Assembly: GCF_963921235.1 (NCBI RefSeq)
Contig: NC_086115.1
Coordinates: 37,510,001-37,574,000, forward strand
Length of the DNA: 64,000 nucleotides
Reading direction: 5' to 3'
Source of the DNA: Mobula hypostoma
Taxonomy: Eukaryota
Shown here: positions 1-64,000 of the stretch, in pieces
How the letters are laid out: the number at the start of each line of letters is the position of its first letter
Numbering within the stretch: position 1 is the first letter of the stretch
Translations under genes and position numbers: made by a program
The notes under the pieces: model-generated
What the model saw: only the letters and a program-made list of their open reading frames with translations
The model's database searches: none
What the model was told of the DNA's origin: nothing

Positions 1-1437
1 CAGATCATTGATTTAGATGACAAACAACAGTGGACCCAGCACCAATCCCTGTTGCACTCCATTATTCACAGACTTCCAATCAGAGGAGCAACCACATACT
101 ACCAGTCCCTGGCTTCTCCCAAAAAGCCAATGGCTAATCTAATTTACTACCTCATCTTGAATACCAAATGACTGAACCTTCCTGACCAACCTCCCAAGCA
201 GGACCTTGTCAAGTACCTTTGCCCATGTAGACAACATCACTCTATTGCCTTCATCACCTTTTCTAGTAAGTTCCTTGAATAGCTCCGTTGGATTGGTTTG
301 ACACAACCTACAATGCTAAAAGCCATACTGACTACCCCTAGTCAATCCATGTACCCATATATCTAGTCCCTTAGAATACTTTCCAGTAATTTTCATAGTA
401 CTGATGTCAGGTTCACCAGCCTATAATTTTCTGGTTTAGATTTCCTCCAATCCTCCGGTACTTCGGCCATTGATAAGGATGATTTAAGTACCTCTGCCAG
501 GGTCCCTGCAATTTCTGCACTTGATTCCCTCAGGATCTGATGGAACACCTTGTCATGTCCTAATCTGCCTCACTGGAAACACCTCCTCCTCTGTAATCTG
601 TATAGGGCCCATGAAATCAATGCAGCTTTGCCTCATTTCGATATGTCCATCTCCTGAGTAAATACAGATGCATAAAGAAACCATTTAAGATCCCTCCCAT
701 GTCTTTTGGCTCCACCCATGGATCATCATTCTGATCTTCCAGAGACCAGTTTTGTCCCTTGCAATCATTTTGCTCTTAAGATATCTGTAGAATCCTTTAG
801 GATTCTCCTTCAGTTTGTTAGCTAGGGCAACCTCATATCTTCTTCCAGCCTTCCTGATTTCTTTCTTAAGTGTTGCCTTGTATTTCTTATAGTCCATAAG
901 TACCTCATTTGTTCCTACCTGTCTAAGTTGCTCCTCTCTGTGCCTTGTGGTTCATCGGGCGGCAACTTTACTGCTTCTTCAGCATTTGTCTGGTTTTTTT
1001 TAAATGAGGCAGAGTTGCTAGCTGGATGCTCAACCAACCACGAATGGGAAACATGCAAGGAGCTGGCTGGATTCGAACCCGGAACCACCCGCCTCGAAGT
1101 CCAGTGCAGATGCCACTACACCACCGACTGGCTTATATCTACTATGCACCTCCTTTTTTCTTTCCCCTTAACCAGGGCCTCAATATCTCTTGAAAACCAA
1201 GGTTCCCAAAACCTGTTATCTTTACCTTTTATTCTGACAGGGAGATACAAGCTTTATACTCTCAAAATTTCACTTTTGAAGACCTCCCACTTACCAACTA
1301 CACCATTGCCAGAAAACAGCCTCACTTGCCAAATCCACTCTGATACCATCAAAATTGGCCCATCTTCAATTTAGAATCTCAATCCAAGCAGCAGACCTAT
1401 CTTTTTCCATATTTACTTTGAAACTAATGGCATTATG
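1..1437 (-). mobile_element. CR1 LINE ORF2 fragment, split by the SINE
   Basis: QGLVLGPLLF RT motif near position 1; LKKEIRKAGRRYEVALANKLKENPKGFYRY. Confidence 0.8.
926..1132 (-). mobile_element. tRNA-derived SINE inserted in CR1
   Basis: Minus-strand head with A box TGGTGTAGTGG and B box GGTTCGAATCC. A related head is at about 54886-54949. Confidence 0.75.
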
Positions 1438-1724
1438 ATATTTACAGAGGTTGTAGATACAGTTTTGAAAGTTCAGGGAATTGAAGACTGTAAAGAATTA
1501 GCACAGAGGAGATAAGGAGGCATAGGCAGATGAGCCATGAGCATATGGAATGGCAGGATAAGTTGAGAGATAAGGTAGACTACTACTACTTTTTAAAAAA
1601 ATGTAATACTTGCATGAAGAAGCAACACCTCTAACTTTCTGGTATAATAGAAAGAAAGACATCACAAAGCAACTTTAATGATAAAACAAACACCTACTCT
1701 TTTCAGAACAACAGAAGTGCTATA

Positions 1725-2328
1725 CGAGGGGTGATTGATAAGTTTGTGGCCTAAGGCAAAAGAAGGGAGTCAATTTTAGAAAAACTAGCACATTTATTTT
1801 TCCTACATTTACATACTTAGTCCAGCAGTCGTGGAGCATACGGTTCCCTTCTTTGTAGAAGTCGGCGTCTTGGAGCTCCAGAAGTGATCCACAGCAGGGG
1901 TGATTGATAAGTTCATGGCCTAAGGTAGAAGATGAGTTATTAACTTCAAACTTTCTGCATTTTCACTCAAAGAGTTGAACTGCACATGCATGTAACAAGA
2001 GCTGTATAACTCATCTCCTTCTACCTTAGGCCACAAACTTATCACCCCTGCTGTGGACCACCTGGAGGTCCAAGACGCTCTCATTACATGTACGTGCCGT
2101 TCAATTCTTTGAGTGATTATGCATAAAATTTGAAGTTAATAACTCAACTCCTTCTACCTTAGGCCATGAACTTATCAATGACCCCTGCCGTTGACCACTT
2201 CTACAAAGAAAGGATCCGTATGCTTCATGACCGCTGGACTAAGTGTGCATATGTAGGAGGGGACTACGTTGAAAAATAAATATGCTAGGTTTTCTAACTT
2301 AGGCCATGAACATATCAATCACCCCTCG
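1725..2328. mobile_element. Tc1/mariner-derived MITE, largely palindromic
   Basis: TA-CGAGGGGTGATTGATA ... TATCAATCACCCCTCG-TA. TA target duplication and mariner-type CGAGGGG TIR. Confidence 0.85.
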
Positions 2329-5300
2329 TAGTACAGATTATTCGCTATGCACTGAATATAGGTGCTCTGCAAAGGGATCATCCAATCTGATATTACTTTG
2401 ACGTAGGGGAGACCACATTGCAAGTATCAAATGTAGTACATTAGAGTGGGCTAAATACAAGGAAAGGCTGACAGATTCACTTTTCCAGACTTAAAATGCC
2501 AATCATTATGCAACTGGCAACAAAGATTCTTGATTAAAGGGTATAAGGTGAAAGCAGGGGAGTGGCGATGACTGGATGAAGTGGATCAGCCCATGATTGA
2601 ATGGCAGAGCAGATGTGATGGGCCAAATGGCCTACTTCTGCTCCTAATTCTTATGCATAACTAAGCAACAAGATGATAAGGCCACAAGAGATGGGAGAAT
2701 TAGGCCATTTGGCCTAACAAGCAATTTCTTCATGACTGATGCATTTTCCCTCTCAACCCCATTCTCCTGTCTTCTCCACATAACCTTTCTAATCAAGAAC
2801 CTATCAACCTCCAACTTAAATACACCCAGTGACTTGGCCTCCACAGCTGCCTGTAGCAATGAATTCTACAGATTCACCCCATGATATGTGGATTCAATTT
2901 ATATAATATTGGGCCGCTCATGTAACACATTCCAAAGGGTTTGGGTAGCAAATAGCCGACACTGGCTAGCCAACAAGAGATAATTTAGTGGAAGTGAGAA
3001 AAAATTAATGAGGCTAAATTTTGAAATATTGCTAGATGACAGGAAAATGTCCTGGTAACCACCACTGTGAAAGGATTCATATTTGCTCTGTTTATTCTGC
3101 AAACAGCTATACCCTAGCCATCTTCTTCCCATCATTTAATAATCCCACATTGCCTGACAACTGGGATAAAAGCTTTTCTAAGATGATTTGAGGTAAATAA
3201 CAAAGCTTAGACTCTCTTCTCATGGATAATTACATGATTGCAATGCTTGTGCTAACCTATACAAAGCTGTCAGCAACCATTGCAATTGATGAATAATTAA
3301 AATATATTCTGATCTGTTTAGCAATATCAACTCATAAAATGATTCATTACTTGTAAACTTTTAATATTGTAGATGTGTTTGTTAGCTGATTCATATGAAT
3401 ACATTCTGCAGCTGCTGTCATGTAAAATATATAATTGGCACAAAGCTTATAGGGACAAGTACTAAAGTGTCTCTCAACCCTTGAGAAACACAGCATTTCC
3501 TTTGCTTTTCATTTAAAAAATAATTTAACTTTACATATTGTAATTGTTACAAACAAGGCTGATAGAAAGTGGTTCATTGTGATTGGCAATGTACCAGTAG
3601 GCTGTGCTATCTTAATCTGATGTATTACATAACCAAAATTGCACCTGAGGCCATAGGCATAAAAGGCCTTGCACCATCTCATTAAGAAATCCAGAGGCAC
3701 AAGATTAAAGAGCGTCTGTGCTGCCAAACTTCCTCCAAAATGTTCAAAAACTGGGACATTCCAATGAAGATACTGGATAATTACCTAGCACCATATTCCC
3801 TCCCTCTCCTCCCCCCCCACCCTTTGGCAGTCCCTCGGCATCAAGAATGCTTTGGTTGAATAAGAATGACACCTGCCTCCCATCTTCATAGGAATGTGAG
3901 TTTATGAACATTTCAGAGGAAGTCTTGGCAGAACAGAAAGTGTTTTAAAATCTCAAGCGTGGGGCTGAAACAAGAAATGGACAAGAGATGTGTGCAGATA
4001 GTATCAGTATGAAAATGTCAGACTCCCTCTTCCAGTCCCTAGCTCCTCCTCTCCAACATTGTTTGAATACTCAAACTTATGTGCTACCAATCTAATTCAG
4101 TTTTTATCCTTAGATGTAAAGAAACAGTTTTAATACAAGTCCCAGGTATATTTATTTTTAAATGTTTAGTTTCAGCTCAAAACAAATTGCACACTACGGA
4201 CAAGCAAATAGGAAAGAACTTTAAAACAGTTTATTTCTACTGCTAACAAGCCATAAAACAAGTAAATATTGTGAGGGGAATAATAGTTACAGGAGTTATT
4301 TTCATTTCCAGCAAGGAGTCTTAATTTGCTTGCAAATCGTTAAGGTCCTGGCAAATTTTCTTCTGTGCACAGACACCAGAGGTGTCTTGTGAAATATTCT
4401 GATGCATTGCTAGAATACTACTTAGCAATATGCAGGAACATAGAAAAATGAAACTGCTCTTCCCAGCAAGCAAGTCATCCTTATCACAACATTTGAGGTA
4501 ATTTATGATTGATGGTGCAGAGACAGACTGGAGTCTCCTCTTTCCAATTGTTTCATTGCCAAATTACAGAAGCTGAACAGAGTGAAGGCAAATCTTCCAT
4601 GTTCTTTTGGAGATCAAAAAAGTGAAAGTAAGCAAAGAAACATCAGATTCTGAGGAGACATGATAGAGTAAACGTCTTGTTTGACGGTATACACATTCTG
4701 TATATAGTTAAATGACAATAAACTTGACTTGATATTCATATTTTTGGCTTGGCTGAAAATGTTCAGCAAACTGCTTCATTAATGCAAGAAAATAAAATGA
4801 GATTATCAATTCTTTAATCATTTGATGTTTATTTAAAAAGTTACATAGAAATGGACTGACAAGTTCACTATTGCAACTAAACAGAATATCGTAAGCAGAA
4901 GGAAACCAAATGGGGCAATCTATTACCACTCCAAGTGCATTTGGTTATAAAAATAGCCAAAAAGCTAAAAAGTAGAAAATAAAACTTTGTACAACCCATT
5001 CTGACTTCATCTAAGTAATTCAAGTTTTGCCAAAATAATTAATTTCTGGAGATAATTGGTTTGAACTCAAATGTCAGTACTGTATTCAAAATTTTAAATA
5101 CAAATTCAAACTAATTTACTTGCACTATATTCACATATAGCTGACCTTGGAAGGTGAAGCTTTACAGAGGTATCTGGCAATGTTTTGGAGGGGTGGGGAA
5201 GAATAAAGTGGGTCATTACAGTGCATTAGAAAATTACAAATCACACCTGCAATATCTCCCCATTTGATTATCTGAGCTGCTCAGTGGAGTGCATCCCCGA

Positions 5301-7113
5301 CCAGGTGCTTCCCAATAATATTGTGCAAGAAAGCAATACCAAGCTATTTGTTATAACTGGTTCAAGAATACTATAATTTTAGGAATTGACTGACATCCTA
5401 TTACCCAAATTGCAAGTAGATGGCCTATTACAATATTAAATGCAGATCTATAAAAAAAATTTGCAAAATTACTGAAGTAAACATTCACCAATTTGGAAGG
5501 AAACCATTGTTGTTCCTGGTCAGGTCCTATAGTATACACATGGATGGAAGCTGAACCCGAAATTAACCTACCTTTTACCTATTTTAGGCTTAAAGTACAG
5601 TGCGAACTAGAACACTAAATTATGTTCTTGTATAATACAATTCTGAAGAGAAGCATTCAGAATGAAAAATGAATATTTTAAGAGAAAGTTACATAGTCAT
5701 TCATTTTCCACATGCCATTTACCTGAAGGATTGTATGTTTATATTTTAATTCAAAACGAGCATAAATAAACATTCTAAAAAGCAAAGATCTTTAAATTGT
5801 TCTGTAATAATAATTATAATACTTTTAACAGTAGCATTTATTCAGTATTTTGTCCCAATATTCTGCTGTAACTTGAAACTAGCTACAGTAAGTTTTCCCA
5901 GTGTTTCCTGCAATAAAACCACATATCTGAAACAATTGTATCTGGCAATCCAATACTCGTTCTAACAAAATTAATTGAACAAAAAGTTAATGAAAGCTTG
6001 TTAGTTGTGCCCAAATGTCAGTTGACTCTTAGAACATTGAAGGCTTCATTAATTCAACTGCATGCAATAATTAACTAAAATAGATACAAACTCTTAAACC
6101 TTTTCAATACATGACATGGATTGTAATTCAACCAAATAATGTTGACCAAGGCACCAAACAAACACACATATTGCATTATCCAGGCTCTGAAGTAGCCACT
6201 AAACAATAAAGACAGCAGGATTTGAGGCTCCTCAGGTTATCTTGTTTGGTCAGACCATGCAGAGTGGAACTGTGAGGGAAGTCAAGGCAAATAAGGAAAT
6301 ATTTAAAATTAAATAGGTTTATGGAGCAAAACAATTGCAGCTTCAAGTTACAATAAACTATCAAGAGCAGTAATACATTTCATGTATCAAAACATTATAT
6401 GCTCAAGTAGAAAAACAATGCACAAAACAAGATTTTAGTAAACATGCTAAATGCAAGTATTGTGAATTCTTTCACAGTATTGCTTTCCTGTGCAAATCAA
6501 TTAGCAAATGTGTGTGTGTGGGGGGGGGGGGAAGAGAGAGGGGGAGGGGAAAGAAAGCAAATCTTAATGCCCCTTTGCCCTGCTGATGAACATAAAGTTC
6601 AGGAGTGCTTAATCATTCAGTAAAGTAAACTCTAGCCATAAGATAACATCCATTGCCCCAATTTTACATCACCTTGCCAACTACAGAACTGGCTGCCATT
6701 CAAGATTACGCAGACTCCCAGGACAGAGGCCTTGATGAGATCACAAGAACACCCAAGCAAACCTAAAAATGTGTTCAACAGTCTAAAATTATCTGACATT
6801 GTTTTTGTAAGTTAAAGTTAATTTTAGGCATGATATGCTATTAATATTTTCCACTTGATTAATACAAAGAACATTTCAAAAAGGGAGATACAATTCAAAA
6901 TGTCAAGGTCATAAATGCCATCGCAATAACGATATGCTAAACAATCCCTAGGAACTCGACATTTTTGCATGTATTCTAAAGATCAAGCTCAAATAAAGTT
7001 CCAATTGAATTATTTCCCCACTGCAAAACTTTGGAATTGCAAGCTTTGAGAGTGCAACTGAAGAAAAAAAGGTGGGGGGGAGAAGGGGGGGGGGAAGAAA
7101 AAAAAATCAGAAT

Positions 7114-7302
7114 TTAATTATTGCAAATTTCAACATGTTCCAGCAGGTCTCGGTGCCGACTGGTGGGGTATTGAGCTTTGCACTTGGGGCATTCCAAGAA
7201 ACTCTCATCAAGATGATTTTTGGATCTTGGAAAACTTGATTTCTCTTCACTCTCACTGTTTCTGTTCAACCCTGGCTCCAGGAGGCATTTGTCTTCTATT
7301 TG
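7114..7302 (-). CDS. CEP55: CEP55 last coding exon with C-terminal zinc finger
   Basis: Acceptor ttgttgcag| then QIEDK...LDESFLECPKCKAQYPTSRHRDLLEHVEICNN-TAA. Compare human LNESLVECPKCNIQYPATEHRDLLVHVEYC. Confidence 0.95.
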   Translation of the reverse strand, partial: QIEDKCLLEPGLNRNSESEEKSSFPRSKNHLDESFLECPKCKAQYPTSRHRDLLEHVEICNN

Positions 7303-7675
7303 CTGCAACAAAAATAAGTATTTTTAAAATCATTTACCCAAATATGCATACAATGCATTTCAATATTGCTGAAAGGTTAAGTGTTTGAGGTTTGTATGTT
7401 TGCTTCCCAATTCATTTGTTCTAGCATGGATGATTCAAGACCACTTGATGCATGCTGCAACAGCCACAGAAGTGGAGTACTCTAGTCTTATAGTCCAATA
7501 TTAATCTTACACTCTACTTTATTGCCTCTGCTAATTCTTCCCACCGAAACACAACACTTACCCTTTCAAAGTATTAATTTTCATCTAGCACCTAATCTCA
7601 GTCTCTACTCCCAATTCTTGAAGCCTACGATCCTCCTCACAGATCATGATGCCTCCAAATTTTGTTATTACTATA

Positions 7676-10320
7676 CATCATAGAGCAGTACAGCACAGAA
7701 TTGGGCCCTTCAGTCCATCCCGGACTGTTATTCTACTAGTCTCACTGACCCACACCTGGACCATAACCCTCTAATGCTCCACCCATCCACATATTTATCC
7801 AAACCTCTCAAATGTTGCAATTGAACCTGCATCCACCACTTCCACTAGCAACTCATTCCATACTTGCAGCACTAAGTGAGGTTCCCCTTAAATGTTTCAC
7901 CTTTCACTCTTAACCTATGACCTGTAGTCCAAGGTTCAACCAAACTCAGTGGGAAAAGCTAGCTTGCATTTATTCTCTTTATACTCCTCTATTTTGTATA
8001 CCACTATCAAATCTCCCCTCATTCTCCAGGGAATAACGTCCTAACCTATTTAATTTTTCCCTATAAATCAGGTGATCATCCCAGCAACATCCTTGTAAAT
8101 TTTCTCTGTATTCTTTCAATCTTACTGATACCTTTCCTATAGGTGGGTAACCATAACTGTACACAATACTCCAAACTGGGCCTCACCAACATCTTGTACA
8201 ATTTCAACACAACATCCCAATTTTTATGCTCAAGAAGATCATAAAATATAGGAACAGATTTAGGTCGTTTGGCACATCAAGTCTGCTTTGCCATTTCATC
8301 ATGACTGATCAATTTCCCTCTCGGCCCCAATCTCCTGCCTTCTCCCCATATCCCTTCATGTCCTGACTAATCAAGAATCTACCAAACTCTGCCTTAAATA
8401 TACATAAAGACTTGGCCTCCAGATCTGCCTGTGGCAAAGAATTCCAGAAATTCACCACTCTCTGGTTGAAGAAATTCCTCATTTCCATTCTAAAAAGGAT
8501 GCCCCTCTACTTTGAGGCTGTTTTCTGGTCTTAGACTCCCCACCATAGGAAACATTGCTTCTGCATCCACTTTATTGAGGTCTTTCAACAGTTGTTAGGT
8601 TTCAATTAGATCCTCCCTCCCCACCCAATTCTTCTGAGAGACAAACTCTCTTCAAATGACATGCCTTTCAATCCTGGAATCATTTATGAACCTCCTTTGA
8701 ATGCTTTCCAATGTCAGCACATCCTTTCTTAGATAAAGAGTCCAAAACTGCTCACAATACTCCAAGTGAGGACTCACCAGTGCTTCATAAAACTTCAACA
8801 CTGCATCATTGCTTTGAGATTCTAGTCCTCTTGAAATGAATGCTAACATCACATTTCCCTTCCTCGCCAAAGACTCAACCCACAAATTAACCTTTAAGGA
8901 ATCCTGCACAAGGACTCCAAAGTCCCTCTGTACCTCAGATTTTTAAAATTTTCTCTCCATTTAGAAAATAATCTACCCTTTCATTTCTTGTACCAAAATG
9001 CATGACCAGACATTTCCTGACACTGTATTTCATCTGCCACTTCTTGCCCATTCTCCTAATCTCTCTAAGCCTCTCTACTTCCTCAAAACTCCCTTCCACC
9101 TATCTTTGTATTGTCTGCAAACTTGGGTCACAAAACCATCAATTCTGTCATCCAAGTCATTGACATATAACGTAAAAAGCAGTCCCAAAACAGAATTTCT
9201 GTGGAATATCACTAGTCACCAGCAACCAACCAGAAAAGGCTCCTTCAATTCCCACTTTTTGTCTCCTGACAATCAGGCAGTGCTTTAGTCACGTTAGTAA
9301 CTTCCCTGTAATACCATGGGCTCATAATTTGTTAAGCAGCCTCATGTGTAGCACCTTGTCGAAGGCCTTCTGAAAATCTATGTACATAACATCCACAGAT
9401 TCCTTTTGTCTAAACTGCTTGTTATTTCTTCAAAGAATTCTAATGGATTTATCAGGCAAGATTCTAACTTTAAGAAAACCATGCTGACTACAGGCTACTT
9501 TATCACGTGCATCTAAGTACCCCAAAATCACATCCTTACCAATTGACTCCAACACCTTCCCAACCAGAGGTCAAACTAACTGGCCTACATTTTGCAATCT
9601 TCTGCCTCTCTCCCTTCTTGAAGAGTGGAGTGACATTTGCATTTTTTCATTCCTCTAGAACTATGCCAGAATCAATTGATTCTTAAAAGATTATTACTAC
9701 TGCCTCAACAATCTCTTCAGCCACCACTTTCAGAACCCTGGGGTGTACAGCATACCAGCTGGTTCGGGTGATTTATCTTCAGACCTTTCAGCTTCCCAAG
9801 CACCTTCTCCCTAGTAATAACAACTTCTCATATTTCTGCCCAACACGCTCAAACTTCCAGCATACTACTAGTGTCTTCCACAGTGAAGCAAAATACTTGT
9901 TCAGTTCTTCCGCCATTTCCTTGACCCCCATTACTAACTGTCCAGTATTATTTTCCAGTGGGCCAATATTTTCCATACCTAGAAAATATTTTCAGAGTAT
10001 TTTCTACTCTCACCTCTTTTACACTTTACGCCCCTGAAGAACTTATGGTATCCTCTTTAATATTATTGGCTAGCTTACCTTCATATTCCATCTTTTCCTT
10101 CTTAATGACTTCCATTGATTTTTTAAAAAGTTTCCAATCCTCTAACTTCCCATTAATTTTGCTCCATTATACACCCTCTTTGGCTTTTATGTTGGCTTGG
10201 GATTTCTCTTATTAGCCACAGTTGTGTCATCTTGCCTTTAGAATACTTCTTCCTATTTGGGATGTATATATTCTGTGTCTTTCGAATTGCTTCCAGAAAT
10301 TCCATCTATTGCTGCTCTAC
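7676..10320 (-). mobile_element. Two adjacent CR1 LINE fragments
   Basis: ALVSPHLEYCEQFW..LESIQRRF; EMAEELNKYFAS; typical CR1 3' tails near 7676 and 8236. Confidence 0.8.
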
Positions 10321-10612
10321 TCTGATTTATGAAAGTCACTGAGCCAAAAGCTCTCTACAACACTTTCAAGGAATTATGGATCTGTATTCCCAGATCCCCG
10401 TTCTACCACACTCCTCAGTGTCTGAAAGTTCACTGTGCAAGTCCTACCCTGGCGTGATAGCCTTCCTCGCTGCCCACTACACCTCCAAGCTTGCATCATC
10501 TTCAGATATGTTGATCAATATCTATGAAGTTATACCATCACAAATGGAAAACTAACCACAAATTATTTCCCCCACAGTGGATAACACTCAAGTAAATTAT
10601 CTGCATACTTAC

Positions 10613-10738
10613 AGTATTCTCAAGTCTTGCAATTTGCTCTCGTGCCTTCCGCAATTCTTTCAAGACTTTGTGCAATTGATGTTGCAGATTTTGACGTTCA
10701 TGTTTTTCATTTTCAAAGTCTGAAGAAATGTTCTGCAT
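10613..10738 (-). CDS. CEP55: CEP55 coding exon 7 (126 nt)
   Basis: Acceptor ttttatag| then MQNISSDFENEKHERQNLQHQLHKVLKELRKAREQIARLENT, donor |GTAAGT. Contains the DFENEK motif. Confidence 0.95.
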
Positions 10739-13536
10739 CTATAAAAGATTAAAAGTAATTTCACAACCAAATGCATGATAAAAAATGAATTAGCTTCCAT
10801 GTGAATTATTAACTTAATATGGTTTTGTATTATAAATAACTCAGTCCAATCATTCTTAATTCACAAAGATAGTTATCAAAGCTAAAGGAGCAGATCATTC
10901 TCTTTAAACTAATCACTGTTGTGACCTTCATGACAGCCAATTGGTAATGGATACTGCAGATATGGCACAAAATGGAATGCATAAATAGAATGATAGCTAT
11001 TTGCTTAGAAAAGTAGAGACCTTCCAGTGGATGTTCACAGATCCTTAGAGGTAATCAAGGGAAGAAGTTACACTAGTGAGGTTACTGTTCAAGAACTGCA
11101 TTCAGTTTTGACTACCATATTACAGAATAATTTTATTTCTATTTCTTGTGCTTTCTCTGAAAAGATTACAAAGGAAATTTACAAACACCTTGTCATAACT
11201 GTAACCTGCAAAGGGGATAAATTAGACAAGTTAGGAAACTAGAAAGAAAACAGGCAGGATCTAGTACACTTCTCATACTACTGAGGTCAACAACTGGAGG
11301 TACTGTGGAGGTAATTAGTGGTGAAGGATAAAGATTTGTATTGGTAAAACTTATTTGGCAGAAGGACTGCAGAAAAGGTACAAAGAACTGTAAATATTAA
11401 AGGAAATCGGATCATTTCAGGTCTGGAAACAATTGACTGGGGCATGAAAAAGAGGTAGAAGCAGTCACTATTAAAAAGGTATTCAGATCCATGGCCTTCA
11501 ACAACAATGAACAAAGCTTAAAGAAAGTTAGGCTGTGCAGCTGCCTTGACCAGCATCAACAAAGAGCAAGATGTTCTAGAATTCTATGACACTAGTACGT
11601 TCCTTATGCACAATACAAAAGTAAACTGTTAGAATAAATCTGGTATGGCAAACCCAAATTGCTTTAAAAGGTGTTAGAATAACATAGTAGACCAAGTCAT
11701 CTAGTAAGATTATTAATATTTTGGAGAAATTGTAAAAGAACACAGCAACAGTCTCTTGCTGCCAAGGATAAATTGTTTTGACTCCAATTTTGTGGATTTT
11801 AAAGTGACTGAGAAAGCCAATGCAGGAACCGCTGACTCTTCCAGAGAGAGAGCAGGAGGTGCCTGACTCAATGGGCAACAGGATAGTTTGAGAGGTGCTG
11901 CACTTCTTCCACATTTAAGTCTAGGTTTCTGTTCTCTCAATACATGGACTGGAAGTCCTCGATACAAACACAAATGATCTTTCTCCACTGGGCAATCATG
12001 GGCCAGGAATTCCTAAGAGTAGAAAGGTGCACCTTTTCAAGGAGGCTTTAGGCATGACATCAAAACTGTCCTGTGTTTGCCAGGTAAACCCTTCACATGA
12101 CAGATCATGGGAAAATTCTATTTTGAGTCAGGTGCTGGGCATGTGAACAGCAAGGTTTTGGAGAGTACACTAACCTTGGTTTGCTTATGCTTTCAGTAAA
12201 TTAGGATTTTGATGAATCAGTACTGTTACAGAGGAGCAACACCCAAGTCCCAGCAGGAGCATTTATTAGACTAGATCATAATCAGGTATGCAACTGTAAA
12301 CATGTCCAGATTACCCATGCCATGCCAGGCACAGAAGACCACTGCACTGATCATCTAAACCACTCATTGATATCAGGCTCCAGAACAGTAAAGGGCCCTA
12401 CAATGGTAGCCATTCTTAGACAGTACCTCATAGACAATTAATTCCAACCAACAAGAACCACAGAGTATCAGCTGACCCCATGTTCACCATAAATAGCATC
12501 TAGCTGAATCCAGCAAAAAAAAGGCATGACCTAAAGGATAGTAAGTGGAAAGAACAAAGGAACAATAGGAACTTGCTGCTTAGAATTGCATTCAAGTTCT
12601 TCAGCATTTCAAAATCATTTATGACCCAGACACCCAAGATTCTACTTCAATGAGATCCAAGGAAGAAAGTGAAGTTATCAGAGAAGCATGTGTTAATAAC
12701 TAGTTATTGAAAGCAGTTCAAATAACTCATTTTCAATCAGTTCACAAAAGGTTTCAATTGATAAACCAGTCCAGAGGTTCCCAACATTTTTTTATGCCAT
12801 GTATCCCTACCATAAACTGAGGGGTCTGTGGACCCCAGGTTGGGAGCTCCTGAAATCAAGTCAGCGGAATTCCTTCGACAAGATATTTCAATGAAAAACC
12901 TCTGGATTTACAAAGGCCATCTCAAACACTGAGGGAACCAACAGGCCATTTTTATCTCATTAACTTCTGGCAAATGCATCTATGATACCATCACAGAGTC
13001 AATATGGAATTCCATCTTCACATTATGGGCAGCCTCCATGGTATTACATGATAGTACAGTTGGTTAAATTGGACAAACTCAAACTCCCACTATCAGTACA
13101 ATTCAGATGAAAAACACTAAGCACAGAACTGCACATTACCAGAGCCATCGAATGGAACTGATTGCTCGATACTTAGCTGTGCCAATTATGTAATGACACT
13201 TGGTACATGCTGTCACTTTAAACAGCAAACATTTATTGCATTTGAAGTGATAACAGAGCAAAAACCTATTGATTATACAAAATCTAAAACAAAGATAGAT
13301 TGAAATTTCAATAAAAATAATCCATAATCCCTACAATGTGCCTATTAATAGACAATACTGTAACTGCATTTAAACATTCACAGAGTCATGATGACTTTCA
13401 GATTGCAGTGCTCATTGAATTACAGTCGGTATACCCTCAATGGATTGTTTTGACTTAATGGTCTGGTTGATCAGCATCATACATCAAAGTTGCTGGTGAA
13501 CACAGCAGGCCAAGCAGCATCTATAGGAAGAGGCGC

Positions 13537-13572
13537 AGTCGACGTTTCAGGCCGAGACCCTTCGTCAGGACT
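13537..13572 (-). ncRNA. Minimal hammerhead ribozyme motif
   Basis: Exact reverse complement of 14823-14858. Sense on the CEP55 pre-mRNA. Confidence 0.8.
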
Positions 13573-14822
13573 AACTGAAGGAAGACTGAGTAAGGGATTT
13601 GAAAGCTGGAGGGGGAGGGGGAGATGCAAAATGATAGGAGAAGACAGGAGGGGGAGGGATAGAGCCGAGAGCTGGACAGGTGATAGGCAAAAGGGGATAC
13701 GAGAGGATCATGGGACAGGAGGTCTGGGAAGAAAGACGGGGGGGGGGTGACCCAGAGGATGGGCAAGAGGTATATTCAGAGGGACAGAGGGAGAAAAAGG
13801 AGAGTGAGAGAAAGAATGTGTGCATAAAAATGAGTAACAGATGGGGTACGAGGGGGAGGTGGGGCCTTAGCGGAAGTTAGAGAAGTCGATGTTCATGCCA
13901 TCAGGTTGGAGGCTACCCAGACGGAATATAAGGTGTTGTTCCTCCAACCTGAGTGTGGCTTCATCTTTACAGTAGAGGAAGCCGTGGATAGACATGTCAG
14001 AATGGGAATTTTTCCCTCCCCCCCTCTCTCTGCATTCCGCAGGGATCGCTCCCTACACAACTCCCTTGTCCATTCGTCCCCCCCATCCCTCCCCACTGAT
14101 CTCCCTCCTGGCACTTATCCGTGTAAGCGGAACAAGTGCTACACATGCCCTTACACTTCCTCCCTTACCACCATTCAGGGCCCCAAACAGTCCTTCCAGG
14201 TGAGGCATCACTTCACCTGTGAGTCGACTGGGGTGATATACTGCGTCCGGTGCTCCCGATGTGGCCTTTTATATATTGGTGAGACCCGACGCAGACTGGG
14301 AGACCGCTTTGCTGAACATCTACGCTCTGTCCGCCAGAGAAAGCAGGATCTCCCAGTGGCCACACATTTTAATTCCACATCCCATTCCCATTCTGACATG
14401 TCTATCCACGGCTTCCTCTACTGTAAAGATGAAGCCACACTCAGGTTGGAGGAACAACACCTTATATTCCGTCTGGGTAGCCTCCAACCTGATGGCATGA
14501 ACATCGACTTCTCTAACTTCCGCTAAGGCCCCACCTCCCCCTCGTACCCCATCTGTTACTCATTTTTATGCACACATTCTTTCTCTCACTCTCCTTTTTC
14601 TCCCTCTGTCCCTCTGAATATACCTCTTGCCCATCCTCTGGGTCACCCCCCCCCCCCGTCTTTCTTCCCGGACCTCCTGTCCCATGATCCTCTCGTATCC
14701 CCTTTTGCCTATCACCTGTCCAGCTCTCGGCTCTATCCCTCCCCCTCCTGTCTTCTCCTATCATTTTGCATCTCCCCCTCCCCCTCCAGCTTTCAAATCC
14801 CTTACTCACTCTTCCTTCAGTT

Positions 14823-14858
14823 AGTCCTGACGAAGGGTCTCGGCCTGAAACGTCGACT
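14823..14858 (+). ncRNA. Minimal type I hammerhead ribozyme motif (PLE-associated)
   Basis: AGTC-CTGACGA-AGGGTCTCGGCCT-GAAACGTC-GACT: stem I AGTC/GACT, core CUGANGA and GAAA, loopless palindromic helix III, predicted cleavage after GUC at 14854. Confidence 0.8.
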
Positions 14859-15203
14859 GCGCCTCTTCCTATAGATGCTGCTTGGCCTGCTGCGTTCACC
14901 AGCAACTTTGATGTATGTTGCTTGAATTTCCAGCATCTGCAGAATTCCTGTTGTTTGGTTGATCAGCATGTTGCTTTTATGCTTTGGTCATTTCCATATG
15001 ATCTCAATACATTAATATATCGTTTGATTTGCAAAAGATAATGCTCTGAAACTGCCTTTACATAGGCTACTTCTGTATGTCTTAACCATTTCAGGCATAT
15101 ATTTTACAGCTAGTAACAAGGCTAAGCATTAAATACATCAGCCACAAAAATCTGTCTGCCTTTCATTCCCATAGCTTAGCTGTCAACTTGAATTAAGAAT
15201 ATA

Positions 15204-15357
15204 CAGGTTGACCTCCACTAATCCGACTACCTGCAGTCCGGTTCCTTCAATAATCCGGCACTGATTATGCTTAATATAATCCTTCTGTAATTTGGCATTT
15301 TCACTAATCCGGCACTCCTCAGGTCCCAATGGTGCCGGATTAGTGAAGGTCGACCTG
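15204..15357. mobile_element. Tc1/pogo-type MITE (154 bp)
   Basis: TA-CAGGTTGACCTCCACTAATCCG ... CGGATTAGTGAAGGTCGACCTG-TA, with internal TAATCCGGCA repeats. Confidence 0.8.
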
Positions 15358-15418
15358 TACTAACACTTGGTGAATTTAAGCCTGTAATATTATTTAAAAA
15401 CAGCACTATTCATAATAC

Positions 15419-15490
15419 CTGTTGTTCCATTATTCTATTTCTTGATTGCTCTTCCTGCTGGTTTATGGAGGATCTTTGAAGAAGCTGGAT
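15419..15490 (-). CDS. CEP55: CEP55 coding exon 6 (72 nt, phase 0/0)
   Basis: Acceptor atatttag| then IQLLQRSSINQQEEQSRNRIMEQQ, donor |GTATTA. Compare human VQFLYTSLLKQQEEQTRVALLEQQ. Confidence 0.9.
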
Positions 15491-16248
15491 CTAAATATTA
15501 AAAACAATGCTTTTTATGATGAATTTAAAAAGGGTGAAATAATTTTCAGACACACATTTAGCTAGGGTTCAAGGAGATTGCTTTGCCCAAGAGGGCAAAA
15601 TCATAAGATTAACTTATATTTTATATATTTTATAAAAAAAAGTATATATTTTAAAGCATGTTGTTGAAGGTTGCAAACGAAAAGAACAAATATCAAATAT
15701 GGCCAGTTTCTGATGATTGTGTCAAAGAACACGACAACACAGTACAGACCCTTTGGCCCACAATGTTGTGCTAATCTTTTAACCTACTCTAAAATCAATT
15801 TAACCTACATAGCTCTCCATTTTCTATTATTCATGTGCCTAACGTATGCACATGCCTCAACCACTATTCCTATCAGTGTTCTGTGTACCCCCCACTCTAA
15901 TAAACTGACCTCTGATATACCCCTAAATTATGCCCCCTCATATTAGTCACCCACCCCCCTGGAAAAAGTCCCTGGCTATCCAGTCAATCTATGTCCCTTA
16001 TCAAAGTCACCTCTCATCCCCCTTCACTCTAAAGAGAAGAGCCCTAGCTTGCTCAACCGATCCTCATAAGATATGCCCTCTAGTCCAGGTAGCATCCTGG
16101 TAAGTCTCCTCTGCACCCCCTCTAAAACTTATACATCCTTTTCATGAGGTGACCATAACTGAACACAATATTCTAAATGTGGTCTAACCTGGGTTTTGCT
16201 TGAACTCATTCACCCCTGACTAATGAAGGCCAATACACCATATGCTTT

Positions 16249-17746
16249 GCAATACACATAAAAGTTGCTGGTGAACGCAGCAGGCCAGGCAGCATCTCTA
16301 GGAAGAGGTACAGTCGACATTTCAGGCTGAAACCCTTCATCAGGACTAACTGAAGGAGCTGGTAAGAGATTTGACAGTGGGAGGGGGAGTGGGAGATCCC
16401 AAATGATAGGGGGAGGGATGGAGCCAAGAGCTGGACAGTTGATTGGGAAAAGGGATATGAGAGAATCATGGGACAGGAGGCCCAGGGAGAAAGAAAGGGG
16501 GGGAAGCCCAGAGGATGGGCACGGGCTATAGTGAGAGGGACAAAAAGGAGAGAGAAAAAGAATGTGTGCATATAAATAAATAAATAATGGATGGGGTACG
16601 AGGGGGAGGTGCGGCATTGGTGGAGGTTTGAGAAGTCAATGTTCATGCCATCAGGTTGGAGGCTACCAAGACGGAATATAAGGTGTTGTTCCTCCAACCT
16701 GAGCGTGGCTTCATCTTTACAGTAGAGGAGGCCGTGGCTAGACATATCAGAATGGGAATGGGAATCCAACATATAATTCTCCATAACTTCCGCCACCTCC
16801 AACTGGATCCCACCACTGAGCATCTTTCCCTCCCCCATCTCTCTGCTTTCCACAAGGATCACTCCCTATGCGACTCCCTTGTCCATTCGTTCCCCACCCC
16901 ATCCCTCCCCACCGATCTCCCTCCTGGCACTTATCCTTGTAAGCGGAACAAGTGCTACACATGCCCTTGCACTTCCTCCCTCACTACCATTCAGGGCCCC
17001 AGACAGTCCTTCCAGGTGAGGCGAAACTTCACCTGTGAGTCGGCTGGGGTGATATACTGCGTCCGGTGCTCCTGATGCAGCCTTCTATATATTGGCAAGT
17101 CCCGACGCAGACTGGGAGATCGTTTCGCTGAACACCTACGCTCTGTCCGCCAGAGAAAGCAGGATCTCCCAGTGGCCACACATTTTAATTCCACGTCCCA
17201 TTCTGATATGTCTATTCACGGCCTCCTCTACTGTAAAGATGAAGCCACACTCAGGTTGGAGGAACAACACCTTATATTCCGTCTGGGTAGCCTCCAACCT
17301 GAAGGCATGGACATTGACTTCTCAAACTTCCGCTAATGCCCCACATCCCCCTCGTACCCCACCCATTATTTATTTATATACACACATTCTTTTTCTCTCT
17401 CTGTCCCTCTCACTATACCCCTTGCCCATCCTCTGGGCTTCCCCCCTCCTTCTTTTCTTTCTTCCTGGGCCTCCTGTCCCATGATCCTCTCATATCCCTT
17501 TTCCCAATCAACTGGCCAGCTCTTGGCTCCATCCCTTCCCCTCCTGTCTTCTCCTATCATTTCGCATCTCCCCCTCCCATTTTCAAATCTCTTACCAGCT
17601 CTTCTTTCAGTTAGTCCTGGCGAAGGGTCTCGGACTGAAACGTCGGCTGTACCTCTTTCTAGAGATGCTGCCTGGCCTGCTGCGTTCACCAGCAACTTTT
17701 ATGCGTGTTGCTTGAAATTCCAGCATCTGCAGATTTCCTCGTGTTG
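16249..17746 (+). mobile_element. Penelope-like element with inverted 5' arm, nested in a CR1 LINE
   Basis: TSD ACACCATATGCTTT / ACGCCATATGCTTT (16235-16248 / 17747-17760). GIY-YIG region has a premature stop. Inverted arm 16249 to about 16763. Confidence 0.9.
16312..16347 (-). ncRNA. Hammerhead motif, helix III altered by CpG decay
   Basis: AGTC-CTGATGA-AGGGTTTCAGCCT-GAAATGTC-GACT. Confidence 0.6.
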
Positions 17747-19469
17747 ACGCCATATGCTTTAACAAACCCTATCAACTTATACTGCAATCTTGAGGGATCT
17801 CTATAGATTTGAAATTCCAATATCCTTTTCTCCACACTGTCAAGAACTTTGCCATTAACCCTGTAAGCTGCCTTCAAATTCGACCTTCCAAAGTGAATCA
17901 TTTTACACCATTACAGAGTGAACTCCATCTGCCAACTCAGTCCAGTTTTGCATCCTATCAATGTCCTGTTATAATCTACGACAACCCTCCACACTCCTCA
18001 CAATTCCAGCCTTTGCATCATCTGCAAACTTAGTAACCAACCCTTCCACTTCCTCATCCAAGTCATTTATAAAAATCAGATAGATCCAGGGTCCCTATGG
18101 AACACCAGTAATCACCAACCTCCAGGCAGAATACTCTCCATATACTACCACCCTCTGCCTTCTATAAACAAGCCAATTCTGTATCCACACAGCCTAGTTT
18201 CCCTAGGTACCAATGGCCCCCAACTTTCTGAAAGACCCTACCGTGGGGAACCTTACCAAACACCTTACTAAAATCTATATACACATTTTGTATCATCGTC
18301 TTGCAAAGAACATTAACTGTTTTAACTTCAGTTGTTAACTTTAAAGGAATTCAGTTTAGGTGTAAAGGACTTCAAAATACTGGAAATTTATAGGACTATA
18401 GGGAAATGCTATTAAATGTATAAACAGGATATAACTATATTAAACCATGGCAACCTCAACCTTTTCTTGTACCACTTGTCAGTGGGTCTTTTACCTAATG
18501 TAGAACTCTATCAGCCCTGTATATTCATTGATGTACCCATAGTAGGTAATCTACCTCTTAAGAGGATTGTACATCCGTACTTAGATACAAGCACTGTATT
18601 GTATCAGCATATTAAGAGCTCTAAAAAGTATAAAAATTGAAGTTTCTTCCACACTAAAATGTAGTTTAATAATAACAATCTAGTAACAATCAAAATATTC
18701 AACAATAGTAAGTATTTGCATGATTTATTTTGGAACTATTAGTAGCTTCTGAATATACTTCAATAGCTTTCAGCCATTCTAATCTTCGCATCAATTCATC
18801 CAAATTCACAAAAACGTGTCCAGTCCCAAAAAGTTCTCATGTGATCTGTTAAGGATTCAAACACCATAATAAGCTAACAATAAGAGCAAGAAAGCACTTC
18901 ACCAAAAGGTATTAAATAAATGATATAGACCCATCAAGTTAAAAAAGAACCATTAAAGAGGAAAAAAAACATTGAGGCAGTAGGTCACACCTTTGCACAA
19001 GAAACAAATTGGGAACCTTGTTGAGATAATGTCAAATATTAATGAAAAATAAATATGCATTGGGAATAAATAAGCTAATTCCTTCGAGCTCTTGAGTCTC
19101 AAACCACTGAAAATATACAAAAGCCAACAAAATCCCTGAATTAACTGACCAGTGAGCACTCTCGGGGTTGAATTGACAGCAAAAGAAAAGAATTTCAAGT
19201 GCAAAAGAAAACAGAAAAAGCTGGTGTAAAAAAAAATATCATTCTAAAACATGGTTCAAATATACTAAAATGCAGTTACCTAATGTAAAAAATTCCTGAA
19301 TATCTGAGAATGCAAGCTATGGCAGCAATCATTTATTTTGATAACAGATATGATTCTATGTAGTGTCCTCACAACTAATGCAAAATGACACCAGCTAAAA
19401 TGTGTTACAGTGGTACAATTGTAGAACAAAGAAATACTAGACATCATTAAATGTGAACTGAATTTTAAC

Positions 19470-19786
19470 CTGATACAAAAAGTCAGCTGATCTTTTTTTC
19501 TCCTCTTCATATTGAGCTTTGAAGGTCTCCAAGTCAGTTTGAAGTCTCTGGATCTTTTCAGCTGAGGATTTCCTTTCTTCATCAGCCTTCCATTTGTTGC
19601 ACCCTTGCTCTGCATGTAATTTGATACTCATGGCCTTGACTTCCAAGTTCTTTTCTTCATAACGCTTTTTCAATTCTGAAAGTTCCAACTTTAGTCCCTC
19701 TGCAATCTCACACTGTTCTTCAAAATTTTTCTTAGCAGTTGAAAGAAGTTGGTCATAGTGCTTCTGTTTCTCTTCTGACAGTTCAT
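19470..19786 (-). CDS. CEP55: CEP55 coding exon 5 (317 nt)
   Basis: Acceptor gatgcag| then (N)ELSEEKQKHYDQLLSTAKK...ELSELKKRYEE...EKIQRL...EEEKKRSADFLYQ, donor |GTTAAA. Confidence 0.93.
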
Positions 19787-20596
19787 CTGCATCGACATTG
19801 AAATGTAACTCAAATCAGAAAATGACAAATCTAAAGCTTCATAAACAACGACCTTACAATCACAGGTTCAAAAAAATCCAACATAGCCAAAATATGTCAC
19901 ATGTCCATTTGGACCAACAGATTAATACTTGTGAAAAATATTTGAAGTGAGATTAGTGCATGGTATTCAAATCAGTACTCCAACCTAAAAAAGTATTTTA
20001 AATGTTAGAAACATTGGTCTAATCAACTAGGAATGCACCCAAAAATCTTTTCTGAAAGGATAATGAAGGATTATTTCACATCAGATAAACAGTTAAGATA
20101 GTCTGGAACAACTATTAAAGACTCTAGTTAAAGTTCATCCAGTTAAAGGCCAGAGAAAGTTATCTCCAAGCAAAGCATTCTAAAAAGCCGTTTTGTACAC
20201 TAAGCCTAGTATTAGAAGATACTTCACAGTAAAACAAAATTAAGTGATTGAGATTCCTTAAACTAGTTGTAAAAATGATTAAAATTTTAATGTTTTACTT
20301 TTACATTATTCAGAGAAAGTTGTGCATAGCATTTTTTTAAATATCAAAATCTCTTGGCTGGTATTTTCAACCGAAGAAAATAACTGTCACAGGAAAAATA
20401 GGTGCTTCCAGTCTTGGGGACCAAAGATAGCTTTGATTTTTAAACCTTTATCTAGTTTGTATAATAAAGAGCATCTCACATGAAATTGATAGAAAAATGC
20501 TCTGTTTTGAGAGTGCACAAAAAGAGTATTATGGTATGCAGGGTTAAGTTGTTTCTCTAAAATAAAATCTCAGACAGGAATGATGTAGTTCCATAC

Positions 20597-20723
20597 TTGC
20601 TGTGCTGGTATCACAATGTTTTCTAGTTTCTTGCTCCAGTTCAAATATTCGGGCCAGTAGCCCCCTGACATAGGCCTCTCGCTGTTGGTCATAAACTAGC
20701 CATTGCTGGTTTTTCTCAAGAGC
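20597..20723 (-). CDS. CEP55: CEP55 coding exon 4 (EABR, ESCRT/ALIX-binding region; 127 nt)
   Basis: Acceptor ccatccag| then ALEKNQQWLVYDQQREAYVRGLLARIFELE, nearly identical to the CEP55 EABR. Donor A|GTATGG is phase 1 and fits the next exon. Confidence 0.95.
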
Positions 20724-21874
20724 CTGGATGGAAAACCAAACACATATTACCAAGTAACAGAAGTATTTAAGTTACAGCAAGCTGTGCACACATAACATTC
20801 ATTAGATTTACATAAAGTCTACAAGTTCTGGAAATCTAAAATTTGTATATTGTTTAAAATGTTTTGGTCAGCATCGAAAAGGCCAGATTCAAGCTCACAG
20901 AGCACTTACATTTCTCTTGCAGAGGCTGATGAATGTTTTTAAAACTTTATCTCTTAGTTACTACTCTGCCATGCCTTATAAAGTTTAAGCTATATCAAAC
21001 ATGTAACAAACAGTGGAACGTTTCAATATTCTCTCATTTGCTTCCGACAAGCAGTTAAATCTCAAAGCTGATAACAGAAGAATGCTTGCCATTATACTAT
21101 ACAAAATACCTCACCCATGGAGGGGAAGAGTATCCATTACCAATGTGTGCCAGGAGCAGGTTTCTTACCAAAAAGGAACAGGCATATACCCAGCTAGTGC
21201 GAGTGCTAGCTAATCTTAAAGACGCAGAGACAAATCATGGTGCAAAGCAACCTGGAAACAATTTGTTTAATGACATCTTGGCAAGAAACCCTAGGAAAAA
21301 AACTGTCTATGTTTCTATTAAAATGGCTTCCTTCATAATTAATATAGAAGCTTAAACATCTGATGGTTAGCACAAAAATAATTTGAAACCATTCTGACAT
21401 CTAGTGGAGAACTGTCTAGCTACAGGTAATAAAGCTAACATTTACAGTATACTTAAGTTGGACAACTCCCTTATCTCTATATAGATTTACTGGAAGTATT
21501 TAACCAATGTTCAAATATAATTCAAAGTGCCCAGATTCATCACCTCCCAGCAGAGGAAGGAACATCAGAAGGGTAACCACATCTCAAATTACCTTAGTGA
21601 CCAAATTAGCTGAATGTGTTCAAGAGAAACCTGTGGCATTTCTTTGGCCTATTTAAACATGGCTTTCAAAGGCAGTAAATCACATTTATTACTTCCATAA
21701 AGAAAAACAAAGCACAGGCAATCGTTACGGGTTTTGTTCCCAAGGACTGCCTAACCTGATTTCTTGGCAACTCAAATACCAGTTAGAGAAAACCCATATA
21801 TCACTTTAAATACACTTGCTGTAATTCATTTCATTGAATATTCACCCAAATACTGTGCATAAACTAATAGGGTA

Positions 21875-24307
21875 CACTCAGACCCTGCTTAACACTGAGG
21901 ATGCGCACCTTGGAGGTGGAGCTCTATGCAAATCAGCCCCATGCAGGGTGATTATAGCATTACAGAAACGGACATGTGTCTGATTTTTAAAAATTAAACA
22001 CTATATATTATTTTACGTACACACAGCAATTTGTGGAGTAACAAACATGCAAATAGGCCTGTGCATCAGTGGAGGGAAGTGGGTTGTGGTTACATCTTAG
22101 AGGGACCAGACTGTGGGTTCTCCTCTAACTTTGGCTTCTCCTTCATCAAGATTTGACTGCCTTTTCTTAAGTTTCCTTTCAAGAAGCAGCTCTCAGTAGC
22201 AGGAAACCATGTCGAAGATACCTCTCTTTGCTTTGTTGCTTTTCTCCCAGTCAGGCTATTATCAATGAACTGAAATGAATTTGATTTGACTTTATTTCTT
22301 ACATCCTTCTTCTACATGAGGAGTAAAAATCTTTACGCTACGTCTCCATCTAAATGTGTAAAGTGCAATTTATAATAAATAGTATGTACAACAGGACGGT
22401 CAATATAACATAGAAATACAATTGTGTAAGCATGATTTAATCAGTGTGATGGCCTGGTGGAAGGAGCTGTCCTGGAGCCTGTTGATCCTGACTTTTATGC
22501 TGCGGTACCGTTTCCTGGATGGTAACAGTTGGAACAGTTTGTGGTTGCGGGGACTTGGGTCCCCAATGATTCTTTGGGCCCTTTTTACACACATCTTTGT
22601 AAACGTCCTGAATAGTGGGAACAATTTCACCTACAGATGCGCTGGGCTGTCCACACCACCCTCTGCAGAGTCCAGCGACTGAGGGAAGTACAGTTCCCAT
22701 ACCAGGCAGTGATGCAACCAGTCAGGATGCTCTCAATTGTGCCCCTGTAGAAAGTTCTTAGGATCTGAGGGCCCGTACCAAACTTCAACCGTCTGAGGTG
22801 AAAGAAGTGCAGTTATGTCTTTTTCTCCACACAGCTGGTACGTACAGACCACGTGAGATCCTCGGTGATGAGGATGCCGAGGAATCTAAAGCTGTTCACC
22901 CTCTCAACCCCAGATCCATTGATATCTATAGGGGTTAGCATGCTCCATTCCTCCTGTAATCCACAACCGGCTTCTTTGTTTTTGTGACATTGGGGAAGAG
23001 GCTGTTTGCTCAACACCACTATGTCAGGGTGATGACTTCTTCTCTGTAGGCTGCTTCATTATTATTTGAGATTAGGCCAATCAGTGTAGTATCATCAGCA
23101 AAATTAATTAGCAGATTGGAACAGTGGGTGACGAGAGTCATGGGTATATAGAGAGTAAAGGAGGAGGCTTGGTACACAGCCCTGAGGGGCACCTGTGTTG
23201 AGGATCAGAGATGAGGGAGCCCTCTCTTTCCAACTGCCAGCAATCTGACAGGAAGTCCAGGATCCAGGTACACAAGGCAGGGTGAAGGCCGAGGGCTCTG
23301 AGCTTCTTGTCGAGCCTGGAGGGAATTATGGTCTTGAATGCTGAACTGTGTGTCTATGACTTGTGTGATTGCAGTGATGCTAGTGCTAGGAATTTTGTAG
23401 TTAACCAGTCCTTTGCAGCCTTGAACCCAGATGCATGTTTCTCTGCGAGAGATGAAAGTACGAGAAGGCGTTCTTTTCCAAAATAGGCCCATTTCATCTA
23501 CGTTGAAGGCAAGCTTGGGAAGGGAATCATCCTTTTCGATTAAGGCCCTCAGTGTTGAAGGAAAATCCTGGGCTGCCTTGCTGTCTGCACTAACCACTTC
23601 CCCAGAGATACGCATGATATGGAGGCTACTACGCTGTTTAAATCTGTTAAACCAACCTCTGCTGGCTATAAATGTTACCAACATACTATCTTCTTCTTGA
23701 ATACAATTGAAGACGCTTCTTGCCTTTTCCATTGTTATCAGCTAGCTTAGGGACATGTTTCATTGCCTTTGGTCATCCACCCATATACTTAGTCTATTTT
23801 CCATTTTTATCAAGTGAATGGCTCCTTGGACGAGTTACCTTTCTCGATGATAACTTTGAGGTTGTCGTTGCAAAAGCTTTATCTCGTCTGCATTTTTTAT
23901 AATTGTTCTGATTGTCAATGTAATCAATTTCAAAGAGGTACCAACATCAACCTGACACTTCCAAATGCCATACTGATGCTTTTCCGAGACACCTTCGGTG
24001 TCCTACCCTCATGGGAAGCTGCAGGCTGTTTTCCAGTCATTATGGGTGAAAAGAATGGAATAAATTGACGAGGGAGCAGGAATATTTACACATGCAGTTA
24101 AGGCAGTGTGTGAACTAATACATGATTGGCTGAGTGGCTCAGAGCATATATAAAGCAATTTCATTGGCTAATTGAATGTTTATTGCAATGGCAGCCACCG
24201 AGAAGCATTGTGTGTTGTTTAGAATAAATTTTTGTAATTTAAAAAAATTTCTACAAAGAATTGAATAACTGCATTGTAACGAATCAGCGCTATGCGGGGT
24301 CTGAGTG
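21875..24307 (-). mobile_element. Tigger/pogo DNA transposon remnant, interrupted by a LINE
   Basis: TIRs TA-CACTCAGACCC / GGGTCTGAGTG-TA. Transposase fragment FIASRGWFNRFKQR..SGEVVSAD..FNVDEMGLFWKRTPSRTFIS at about 23370-24040. Confidence 0.85.
22268..23347 (-). mobile_element. Rex1/Babar-like LINE 3' fragment inside the Tigger
   Basis: VERVNSFRFLGILITEDLTWS; AQRIIGDPS..LFQLLPSRKRYRSIK..RLQDSSFHQAI; short-repeat tail. Confidence 0.75.
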
Positions 24308-24698
24308 TACATACACCATTAACAAATACCACCAAACATCTTGTCATTTTGAAAATACTTTCAAAACATATGTTGCATGACTAAAGCCTACACAACTTAG
24401 AAATGAAATTTACAACATGTATTTTATGTTTCCACCCAAATGTAAACACCACTAAGGACTCATTACATACCACTATGGACACATTAATTTTGAGTGACAT
24501 TGCAGCAATACAATGTTTGTTAAAAGAAAGTTTCAGTTGATCACCTTTAATCAGAACTGAAAAGTCAGACTGACAGTGTAAATTTGTTTTCCCTCCAATG
24601 CTGCCTTACCTATTGAATGTCTTAAATATTTTATTTTCTTGAAATTACAGGTTTATTCTCAGGAATAATGCTTTTTTTTTAAAAAAAGAGAGACTTAC

Positions 24699-24752
24699 AT
24701 CTTTCAGTTGAGCTTGAACATTTTCAAATTCATATGATGACACAGTTTGGTT
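24699..24752 (-). CDS. CEP55: CEP55 coding exon 3 (54 nt)
   Basis: Acceptor tattatag| then NQTVSSYEFENVQAQLKD, donor |GTAAGT. Ends in QLKD, which directly precedes ALEKNQQW in CEP55. Confidence 0.88.
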
Positions 24753-25319
24753 CTATAATACGTTTAAAAAAAAGCATCAGTATTAGGGCCACAAATAAAA
24801 GACAACTAAAAAAATAAAATAAAATCAGCTCAAACCTCTTAAAATTAAGAACAAAGACTTTTCTCCCTTTTATCTTTAATGCACTTGGCTGATAATTCTA
24901 GATAACTAATATTGAAATTGGTGATTACATAAAAATATTAGAAACAGCCCAAAGTCAACCAGATGTAATTTACTACAGAGGAGCATCTCAAGCCTTGTGC
25001 AGTAGCCCAATCTTGTCCCAGGTAATGAAGGTGTGAGGAATCTAATCTGACATTGATATAGCAGAAGATCTGGTCCAAACCTGTACTCAGCTGTTGGACT
25101 CTGCAAAGGATTAAGAAATAGTGAATGGGACAAATTGCTATTTTTGAAATTTTTCTATAATGAGCTTGGTGACACTGACACACAGAAATATCAATATCTG
25201 TGTGCAACTACCAGCACTTCATTTCAAAATTTAATCAGAATAATTTAATCCAAGGCCAAGCAAAGAATTCAAAAACAAAGTGGTGAAGTCAAGTGCACAT
25301 TTTTGAGAGAGAATGAAAA

Positions 25320-25865
25320 CCATAAGACTTTGGAGCAAATTAGGCCATTCGGCCCATTCTACCACTCCATCATAGCCGATTTATCTTCTCTCACAACCCC
25401 ATTCTCTTGCCTTCTCTCCATAACCTTTGACACCCTGACTAATCAAGAACCCATCTAACTCTGCATTTAAATGACTTGGCCTCCATGAATGAATTCCACA
25501 GATACACAACACTGTCTAAAGAAATTCCTCCTCTGTTCTAAAGGGACATCCTTCTATTCTGAGGCTGTGCCCTCTGGTCTTTGACTCCCCCACTACAGGA
25601 AACATTCTCCCAAGTTCACTCTATATTTGAAGGCCTTTCAATATTTGATAGGTTTCAATGAGATCCACCCCCCCCCCACCCATTCACTCTTCTAAACTCC
25701 AGCAAATACAAACCCATAGGCATCAAATGCTCTTCATACATTGTCTCTTTTATTCCCACCAATCTCCTCTGAAACCTCTCCAATGCAGCACATCTTTTTT
25801 TAGATAAGGGGCACAAAACTGCATGTGTGGTCTGACCAATGCCTTATAAAACTTTAGCATTAAAT
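25320..25865 (-). mobile_element. CR1 3' fragment
   Basis: Same 3' tail (TTAGGCCATTCGGCCC..AATCAAGAAC) as 8236-8700 and 2677-2880. Confidence 0.65.
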
Positions 25866-26406
25866 CCTTAAATAAAGCGCAAATATCAAATTGCTAAATC
25901 TGTCTACTTTAGTAATTAAAATAATTAGTGTCTGAAGGAATGAGATTTCAGACTCCACACTATAAGATTAATTGTCAGTCATTAGAAAAGTAGTTGCAAT
26001 ATTAACTACTAGACTGTTTTCTGTGGCAAATTTATTAAGTAATTAAAATGAAAATGTTAGGAATTTATGAAGCTCAGGGGTTTGGTAAGAGATGCCTGTA
26101 TTGAAGATAGCATTTAGAATCTAAAATTTTAGATGGTGTTAGATGGACAGCAGTCTGAGGTAATTCAAAATTCGCTCTTTCTTACAGGAAAGAGTATTCA
26201 GCTTGTAGCACCAAGAAACTAGTAACTCTAATGCAAATTCCAACCGTATAATTTATTTTTCATTCTGAAAACAAGATAAAACTAAGCAATATATTGGTCA
26301 ATAGATTAGACATGAGATTCAAACCTTTGTTCTCTTTCTAAGCCCATATTAAAATTCTATCTACAGATTATTGAAGATTTTTCAAGTGAATCTCAAGATT
26401 TAGAAT

Positions 26407-26559
26407 TTATAACAATTTTAGTCAAAAGCAGAAATCAGTTTACTATAGATAATTTTGAAATGGTTCACCTGTATTTTGCAGTTATAACAATTTTAGTCAA
26501 AAGCAGAAATCAGTTTACTATAGATAATTTTGAAATGGTTCACCTGTATTTTGCAGTTA
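26407..26559. repeat. Perfect 75-bp tandem duplication
   Basis: 26407-26481 equals 26482-26556, with TTA microhomology. Confidence 0.95.
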
Positions 26560-28400
26560 AGTGCCAGGGACTTGCTTGGTTTAACGCCAGCTCTATAGGA
26601 TAAACTCACCTGCCTATTTGTCAATGCTCATTTCCTTTTATTGCACATTTGCTTGTTTCCCCATTGCTTACTTGCAGAGGATAAAAAATTGACAGCATGG
26701 TCAGTTTGAGAGTTTTTTTTTTAAGAAATAATCATCAGGGGGTGGGAAAAGAAAATAACTGGTATTTGAAATACATGGCTTAATAAATGACCGCCACAAA
26801 TAGAAATTATGTTAGACTATTCCGAATAGTTCTTTGATAAAGCAAATGCAGAGCATTTATGAAAGTAACAAGGTTACGAATCAGAATCAGGTTTATTGTC
26901 ACTGACATCAGTTGTGAAATTTGTTGTTTTGTACTAGTAGTACAGTGCAGACAAATTACCATAAGTTACAGTAAACAATAAAGAGTGCAAACTATGAATA
27001 AGAAGAGTGTTCAGGGGCTCACGGACTATTCAGAAATCTGAATGACAGAAAGGAAGAAGTTATTCCTAAAACATTGAATGTGGGTTTTCAGGCTCCTACA
27101 AATGACTTACTATAATAATCAAAACATGTCCTATTACTGTATATGACTGTGATGACATGGATAAAATACAGAAAGCAGAAACTGCAAGTAATGGCTAAGG
27201 TTATGCAGAAATCTCCTGGTGTTAGTGTTAGGACAATGGTTCTTTTTGAGAAAAAGATGGACTTCAGTTTGGGTATACAGTGCAGAGTTGCAACAACTTC
27301 TATTAGGTGGCTTTGGGGCATTTCCATAAGCCTTCTCTTCCTCTGGGACTGGGTTGAGCCAAGGTGACCCACTCACTCCCCTGTAATAATAGTTTATTTT
27401 TATTACTAATTTTTTATTGCAACACCAACAAATTACATTCAAGACAACCAGTCGCCAATTACATTTTGATTGCTTATCCCAACCACCCCCCAACCTTCAT
27501 CACCATCCCCCTCCACCCCTCTCCCCTGCATCAACCAACTGAATAGTAGTGCATACACAGACAAAGCATTCCTATTTTATACAATAGTAAGATTTTCTAA
27601 TTTATCTGTGTTGCTCATCTTCCCCTGAATCTGTTGTTGTAAGTTGGTGGTGGAGCCCTGAGTTACCCCCTTCCCACCCTCCCTCCCATCACCCCTCCCA
27701 TTCAACCCTTTACTTTGTAACATCTGTGAGTGTCACTTAGCAATGTTAGACACTGAACAATAACCGCCTCCCCCCCCCCCACAGTACCAACAAATTAGAA
27801 TGGCAAAGCAGTTCTCATAGGCAATATCAAAGAGACAAGGAAAAAAAAACCCTGGACAAACCCATTGCTCTATATAATTAAAACCATTTCCATCTCAAAT
27901 ATAATATACCACATAATCAAGACCCGAACAGCTCTCTTGCGAAAAGCTGTTGCTCTAATAAACCGCCAGTTAGTGATGGCACCAGTGACGTCTTATCTGG
28001 TGCCCAGGAACGAAAACAAGTCTACTGGAGACATAACCCAAAATGAACATGTACAACTAAAGTTATTCAGAATCAGAACAAACTGCTGTTTTTCAGTTTC
28101 ATTCTTGATGATGTATAACATTTGGGTATATTGAATATCACCTTAGAAAGTAAAAGATAAAAGGATAAATCTAGGCGGACTTATATCACCTTACCATGTT
28201 ATGCTTGGACTAACAAGTTAACCGAGCCATTACCTTAAAACTCTGACCTGCAATACTCAGAGACAAATTAGCCCATTAATTAACTGAATACAAAAGTGCA
28301 ACGAATGACTTTCCAATAAAAGAATAAGCAGAAAACTTCACACCTAGGACGTTAACTTGCCCGTGCCTGTTAGATTGCACATACAGAGTGGTCCGAGCTC

Positions 28401-29231
28401 TTAATGCAGTTCCATCTCCTCCCGAGGGGCGTGTGGACTTTGCCCAGGGTCTTCTTCCATTTCTCCCAGCACTGATGAATTCAGAGCTTCTTTTGCTTCC
28501 TCTGCCGAGTTAAACGACATCTTCATGCCCTTGATATTCACTCTCAAAATCGCTGGGTATATGAGGAACGAGTCGATCCCCTTCTGTCAAAGCTTAGCGC
28601 GGATCTCCCTGTATCCCTGCCGTTCCTGTATCATGCCGGGGCTGTAGTCGGCAAAGAACTGCAGCTGGGTGCCATCCGGGAGAGTAGGTTTGGCCTTCCT
28701 CGCGCCCTCCAGGATAGCCTGCCGGTCGGTGTTCCGTAGAAGCCTAAAAACCATGATCCGCGGTCTTGAGGTGTTGTTGGAAAGGATCCTATGTGCTCTA
28801 TCGATCTCCAATGGAGTGCTGTGGAAATTCTTGAGCACTGGAATCCAATTAGGCAGCATCTTCTGGAGGTAACCTCTTGGATCGTTGCCCTCAGCGCCTG
28901 TCGGTAAGTTGACCAGCCACACATTGTTTCTCCTGGATCTGTCCTCCAAGTCATTAAGCTTCTTCCACATCTTAGTCACCTCCGTGAGACAGGAGTTAGT
29001 AACTTTCTCATTCTTGCGTAAGCAAACCTGAATGTTGTCTATTTTGTTGAAGACCATGCTAAATCTTTTAGCATGAATGTCTGCTTGCTCCTTTAATGAC
29101 AGAATGTTGCCATTCTCTGCCATATGCTTCTCTCTGGGGTCAAGGGTCTTTTCCAGCGACTCCTTTAGCATGTGGGCTACCGTTTCTTGCAGTGATTCCA
29201 TCTCCATTGTCATTGTTTGCTTAATTAGCAT
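28401..29231 (-). pseudogene. L1-clade ORF1p (coiled coil, RRM, CTD) with one premature stop
   Basis: LNDLEDRSRRNNVWLVNLPTGAEG..LEIDRAHR..LQFFADYS. The frame continues past the TGA at 28587-28589 (QKGIDSFLIYPAILRV..FNSAEEA) to a TAA at 28401. Confidence 0.85.
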
Positions 29232-31198
29232 AGCTATTTCCTCGGGTGAATCGCCAGGACAAATTCATACCAATTCCCATTTATCTTTGCTTTTCCAAAT
29301 GTCAGCTTGGTTTGTTCCATATTGTGAACTAAAGATTTTCATTACTGTCAACTGGCACACCTGAGCCAGATCTGACTCCCGTTTCTAATTTCTTGAATAC
29401 TACCTTGTAAAGTATCTTTGCTATAATATCTTTACCATACAATTTAGTTGTTGCCTCTTTATTGCTGTATTTAGCAGCACCCAGTTTCCAGTATGGACAA
29501 TCTTCACATCAAGGACACCATTGTGCTGTTTACCAACAAGGCAGAGCAGAAGGGCATACCAGCAGCCAGCCGGGTGGAACCAAAAATGAAGCACCACCAA
29601 CTGGAATATAGGATTACTTGAGTGCTAAACAGCAAAAAAAATTACAGAGAACTAATCACTCAGAACCTAAAGATCAGATCAAGGTTCGTCATTGATGAAT
29701 GATGACAGACAAAGGAAGAGGCTTAAAGTACATTCCCAACCTCAACAATGAAAGGACAACATGTGAATGCTAAAGAAAACGCTCAATTCTTCACAACGCT
29801 ATCAAGTGGCACATGGATTTGCAGAAGCATTTAGCACCAAACCTCAATGCAGCCTTGATGCAAACATGTTCGAAAGAACAGAAGTGACCGACAGCCCTCG
29901 ATGTCAAGGAAGCCTTTGATCATTTGTGGCCCTGACAAAGCTGAGTAATGGGTTTTAAAAGGAAAAACTCTCCAGTACTTGGAGTTATACATTGCACTCA
30001 GGAAGCTAGTTCCGGTTATTGAAATTCATCACACCAGTCCCAGGAAACCACGGCAGAAGCTTCTCAGGGCAATGTCCTATGCCCAGATAGATTCAATCTC
30101 AATGGCATCATGTGAAGATTCTCAATTTTGAGAAATGAAGCAACCCCTGTCTGCACGCATTAATCCCCAGATAAAGTTCAGGCATCAGCTGATATAGAGC
30201 AAATAACAACTGATCCATAAAAATGCAAGGCAATAACCATAGAAACATAGAAAACCTACAGCACAATACAGGCCCTTCGGGGCACAATGCTGTGCCGAAC
30301 ATGTACTTACTTTAGAAATTACCTTGGGTTACCTACAACCATCTAATCATTTGCCATGACATTCAAAAACACTGCCACACCTGGGTTCCCTGCCATCAAA
30401 ACCGAGTAGGAACTCATCCGGATGAGCCATACAAGGACCGTGGCTTTGAGTAGTTCAGAGGTTGAGTATCCTGCAGCAAATGACTCACCAGTTTTCACAA
30501 TATGCAAGACAAAAGCCAAAGTGGTTACTCTCCACCTGCCTGATTGCAATGCCAACATGTTTCAAAAATCAATGGCAAAGCAAGTTGAAATATTGTATCA
30601 CAGAACCGTTTTACCTGCTATGTAGAGATGCAAGGAGCATCCCTTACCTCAGACATCTACAAGGGTTGCCAATCTATTTTATGCCTTGGACCATTACCAT
30701 TAACCGAAGGGTCCGTGGACCCCAGATTGGGACCCCTGATCTACAGGAATCTTAATCCTTCTGAAAGTCATAGCCTTAAGATGAAGTTTACCCTGTTTAC
30801 TTTCTCAACTCTGAACAGTGGTGCAGAGGAAAGTATGCATGGGTTAACTATACTTGAAACACTACTAAAATCTGTTCAGCTCCTAAAATTCAAAGCACCA
30901 GCCTTCAACACTTCTTTCTGCATCACTTCTGCTGTTTCCCTAACCTCAAAAGAACATTTTTGCATTCTCTTATGTACCCATGTCCTATGTCCCTGAGCAC
31001 TGAATACTACAGTGCTCATGGTCATAGGTCATTTCTCCACCCCCCAGCAAGGGGTACTCACTTTTCCAAAGGCAGGTCTCGTATTATACAATTCATCTGG
31101 ACAGTTTATCATAGTAAACCAAACAAAACACAGCAAATCAAGTGTTAGGTACTTCTACAAATTTAAGTACAAATACTGCAATTGTTAACAAGCTTTAC

Positions 31199-31477
31199 CT
31201 GGGCTTGAAATGTTGAAGCATTCTTTTCAAGTTCTTTACATTTTAATGTGATTGCAGACAATTCATTTTTCAGGTTTTCGGTTTCCTCACTCAAAGACTT
31301 GAAGAGTTGCTCTTTTGTTTTGGCATCTTTATCTTTTTCCGCAAGCTGGTTACGTAGAGAAGCCACATCTTTCCCACCAGATTTTGAGAGTTGATCTTTC
31401 ATTGTCAGAATCTGCTTATCCTTCTGCTCAAGTTCTTGGGTCTGCTTCTGTTTTGTGGTTTCAAGTTCAAGAATTTT
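31199..31477 (-). CDS. CEP55: CEP55 coding exon 2 (279 nt, phase 0/0)
   Basis: Acceptor tgtgtctag| then KILELETTKQKQTQELEQKDKQILTMKDQL...LFKSLSEETENLKNELSA...FQAQ, donor |GTAAAG. Coiled coil matching CEP55. Confidence 0.92.
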
Positions 31478-32939
31478 CTAGACACAAAGAAAAACTTTGT
31501 AAGGACATGACTTGAAGTTTTCATGTTTAAAAAAAAATCACTGAATTTTATCAAAATGCAAGGATATCATCTCCCAAGAAAAAGTAGCCAGCTTAATTTT
31601 GAAGCCAAAATAAGGTGGTTATTGGAGCTTAAAGTGTAAAATAATACAATGGTAGAAATTTGGGATATTTTTGCATTGAACTTGAGCCTTGAAATTTTCA
31701 GTTTTAAAGCCTTAAAAAGCACCACCCAAATTGTTCAGTCTGAAAATTTTTGATCCAGAGGCTATGTCAACAAGAAATTTTTCAGATGGTCTCCAATTTT
31801 CAATAAAGCACCTAACTGGAGAAACCCAATAGAAACTGACAAAATGACTGACAGGTTCAATTTTGGTACAAAATTTAAGTTCTGGTAGATTGTTTTATCC
31901 CCAATACAGGCTTCAATAAAACAGCAGCATGAATGATGAAAACTACCTGCTTAACAGCCATGATAAAAACTAGCATGACTACATGCTGAACAAGTATGAG
32001 GAATTCATGCATGCTAAAACCAGAGTTTCTATGTGCAGCTTATATAATCCATTGATAGGCACTATCTGCCATTTCAGTTTTATTCGCACACGACAGCAAA
32101 TAAAGCAGTCAATGCCTACACAACATTCAGACATGGCAACATTTGCTGCACAAAGTGGCCTTCATCAAGACATAATCTAACACACCTACTCTTGACATTT
32201 AAATGGCATAACCCTCTCTAAATCTCCATCAATATCCCAAGCATTAACACGGAGAAGAAACAAAACATGTCAACTATATAAGAGTAATGACTATAAGAGT
32301 AAGTCAGAGGTGAGTGACAATTGCAGATTTTCTACATCTACAAGGCAAGAGTTAGGAGTGTAATGGAATACTTGCAGTCCTGCTGAAGGATCGCGGTCCG
32401 AAACGACAACTATACTCTTTTCCATAGATGCTGCCCGGGCTGCTGAGTTCCTCCAGCATTTTGTGTGTCGACCTGAAACATTGTTTCTCGGGAAAGCTCC
32501 CTGAGCACTTCCGGCTTCCACAGTATTGTTATTATGGCCTATCCAGACAGTTCTTTCCAATGTTGTCGGGGAGAAATGTGGGGATTTAACAGCTCCGATA
32601 TGAACGCCGGGGGTGGCGGGGTTATTGGGGGAAGAGAAGTGGGCTTCAGCCACGTAGCGCAAAGGAAAATAAAGGGTCCAGGAAATTAATCATTAACCCC
32701 TCTCGCTTTCCAGCATTCATCTTTTTACGAAGGCAGCCAGCCACGGTGCATAAAAATGCTGCAGCCAGGTTAATGAGCACATTGCCAGGCGATGGGGTCT
32801 ACACCCCGACAGAATATCACGTCTCTGGCTCTTCCATCTCCCCCTCAAACCTCACCCGTGGCCGTCTGCGGATCCCGCACAGCCCGCGGCATTCACCGCG
32901 GAGCTAGGCCGAGCGGCTCTCCGAGGGAAGCCAACGCAC

Positions 32940-33110
32940 CTCCAGCAGCCTGTTCCTCTCCCTCTCCCACGTCCGGCCTTTGCTCAGCTCTTCCAGGGAC
33001 CTCTTTAACTGCGCGTTTTCCTTGCGGAGTTTCTCCGCCTCGCCGTCCGACTTGGTCATGATGTTTTTGCCGAGGCCGAAGCGGCTACTAATGATGTTTT
33101 TCGAGGTCAT
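32940..33110 (-). CDS. CEP55: CEP55 coding exon 1 (57 codons)
   Basis: ATG at 33110. MTSKNIISSRFG...EKLRKENAQLKRSLEELSKG...ERNRLLE resembles the human CEP55 N-terminus (EKLKGEIAHLKTSVDEITSG...ERHRLLE). Donor GAG|GTGCGT. Confidence 0.9.
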
Positions 33111-33217
33111 TTCTTGCGCGGCTGCGGCCACAGAAGACAAGTGAAGGCGAGCGGGGCTCTGGAAGCCACAGTGACAGGCCGTTCACCAACCGCCCCGACA
33201 GAATGTCATCGTGCGAA

Positions 33218-33233
33218 TTCAAATTTCCCCGCC
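33218..33233 (-). promoter_or_regulatory. CDE/CHR cell-cycle promoter element of CEP55
   Basis: Minus strand reads GGCGGG-GAAA-TTTGAA: GC-rich CDE, 4-nt spacer, canonical CHR. About 110 bp upstream of the ATG, inside a CpG-rich region. Confidence 0.7.
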
Positions 33234-33544
33234 TCCGACCCCGGGGCGTATCGGGACCTAGCCGGGCGTGCGCGTGCGCGTGCGATCCACTGCGTGCGCG
33301 AGCGCGGCATCCTATGCACGCGCACAGGTCGCAGGCATCGTGCGGACGCGCGCACAAAGTCGGATGGAGAGCTGTGCCCATCGTTATTACGCAAACTACA
33401 GTGCGGTTATTCGAACTACGGCCTCCCAGAAACCTGATCTCCAGCTCACCCTGCACCCTCCCGGGTCTCCTTCCACAGCCCAAAGCTGGGCGGGTTGATC
33501 AGGTTTACTGTCATAACTAAACAAACCCAGGGTGTAAATGCCCT

Positions 33545-34830
33545 TTCTGGATCTTTCTGTCTCTGTCTCTGGAGACAGCTTATCTACTGATGTCTACTAT
33601 AAGCCTACTGACTCTCACAGCTATCTGGACTATTCCTCTTCTCACCCTGTCTCTTGCAAAAACACCATCCCCTTCTCGCAATTCCTCCGTCTCCGCCGCA
33701 TCTGCTCTCAGGATGAGGCTTTTCATTCTAGGACGAGGGAGATGTCTTCCTTTTTTAAAGAAAGGGGCTTCCCTTCCTCCACTATCAACTCTGCTCTTAA
33801 GTGCATCCCCCCCATTTCACGTACATCTGCTCTCACTCCATTCTCCCGCCACCCCACTAGGAATAGGGTTCCCCTGGTCCTCACCTACCACCCCACCAGC
33901 CTCCGGGTCCAACATATTATTCTCCATAATTTCCCTCCCCCCCCCTCTGCATTCTGCAGGGATCACTCCCTACACAACTCCCTTGTCCATTCGTCCCCCC
34001 CATCCCTCCCCACTGATCTCCCTCCTGGCACTTATCCGTGTAAGCGGAACAAGTGCTACACATGCCCTTACACTTCCTCCCTTACCACCATTCAGGGCCC
34101 CAAACAGTCCTTCCAGGTGAGGCAACACTTCACCTGTGAGTCGACTGGGGTGATATACTGCGTCCGGTGCTCCCGATGTGGCTTTTTATATATTGGCGAG
34201 ACCCGACGCAGACTGGGAGACCGCTTTGCTGAACATCTACGCTCTGTCCGCCAGAGAAAGCAGGATCTCCCAGTGGCCACACATTTTAATTCCACATCCA
34301 TTCCCATTCTGACATGTCTATCCACGGCCTCCTCTACTGTAAAGATGAAGCCACACTCAGGTTGGAGGAACAACACCTTATATTCCGGCTGGGTAGCCTC
34401 CAACCTGATGGCATGAACATCGACTTCTCTAACTTCCGCTAAGGCCCCACCTCCCCCTCGTACCCCATCTGTTACTCATTTTTATGCACACATTCTTTCT
34501 CTCACTCTCCTTTTTCTCCCTCTGTCCCTCTGAATATATCTCTTGCCCATCCTCTGGGTCCCCCCCCTTGTCTTTCTTCCCGGACCTCCTGTCCCATGAT
34601 CCTCTCGTATCCCCTTTTGCCAATCACCTGTCCAGCTCTTGACTCCATCCCTCCCCCTCCTGTCTTCTCCTATCATTTTGGATCTCCCCTTCCCCCTCCA
34701 GCTTTCAAATCCCTTACTCACTCTTCCTTCAGTTAGTCCTGACAAGGGTCTCGGCCTGAAACGTCTACTGCACCTCTTCCTAGAGATGCTGCCTGGCCTG
34801 CTGCGTTCACCAGCAACTTTGATGTGTGTT
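33545..34830 (+). mobile_element. 5'-truncated Penelope-like element (RT C-terminus/thumb plus GIY-YIG)
   Basis: PFLDLSV..TDVYYKPTDSHSYLDYSSSHP..IPFSQFLRLRRICS, Cys linker and GIY-YIG. 13-bp TSD GTGTAAATGCCCT (33532-33544 / 34831-34843). Frameshift near 34297. Confidence 0.92.
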
Positions 34831-37284
34831 GTGTAAATGCCCTGATGCTTTTTGCAGCACTGTATATTATAAACAAAAGTTAACAGATACGTTATAACAT
34901 CATTTTCATGACAAATTTTTTTAAAACGACATTGGTGCATAATTAGCCGCAGTGAACTGCCTCTAATGTAGATGAGTGGCAGTATTTGAGGGGAAATTAG
35001 TGGACGATCGACGCCAATACACCCTTGATGGGTCAGCAGAAGGGCGTGTTTTCGAGTTGTATGAGTAATTAATGGCACAGCAAGGCTTGTCTCTTGAATG
35101 AATTCCTGATCTAAAAACTTCAGTCAAGTGAAAAATTATTTTCATCTGATATTTTTGATAAGACACCCCAGGAGGCTAGTGTGAGCGTAATAACCAACCT
35201 TTCCAATACTCAGTCAATGTGCGATTGGCTGCTTTGGGGATACAGTACAGGCTTTCAGATGAGTGGTTAAGGTGGCGCTGCGCTGTGTGCCTGTTTCTCA
35301 GAAGTCAGGCAGGTGTTGGCCAATTTTCTCCATTATCAGCAGCGGACGTGGATACCTATAGAAAAAAAACCCCAAGCGCGACTGAAATGGGACAGAGGCG
35401 AAATAAACACTTTGACAAATTAAAGCCATCCCCATGATACGACGAACCCACGGGCCACAAAACCGCCTTACATAATGAAGATCAATGTACTTCTTTCGGC
35501 ATAACCACGACGGGGGGTGGAAATAGATGCAGTTGCAGCCAGTCTCGAAAGGATACCTTGTTATTTATGAAAAAATCATAGTTGCTGTTTTCATGTCCTG
35601 CTTGCCACTCGCCTAATGAAGGAATCCAGTAAGATCTAGTGAAATCTGAAATTCAGTCGAGAACGCCCTGTGAACTGACTTTCGAAATTTGCTGTTAAGT
35701 GTATTCTGCCTAGCAACCGCGATGCCCTCGAGCTGAGTACAAAATACATTAAAGAATTCTCACAGCATACTCAGAAGCAAACTTTGATCAACATTTTTTA
35801 ATTCACAAAATCTTAAATAAGGTTCTGTACATGCGTGTTTGATTAAAGTGGAAGCTGAACTATAAGTGAACGATTTGTTTTTACAACCAAATACAAGTGA
35901 CTTGGTAGAAGTTGTTATAAACTGTAATTAATGGAAGTTTTTGTGGGGCCAGGGGTTTCCAAACCTCAGTTACTGCATAGTACAGAACTGAGCGCTGGTG
36001 TCAGTGCATTGCATAGCAGAATATTTTAAAATGGGTGAACCCCAGGTTAATTTTGTTGACCTAACCCGAACCCTGTGATTTAGGCTAGGGTAGACTCAGC
36101 TAGATCCACTTACAGTATCAGAGATTTTTATGCACTTGCATGATCTGTAGAGTTGATGTCAGTTTCAGAAAGTAAATGTTGCCCTTTCATAGACCTGAAG
36201 GATTCTCCATATTTAAAGTACTTTGCTTTTGTAGAATAGAATTATTCTCATTACAAAATCCACCCTTTTCTGTATTTCATTTTAAACAATGAAATACCCT
36301 TCTTTTCATTGTCCCAGTGGAGAGAAATGTTACTTAACGAAATGAAGACTTGCAAATAACATAGTTCTACCTTTTGAATACATTGTAATCACAACAGAAG
36401 TCTCAGAAGTTGTATTTGCTAAACTTACTTTGTTTAAGAAGAATGAGTCATCCTTGAAACTTGTGCCCAATGACACACTTATCTGAGAACCAGATACTCC
36501 AAATTCGGTCGCTTTTTTCCCCATTTCTTCACTGGGTGCTTCATTATTCTCTGGTCAGCCTCTCCCTGTGATTCAATTCATCTTGTGTAACTAACAAGCA
36601 CTGGAGAGCCTAAACATTAGAAATGGTTGGAGGTATTGTACAAATATGGAATTTATATGTCTTTATTGTTTGCCGTCAATGCTAGCATAATTACAAAGAG
36701 CATGAAATAGCTGCATTATTGAAAACAAATGACGCAGCAGCTTTAGAAAGGGTGGAGTTAGCATTTCAAAAGAAAAAGGGTAGGGACAATCGTGTGGGAG
36801 GTGGATAATATGGACCAAGATAGACAGGGAGGGATATAGGAGAGAAATACAGGAAAGATGCTAGTTTGGAACTGAGTCTCAGAGAGCACTTAGAAGTTTA
36901 CTCTGTCAGACTAGATTGTATAAGTTTATTATTGTCACACGTACTGAGACACAGTGAAAAGCTTGTCCTGCATACTGTTCATACAGATCAATTCATTACA
37001 CAGTGCATTGGGGTAGTACAAGGTAAAACAATAAAGTGTAACAGCTACAATGCAGGTAAACAATAAGGTGCAAGATCATAACAAAGTAGATTGTGAGGTC
37101 AAAAGTCCATTTAATCATCCTAGGGAGTCTGATAACACCCTGTCCTTATGCCTGGTGGTATGTGCTTTCTTCTGGGTGGGAGAGATAAAAAGAGAGGATG
37201 TCCAGAGTGGGTGGGGTCTTTACTTACATTGGCTGAGCGAGTGAGAACATGGAGAGGAGTCTGGTTTCTGTGATGTGCTGAGTT

Positions 37285-37860
37285 AGAAACATGGATACAT
37301 AGAAAATATACAGCACAATACAGGCCCTTCGGCCCACAAAGCTATGCCAAACATGTCCCTACCTTAGAACTACTTAGGCCTTACCCATAGCCCTCTATTT
37401 TTCTAAGCTCCATGTAGCCATCCAGGAGTCTCTTAAAAGACACTATAATTTCTGCCTCCACCGTCACCACCGGCAGCCCATTCCACGCACTCACCACTCT
37501 CTGTGTAAAAAACTCCCCTGACATCTCCTCTGTACCTTCTTCCAAGCACCTTAAAACTATGCCCTCTCATGCTAGCCATTTCAGCCCTGGGGAAAAGCTT
37601 CTGACTATCCACGTGACCAATGCCTCTCATTATCTTATACACCTCTATCAAGTCATCTCTCATCCTCTGTCGCTCCAAGGAGAAAACGCCGAGTTCGTGC
37701 AACCTATTCTCATAAGGCATGCTCCCCAATCCAGGCAACATCCTTGTAAATCTCCTCTGCACCCTTTCTATGGTTTCCACGTCCTTCCTATAGTAAGGCG
37801 ACCAGAATTGAGCACAGCACTCCAAGTGGAATCTGACCAGTGTCCTATATAGCTGTGTCC
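37285..37860 (-). mobile_element. CR1 3' fragment
   Basis: LYRTLVRFHLECCAQFWSPYYRKDVETIERVQRRFTRMLPGL. Tail shared with 62402-63115 and 30238-30340. Confidence 0.85.
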
Positions 37861-38444
37861 ACAATTCCCTGTGATTCTGACTGGAGACTAGAGAAGGGGC
37901 ATAGAGACAGCTGCATGCATATTAGAATTCCATAGCAGTTGTTGGAGGCAAAGATAGAGGAAATCTGGGGAACAGTTTGTTGCTGAAAAAAATAACCCAG
38001 TGATCATACTTCTGCTTAAGGATGATCCTGATATAGTGAGCAGTTTGGGCAGAAAATAGGGCAACTTAATTTTGCTTTATTCTGTTAATCTAAATCTGAG
38101 AACTCAGTGGGTCAGGCAGTATCTATGGAAGGAAACAATGGTTGATGTTTTGGGTCAAGACCATTCCCCTGGACTGAAAATAGAAGTGGTCAGTAGAAAA
38201 GGGTGGAGGGAAGGGATGGAACAAGAGTTAGGAAGTGACAGGTGGATCCAGGTGAGATAGAATAATAGGCAGGTGGGGTGGGGAGAGTGGGATTTTATGG
38301 GAATTAGGATTTTGGGTACTGACAAAAATTCATCTAATTGAAACATTAACAATCAATTCTAAACAAATTCTTATGTGGCTTCTTGTGATGCACATTTGTT
38401 TCTGCTCTTATTCTACTTTCACCATCAGATGGGAGTGCTTCAAT

Positions 38445-39325
38445 CTCAGAATCTGAATCAGATTTATTATCACCAGCATGTGACATGAAATTTGTTAACT
38501 TAGCAGCAGCGGTTCAATGCAATTCATAATATAGAAGAAAAAATAAAATAATAATAATAATAATAAACAAGTAAATCAATTACGTACATTGAATGGATTT
38601 TAAAATGTGCAAAAACAGAAATACTGTATATTAAAATAAGTGAGTTAGTGTCCAAAGCTTCAAAGTCCATTTTGGAATCGGATGGCAGAGGGGAAGAAGC
38701 TGTTCCTGAATCACTGAGTGTGTGCCTTCAGGCTTCTGTGTCTCCTACCTGATGGTAACAGTGAGAAAAGTGCATGCCCTGGGTGCTGGAGGTCTTTAAT
38801 AAAGGATGCTGCCTTTCTGAGACACCGCTCCCTAAAGATATTCTGGGTACTTTGTAGGCTAGTGCCCAAGATGAAGCTGACTGAAGTTACAACCGTCTGC
38901 AGCTTCTTTCAGTCTTGTGCAGTAGCCCCTCTATACCAGACAGTGGTGCAGCCTGTCAGGATGCTCTCCACGGTACAAATATAGAAGTTTTTGAGTGTAT
39001 TTATTGACATGCCAAATCGCTTCAAACTCCTAATAAAGTATAGCCGCTGTCTTGCCTTCTTTATGACTACATCAATATGTTGGGACCAGATTAGATCCTC
39101 AGAGATCTTGACACCCAGGAACTTGAAGCTGCTCACTCTCTCCACTTCTGATCCCTCTGTGAGGATTGGTACATGTTCCTTTATCTTACCCTTCCTGAAG
39201 TCCACAATCAGCTCTTTCATCTTACTGACATTGAGTGCCAAGTTGTTGCTGCGGTACCATTCCACTAGTTGGCATATCTCACTCCCGTACGTCCTCTCAT
39301 CACCACCTGAGATTCTACAACAATG
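38445..39325 (-). mobile_element. Rex1/Babar-like LINE 3' fragment
   Basis: NNLALNVSKMKELIVDFRK..FKFLGVKISEDLIWSQHID..KKARQRLYFIRSLKRFG. Confidence 0.8.
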
Positions 39326-39459
39326 GTTTTAAAAACAATCTATTGTTTTTATTCCTAATTTCTGAAGAACATGAGAATATTTTGGTCTGTGCTGAGGATT
39401 CTTTCATATTTCACCTCCTAGGGAATGGGAAGGACCATTCAAAGATACAGGACAGAACA

Positions 39460-42360
39460 TGAGCTTGGAGGCAGGGGATATCAGTAAGGTGCTAAATGAG
39501 TATTTTGCATCAGTATTTACCAAGGAAAAGCATTTCAGGATGTATATTGTTTGCTGGGGCCTTGACCGATATCTCCACGACCTCTCTAGCCACAGGTGAT
39601 GTCCCAGTGGGCATCATTATTAAGAAGGAAGTAGAGATAATCCTGGAAACTACAGACTAGTGGGAGTCTCACGACAGTGGTAGGGAAGAAGATTCTTAGG
39701 GATTGGATTTATAAGCAATGGGAAACCTATGTCCTAACTAGGGACAGTAAGCATGGCTTTGTGTGGGGAAAGTTGTGGTTTACTAACTTGTTGAGCTTTT
39801 CAAGGACTTTATGAAGGTGATTGATGAAAGTAGAGCTGCAGATGTTGCCTACGTGGATTTTGGTAAGGTGCTTGGAAAGGTCCCTCATGGAAGGCTCATC
39901 CGGAAGATAAACATGCACGGGTCCCACGGTTAACTAGCTGTTTGGATTCAGAATTGGCTTGCACGTAAAAGACAGAGGGTAGTGTTCAATGGAACGTATT
40001 CTGGCTGGAATAGTGGTGTCCTGCAGGAATCCATACTTAGACCTCTGCTGTTTATGATGTACACTGCATAATGACATGAATTTTTTTGACTGAGTTGATA
40101 AGATGTGTTAGTGGTGCTGTGGACAGAGTAGTAGACTGGCAAAGGGTACAACAAGATATAAATCAGTTGCAATTATTGGGGGAGAATGGCGGATCAGGTT
40201 TAACTGGGGCAAATGTGAAGTGTTGCACTCTGGGAGTTCAAATGTAAGGAGACAGTACACAGTTAATGGCAGTGTCGATGTGCAGAGGGATCTTGGAGTC
40301 CGAGTCCATAGCCCCTTGAAAGTGGCCATACAGTTTGATAGAGTGGTAAAAAAGACACATAGTTTGCTTGTATTTATTTGTCAAGGAACTGAGTTCATGA
40401 GTTGTGAAGTTATGTTGCAGCTTTATAAGGCTCCAGTTTCAATGGGTTTCAATGGGTATATTTAATGTCAGAGTGCATCCGTTAGTCTTGCGAGACCATG
40501 GATCTGCGCCTGGAAAGTCTTCACTCTCCAGGGCGCAGGCCTGGGCAAGGTTGTATGGAAGACCAGCAGTTGCCCTTGCTGCAAGTCTCCCCTCTCCATG
40601 ACACCGATGTTTTCCAAGGGAAGGGCATTAGGACCCATACAGATTGGCACCAGTGTCGTCGCAGAGCAATGTGTGATTAAGTGCCTTGCTCAAGGACACA
40701 ACACGTTCCCTCGGCTGGGGCTCGAACTCATGACCTTCACGTAGCTAGTCCAATGCCTTAACCACTTGGCCACATGCTCCCAATAATGTCAGAAATGTAT
40801 ACAATATACATCCTGAAGTTTTTTTTTTGCAAACATCCACAAAAACAGAGGAGTGCCCAAAGAATGAATGACAGATAAATGTTAGAATGCCAAAATGTCC
40901 CCCAGCATCTCCTTCCCACACATAAGCAGCAGCAAAGTGATGACCCCCCTCCAAAAAAGCATTGACGCCCCCTCCCCCCCATCGAACATTCAAGTGCGCA
41001 GCAAGGCATCGATAAAGACACAGACTTGCAGTACCATAAAGACTACTCGTTCACTCGATAATTTGACATACCACAGGCTCTCTCTCTCTCTGTAATAAGG
41101 GAAAAAGAAGCGTCCCCGTTTCACAGGGAGAGGGGAGACATATCAAAGCAACTCACTGATTTATGATGTTAAAAGTCTGTTGCGTCGCTTTTTCCGAGCC
41201 CTGTGCCCAAAGAAGTCAGGTCTCTGGGCACACAGCCAGCAGCCAGCTTGCTACGTTCAATCTTCTTTCTCCGAGGACACACCAGTTTTCTGCGGTGGCA
41301 CCAACCCCAAATCCATCCATCTCCAGAGCCATGAGAACCCGGCATCCTGAAGGCCCACTAGTCTTCTAGGCCGCATCCTTGGTATATCGCGAAACGGCCA
41401 GTCATAAGACCCCGAGAGCGGGTCCCATTTCCGCAAAGAACCAAAGTCAGCGTGTAACTCCAGGTCAAGGTCTTCAAAAGAACCCTGAAAGGGAAAAATC
41501 GAGATATTAAAGATAGAAATAGAGCTGTTTCTGAAGATGCAAGTAAAGGAGTCGCCATTCGGCGCCGTTGTCCTCCTAAGCCCCACCCAAGTAAGGCTGC
41601 ACCTGGAGTATTGCATTCAATATTGCAAAGTATTGCATTGCAGTAATGGTTGCCCCATTATAGGAAGGATGTCAAGGCTTCAGGGAGAGTGTAGAAGATG
41701 CTTACCAGGATGTTATCTGGATTAGAGGGTATGCGCTATAAGGAGAGGATGGACAAATTGGTTTTGTTTTCTTTGGACCAGAAAAGGCAGAGAAGAGATC
41801 TGATAAAGATTTATAGGAATATGAGAGTCATAGATACAGTACACAGCCGATATCCTTTTCCCAGGGTTGAAATATCTAATCCCAGAGGGCATTCGATTAA
41901 AGTAAGAGAGTAAGTTCAAAAGAAGTGTACAGAGAAAAGTTAAACACAACAAGTGGTGGGTGCCTGGAATCCTTTTCCCTACCACTGTTGTGAGACTCAC
42001 CAATCTATAGTTTCCAGGATTATCCCATTTCCCCTCTTGAATACTGAAGCAGCATTGGCTACTGCCATTCCTCAGGGACATCGCCTGTGGCTAGAGAAGA
42101 CATGAAGATATTGGTCAAGGCCCCAGCAATCTCATCCTTTACCTCTCTCAATGGTGGTGGAGGCAAATACAAAAGAGGTGTTCGTGGCTTTTAGACAGGC
42201 ACATGAATGTGTAGGAAATGGAAGGATACAGTATGGATGTTGTGAAAGCAGAAGGGATTAGTTTAGTTGGGCATTATATTATTGATTTCATGAGTTCAAC
42301 ACAATATCGTGGACTAAAGGGCCTTTTCCTGTGCTATACCGTTCCATGTTCTATGTTCTA
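39460..42360 (+). mobile_element. CR1 LINE with nested insertions (non-coding element about 40437-41590, SINE, inverted CR1 piece about 41971-42152)
   Basis: RT motifs (DVAYVDFGK..KVPHGRL). VMLQLYK stops at about 40432 and resumes as VRLHLEYCIQ at about 41591. Confidence 0.7.
40473..40783 (-). mobile_element. tRNA-derived SINE
   Basis: A box TGGCCAAGTGG, B box AGTTCGAGCCC, 10-bp TSD TAATGTCAGA (40463-40472 / 40784-40793). Confidence 0.8.
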
Positions 42361-44019
42361 AGATTTATAAATTTGCATCATACTTAAAGACAACTCTATT
42401 ATAGTTCCTACTTCAGTAGAAATTAACGTCTTATTTTATGTTGTGTTTTATTTAGAAAGCATATTTTCCCCAAAAAATGTTAGGAATATTCAACACCGAA
42501 TGTTTTTATCCAATTTCTCCAGGTTCTTCACATTTTCAAATTATTAGAATCATTCAGTGCTTCTTCCCGAATACTGAAACACACAAAATGCCTCCCAATT
42601 TGTATTTTTGCATTTTTTCAAGTAGCTCCAACTGTCGGATAAGCCCACAGATTTTCTGCAAGATAGATATAGTAACATTTTCATTTTGTTCACTGCTGTG
42701 TTAATTAATCTTAAAAGGCAATGAGGCGATGAGACAAAAATATCACATTTCATCACTGTCAACTGCACTCAATGTGATTGTTTTCAAATTTGAAAACTTA
42801 TTCACTTTCCTATGCATTTAAATAAGAAGCCAAGCCAAATAATTCAAGTATATAATGTATGTGTTTCAATTTAGACACAAATATAGTTAACAGTTTCTTT
42901 TCAATTTCAGGTTGTAATTCAAAACTACTATTAGTAATTAAATGTTCAAAAGTGAAAGCATTACAATCAATGAAATGATCCAAAACGTCCAGAGCTTGCT
43001 AACTTTCAGAACTGATAATACTGTTAAAATTGCTTCACATAACTGCAAATGTTAACTGTAAGGCAGCACCTATGATACAAGATTGCAGTTATTACTGCCC
43101 TCAAGCAACTAACAACTATTGCAAATATAATTGTTAATAATACTTACCTACTCAATAAATATTATTGATATTCAAAGCCTGAAAAATACCTGATAGTACA
43201 ATGCTTTAATTCTTTTCTGAAGACGATTTCCTTAAAAGATACAACATTATTACAGGGCTTGACAGAATAGGTACCAGTTTTATGTTTCTCCTGGATGAAA
43301 TGTTTGGAACCAATGGTCAGTCTTTAAAAAAAACTATTCAGTTGTTCAGTACCGCAATTAAAATAAATTTCTCCCAGAAGGTAGCGAATTGATTCTGTAT
43401 CAAGAAAGCTGTGGATGTTTTGTTGCTGGGTAGCAATCAATTGACTTTCTGATTTATGAATCAAAATAAATAGGGTTAATGAAAGGACGTGCCACTGAGG
43501 TAAAAGATTTCACCTGATTTTTCTTTGAATGGCAGGGCAGATATGAAGGGGAAAATCCTGTTCCTTATACTTTAATAAGAAGACATTATATTTTTATGTT
43601 TCTGTTTTAACAAGAAGACTTTTCAGAAGACACAACAGATCCAGAAACTTAAAAAATAAACACAGTTTTTTTTTGCTTTCTTATCAATGCATTTCAGTTA
43701 GGATAGTCTCTAAATCAACTGAAAACTTACCTTACATAGTATCTTAATATGCAGTTAGTGAATTATGTAGGGCATATGCAGGAGTCCATAAGTAATCAAG
43801 CAAAGCAGAAGAGGAAGAGGGAAGAGATCATAAATTGTTGCCTTATAACACTATTAAATTAAAATTCTAAGATAATGTCAAGGATATTTCCAGTAGGATC
43901 AAGTCCACTCTTGTGCAAGTGACCTACCTAGGCCAATTATCGGTTCCTCAAGGAAAAGTTTCTGCAGAAAACTATCTTTGACTGCAAGTCAATCAGGCAG
44001 TAATTGTCCTGGAGGAAGT

Positions 44020-44955
44020 GGGAATGTTCGCAGATGACTGCACTATGTTCTGCACCATTCATGACTCCTCAGATAGTGAAGCAGTTCATACCATGGTCTG
44101 AGTTGACGTTCCCTCCCCGTCTCCCCTCCTCATACCCAAATGCAGCAGGACCTGGACATTATCTGAGCTTGGGCTGACAAGTGGCAAGTAACATTCCAGC
44201 CACGCAAGTGCCAGGCAATGACCATCTCCAACAAGAGAGGCTCTAACCATCGTCCCTTGATATTCAGTAGCATCACCATCACTGAATCCCCTACTATCAA
44301 CATCCTGAGGGTTACCATTGACAGGAAGCTGAACTGGTCTAGCTGTATAAACACCACGGCTACCACAGCAGGTCAAAGGCTAGGAATCCTGCAGCGTGTA
44401 ACTCACCTCCTGACTCCCCAAAGCCTGACCACCATCTACAAGGTTCAGGTCTGGAGTGTAATGGAATACTCACCTCTCACCTGGATGAGTGCAGCTCCAT
44501 GAATACTCAGGAAGCTTGACACCATCCGGTACAAGGCAGCCCATTTGATTGGTACCCCTTCCACAAGCATCCAATCCCTCCACCATCGACGAACTGTTGC
44601 AGCATCGTGTACTATCTACAAGATGCACTGCAACAACACACCAACATTCCTAAGGCAGCACCTTTCAGACCCATGGCCACTACCATCTAGAAGGATGAGA
44701 ACAGCAGATACCTGGGAACACCACCACTTGGAAATCCCCCTCCAAGTCACTCACCATCCCGACTTGGAAACATATCACCGTTCCTTCAATATTGCTGGGT
44801 CAAACTCCTGGAATTCCCTGTCTAACAGTACTGTGAGTGTATCTACACCTCAGGGACTGCAACAATTCAAGACAGCAGCTCATCACCACCTTCTCAAGGG
44901 CAACCAGGGATGGGCAATAAATGCTGGCTTAGCTGGAAATGCCCACATCCCGTAA
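44020..44955 (+). mobile_element. CR1/L2-group LINE 3' part
   Basis: FADDCT RT motif, WADKWQVTFQPRKCQAMTIS, AATAAA and (AAAC)n tail. A related decayed RT (ALDVKEAFD) is at about 29700-30620. Confidence 0.7.
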
Positions 44956-45786
44956 ACAAACAAACAAACAAACAAACAAATAAATAAATAAATCTGACGG
45001 TGGTGTCTGAAAAGAGGATGCTGTCTAAGTTCCATGCCATCTTGGTCAATGTCTCCCATCCACTACATAATGTACTGGGTGGGCACAGGAGTACATTCAG
45101 CCAGAGACTCATTCCACCGAGATGCAACACAGAACGTCACAGGAAGTCATTCCTGCCTGTGGCCATCAAACTTTACAACTCCTCCCTTGGAGGGTCAGAC
45201 ACCCTGAGCCAATAGGCTGGTCCTGGACTTATTTCCTGGCATAATTTACATATTACTATTTAACTATTTATGGTTTTATTACTATTTAATTTTTTATGGT
45301 GCAAATGTAATGAAAACCAATTTCCCCCGGGATCAATAAAGTATGACTATGACTGACTAAATAAATAAATAAATAAATAAATGTAGGATCCTGCCAGATG
45401 TTTCTCTGTGGAGGCAGCCAAAATCATTTGATGGCATTGTTCATCACCAGAAGTCTCAAGTTTCAAGGTTCTGATACCAATAGATACCAATAACATACTC
45501 AGGGGTGTGATCACGTGCTCCTATCACTGGTCTCCGTTTACTAATCACACATTGTGCTCATGTTGATATTGCTTTGTAAATATGATTGAATGTGATGATA
45601 TCCTTGCAACGGGGAACAAAGTCAATGCAATGACCCCCAATGTATAACTATATTTTATTTTTTAAAAAGTATCTTTATAGAAAAGTGAGGGAAACGCACA
45701 CCTCTACCTCAAAATATAACACAATAGGGCCCAAAACCAGAATAGGGCATTTCTTCGGGCATTGGGCACTCCTGTCATCGGTTGTC

Positions 45787-46185
45787 ACATCATCGTCATC
45801 ATCATCAGGTGCCGTGCCCAGTTTGAGCTTTGACTGCCATGGCCCACACACTCCTGTTTCGGGTCAAGTGGATCAATTCATTGGTATTCATTTCCAGTTC
45901 TCTGGCTGCTGTCTCCATCATCATTTGTCTTTGCCTTCCTTTACCGTGCATTCTAACTCCTCTTTCCTAATCACATGTCCAATGAAGTTACGTTGCCTTT
46001 TCATGATCTCATACATTATTTCTCTTTTTGTGCTTGCTCTGTTCATGACATCCTCCTTAGATATTCCTTATGTCCATGATATTCTTTTCATCCTCCTCAA
46101 AAACCACATCTCTGCTGCTTCAATTCGTTTCCTCATGTTACTAGATATTGTCCAACATTCTGATCCATATAACATAACTGTCTTC
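45787..46185 (-). mobile_element. RTE-clade LINE 3' fragment
   Basis: FIGHVIRKEELE motif, ending in GGCACGGCACC(TGA)n. Confidence 0.6.
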
Positions 46186-47006
46186 ACAAGTAATACTTAT
46201 TGTCGTAAATGAAAATGTATGAATGTCTATGATTTTTTTTGCATGTACCACTGCTAGTTTACTCCTTGATGTAATTGGTCAGGATCACTGCCATTCATCT
46301 GTTTCCCCCTTCTGAATAGAAATGGTAACAGAAGAGTTGAAACTGTACACCTGCGGAACCCGTTGCATTTTACTATAAACGTGATTTCATTGAAACAAGG
46401 TTTTTATCATACCGTGGTTTTGCGCATTATGAAACTGATTTATGACCTGATTGAGGTTCATGGCCGTGTCTAACTCTATTCTAACTTAAGAATATTATAT
46501 TTGGCGGCTTTCTGTCGTGTGTTGACCACTACCATAATTTCCCTTATTAGGTTAAGGCGTAGTTTTTAAAAAATGCTTAATTATTGACTATAGTAATTGG
46601 CAGAGTTTATGGCCAGCGGTAGGATTACAACAGTGAGTTATCAAGACACTCATTCAACAGCTGTGACGCTTGAACAAGTTAACTAAGGCTTTCCCGAGGC
46701 ACATCCACGAATTTTCCACTGGTTTTGAGAAGTTCCCGTTTACTTATGCGCTACGTGGCAATACTTTTTGCAGCTCGCGTTCCGTGGGGTGTTTTTCGGT
46801 GGTAGCCCTTGTGTAGGTGGCGCAGGTACTGGCTTCCAGGTGTGGTAACCAATCCGCCTCAACCTATGCATCTCTCATTAAAGATCTCATTACTAGCCTG
46901 TGAATCATTTCCCCTTTCACCACTGGGGAGGTGGTAGATGCATTGACGATGTCAGGCTGAACCCGGCCGTTGCACACATTCGTGCTTGCTGTTTGGGAAT
47001 GTCAAA

Positions 47007-47094
47007 ATGCTTCGTTTAATAGTAGAATCAGCTAGTAATCTTCCATCGTCAACATTTGGAACGCCCGACCCGATAGTATCGATCATTTTTAAAG
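47007..47094 (+). CDS. MYOF: Myoferlin coding exon 1 (C2A domain start; 88 nt)
   Basis: MLRLIVESASNLPSSTFGTPDPIVSIIFK, donor G|GTAAGT. Compare human MLRVIVESASNIPKTKFGKPDPIVSVIFK. Confidence 0.95.
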
Positions 47095-48769
47095 GTAAGT
47101 GGGTTTTTTTTAATATTCACAATCTGTGTTCCAGAAATACCACAACATTAACTGCACGGCCGTCAGACGTTGTTGGAGGAATTCGATTAATCTTTTATTA
47201 AAGCAGTTCGTAAAAAGGAATTTTCTTTTAATTCGGCGATTCTTTAAAGTTGCCGATGGATGTGTGACTGCGCCGCTTCTCCGCCCAAACTTCTGAACAG
47301 TGGGGAGGATAGATTGTTATTTGTGATAAAATCCTAGTCAAACTCCGTCCTGTCGCCAATACTTACCTCTCTCTTTCCCTGCCCACACGCAACTTCCTAA
47401 TTCGTGAATTCATTTAAAATTTTCACTTTTGCCTTTTAAGGCGTGGTCGCTTGCTAATATTGGAAAGCTAAGTTTGGGAAACCATTTTAAGGAATAACTC
47501 ACGTTGCATGTTCCCGTATTTCGTCCTAAATAGTTTGGGAAATCAGATTAACATAAGCTAAAACTGATTTCTACAGCTTTTTTAATATTAACTCCAAAGC
47601 TCTTTATCCTTCAATGGGTTAACATTTCTACTCTTACATTAGTAGGAGGGATATACACATACAAGCCAACTTCCTCGTTGACTGGAAATGTTTAATGTTC
47701 TTTAAGTGTCATTGTAGACATTGTATATTGAACCATAAATCCCTCACTCAGTACGCCATCCATGTCAAAACATAAAACAAACATTTTTCTTGCATAGTTT
47801 GTCCTAAGTTGATCGAAGCTCCTCCTATTTATTGGGCCAGTTATTAACAGACTATGTCTTTCTCCCCTGCCTACTTGTGTAAACAAGCAGGAATTCTTCA
47901 GGACTATCCTAAATTTTATGTTGTTAATAAACTGGAGATAAAAATTAATCTTTAAAAGGAAAGCGTGGGTGACACCTTTCTATTTGCTGGCTTATCGAGT
48001 TAGCAAAATGGCCAAGCTTGTGAGGAAAAGAGAGGGGGAAAAATCACAAGCATTAAATAAACTGTAAGTGCTGGAAATCAGAAACATAAACAGAAAATTC
48101 TGGAAGTACTTAACAGGTCTCACAGGGAACAATTTCAACTCCACTGGCTATCTCTTGACCAAAGCTGTAGCTGTGGAAAGGGTACAAAGTTAGATTGGTC
48201 CAGTTTTATTTGAATTGTGGGATGACTCCACCCTTGGGTACTCCCAATAGATTGACAACTACTGTATATTGAAACTGCTTCCTGTCCCCATATTTAATTA
48301 GGTTTGCAGCTAATTTTCACCCTATTCCTTACTTTCATATGATGCATCTGATTTCTCTTTCGGTTTTTTTTTTCACTGTCAATGGATGTGATGAAAAACA
48401 TTTGAGCACCTGACCTATTTTGACCATCCCCCTCTGCCTCTTGGAAGGATTCAGTTCTCCTAGTTCCTTACCTCTGTTGTATTTTTTCTGAAAATTTCTA
48501 CACAATTCGCTTGGCACTGATGGCCAAAGGCCTCCATTGCATTTCATCTGTCTTCTGCATCTCTGTTCTCTTCCCCCACTCTTTGACAAAGGAAAAACTG
48601 AGTTTCTGCAGTTTCATCTTCTGCCACACCAGACTCTGAATTCAATAGATCATAGAAAAGTACAGAGACAAGATGTTTATCCCACGATGTCTACACCAAA
48701 CACAACGTTCAATTTAATTAGATCTCTTCTGCATGCATATGTCCGTCTATTCATATTCATGTGCCTACC

Positions 48770-49215
48770 TAACAGCCTGACTGGCTGCATCACTGCCTGG
48801 TATGGGAACTGTACCTCCCTTAATCGCAGGACTCTGCAGAGAATGATGTGGTCAGCCCAGCACATCTGTAGTTGTGAACTTCCCATGATTCAGGACATTT
48901 ACAAGGACAGGTGTGTAAAAAGGGCCCGTAGGATTATTGGGAGCCCAAACCACCCCAACCACAATCTATTCCAGCTGCTACCATCCGGGAGGCGGTACCG
49001 CAGCATAAAAACCAGGACCAACAGGCTCTGGGACAGCTTCTTCCACCAGGCCATCAGAGTGATCTCCTGCTGACTTGGGTGTACTCTATATTCCATTAAC
49101 TGTTCTATTTATTATAAATTACTATGATTGCACCTTTAGATGGAGACATAACGTAAAGATTTTTACTGCTCACGTATATGAAGGATGTAAGAAATAAGGT
49201 CAATTCAATCCAATT
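48770..49215 (+). mobile_element. Rex1/Babar-like LINE 3' fragment
   Basis: LTGCITAWYGNC..LFQLLPSGRRYRSIKTRTNRLWDSFFHQAIR. Same family as 22268-23347. Confidence 0.75.
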
Positions 49216-50879
49216 CTTAAACACCACCAGAGTATTTGTTCCAGGCACCTACCACTCTCCATGCTTTTTTATTTCCTTTATGATTCCTCTTTTTACCTTG
49301 AGTGCGTGTCCTTTTGTACTTGAGGAGAATCCTGGTAATCCTCTCCTGCACTTCAACATCTTTCTTGTCATGGGATCAAAGTACGGGTAAGATTTGTTAT
49401 CAAAGTACACGTTATGAAATACTACCTCAAGTTTCATTTTCTTGAAGGCATTAATTACACTCAATGTGCAGCAGAACCAAAATTTTATAATTTTTCATAA
49501 TTTCTGCCATCTTCGGTATTCTGCATCCTTTCATGTACTTTGAAGGGACTATTCTCTTCTCTGGTCTATTCTTCAATCTCACTGGTCACTTTCTGCTCTA
49601 TGCACTTCCCATGCAACCACAGCAAATGCAAAACTGCCCTTGTATTTCCCTTCCACCATCCAAGACTCGAGCAGCCTTTACATGTGGGAAAAGAAGCAAA
49701 GATTTACTTGCGCTTCTGCCAGTCTAGTGAATTGCGTTTGAAGTTAGCAATGTGATCTACAGTGTTGGAGAAAATGAGTAGATGGGGTAACTCCTTGGTA
49801 GAGCACCTGCATTCAGACCACAGATGATCAATAGCTACCTTTTACCAGTCACTCAGATTTTCTATTCCGCTCTCAAGTTGACCTATGTGTGTCTGGTCTC
49901 CATCATTGTTACAAGGAGTCCTAATGCGAGCTTGAGGAAAGGGACCTCGACTTCTATCTGAGCACATGTACAGAAAACTGCACTGATACTGAATTCTACA
50001 ACTTATGATGACCTACTTTCTCCTTCTATATTAGAACAAACTTTTTGTTGTAAGTCTTCTGCCTGTGATTTGAGCTTAAAATTTCTATTTGTTTTACTTT
50101 GCCTCTCCATTAGAGCACTGTAGTCTGTTATTTGCCAATGCATCATATTTCCTGCAATTCTTCAATTACCCATAAAATAACTTGTTCCCATGGCAGCCCT
50201 GGCTGTAACCCATCACAGATATTCCATCTGCAATATTCTGTAACTCCAAACGTAAAACTGACTCAAGAGAAATTAGGTTCTGGAAAGGTTGCTGTGAGAA
50301 AGCAGGAGAATGAGGTTGAAAGGGAAATGGATCAGTCATGGTGAAATGGTGGGACAGACTCAATGGACCAAATGGCCTAATTCTGCTCCTATGTCTTAGG
50401 AAAAATGAGAGCCGAGTGAAGGTGCACATGTATCATGTGGTAGCGTCATGATGTATGCAATTTGTGTATTTTTACATACAACACATAATGAATTATTAAA
50501 ATGAACAAGAATGCCTAAACAAACAATATATTTAGGCTTACTCAAATACTACAGAAATATTAAATACACAATACTCCTTCCTGCTTAGCTGTAAACTCCA
50601 ACTCAATAGAGAGTACATCTCAAATATACGCATAATATACTTGACAATGCAACTACTATATACAGACATCTGCAGCATAGTAAGTTTTAAATTGGCCCGT
50701 TTGGGCCTAGAGATTTAATCAATGTGGAGGATTTCTTACTTTTGAGGGATAACATCTTTCCTGACAAGGGAGGTTACTCTGCTTGGCAGGTGAGACTTGT
50801 GGCTGTGAAACAATCTCAGGTTCTGGGGCTTCCTCCTCATTTGACTCCGAGACTGCAGGAAGTGGTTCTGACAGCTCTA

Positions 50880-51548
50880 GATCTACTTCATTCCTCACCT
50901 CTCTCTGGGTCCTGGCTCTTTTTCTTTCTCTTTTTCATACCTTATTCTTTCTCACTCACTTTCTTTCTCTCTTCTCTCATTTTCAATTTCTATTTTCTTG
51001 TCAGTATATCTGAATTAGCAAATTTCTCGAGAAATTGGGTCTCGTTTATCCTCTTCCATTTCCAAAGCACTTATTTCCCTTTATCTTCTTTTGAAGATGT
51101 GCATCTTGATCTTGGGAAGGTGCATTTATTTCACTGGAGTATTCTCTTATTAATCCTTCTGTTGCTCCCTTTCCAAACTGATCCATCCCCTTAGTCTCCT
51201 CATCCAGAACATCATCTGACAAATCATCTGTTTTCGTATCTCCATTGACTCTTTCTTTTTGGCCTACCATTCATCCTGCTGGGCTTTGGTCTTTGCGTCT
51301 ACTTTTACAAGTAGCTTTTTGTATCTCGTTTGAAGTTTATGCAATAACCTTAATGCTCGCAGTGTAGGTTCTAGTTCTTTATAACCACAAAAGCTGAATG
51401 CTTGCAGTATTCCTAAAACTCCTTGAGCTCTCTTCCTGCTTAAACCCAAGCCACATTTAGCAAGTGACTGCCTGATTAATATATCAGAAGCTTTCTCAGA
51501 TACGTTGCCTACAAAAACTGTTGTAGTCAGACCACTCCTTTGGTCTCC
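50880..51548 (-). pseudogene. RBM25: Processed (intronless) RBM25 fragment: RRM plus start of the RE-rich region
   Basis: TTTVFVGNVSEKASDILIRQSLAKCGLGLSRKRAQG..LQAFSFCGYKELEPTLRALRLLH..KKLLVKVDAKTKAQQDEW; LDEETK..LIREYSSEINAPSQ; EMEEDKRDPISREI. All match RBM25 as recalled. Disrupted by stops and frameshifts. Confidence 0.9.
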
Positions 51549-51549
51549 C

Positions 51550-52215
51550 TGACATGCTCTTTATATGTGTCCTACGTTGTTGCATTTTCTGTAAGTTTTG
51601 TGTTGAAACCTGCATTGGCCTGGTGTATGAGAGCCCCTGAGACAACAATAACACTATTTGTTCAGCCAAATAGGCTTCCATCTAGATGCTACAATTTTGT
51701 TCATGCTCACATTCATTCCTGACTGCAACTCAATTGCATCTCTATCTGCTGTTTCCATTAAAACAGCAATTTCAACTGCTCTTTTAAATGTAAATTGTAC
51801 TTCAGTTAGAAGGTGTTTTTGAATGCTTTCTTGTAAGATTCCACAAATTAAACATTGTCTGTGCATCATTAAGCCCATTACCAAACTGACAACTTCAGTT
51901 CAGCCATGTACGCTGAACTGGACCCCCTTTCCTTAATCGTTAAGAGTTCTGCAATCAACAATGGTTTCAGTTCTAAATGTTCCTGCATTGCTTTCACAAT
52001 ATCAGCAAAACTCATTTCTGCTGACTTGGTTAGAGCAGTCAAACTCTTAAGCAAACTATATGCTTTTAAATTCAATGCACTAAGCAAAACTGGTACTTGT
52101 TTCTCACTGGCTATTCCATTTGTTTTAAAGTGCTGTTCAATCCATTCTGTGTACAATTTCCAGTTATCTATTGTGTCATGGAATGGCCAATCTTTCCAAT
52201 GTAGCCAGCCAATTC
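51550..52215 (-). pseudogene. Degenerate Gypsy gag (capsid-like region plus zinc knuckles)
   Basis: YTEWIEQHFKTNGIASEKQVPVLLSAL...QEHLELKPLLIAE; LICGILQESIQKHLLTE...FKRAVEIA; CYCCLRGSHTPGQC...YRKCNNVGHI*RAC. Contains stops and frameshifts. Confidence 0.8.
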
Positions 52216-53010
52216 TGCTTTTTTAATTATTGTCATCTGGTACTCACTGATGATGAACTTGTGAATTCTTCCATTTTCTGCCTTTTTTTGAAACTTGATC
52301 ATGTCTTTTTTTTAAACTTGAATGTTTCCCTGCAATTCCATTGGTAGGTAGTCATCTTGGGTTCATTTTTAAAAACGCCTCACTGTCACTGTTATGTTTT
52401 GTAATGCCAAACATAACACTAATTGAGAGGAAAAATAGGAGATGCCAGTCTTAGTTTGCTTTTTTTACTTTAAGCGAGGCACGCATGTATCGTGTGGTAG
52501 CATCATAATGTCTGCAATTCATGTATTTTTACATATAACCTGCAATGAATGACTTAAATGAATGAGAATACTTAATCAAACAATATATTTACAATATTAT
52601 TCAAATACTACTGAAATATTCAATACACAACACCATCCTTCGCCAGAGTTGCTAACTCTTCTCGGCAACTTTCCTCGTTCCGACAAAGGGTCTTCTACCT
52701 GAAACATTTAACTCCATTTTGCTTTCCACAGATGCTGCCTAACCTAATTTCTAGCATTGTGGCTTTGTTTCAGAAAACTCCAAGACCCTTCTGATATTCT
52801 GTATTTTGGTTGTTCCCACGTCATGTTCATTTTATGAACCTTTATTTATATCTTCTAATTTCCTTGGTGTCCAAGAAAATAACTCCGTCTGGCCTTGGCT
52901 ACAGCCATCCAAATGAGATGGGACTAAAATTTGCAACCTCTCACAAGAGGGTATTTGTGTCCTTCCAAGGCTTGTCTTAAAATTATGTTCCCCGATTTTG
53001 GATTCTAGAG

Positions 53011-53090
53011 CAGGGGTTCCTAACCCGGTGCCCATGGGCCCCTTGCTCAATGGTATTGGTCCATGGCATAAGAAAGGTTGGGAACCCTTG
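53011..53090. mobile_element. About 80-bp hAT/Charlie-type MITE; further copies at 12772-12852 and 30660-30738
   Basis: CAGGGGTTCC..GGAACCCTTG TIRs, flanks TTCTAGAG / ACATAGAG, three homologous copies in the window. Confidence 0.7.
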
Positions 53091-53539
53091 ACATAGAGGA
53101 AGCAGCCAGCAGACAACAATCCTTCTTTCAACATCGTGTATGCTCGAGTAAGAAAACATATTGCTGATATACTATCTGACTTGTGCTGAGTTAGATGGCC
53201 TCCGTCTGGAGTGTCGCAATTGGGATCAGCGCCCCGTGCAATAAGATTAACTTCTCAGTTGGATATTTTTTGCTGTTCAATTACCTCATGGTAGATTTCT
53301 GAGGTGATAAGGGGATCTAGATTGCCTGTGATATCTGTATGGTCTTTGGGCCAGATGAAGAGCAGCCAGCTGAGACTGCAAAGGGAGCAAGTGCTCTTAA
53401 AATTTACCGTACCAAAGAGTGGATATCATCAAAAGAAATCACAAAACAAAACATTCCACAGATTTTGTTTTGATTAAATATAACTGTGACGTTCACTCTT
53501 TTCTGCTCTCTGTTTTCACTGTTAAGAATTATTCTTCAG

Positions 53540-54865
53540 ATTGTTTGTGGGAGGAGGTGGAGGAGCTCAAGGCTTGGTGCCAGGCAAGTGACCTCTGCCT
53601 CAATGTCAGTTAGATAAAGGAGATGGTTATCAACTTCAGGAGATTTGCACCTCTCACACCCTTCTTTACATTGGTGGTACAGCAGTGGAACCAGCAAGCA
53701 GTTTGAAACTCCTGGGAATGCACATCTCACAACGTCTCATGGTCACAAAACGCATTATACGCAATCAGGAAAACTCACCAGTGCGTCTACGTGCCGAGGA
53801 GGCGGAAGAGAGTAGAACTATCCATGTCCACACTCGTGTCATTCTACAGATGTGCAGTAGAGAGCATCCTAACAAGCTGCATCACTGCATGGTACAGAAA
53901 CAATAGACAATAGGTGCAGGAGTAGGCCATTCAGCCCTTCGAGCCAGCACCACCATTCACTGTGATCATGGCTGATCATCCACAATGAAACTGCACTGTG
54001 GAGGACAGGAAGGCTCTACGACAGGTAGTTAAAACTACCCGATGCATCATCGGCACCAGTCTACCTGCCATCTAAGATGTATATATGGAAAGGTGCCGGA
54101 AAAGGGCATGTAACGTGAGGGATCCTACTCGCCCTGTCTATGTGCTGTTTGTCCCATTCCCATCAGGAGGAGGATACACAGCACACACTCTAACACCACC
54201 AGACTCAAAAACAGTACTTTCATGAAGCAGTGAGGATGATCAACACCTCCACCCCTCCACACCCCAACACGACCACTTTATCATTCTCTGTCAGTTATGT
54301 CAGAATCAGAAATGGGTTTAATAACAAAATATAAATATCAAATATATATATATTTGATATTTATTTCCAAAATCATTGAATGTGTGCCTTCAGGCTTCTG
54401 TACCTCTTTCCTGATGGTAGCAATGACTTGGGTGATGAGGTCTTTAATGATGGATGTAGCCTTTTTGAGATATCGCTCCTTGAAGATATCCCAGATACTA
54501 TGGACGCTAGAGCCTATGGTGGCGCTGACTAAGTTTACAACTCTCTGCAGCTTATTTCGACCCTGTGCAGTAGCAACTCTCCCTCATACCAAAAGGTGAT
54601 GCAGCCAGTGGGAATGCTCATCACGTTACATCTGTAGACATTTGTGAGAGTCTTTGGTGACATACCAAACCTCCTCAAACTCCTCATGAAATGTAGCCAC
54701 TGTTGTGCCTTCTTTGTAGCTGCATCGATATGTTGGGTCCAGGATAGATCCTCAGAGATATTGACACCCAGGAACTTGAAATTGCTCACTCTCTCCACTT
54801 CTGATCCCTCGACAAGAACTGGTGTGTGTTCCCTCATCTTACCCTTTCTGATGTCCGCAATCAGT
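53540..54865. mobile_element. Two Rex1/Babar-like fragments (+ about 53540-54250; - about 54300-54865)
   Basis: EVEELKAWCQASDLCLNVS; VERVSNFKFLGVNISEDLSWTQHIDAATKKAQQ. Confidence 0.7.
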
Positions 54866-55204
54866 TTTCTGTTCTTTACTGGTGCTGGATTCGAACCCGG
54901 GACCACTCGCCTCATAGTCTAGTGCGGATGCCAGTACCCCACTGGCCAGCACACAATCAATAATATAAGCTACCTTATGTGTTTATATATTTTGTTATCA
55001 TTCTGTTCTTTATCTTAGTGAGTTTCTTTTGTGCTGCATCAGATCCGGAGTAACAATTATTTCGTTCTCCTTTACACTTGTGTCTGGAAAATGACATTAG
55101 ACAATCTTGAACACGAGGAAATCTGCAGATGCTGTAAATTCAAGCAACACACAAAAAATGCTGGTGAATGCAGCAGGCCAGGCAGCATCTCTAGGAAGAG
55201 GTAC

Positions 55205-55240
55205 AGTCGACGTTTCGAGCCGAGACCCTTCGTCAGGACT
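55205..55240 (-). ncRNA. Minimal hammerhead ribozyme motif
   Basis: AGTC-CTGACGA-AGGGTCTCGGCTC-GAAACGTC-GACT, intact core. Confidence 0.75.
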
Positions 55241-56107
55241 AACTGAAAGAAGAGATAGTAAGAGATTTGAAAGTGGGAGGGAGAGGGGGAGATCCAAAAT
55301 GATAGGAGAAGACAGGAGGGGGAGGGATGGAACCAAGAGTTGGACAGGTGATTGGCAAAAGGGATATGAGAGGATCATGGGACAGGAGGCCCAGGGAGAA
55401 GGAAAAGGGGGAGGGGAAAAAAACCCAGAGGATGGGCAAGGGGTACAGTCAGAGGGACAGAGGGAGAAAAAGGAGAGAGAGAAGAAAATAATAATTAATA
55501 ATAAATAAATAACGGATGGGGTACAAGGGGGAGGTGGGGCATTAATGGAAGTTGGGGAAGTTAATGTTCATGCCATCAGGTTGGAGGCTACCCAGACGGA
55601 ATATAAGGTGTTGTTCCTCCAACCCGAGTGTGGCTTCATCTTGACAGTAGAGAAGGCCGTGGATAGACATATCAGAATGGGAATGGGACGTGGAATTCCC
55701 ATTCCGTTATGTCTATCCACGGCCTCCTCTACTGCCACACTCAGGTTGGAGGAACACCTTATATTCCGTCTGGGTAGCCTCCAACCTGATGGCATGAACA
55801 TTGACTTCTCTAACTTCCGCTAATGCCCCACCTCCCCTTCATACCCCATCCGTTATTTTTTTTTTAAATTCTCTTTTTTTTCTCCCTCTGTCCCTCTCAC
55901 TCCTTGCCCATCCTCTGGGCTTCCCCCTCCCCCTTTCTTTCTCCCTAGGCCTCCCATACCATGATCCTCTCCCTTCTCCAGCCTCATATCCCTTTTGCCA
56001 ATCAACTGTCCAGCTCTTAGCTCCATCCCTCCCCCTCGTCTTCTATTATTTCAGATCTCCCCCTCCTCCTCCCACTTTCAAATCTCTTACTATCTCTTCT
56101 TTCAGTT

Positions 56108-56143
56108 AGTCCTGACGAAGGGTCTCAGCCCGAAACATCAACT
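56108..56143 (+). ncRNA. Degenerate hammerhead motif
   Basis: AGTC-CTGACGA-AGGGTCTCAGCCC-GAAACATC-AACT. Core intact, stems I and III mutated. Confidence 0.5.
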
Positions 56144-58712
56144 GTACCTCTTCCTATAGAGGCTGCCTGGCCTGCTGCATTCACCAGCACTTTTTGTGTG
56201 TGTTGCTTAAACAACCTTGAACCTTGTGTTTAATTTATCATTAATTACTACTTCAAAGTTTAAATCATGAGACATGAGAGTCTGTGACCTCCTTTAAAAT
56301 GTAATATATTGAACAGTAATGATTGGGATTTCCCTTTCTAATATTTACAACAACAAACCTTGCATCGTGATATCTGTTGCAAATATTTTTCATTTTAAGC
56401 CTGTACTGTAAACATGAAGATGCGGAGTTTGGGAATCAAAGTCATTGATGTAATCCCTGGAAAAGGGATGTATACCCTGTCTGTTACATACCTCTTCCAG
56501 GTTTCGCTCGAATGCTTACAGTCTCAAGATATCTGCCCAGTATTTGGAACAATGTTTGTCTATCAGTTTGTAGTCCAGCCCCATTCAAAGTAGTGCATAA
56601 CTGATTTTGAAATGTATTATTAATAGTAAAATTGCAATTTTCCTACTGCAAAATTGAATGTTTATAGTGCTTGACTAGCATGAAATTAAATTTCAGGCAA
56701 ATTAATAGAAAAGTAATTTTCCACTGCTGTTCTTTTTTTAAACTAATTACAAATTAGCAAATTTAGTCCGCTACTGACACAATATTTTGAACGCAGAAAT
56801 TATTATTTAAGAATGCTAATGCAATACAAATGTTGGTCAAACTTTTTCTCCCTGTTTCAATAAAAGGCTTTATTTGATGGATGAGCTTGCTAATACTTGC
56901 AGTGAGTGGGTTAGGAGTGAAGAAACTAGTCGACATTTGTGAAGTTTTAGGTAGATTTCCATTTGGTTCTGAACAAGGCCCAGTTCCCAGTCTATTCCAT
57001 TCAAAAGCCAGACTTTTCTTTGCCCTGTTTATTTTCCCTTCCCCAACCCTAATGTCCTAATGTGTGTGTGTGTGTGTGTCTCCCCACACCACTGACATTG
57101 TGACCCACAATATACTTTCTGCTAACTGACAAATTGATTAGGCTGGAGATTTTAATCCCTCCTTTTTAGTCAAGTCATCTCTGAAGGTTGCGGAGAGAAT
57201 TCTGCCTACAGTGTAGTGCCTTGAGGGGCAACTGATTGATCATGAGATTCTGTTTCTTTTGTTAGATGCTATCACGTCTTTGTTTCTAAGTATAGTAAGG
57301 ATGACATTTTGTATTAGACCATAAGACTTAGGAGCATAATTAAGCCATCCAGCCCATCGAGCTTGCTCTATTGTACTTCACACAACTACAGCATTATTCA
57401 TAGATAGTTAAGAAATTGCATGGAGTATTAGACATTTCAGGTTTTGCTCTGCAAATGGAATGGTTTGGAAATGGTTTGCCTACACATTACTTAAAATAAA
57501 AAGAACAGATTGGAATTAATTCAGTAATTTGTACATGGTGGAATTTATTTTTAAAAAATACTTGAGAATTTACTGGGGTGAAAGTTCCTTTAGAAAATTT
57601 TCAATGTTTGCTTTTATCTTGTTTACTCTTCTGCTTCTACGAACATCCTGATGGTAATTTAGCCAGCTAATGTTCTCATTATTGTAAATGGGCGTATTTG
57701 CAGACACATCAACTCTTGTGAATCAACGTGTACTGCAATTTACCTGCTACTGAGGGAGTTATTGAGGTATGAATAAACAGTACTGTATTATTGGGGCGTA
57801 TTCAAGAGTCCTAAAGAAGGCAAATACTACAGTGCCGAGGAAGTAAAGTGCATTCAATTCAGATGTGTGTAAACAAATATTATTTCTAGTTTGGTTTTGG
57901 TACAATTTTCTTTAAGAGACCTGAGTATCTGAGGAAATATTAAAGGATATGATTAAAATTCTACCTGGAGGAACATAAAGAATGACAGGATTCTTCACCC
58001 CCTAATGTAGAGTGTGGTGAATCAGTGGAATTTGGTGCCACAGAGGCCACCTCTAAGTACTGTATATTCGAGTCCTTGATTAATTAAAGGTTTTGGGGAG
58101 AAGGCAAGAAAATGGAGTGGGGGTTAAAATAATCAGCCATGATTGAATGGCTTGAAGGACTGATTCTGCTCCTGTATTTTATGGTCTTGTAATGAATTTG
58201 CAAGCAAGAAGACATTTATTCATTTTCTAAATTGCTAATATGTTGGTTGAAGATTTTTTTTGATGTACATGATGATGGGAATTAGAAATAGGAATAAGTT
58301 ATTTTGATTTGCACCTGCTCGATCATTCAGACAGATCACAACTGATCCATTAATTCCCCTGAATTTGTCATCTGGGAGTAAGTGTTGAGCAGATAAGCTG
58401 TCATTACTGTTTCAGAACAGGTTGCCGGGGAAATGACTAACATTAAGAACTCGTCTCTTTAGCGGATACTGAGTGTTTGAAATGGTTTAATATTGACATC
58501 ATTTGACTTTAGTAATTTATTAGTACCTAAAATAGTTGATTATTGTCTTATTTCCCCACTCAAAAACAAATGTATACCAAAATTATCCTACTGGCTTGAA
58601 AATTAGGTAGTCAAATCATCTGGTAAATTGTGGGTCATATATAATGCTTTTCAATGTGATTTTTTTTTTCCTTTGCATTTCACCTTATAAATGTAACATT
58701 TAACTATTTCAG

Positions 58713-58768
58713 ATGAAAAGAAGAAAACCAAGTCAGTTGATAATGAATTGAATCCTGTGTGGAATGAG
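58713..58768 (+). CDS. MYOF: Myoferlin coding exon 2 (56 nt)
   Basis: Acceptor tatttcag| then (D)EKKKTKSVDNELNPVWNE, donor |GTGAGA. Confidence 0.95.
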
Positions 58769-59158
58769 GTGAGACTCCTTCGACAAAGATGTATTCTTAA
58801 ATTTAAAACCTGTTTGAAACAATGTCTGATTTTGTCACTCTGAAGACTATAGTCTGAAATTTGGGACTCACTAAGTACTGCACAGCTACAGTTCTATAAC
58901 TTTACAATCTGTGTGAATATGACTTTGTAACAGTAAAATGAATTTTACAATTCACTTTTCAATGATAAGTGTTGATCTGATGATCTCTCATTTCTGCTTG
59001 TTTCCAAAAAAACAACGGAGAGAAGACTATCATGAAAAATTCCCACCACTTCAAACTACTTCAATTATTCAGCATATATTAAAATAGTAATCATTATGAA
59101 GTATAGTTTATTCTGATTCATATTTTTGTTGACTATTGATTTATTTATTCACCCACAG

Positions 59159-59250
59159 AGAATTGAATTTGATTTGAAGGGAGTGGCCCTAAATGCTTCC
59201 TCATCAATTCTTGTTGTGGTTAAGGACTACGAGACAATTGGAAAAGATAA
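59159..59250 (+). CDS. MYOF: Myoferlin coding exon 3 (92 nt); the gene continues beyond the window
   Basis: Acceptor cccacag| then RIEFDLKGVALNASSSILVVVKDYETIGKD(K), donor |GTAAGT. Compare human ILEFDLRGIPLDFSSSLGIIVKDFETIGQNK. Confidence 0.93.
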
Positions 59251-59997
59251 GTAAGTGCTCTAACATTCAACTTTTTAATGCCCTCTAGTCTTCTTGCATT
59301 GGAGGTGTATCAGTATCAAAGCAATATGTAGTGTTTTACAACTTGGTTAGCTTGAAGTTTTGGTGTAGTTAAGGCTCTATCACTCCAAATGTCTGGAAAG
59401 GCAGAATTGGTGAGCAGTTAATTTTGCTCCAAATAATTCTTGGCTTGTTTGTTCAGTATTGTGTAGTATATCCCATTGGATGCTACTTTCTAATCAGCAT
59501 CGTGAGCCTATTGACTTAATTGATACCGGTCATTTTATCCAAAAAATAAAGCCTTTTAGAGCTGTGAATGCCTTGAGGTCACTTGCCATATTATTATTCA
59601 TAAGCAGTCAGGTCTCATTTCAAATGCTGAACATTACCTCCTCGTATGTCAGCTGGGATCTGTATTTAATTTTGTTTGCTGGAAACATATGTCATGGTTC
59701 ACTTCCCAGCTGAGGAAAAGGCACCACCGTTGGTGCCAGGCCTAACTGATCCTGCATTGAGATTAGTTTATTTTAAATTTGTGTTTTCCAGTTCACTGGT
59801 TAGGCATGAATTTGAATTTAATCACCTCCCTTTTGGGTCTCTTTCACCTTCCCTTTCTCCCACGATCTACTCTGCTCTCCGTTCGGGCTCCTTCTTCAGT
59901 CCATTATCTTTTCCACCTATCACCTTCCAGCTTCTCACTTCAGTCCCTTTCCCCTCAGTTGGTTTCATAAATCACTTGCAAGCTTGTACTCCTTCCC

Positions 59998-60510
59998 TTA
60001 CTCTACTGTCGCGATGAGGCCACACTCAGGTTGGAGGAGCAACACCTTGTATTCCGTCTGAGTTACCCCCGACCTGTTAGCACGAACAGTGATTTCTCAA
60101 ACTTCCAGTAATGGCCACCTCCTCCTGTCATTTCCCATCCCCTTTATCCCCCTCTCACGTTATCTCCTTGCCTGCACTTTCTGGTGCTCCTCCCCCTTTT
60201 CTCTCTTCCATGGCCTTCTGTCCTCCTATAAGATTCCTCCTTCTCCTGCCCTGGATCTCTTTCACCAACCAACTTGCTAGGTCTTTACTTCATCCCTCCC
60301 CCATTCCCGGTTTCACCTATCTCCTTGTATTTCTTCCTCCCTCTTCCCCCCCGCCCCCACCTAACTCTGACTCCTCATCTTTTTTTTTTCTCCAGTCCTG
60401 ACAAAGGGTCTCGGTCCGAAATGTCGACTATCCTCCTTTCCATAGATGCTGCCTGGCCTGCTGAGTTCCTCCAGCATTTCGTGTGTGTTGCTCGGATTTC
60501 CAGCAACGGC
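59998..60510 (+). mobile_element. Diverged Penelope-like 3' fragment
   Basis: GAGGCCACACTCAGGTTGGAGGAGCAACACC, a pyrimidine-rich UTR, a degenerate hammerhead and the GATGCTGCCTGGCCTGCTG tail, as in the other copies. Confidence 0.75.
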
Positions 60511-62401
60511 AGTTTTTGTCTTGTTTGTGGTGTTTTCCCAATGACTCCTCGAGGTAGCTCAGCTCTCTGAAACATGGGAAGGCGGGGGTTATGGCTGTCT
60601 GGTAGATCACAGGTTTTGTGCCAAGTTTGTTTTCTACCCATTTCCTGAATTGAACAAAGGTTGTGCTGGTTCATTTTAAGGTGGTGGCAAGTTTGTCCTC
60701 AGAAGTGGTGGTTTCAGAGTTATGGGAAGTGGTCTACATTTTCTGGGTGTGGTCATCTGTACTTTTATTGCCATAGGACAGCATAGTTGTTTATGGTGGT
60801 GCAAGTATATCAATAAATCTGGACAGTGCATGAATAGGAAGAGATTCCAAGGGAACTTTATGGAAGTTTAATAAAAGTGAAAGATCAGGTGGTAGCCAAA
60901 TGAGGACAGCAAACTGATGGCTTCTGGCATTTCATATTCTGTGTACCTACACCAAACAATGTGATACTTAATATGAATTTCGTCAGCACTTGAGGTACTG
61001 AAAGAATGGCTGATGTTGTGCCTTTTATTTAAGAAAATAATTTAAGAATTACATGCCATTAAGCTTTAAGACCATAATACATAAGAGCTGAATGAGGCCA
61101 TTCAGCCCATTGCATCTGCTGCACTATTTAATCATAGCTGATTTATTTTCTCTTTCAACCCGTTTCTGCTGCCTGTAACCTTTGACACCCTTCCTAATCA
61201 GGAACCTACTAACCTCCGCTTTAAATATACCCAAGGACTTTGCATCAGTGGTGTGCAAGTTAATGGAAGGGATTTTGAGGGGTAGGATTTCTTTGCATTT
61301 GGAATAGGTGAGGACACTCGAGGGCTCCTACTTTCTACAATGATTCCTACATTGCTCGTTCACACACTGCACACAATGGAGCAAGTTGCAGCATGATCCA
61401 CATTTTTCATCTGCACTCCTAGCTTAACAACTGTAAGACAAGATACTGAATAAAATTCTTTGTGAGCTCATCCCACATTATTACATATCTATTCTCCAGG
61501 CAGCTTCTCTTGGTATTGGTGCCTCTGCTTGGCATTGGTTTCGGTTGCTTTGCTGCCTTTTAAATCCTTCAATCTTCACTCCTGCATCCTCAACTTTGAT
61601 TTCCACTATCAACCTATCTTTACACTTCTTAAAATCCCTGCTTCATCTCTCTCCCACAATTTATAATGTACTTTAAAAACAGTTTTCTGTGCATGAACAC
61701 TTCTTAGAGAAGAATAAAATCTGTCATGTAATCTCACTAAGAAGGCACCTTTTCATTTAAAATGCCTTCTCTTCAGGATATACCTATTACTATTTGTAGT
61801 CGGGTAGAGAGATTTGCTTCTCTGGTTTACAGAGAACTCCTTGAAGTGAAGCCTTATTCCACAAATTTCACATTTTCTGCCTGAAATTGGCATGTGTTCA
61901 AGAGTGGGTGGAGACACTTAGGACATTTCTGTCTCATTAGTCATTATGAGTAACTCTCTTTAGACCTGCAGTTCATAAAATTTGTCAGGCAAAGAGCAAG
62001 GGGTTGGGCACTGGCTAGATAGTTGAACTGAGACCATCTCCATGGCTTTTTAGCCTCCTGTGTTGTAATCTTTATTTCCTGTAAAATTTATTGTGGATTA
62101 ACTTTTTAATGCCATTACATAATTTTTTTTAAAAAAACCTAGTCAATGGAACTTCTAGTTGAATATGCTATGATGGAGAACTGAATTCTGTTGTGGAAGT
62201 TGGGATACATAAGCCCTTTTATTGTAGTTGCGTATTGAGGAAGGGCTGGGAAAATGCACAAGGTTTGGGGAGGGAGCTGAATGTGTTTTGGCAATGCTGT
62301 ATTATTTTTGCTGCCTCATAGCTTTGTCAGCTAATTCTTTACACAGTGTAACTAGTGTACATCCTGCTTGGTGGGTGTGCAGAGAATGCGATGCACTGCT
62401 T

Positions 62402-63115
62402 TAGAAACATAGAAAATCTACAGCACAATACAGGCCCTTCAGCCCACAAAGCTGTGCCGAACATGTACCTACTTTAGAAATTACCTAGGGTTACCCATTA
62501 CCCTCTATTTTTCTAAGCTCCATGTACTTATCCAGGAGTCTCTTAAAAGACCCTATTATATCCTCCTCCACCATCGTTGCTGGCAGCCCATTCCACGCGC
62601 TCACCACTCCCTGCGTTTAAAAAAACAACAACAACTTACCCCGGACATCTCTGTACCTACTTCCAAGCACCTTAAAACTGTGCCCTATCGGCCTAGCCAT
62701 TTCCACCCTGGGAAAAAGCCTCTGACTATCCACACGATCAATGCTTCCCATCATCTTATACACCTCTATCAGGTCACCTCCCATCCTATGTTGCTCAACC
62801 TATTCTCATAAGGCATGCTCCCCAATCCAGGCAACATCCTTGTAAATCTCCACCCTTTCTGTGGTTTCCACATTCTTCCTGTAGTGAGATGACCAGAACT
62901 GAGCACAGTCCTCCAAGTGGGGTCTGACCAGGGTCCTGCATAGCTGCAACATTACCTCTCAGCTCTTAAATTCGATCCCACGGTTGATGAAGGCCAATGC
63001 ACTGTGTGACTGTGTGGCATTCTTAAACAGAAAATCAACTTGCGCAGCAGCTTTGAGTGTCCTGTAGACTTGGACCCCAAGATCCCTCTGATTCTCCACA
63101 CTGCTAAGAGTCTTG
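62402..63115 (-). mobile_element. CR1 3' fragment
   Basis: Close to 37285-37860, with a TAGAAACATAGAAA tail. Confidence 0.8.
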
Positions 63116-63429
63116 CTGCTTTGTAGGCTGATCTATTGAAGAAGGTAGAAAAGCAATAATTGGTTATCTATCAGTATTGCGTGTTAATTTTTACCAAACC
63201 ATTTTTTAAAATTTGATTCGTTCCCTCAAAAAAAAATCAGTGATGTAAGTCTCATATCTTGTTCGAAAAAGTTTAGAGGTAGAGGATCACAGTTGCACGA
63301 TGTTTTCAGGATTGTAGAGGCCTGTTTTGCAATGCAGGAGTGGCTCAAACCTTAGTCGGAATCAGCAGTTTGAATATTAAAAAGAAATCCTTTCTGGTAA
63401 CTGTTACGAGAATACACATAAAATTAAGA

Positions 63430-64000
63430 TGTTTGCTGGCCTGGGCTAGCATCAGTGGCATCAGCAGTTGGTCTGCCACCTGCCCTCAGGGGAAGGAGAG
63501 ATAAGGAACAATGGAGCAGCGTCTGGAGATGTGTAATGGAGGGACGTGGGAGAGGGAGCTGTCTGGAGCGGCTCCCCCCCTTTGAACCCTGAACTGTTTG
63601 AAGTGATGGACAGGCGATACCCCAGCAGGGGGATAAAAAGGGACAGGTTCGCTAAGACAGGACACACACGCCACCCGAGGTAACGAGACCCTGGAAGCGG
63701 TGCGCCTCTCACGAGTGGATGAGAAGTACCAGACAACGACAAGGGTGGAAAGGTACGATCAGCGGGAACCCGGTGTGTGTCCGCCCTTGCCTGGGTGCCG
63801 GGTTCACTGCAGAGGATCGACCGCATCTGGAGGAGGGGTCACAGTCGGTGACCTCAGGTGACATCACCAAGGACCTGCCCAAAAAGTTGCTCGTGAGCAA
63901 TCTCGCTGGTCTGTGAGTGAAGCTGTGCTGAATGATGAGTTGTTCCTGTTCTCTCTGTCTCTCTTCCCCCACCTTGTCCATCGCCATGGCAACGATTACT
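63430..64000 (+). mobile_element. Probable LTR-like repeat running off the window end
   Basis: Abrupt GC/CpG-rich non-coding block starting with TG and containing a TATA-like GATAAAAAGG. The other end is not visible. Confidence 0.35.

Follow-up and report, generated by a model that had tools for sequence, protein, structure and literature searches.

Layout of the window element

The window, i.e. the whole 64,000-nucleotide stretch of Mobula hypostoma DNA that was analysed, contains on its minus strand a 2.4-kb LTR element (50229-52632) within a CCATC target-site duplication (TSD). Both TSD copies read CCATC on the plus strand, the upstream one at 52633-52637 and the downstream one at 50224-50228; the span of 50224-52637 given in the initial annotation takes in both. 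The order on the minus strand is TSD, 5' LTR, a site resembling a primer-binding site (PBS), gag, RBM25-derived DNA, an integrase C-terminal tail, a polypurine tract (PPT), 3' LTR and TSD. Each part of the Gypsy layout initially proposed was located, including the duplication that flanks the whole unit. The TG...CA LTRs, 5-bp TSD, PBS and PPT are Ty3/Gypsy hallmarks. Seven of 15 other full-length candidates have kept four to five of the five TSD letters, their ends being allowed to shift by 1-2 nt.

The 5' LTR (52390-52632, 243 nt, TG...CA) is followed by a decayed PBS at 52378-52389, where a TGGCGACGAGG-type site fits other copies (27 natural copies viewed); we take this type to correspond to tRNA-Ser. 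The gag region (51546-52310), which ends in a CCHC knuckle, matches residues 11-230 of the fish Gypsy polyprotein P0121, with 56% identity over residues 129-230 and 50% over residues 11-112. It harbours stops, one of them at 51561-51563, and two frame changes that were not mentioned in the initial annotation. Then come spliced RBM25 exons B (part), C, D, E, F and G (part) at 50877-51545, corresponding to the RRM and the start of the Arg/Glu-rich region and marked by stops and indels, the integrase C-terminal tail of the parent Gypsy (50710-50876; P0121 residues 585-652, E-value 1e-7), the PPT (50574-50586) and the 3' LTR (50229-50573). Two joins left by deletions are found at the borders of the RBM25 piece. 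The first, at 51539-51545, is that of a copy-specific deletion of ~680 nt and lies at a short GAC-A/G-AAA similarity. The second, at 50875-50881, is that of a ~30-nt deletion by which the true 3' switch of the family was lost. A very abundant repeat has left a ~135-nt fragment inside the 3' LTR, at ~50280-50413, another feature that was previously unmentioned. This repeat has four more matches in the window and showed the greatest depth in our comparison of sequencing runs.

Nothing remains in the window element of reverse transcriptase (RT), RNase H or the integrase core, in line with the proposal that host sequence has replaced them. The copy is decayed, as first noted, and its two LTRs align over 209 columns with 78% identity (K2P 0.27), which provides the LTR divergence that had been suggested for dating. 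No significant Pfam match was obtained for five window frames, a PDB sequence search gave weak RRM matches only, and Rfam gave no match.

The host RBM25 gene and the captured exons

A protein search with the RRM frame (51264-51557) returned RBM25, with up to 79% identity and a best E-value of 1e-34, the top match being a shark protein; the identity originally assigned to the host piece is therefore correct. The host RBM25 gene, with introns, is found on the minus strand of contig C1, from ~99,840,600 to ~99,791,400. It was found separately from a search for PWI, which matched loci other than RBM25. Host exon ends are immediately flanked by AG/GT in seven of the nine cases checked, and a 1-nt correction was made for the other two. 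The RBM25 piece of the window aligns with six host exons, from B (part) to G, with 79-91% identity. It crosses five exon junctions without any intron, and neither a poly(A) nor a duplication of its own was found at either end, in agreement with the initial annotation.

Copies elsewhere in the genome extend further on both sides. In long family copies, the RBM25 sequence extends beyond exon G and reaches ~27 nt into exon H, with eight junctions crossed. On the upstream side, family copies include the whole of exon B, preceded by exon A (48 nt) and the last part of exon 3, the captured piece starting ~140 nt further upstream in RBM25 than that of the window copy. Exon A is present in the shark proteins P0001 and P0233 and in the transcript-derived protein P0234, and it is absent from the frog and bichir RBM25 proteins viewed. 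A query covering exon A to the RRM returned 12 proteins, of which the named ones are RBM25-like. In the host gene, exon A lies at G000:C1:99832586-99832633 (L042), in frame, and its last 14 codons match shark P0001 exactly. It is possibly a cassette exon of cartilaginous fishes. The family thereby preserves an old RBM25 isoform with the 48-nt exon, which is shared with the shark proteins. Upstream of the start codon of the host gene, two solo-LTR-like fragments of the chimera family lie in antisense orientation at G000:C1:99876648-99876890 and 99906403-99906635.

A large family of pol-less chimeras

We estimate that the chimera family comprises ~1,500-2,500 genomic copies. The RBM25 piece has 2,812 candidate matches in the genome, of which 40 were scored. 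An 18-mer spanning exons C and D has 289 exact matches, none of them in a 140-kb stretch with the host gene, and its backwards control has none at all. This word is carried by 13 of the 65 copies of the sample in which it was chosen as the best word, and by 5 of 44 in a second sample; the matches thus correspond to ~1,450-2,550 copies. Similarly, a 25-mer across the 5' junction has 142 matches; 69 of the 90 inspected are chimeric (26/30 and 43/60), and its presence in 3/44 and 2/30 independent copies gives ~1,600 copies. The parent-type 25-mer has 241 matches, and at the 5' switch site chimeras are roughly a third to half as common as parent-type copies.

The typical copy has the structure LTR-gag-protease-RBM25-tail-LTR. 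Its gag knuckle and RRM are ~680 nt apart, the interval being made up of a linker, the protease, the first RT codons and extra RBM25 sequence. The initial annotation had the protease replaced by host sequence along with the rest of pol, but 95 of 109 chimeras have kept a retroviral-type protease, whose D, T and G are the commonest residues at their columns (60, 60 and 51 copies, respectively). In the guide polyprotein P0164, RT is followed by RNase H and then by integrase, and parent copies carry these domains after the protease. The three domains are covered to at least 98% in three of 20 parent-type copies, and none of 41 six-kb chimera loci covers more than 20% of any of them. Some parent-type copies have lost parts of pol without carrying any cargo. 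A short subfamily, in which exon E is joined to the start of exon G and then to the tail, accounts for 31 of the 67 anchored copies, and 26 of these 31 have the exon E-exon G join. The RRM is whole in both subfamilies, the shared deletions being confined to the downstream purine-rich part.

As for protein databases, nothing was returned by a search with gag. A profile-free search with the frame across the protease-RBM25 junction gave Gypsy polyproteins and RBM25 separately, with no fusion among the 15 matches viewed of 110. In related genomes, annotation and read mapping can be led astray by the thousands of RBM25-like pieces. Two chimeras in opposite orientation, L228 and L229 (G000:C96:22.42 Mb and 23.60 Mb), are 97% identical over 809 nt, whereas other pairs are at most 90% identical; over the following 600 nt the identity drops to 84%. 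This likeness would be due to gene conversion or a partial duplication.

Switch points and the capture mechanism

Both switch points were deleted in the window copy, and they can be read in family copies. At the 5' switch, the word TGCCACA occurs both in pol of the parent and at the end of host exon 3, after which the chimera has three host letters followed by exon A. On the element side, the switch is thus located downstream of the protease, where RT begins, and on the host side it is inside exon 3, 10 nt before its end. These 7 nt of microhomology are in the same frame in parent and host, so that 17 of 24 anchored copies read from the protease into RBM25 without a shift. A junction of this kind has a prior one-in-three chance of being in frame and is no evidence for or against translation having mattered. 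At the 3' switch, GAGAAGAAA (9 nt) is common to the parent integrase and host exon H (nine parent copies viewed). Here the frames of parent and host differ, and the integrase tail is consequently out of frame with RBM25.

The double template switch onto spliced RBM25 mRNA put forward in the initial annotation agrees with the crossed exon junctions, and the check for microhomology that it called for gave a shared word at each switch point. Its suggestion that the unit integrated as a whole and spread as a family is likewise supported. We consider with good confidence that the window element is a decayed, twice-deleted copy of a Gypsy element whose RT, RNase H and integrase core were replaced through two template switches, and which probably spread non-autonomously through the enzymes of its parent. 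Two template switches onto co-packaged RBM25 mRNA appear to be the most likely capture route, and the chimera likely multiplied as a non-autonomous passenger of the enzymes of the intact parent family. A single capture event would have taken place in a virus-like particle. The founder would have kept its LTRs, PBS, PPT and gag-protease frame, and its shorter RNA would have been packaged and copied in trans. The burst probably followed soon after capture, and further deletions in the purine-rich part would have given rise to the short subfamily. RBM25 would be cargo rather than a selected protein.

One of the 138 loci, L018 (G000:C67:49968644-49972111), has a short-type RBM25 piece followed by ~200 nt of parent integrase-side sequence and then the tail. 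This single case is likely a recombinant with the helper RNA, as co-packaging would allow. Besides L018, two more matches among the 138 loci are candidates for such a switch.

Age, decay and selection

For 110 of the 138 loci, excluding 28 with less than 300 nt of exons A-E, copies are 81% identical in pairwise comparisons and differ by ~11% from their centre, defined by the commonest letter per column. Their tree is star-shaped, with a terminal length of 12.4 and an internal length of 0.6. The LTR pairs of 19 chimeras have K2P values of 0.17-0.33, with a median of 0.23. Synonymous and non-synonymous variants are equally frequent (0.054 and 0.060 for transitions), and every one of the 110 copies has a stop or a frameshift in exons A-E. 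The copies decayed neutrally after a star-like burst. Chimeras and parent-type copies show similar decay (0.116 and 0.103, respectively), and they differ in 9 of 406 gag-protease codon columns, six synonymous and three not. The centre of the copies differs from today's host in 24 synonymous and five non-synonymous columns, and ~17 synonymous differences are expected from drift of the host since the burst (P 0.06). As the synonymous count is near this expectation, the burst likely took place soon after capture; the excess leaves room, if only a little, for a brief phase of purifying selection.

In runs X5 and X9 (organisms B and C), contigs with ~98% and ~92% identity extend across both insertion junctions of the window element, which indicates that the insertion predates a split of ~7-8% neutral divergence. 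None of the contigs listed from runs X10 and X15 bridges an insertion junction. The short-type join is present in all four sequencing runs compared (organisms B, C, D and G), other runs with small word shares being left out of the comparison. No RNA run was among the matching runs listed, which carries no information on expression. Absolute dating was abandoned: a rate of 7e-10 per generation, taken from excerpts of PMC10587355, would give more than 100 million generations, and this rate is not transferable.

No selection on the captured RBM25 frame was detected in the 110 copies, the power being low because few shared changes date from the founder lineage. Diagnostic changes between subfamilies, defined with 45 long and 28 short copies (71 unassigned), comprise two non-synonymous and no synonymous ones in RBM25, and two of each in gag-protease. 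Transversions shared by at least 15% of copies in RBM25 exons A-E number 0 at 173 synonymous and 4 at 1,005 non-synonymous or stop positions. A synonymous excess was found in one of eight tests on shared variants, for transversions in the chimera gag (5/136 vs 12/1080, p 0.03 uncorrected). At the window locus there is neither an intact frame nor a sign of purifying selection, given the stops, the frame changes and a pN/pS of 0.92. No preserved retrogene was found among the 150 scored of 5,629 candidates. The best one, 80% identical to the shark protein, has a stop; some candidates match without an internal stop, though with 66-80% identity.

Was the RBM25 module an accessory protein?

One may also speculate that the captured domain drove the burst. 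An in-frame Gag-protease-RBM25 polyprotein might have given a cis advantage, its RRM and Arg/Glu-rich module binding or routing the element's own RNA. Apart from the in-frame 5' junction, this idea could draw on the prevalence of the protease DTG residues, on the sparing of the RRM in both subfamilies while shared deletions affected the downstream part, on a centre that is nearly identical to the host protein and on a copy number far above those in the consulted sections of published cases. A burst soon after capture would by itself lead to near-identity to the host, though, and the shared variants in exons A-E show no deficit of non-synonymous changes, both subfamily-diagnostic changes in RBM25 being non-synonymous. 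In addition, cargo-less parent-type copies with pol deletions exist as well. It is thus unlikely that the host module of a founder polyprotein was taken into particles and gave the element's own RNA an advantage. If it was, a stolen splicing-factor domain would have made a pol-less element a hyperparasite about a third the size of its helper family, and a host RNA-binding domain would have been recruited as a retrotransposon accessory protein.

Other routes to the chimera

Two routes without template switching deserve mention, namely splicing of a read-through transcript from elements located in the RBM25 gene, or a processed pseudogene made by a LINE in a Gypsy copy that then spread. At first sight, the captured segment begins on the acceptor of exon A, and the antisense LTR-family fragments, 36-66 kb upstream of the start codon of the host gene, might point to a read-through transcript. 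The actual 5' switch is inside exon 3 and the 3' end inside exon H, each with microhomology, and we rejected capture by splicing because both ends are mid-exon. A processed pseudogene is opposed by the lack of poly(A) and of an inner duplication, and by the fact that pol was replaced rather than interrupted. We regard both routes as very improbable, and template switching remains the preferred explanation.

As first described, the gag knuckle of the window copy runs into the RRM in one frame, with a stop at 51561-51563. This join was created by the ~680-nt deletion, which took the linker, the protease, the start of RT, RBM25 exon A and half of exon B. Both anchors are present in 70 of 136 other loci, and they are separated by at least 600 nt in 69 of these and by 198 nt in one, compared with 15 nt in the window; none of the 70 has the window's join. 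With a 156-nt query across the join, the window alone spans it among the best 40 of 3,230 candidates. The search for copies with an identical junction, as initially recommended, thus gave none in the 70 scorable copies or in the other 39 top matches. No contig among those listed from the sequencing runs bridges it either. In natural copies, the short GAC-A/G-AAA similarity is found on both sides of the deleted segment, in codon phase, which explains why the join is in frame. The knuckle-RRM join is a secondary deletion, an accident of the window copy, and not the capture junction. It would have arisen later, in this copy alone, by deletion between short repeats, either during its own reverse transcription or after insertion. 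A join resembling that of the second, ~30-nt deletion is also present in L017 and L028.

According to the initial annotation, a Gag-knuckle-RRM fusion was the direct product of template switching and may itself have formed a mobile family; the shared frame in the window copy is in favour of this version, but the anchor spacing, the lack of any other match spanning the join and the pN/pS of the window's RBM25 part (45 non-synonymous and 13 synonymous differences) make it barely credible. A mobile chimera family does exist in the form of gag-protease-RBM25, and no Gag-RRM family was seen in the 70 scorable copies. The window locus provides no demonstration of a new functional Gag-RRM protein.

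Relation to known systems

The RBM25 family shows traits of non-autonomous LTR families, with many dispersed pol-less copies, shared junctions and a contemporaneous autonomous partner. TR-GAG elements of plants are non-autonomous LTR elements with gag but no pol; the RBM25 family has also retained the protease and carries host exons where pol would be. Acutely transforming gag-onc retroviruses depend on helpers and carry host cDNA in frame behind gag. The analogy with them drawn in the initial annotation applies to the architecture, with a host domain in frame behind gag-protease in 17 of 24 copies. It does not extend to selection, as no selected host function was detected, and the RBM25 family has no env and is of Gypsy rather than retroviral type.

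The capture mechanism is already known. The main-text sections of Tan et al. 2016 (PMC5131818) describe LTR-mediated retroposition, in which part of a spliced mRNA lies between discontinuous parts of an LTR element, in sense orientation and often in frame, with microsimilarity at both switch points and no poly(A). According to the same sections, such chimeras can act as non-autonomous elements and occur in single or few copies (PMC5131818). The RBM25 family resembles them in being intronless and in crossing parental exon junctions (five in the window, up to eight in the family), in its discontinuous flanks (gag-protease before, integrase tail-PPT-LTR after, with no pol core), in its 7-nt and 9-nt microsimilarities and in a host piece without poly(A) or TSD. 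It differs from the cases in those sections by its ~1,500-2,500 copies, its subfamilies, its occurrence in a cartilaginous fish and its in-frame gag-protease. From these sequence features, the family can be regarded as an LTR-mediated retrocopy acting as a non-autonomous element.

Maize Bs1, as presented in the main-text sections of PMC5131818, has host exons in an LTR element that was re-transposed with shared switch points; it is present in 1-5 copies, derives from three parental genes and is described as functional. The RBM25 family, in comparison, derives from a single parental gene, numbers thousands of copies and shows no sign of constraint. According to the consulted sections of PMC4299795, crocodilian ERVs captured KIT-ligand and nectin3 mRNA and multiplied to nine and six copies, with open reading frames under purifying selection, pol retained and nectin3 replacing a viral gene. 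Here, too, a vertebrate LTR element captured a host mRNA and multiplied, but unlike in those sections pol was lost and the copies evolve neutrally. The copy number of the RBM25 family is two orders of magnitude above the published cases compared (1-9 copies; main-text sections of PMC5131818, and consulted sections of PMC4299795).

No literature on an RBM25 chimera family was recognised by title or opening of the abstract in our search, whose scope excluded most subscription journals and repeat databases. LTR-mediated gene capture has left a clean natural record here: a single genome contains the parent, the host gene and both microhomologies. The family further indicates that such a chimera can grow into a major repeat family.

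Other features of the window

Two similar frames are found at 13834-14526 and 33538-34416, the first with a GIY-YIG domain; they are presumably remnants of Penelope-like retroelements. On the minus strand, a remnant of a Tc5-type transposase DNA-binding region lies at 23205-23741, and an open frame of 225 amino acids without a Pfam match, which in our view resembles a LINE ORF1 protein, is present at 28587-29264.
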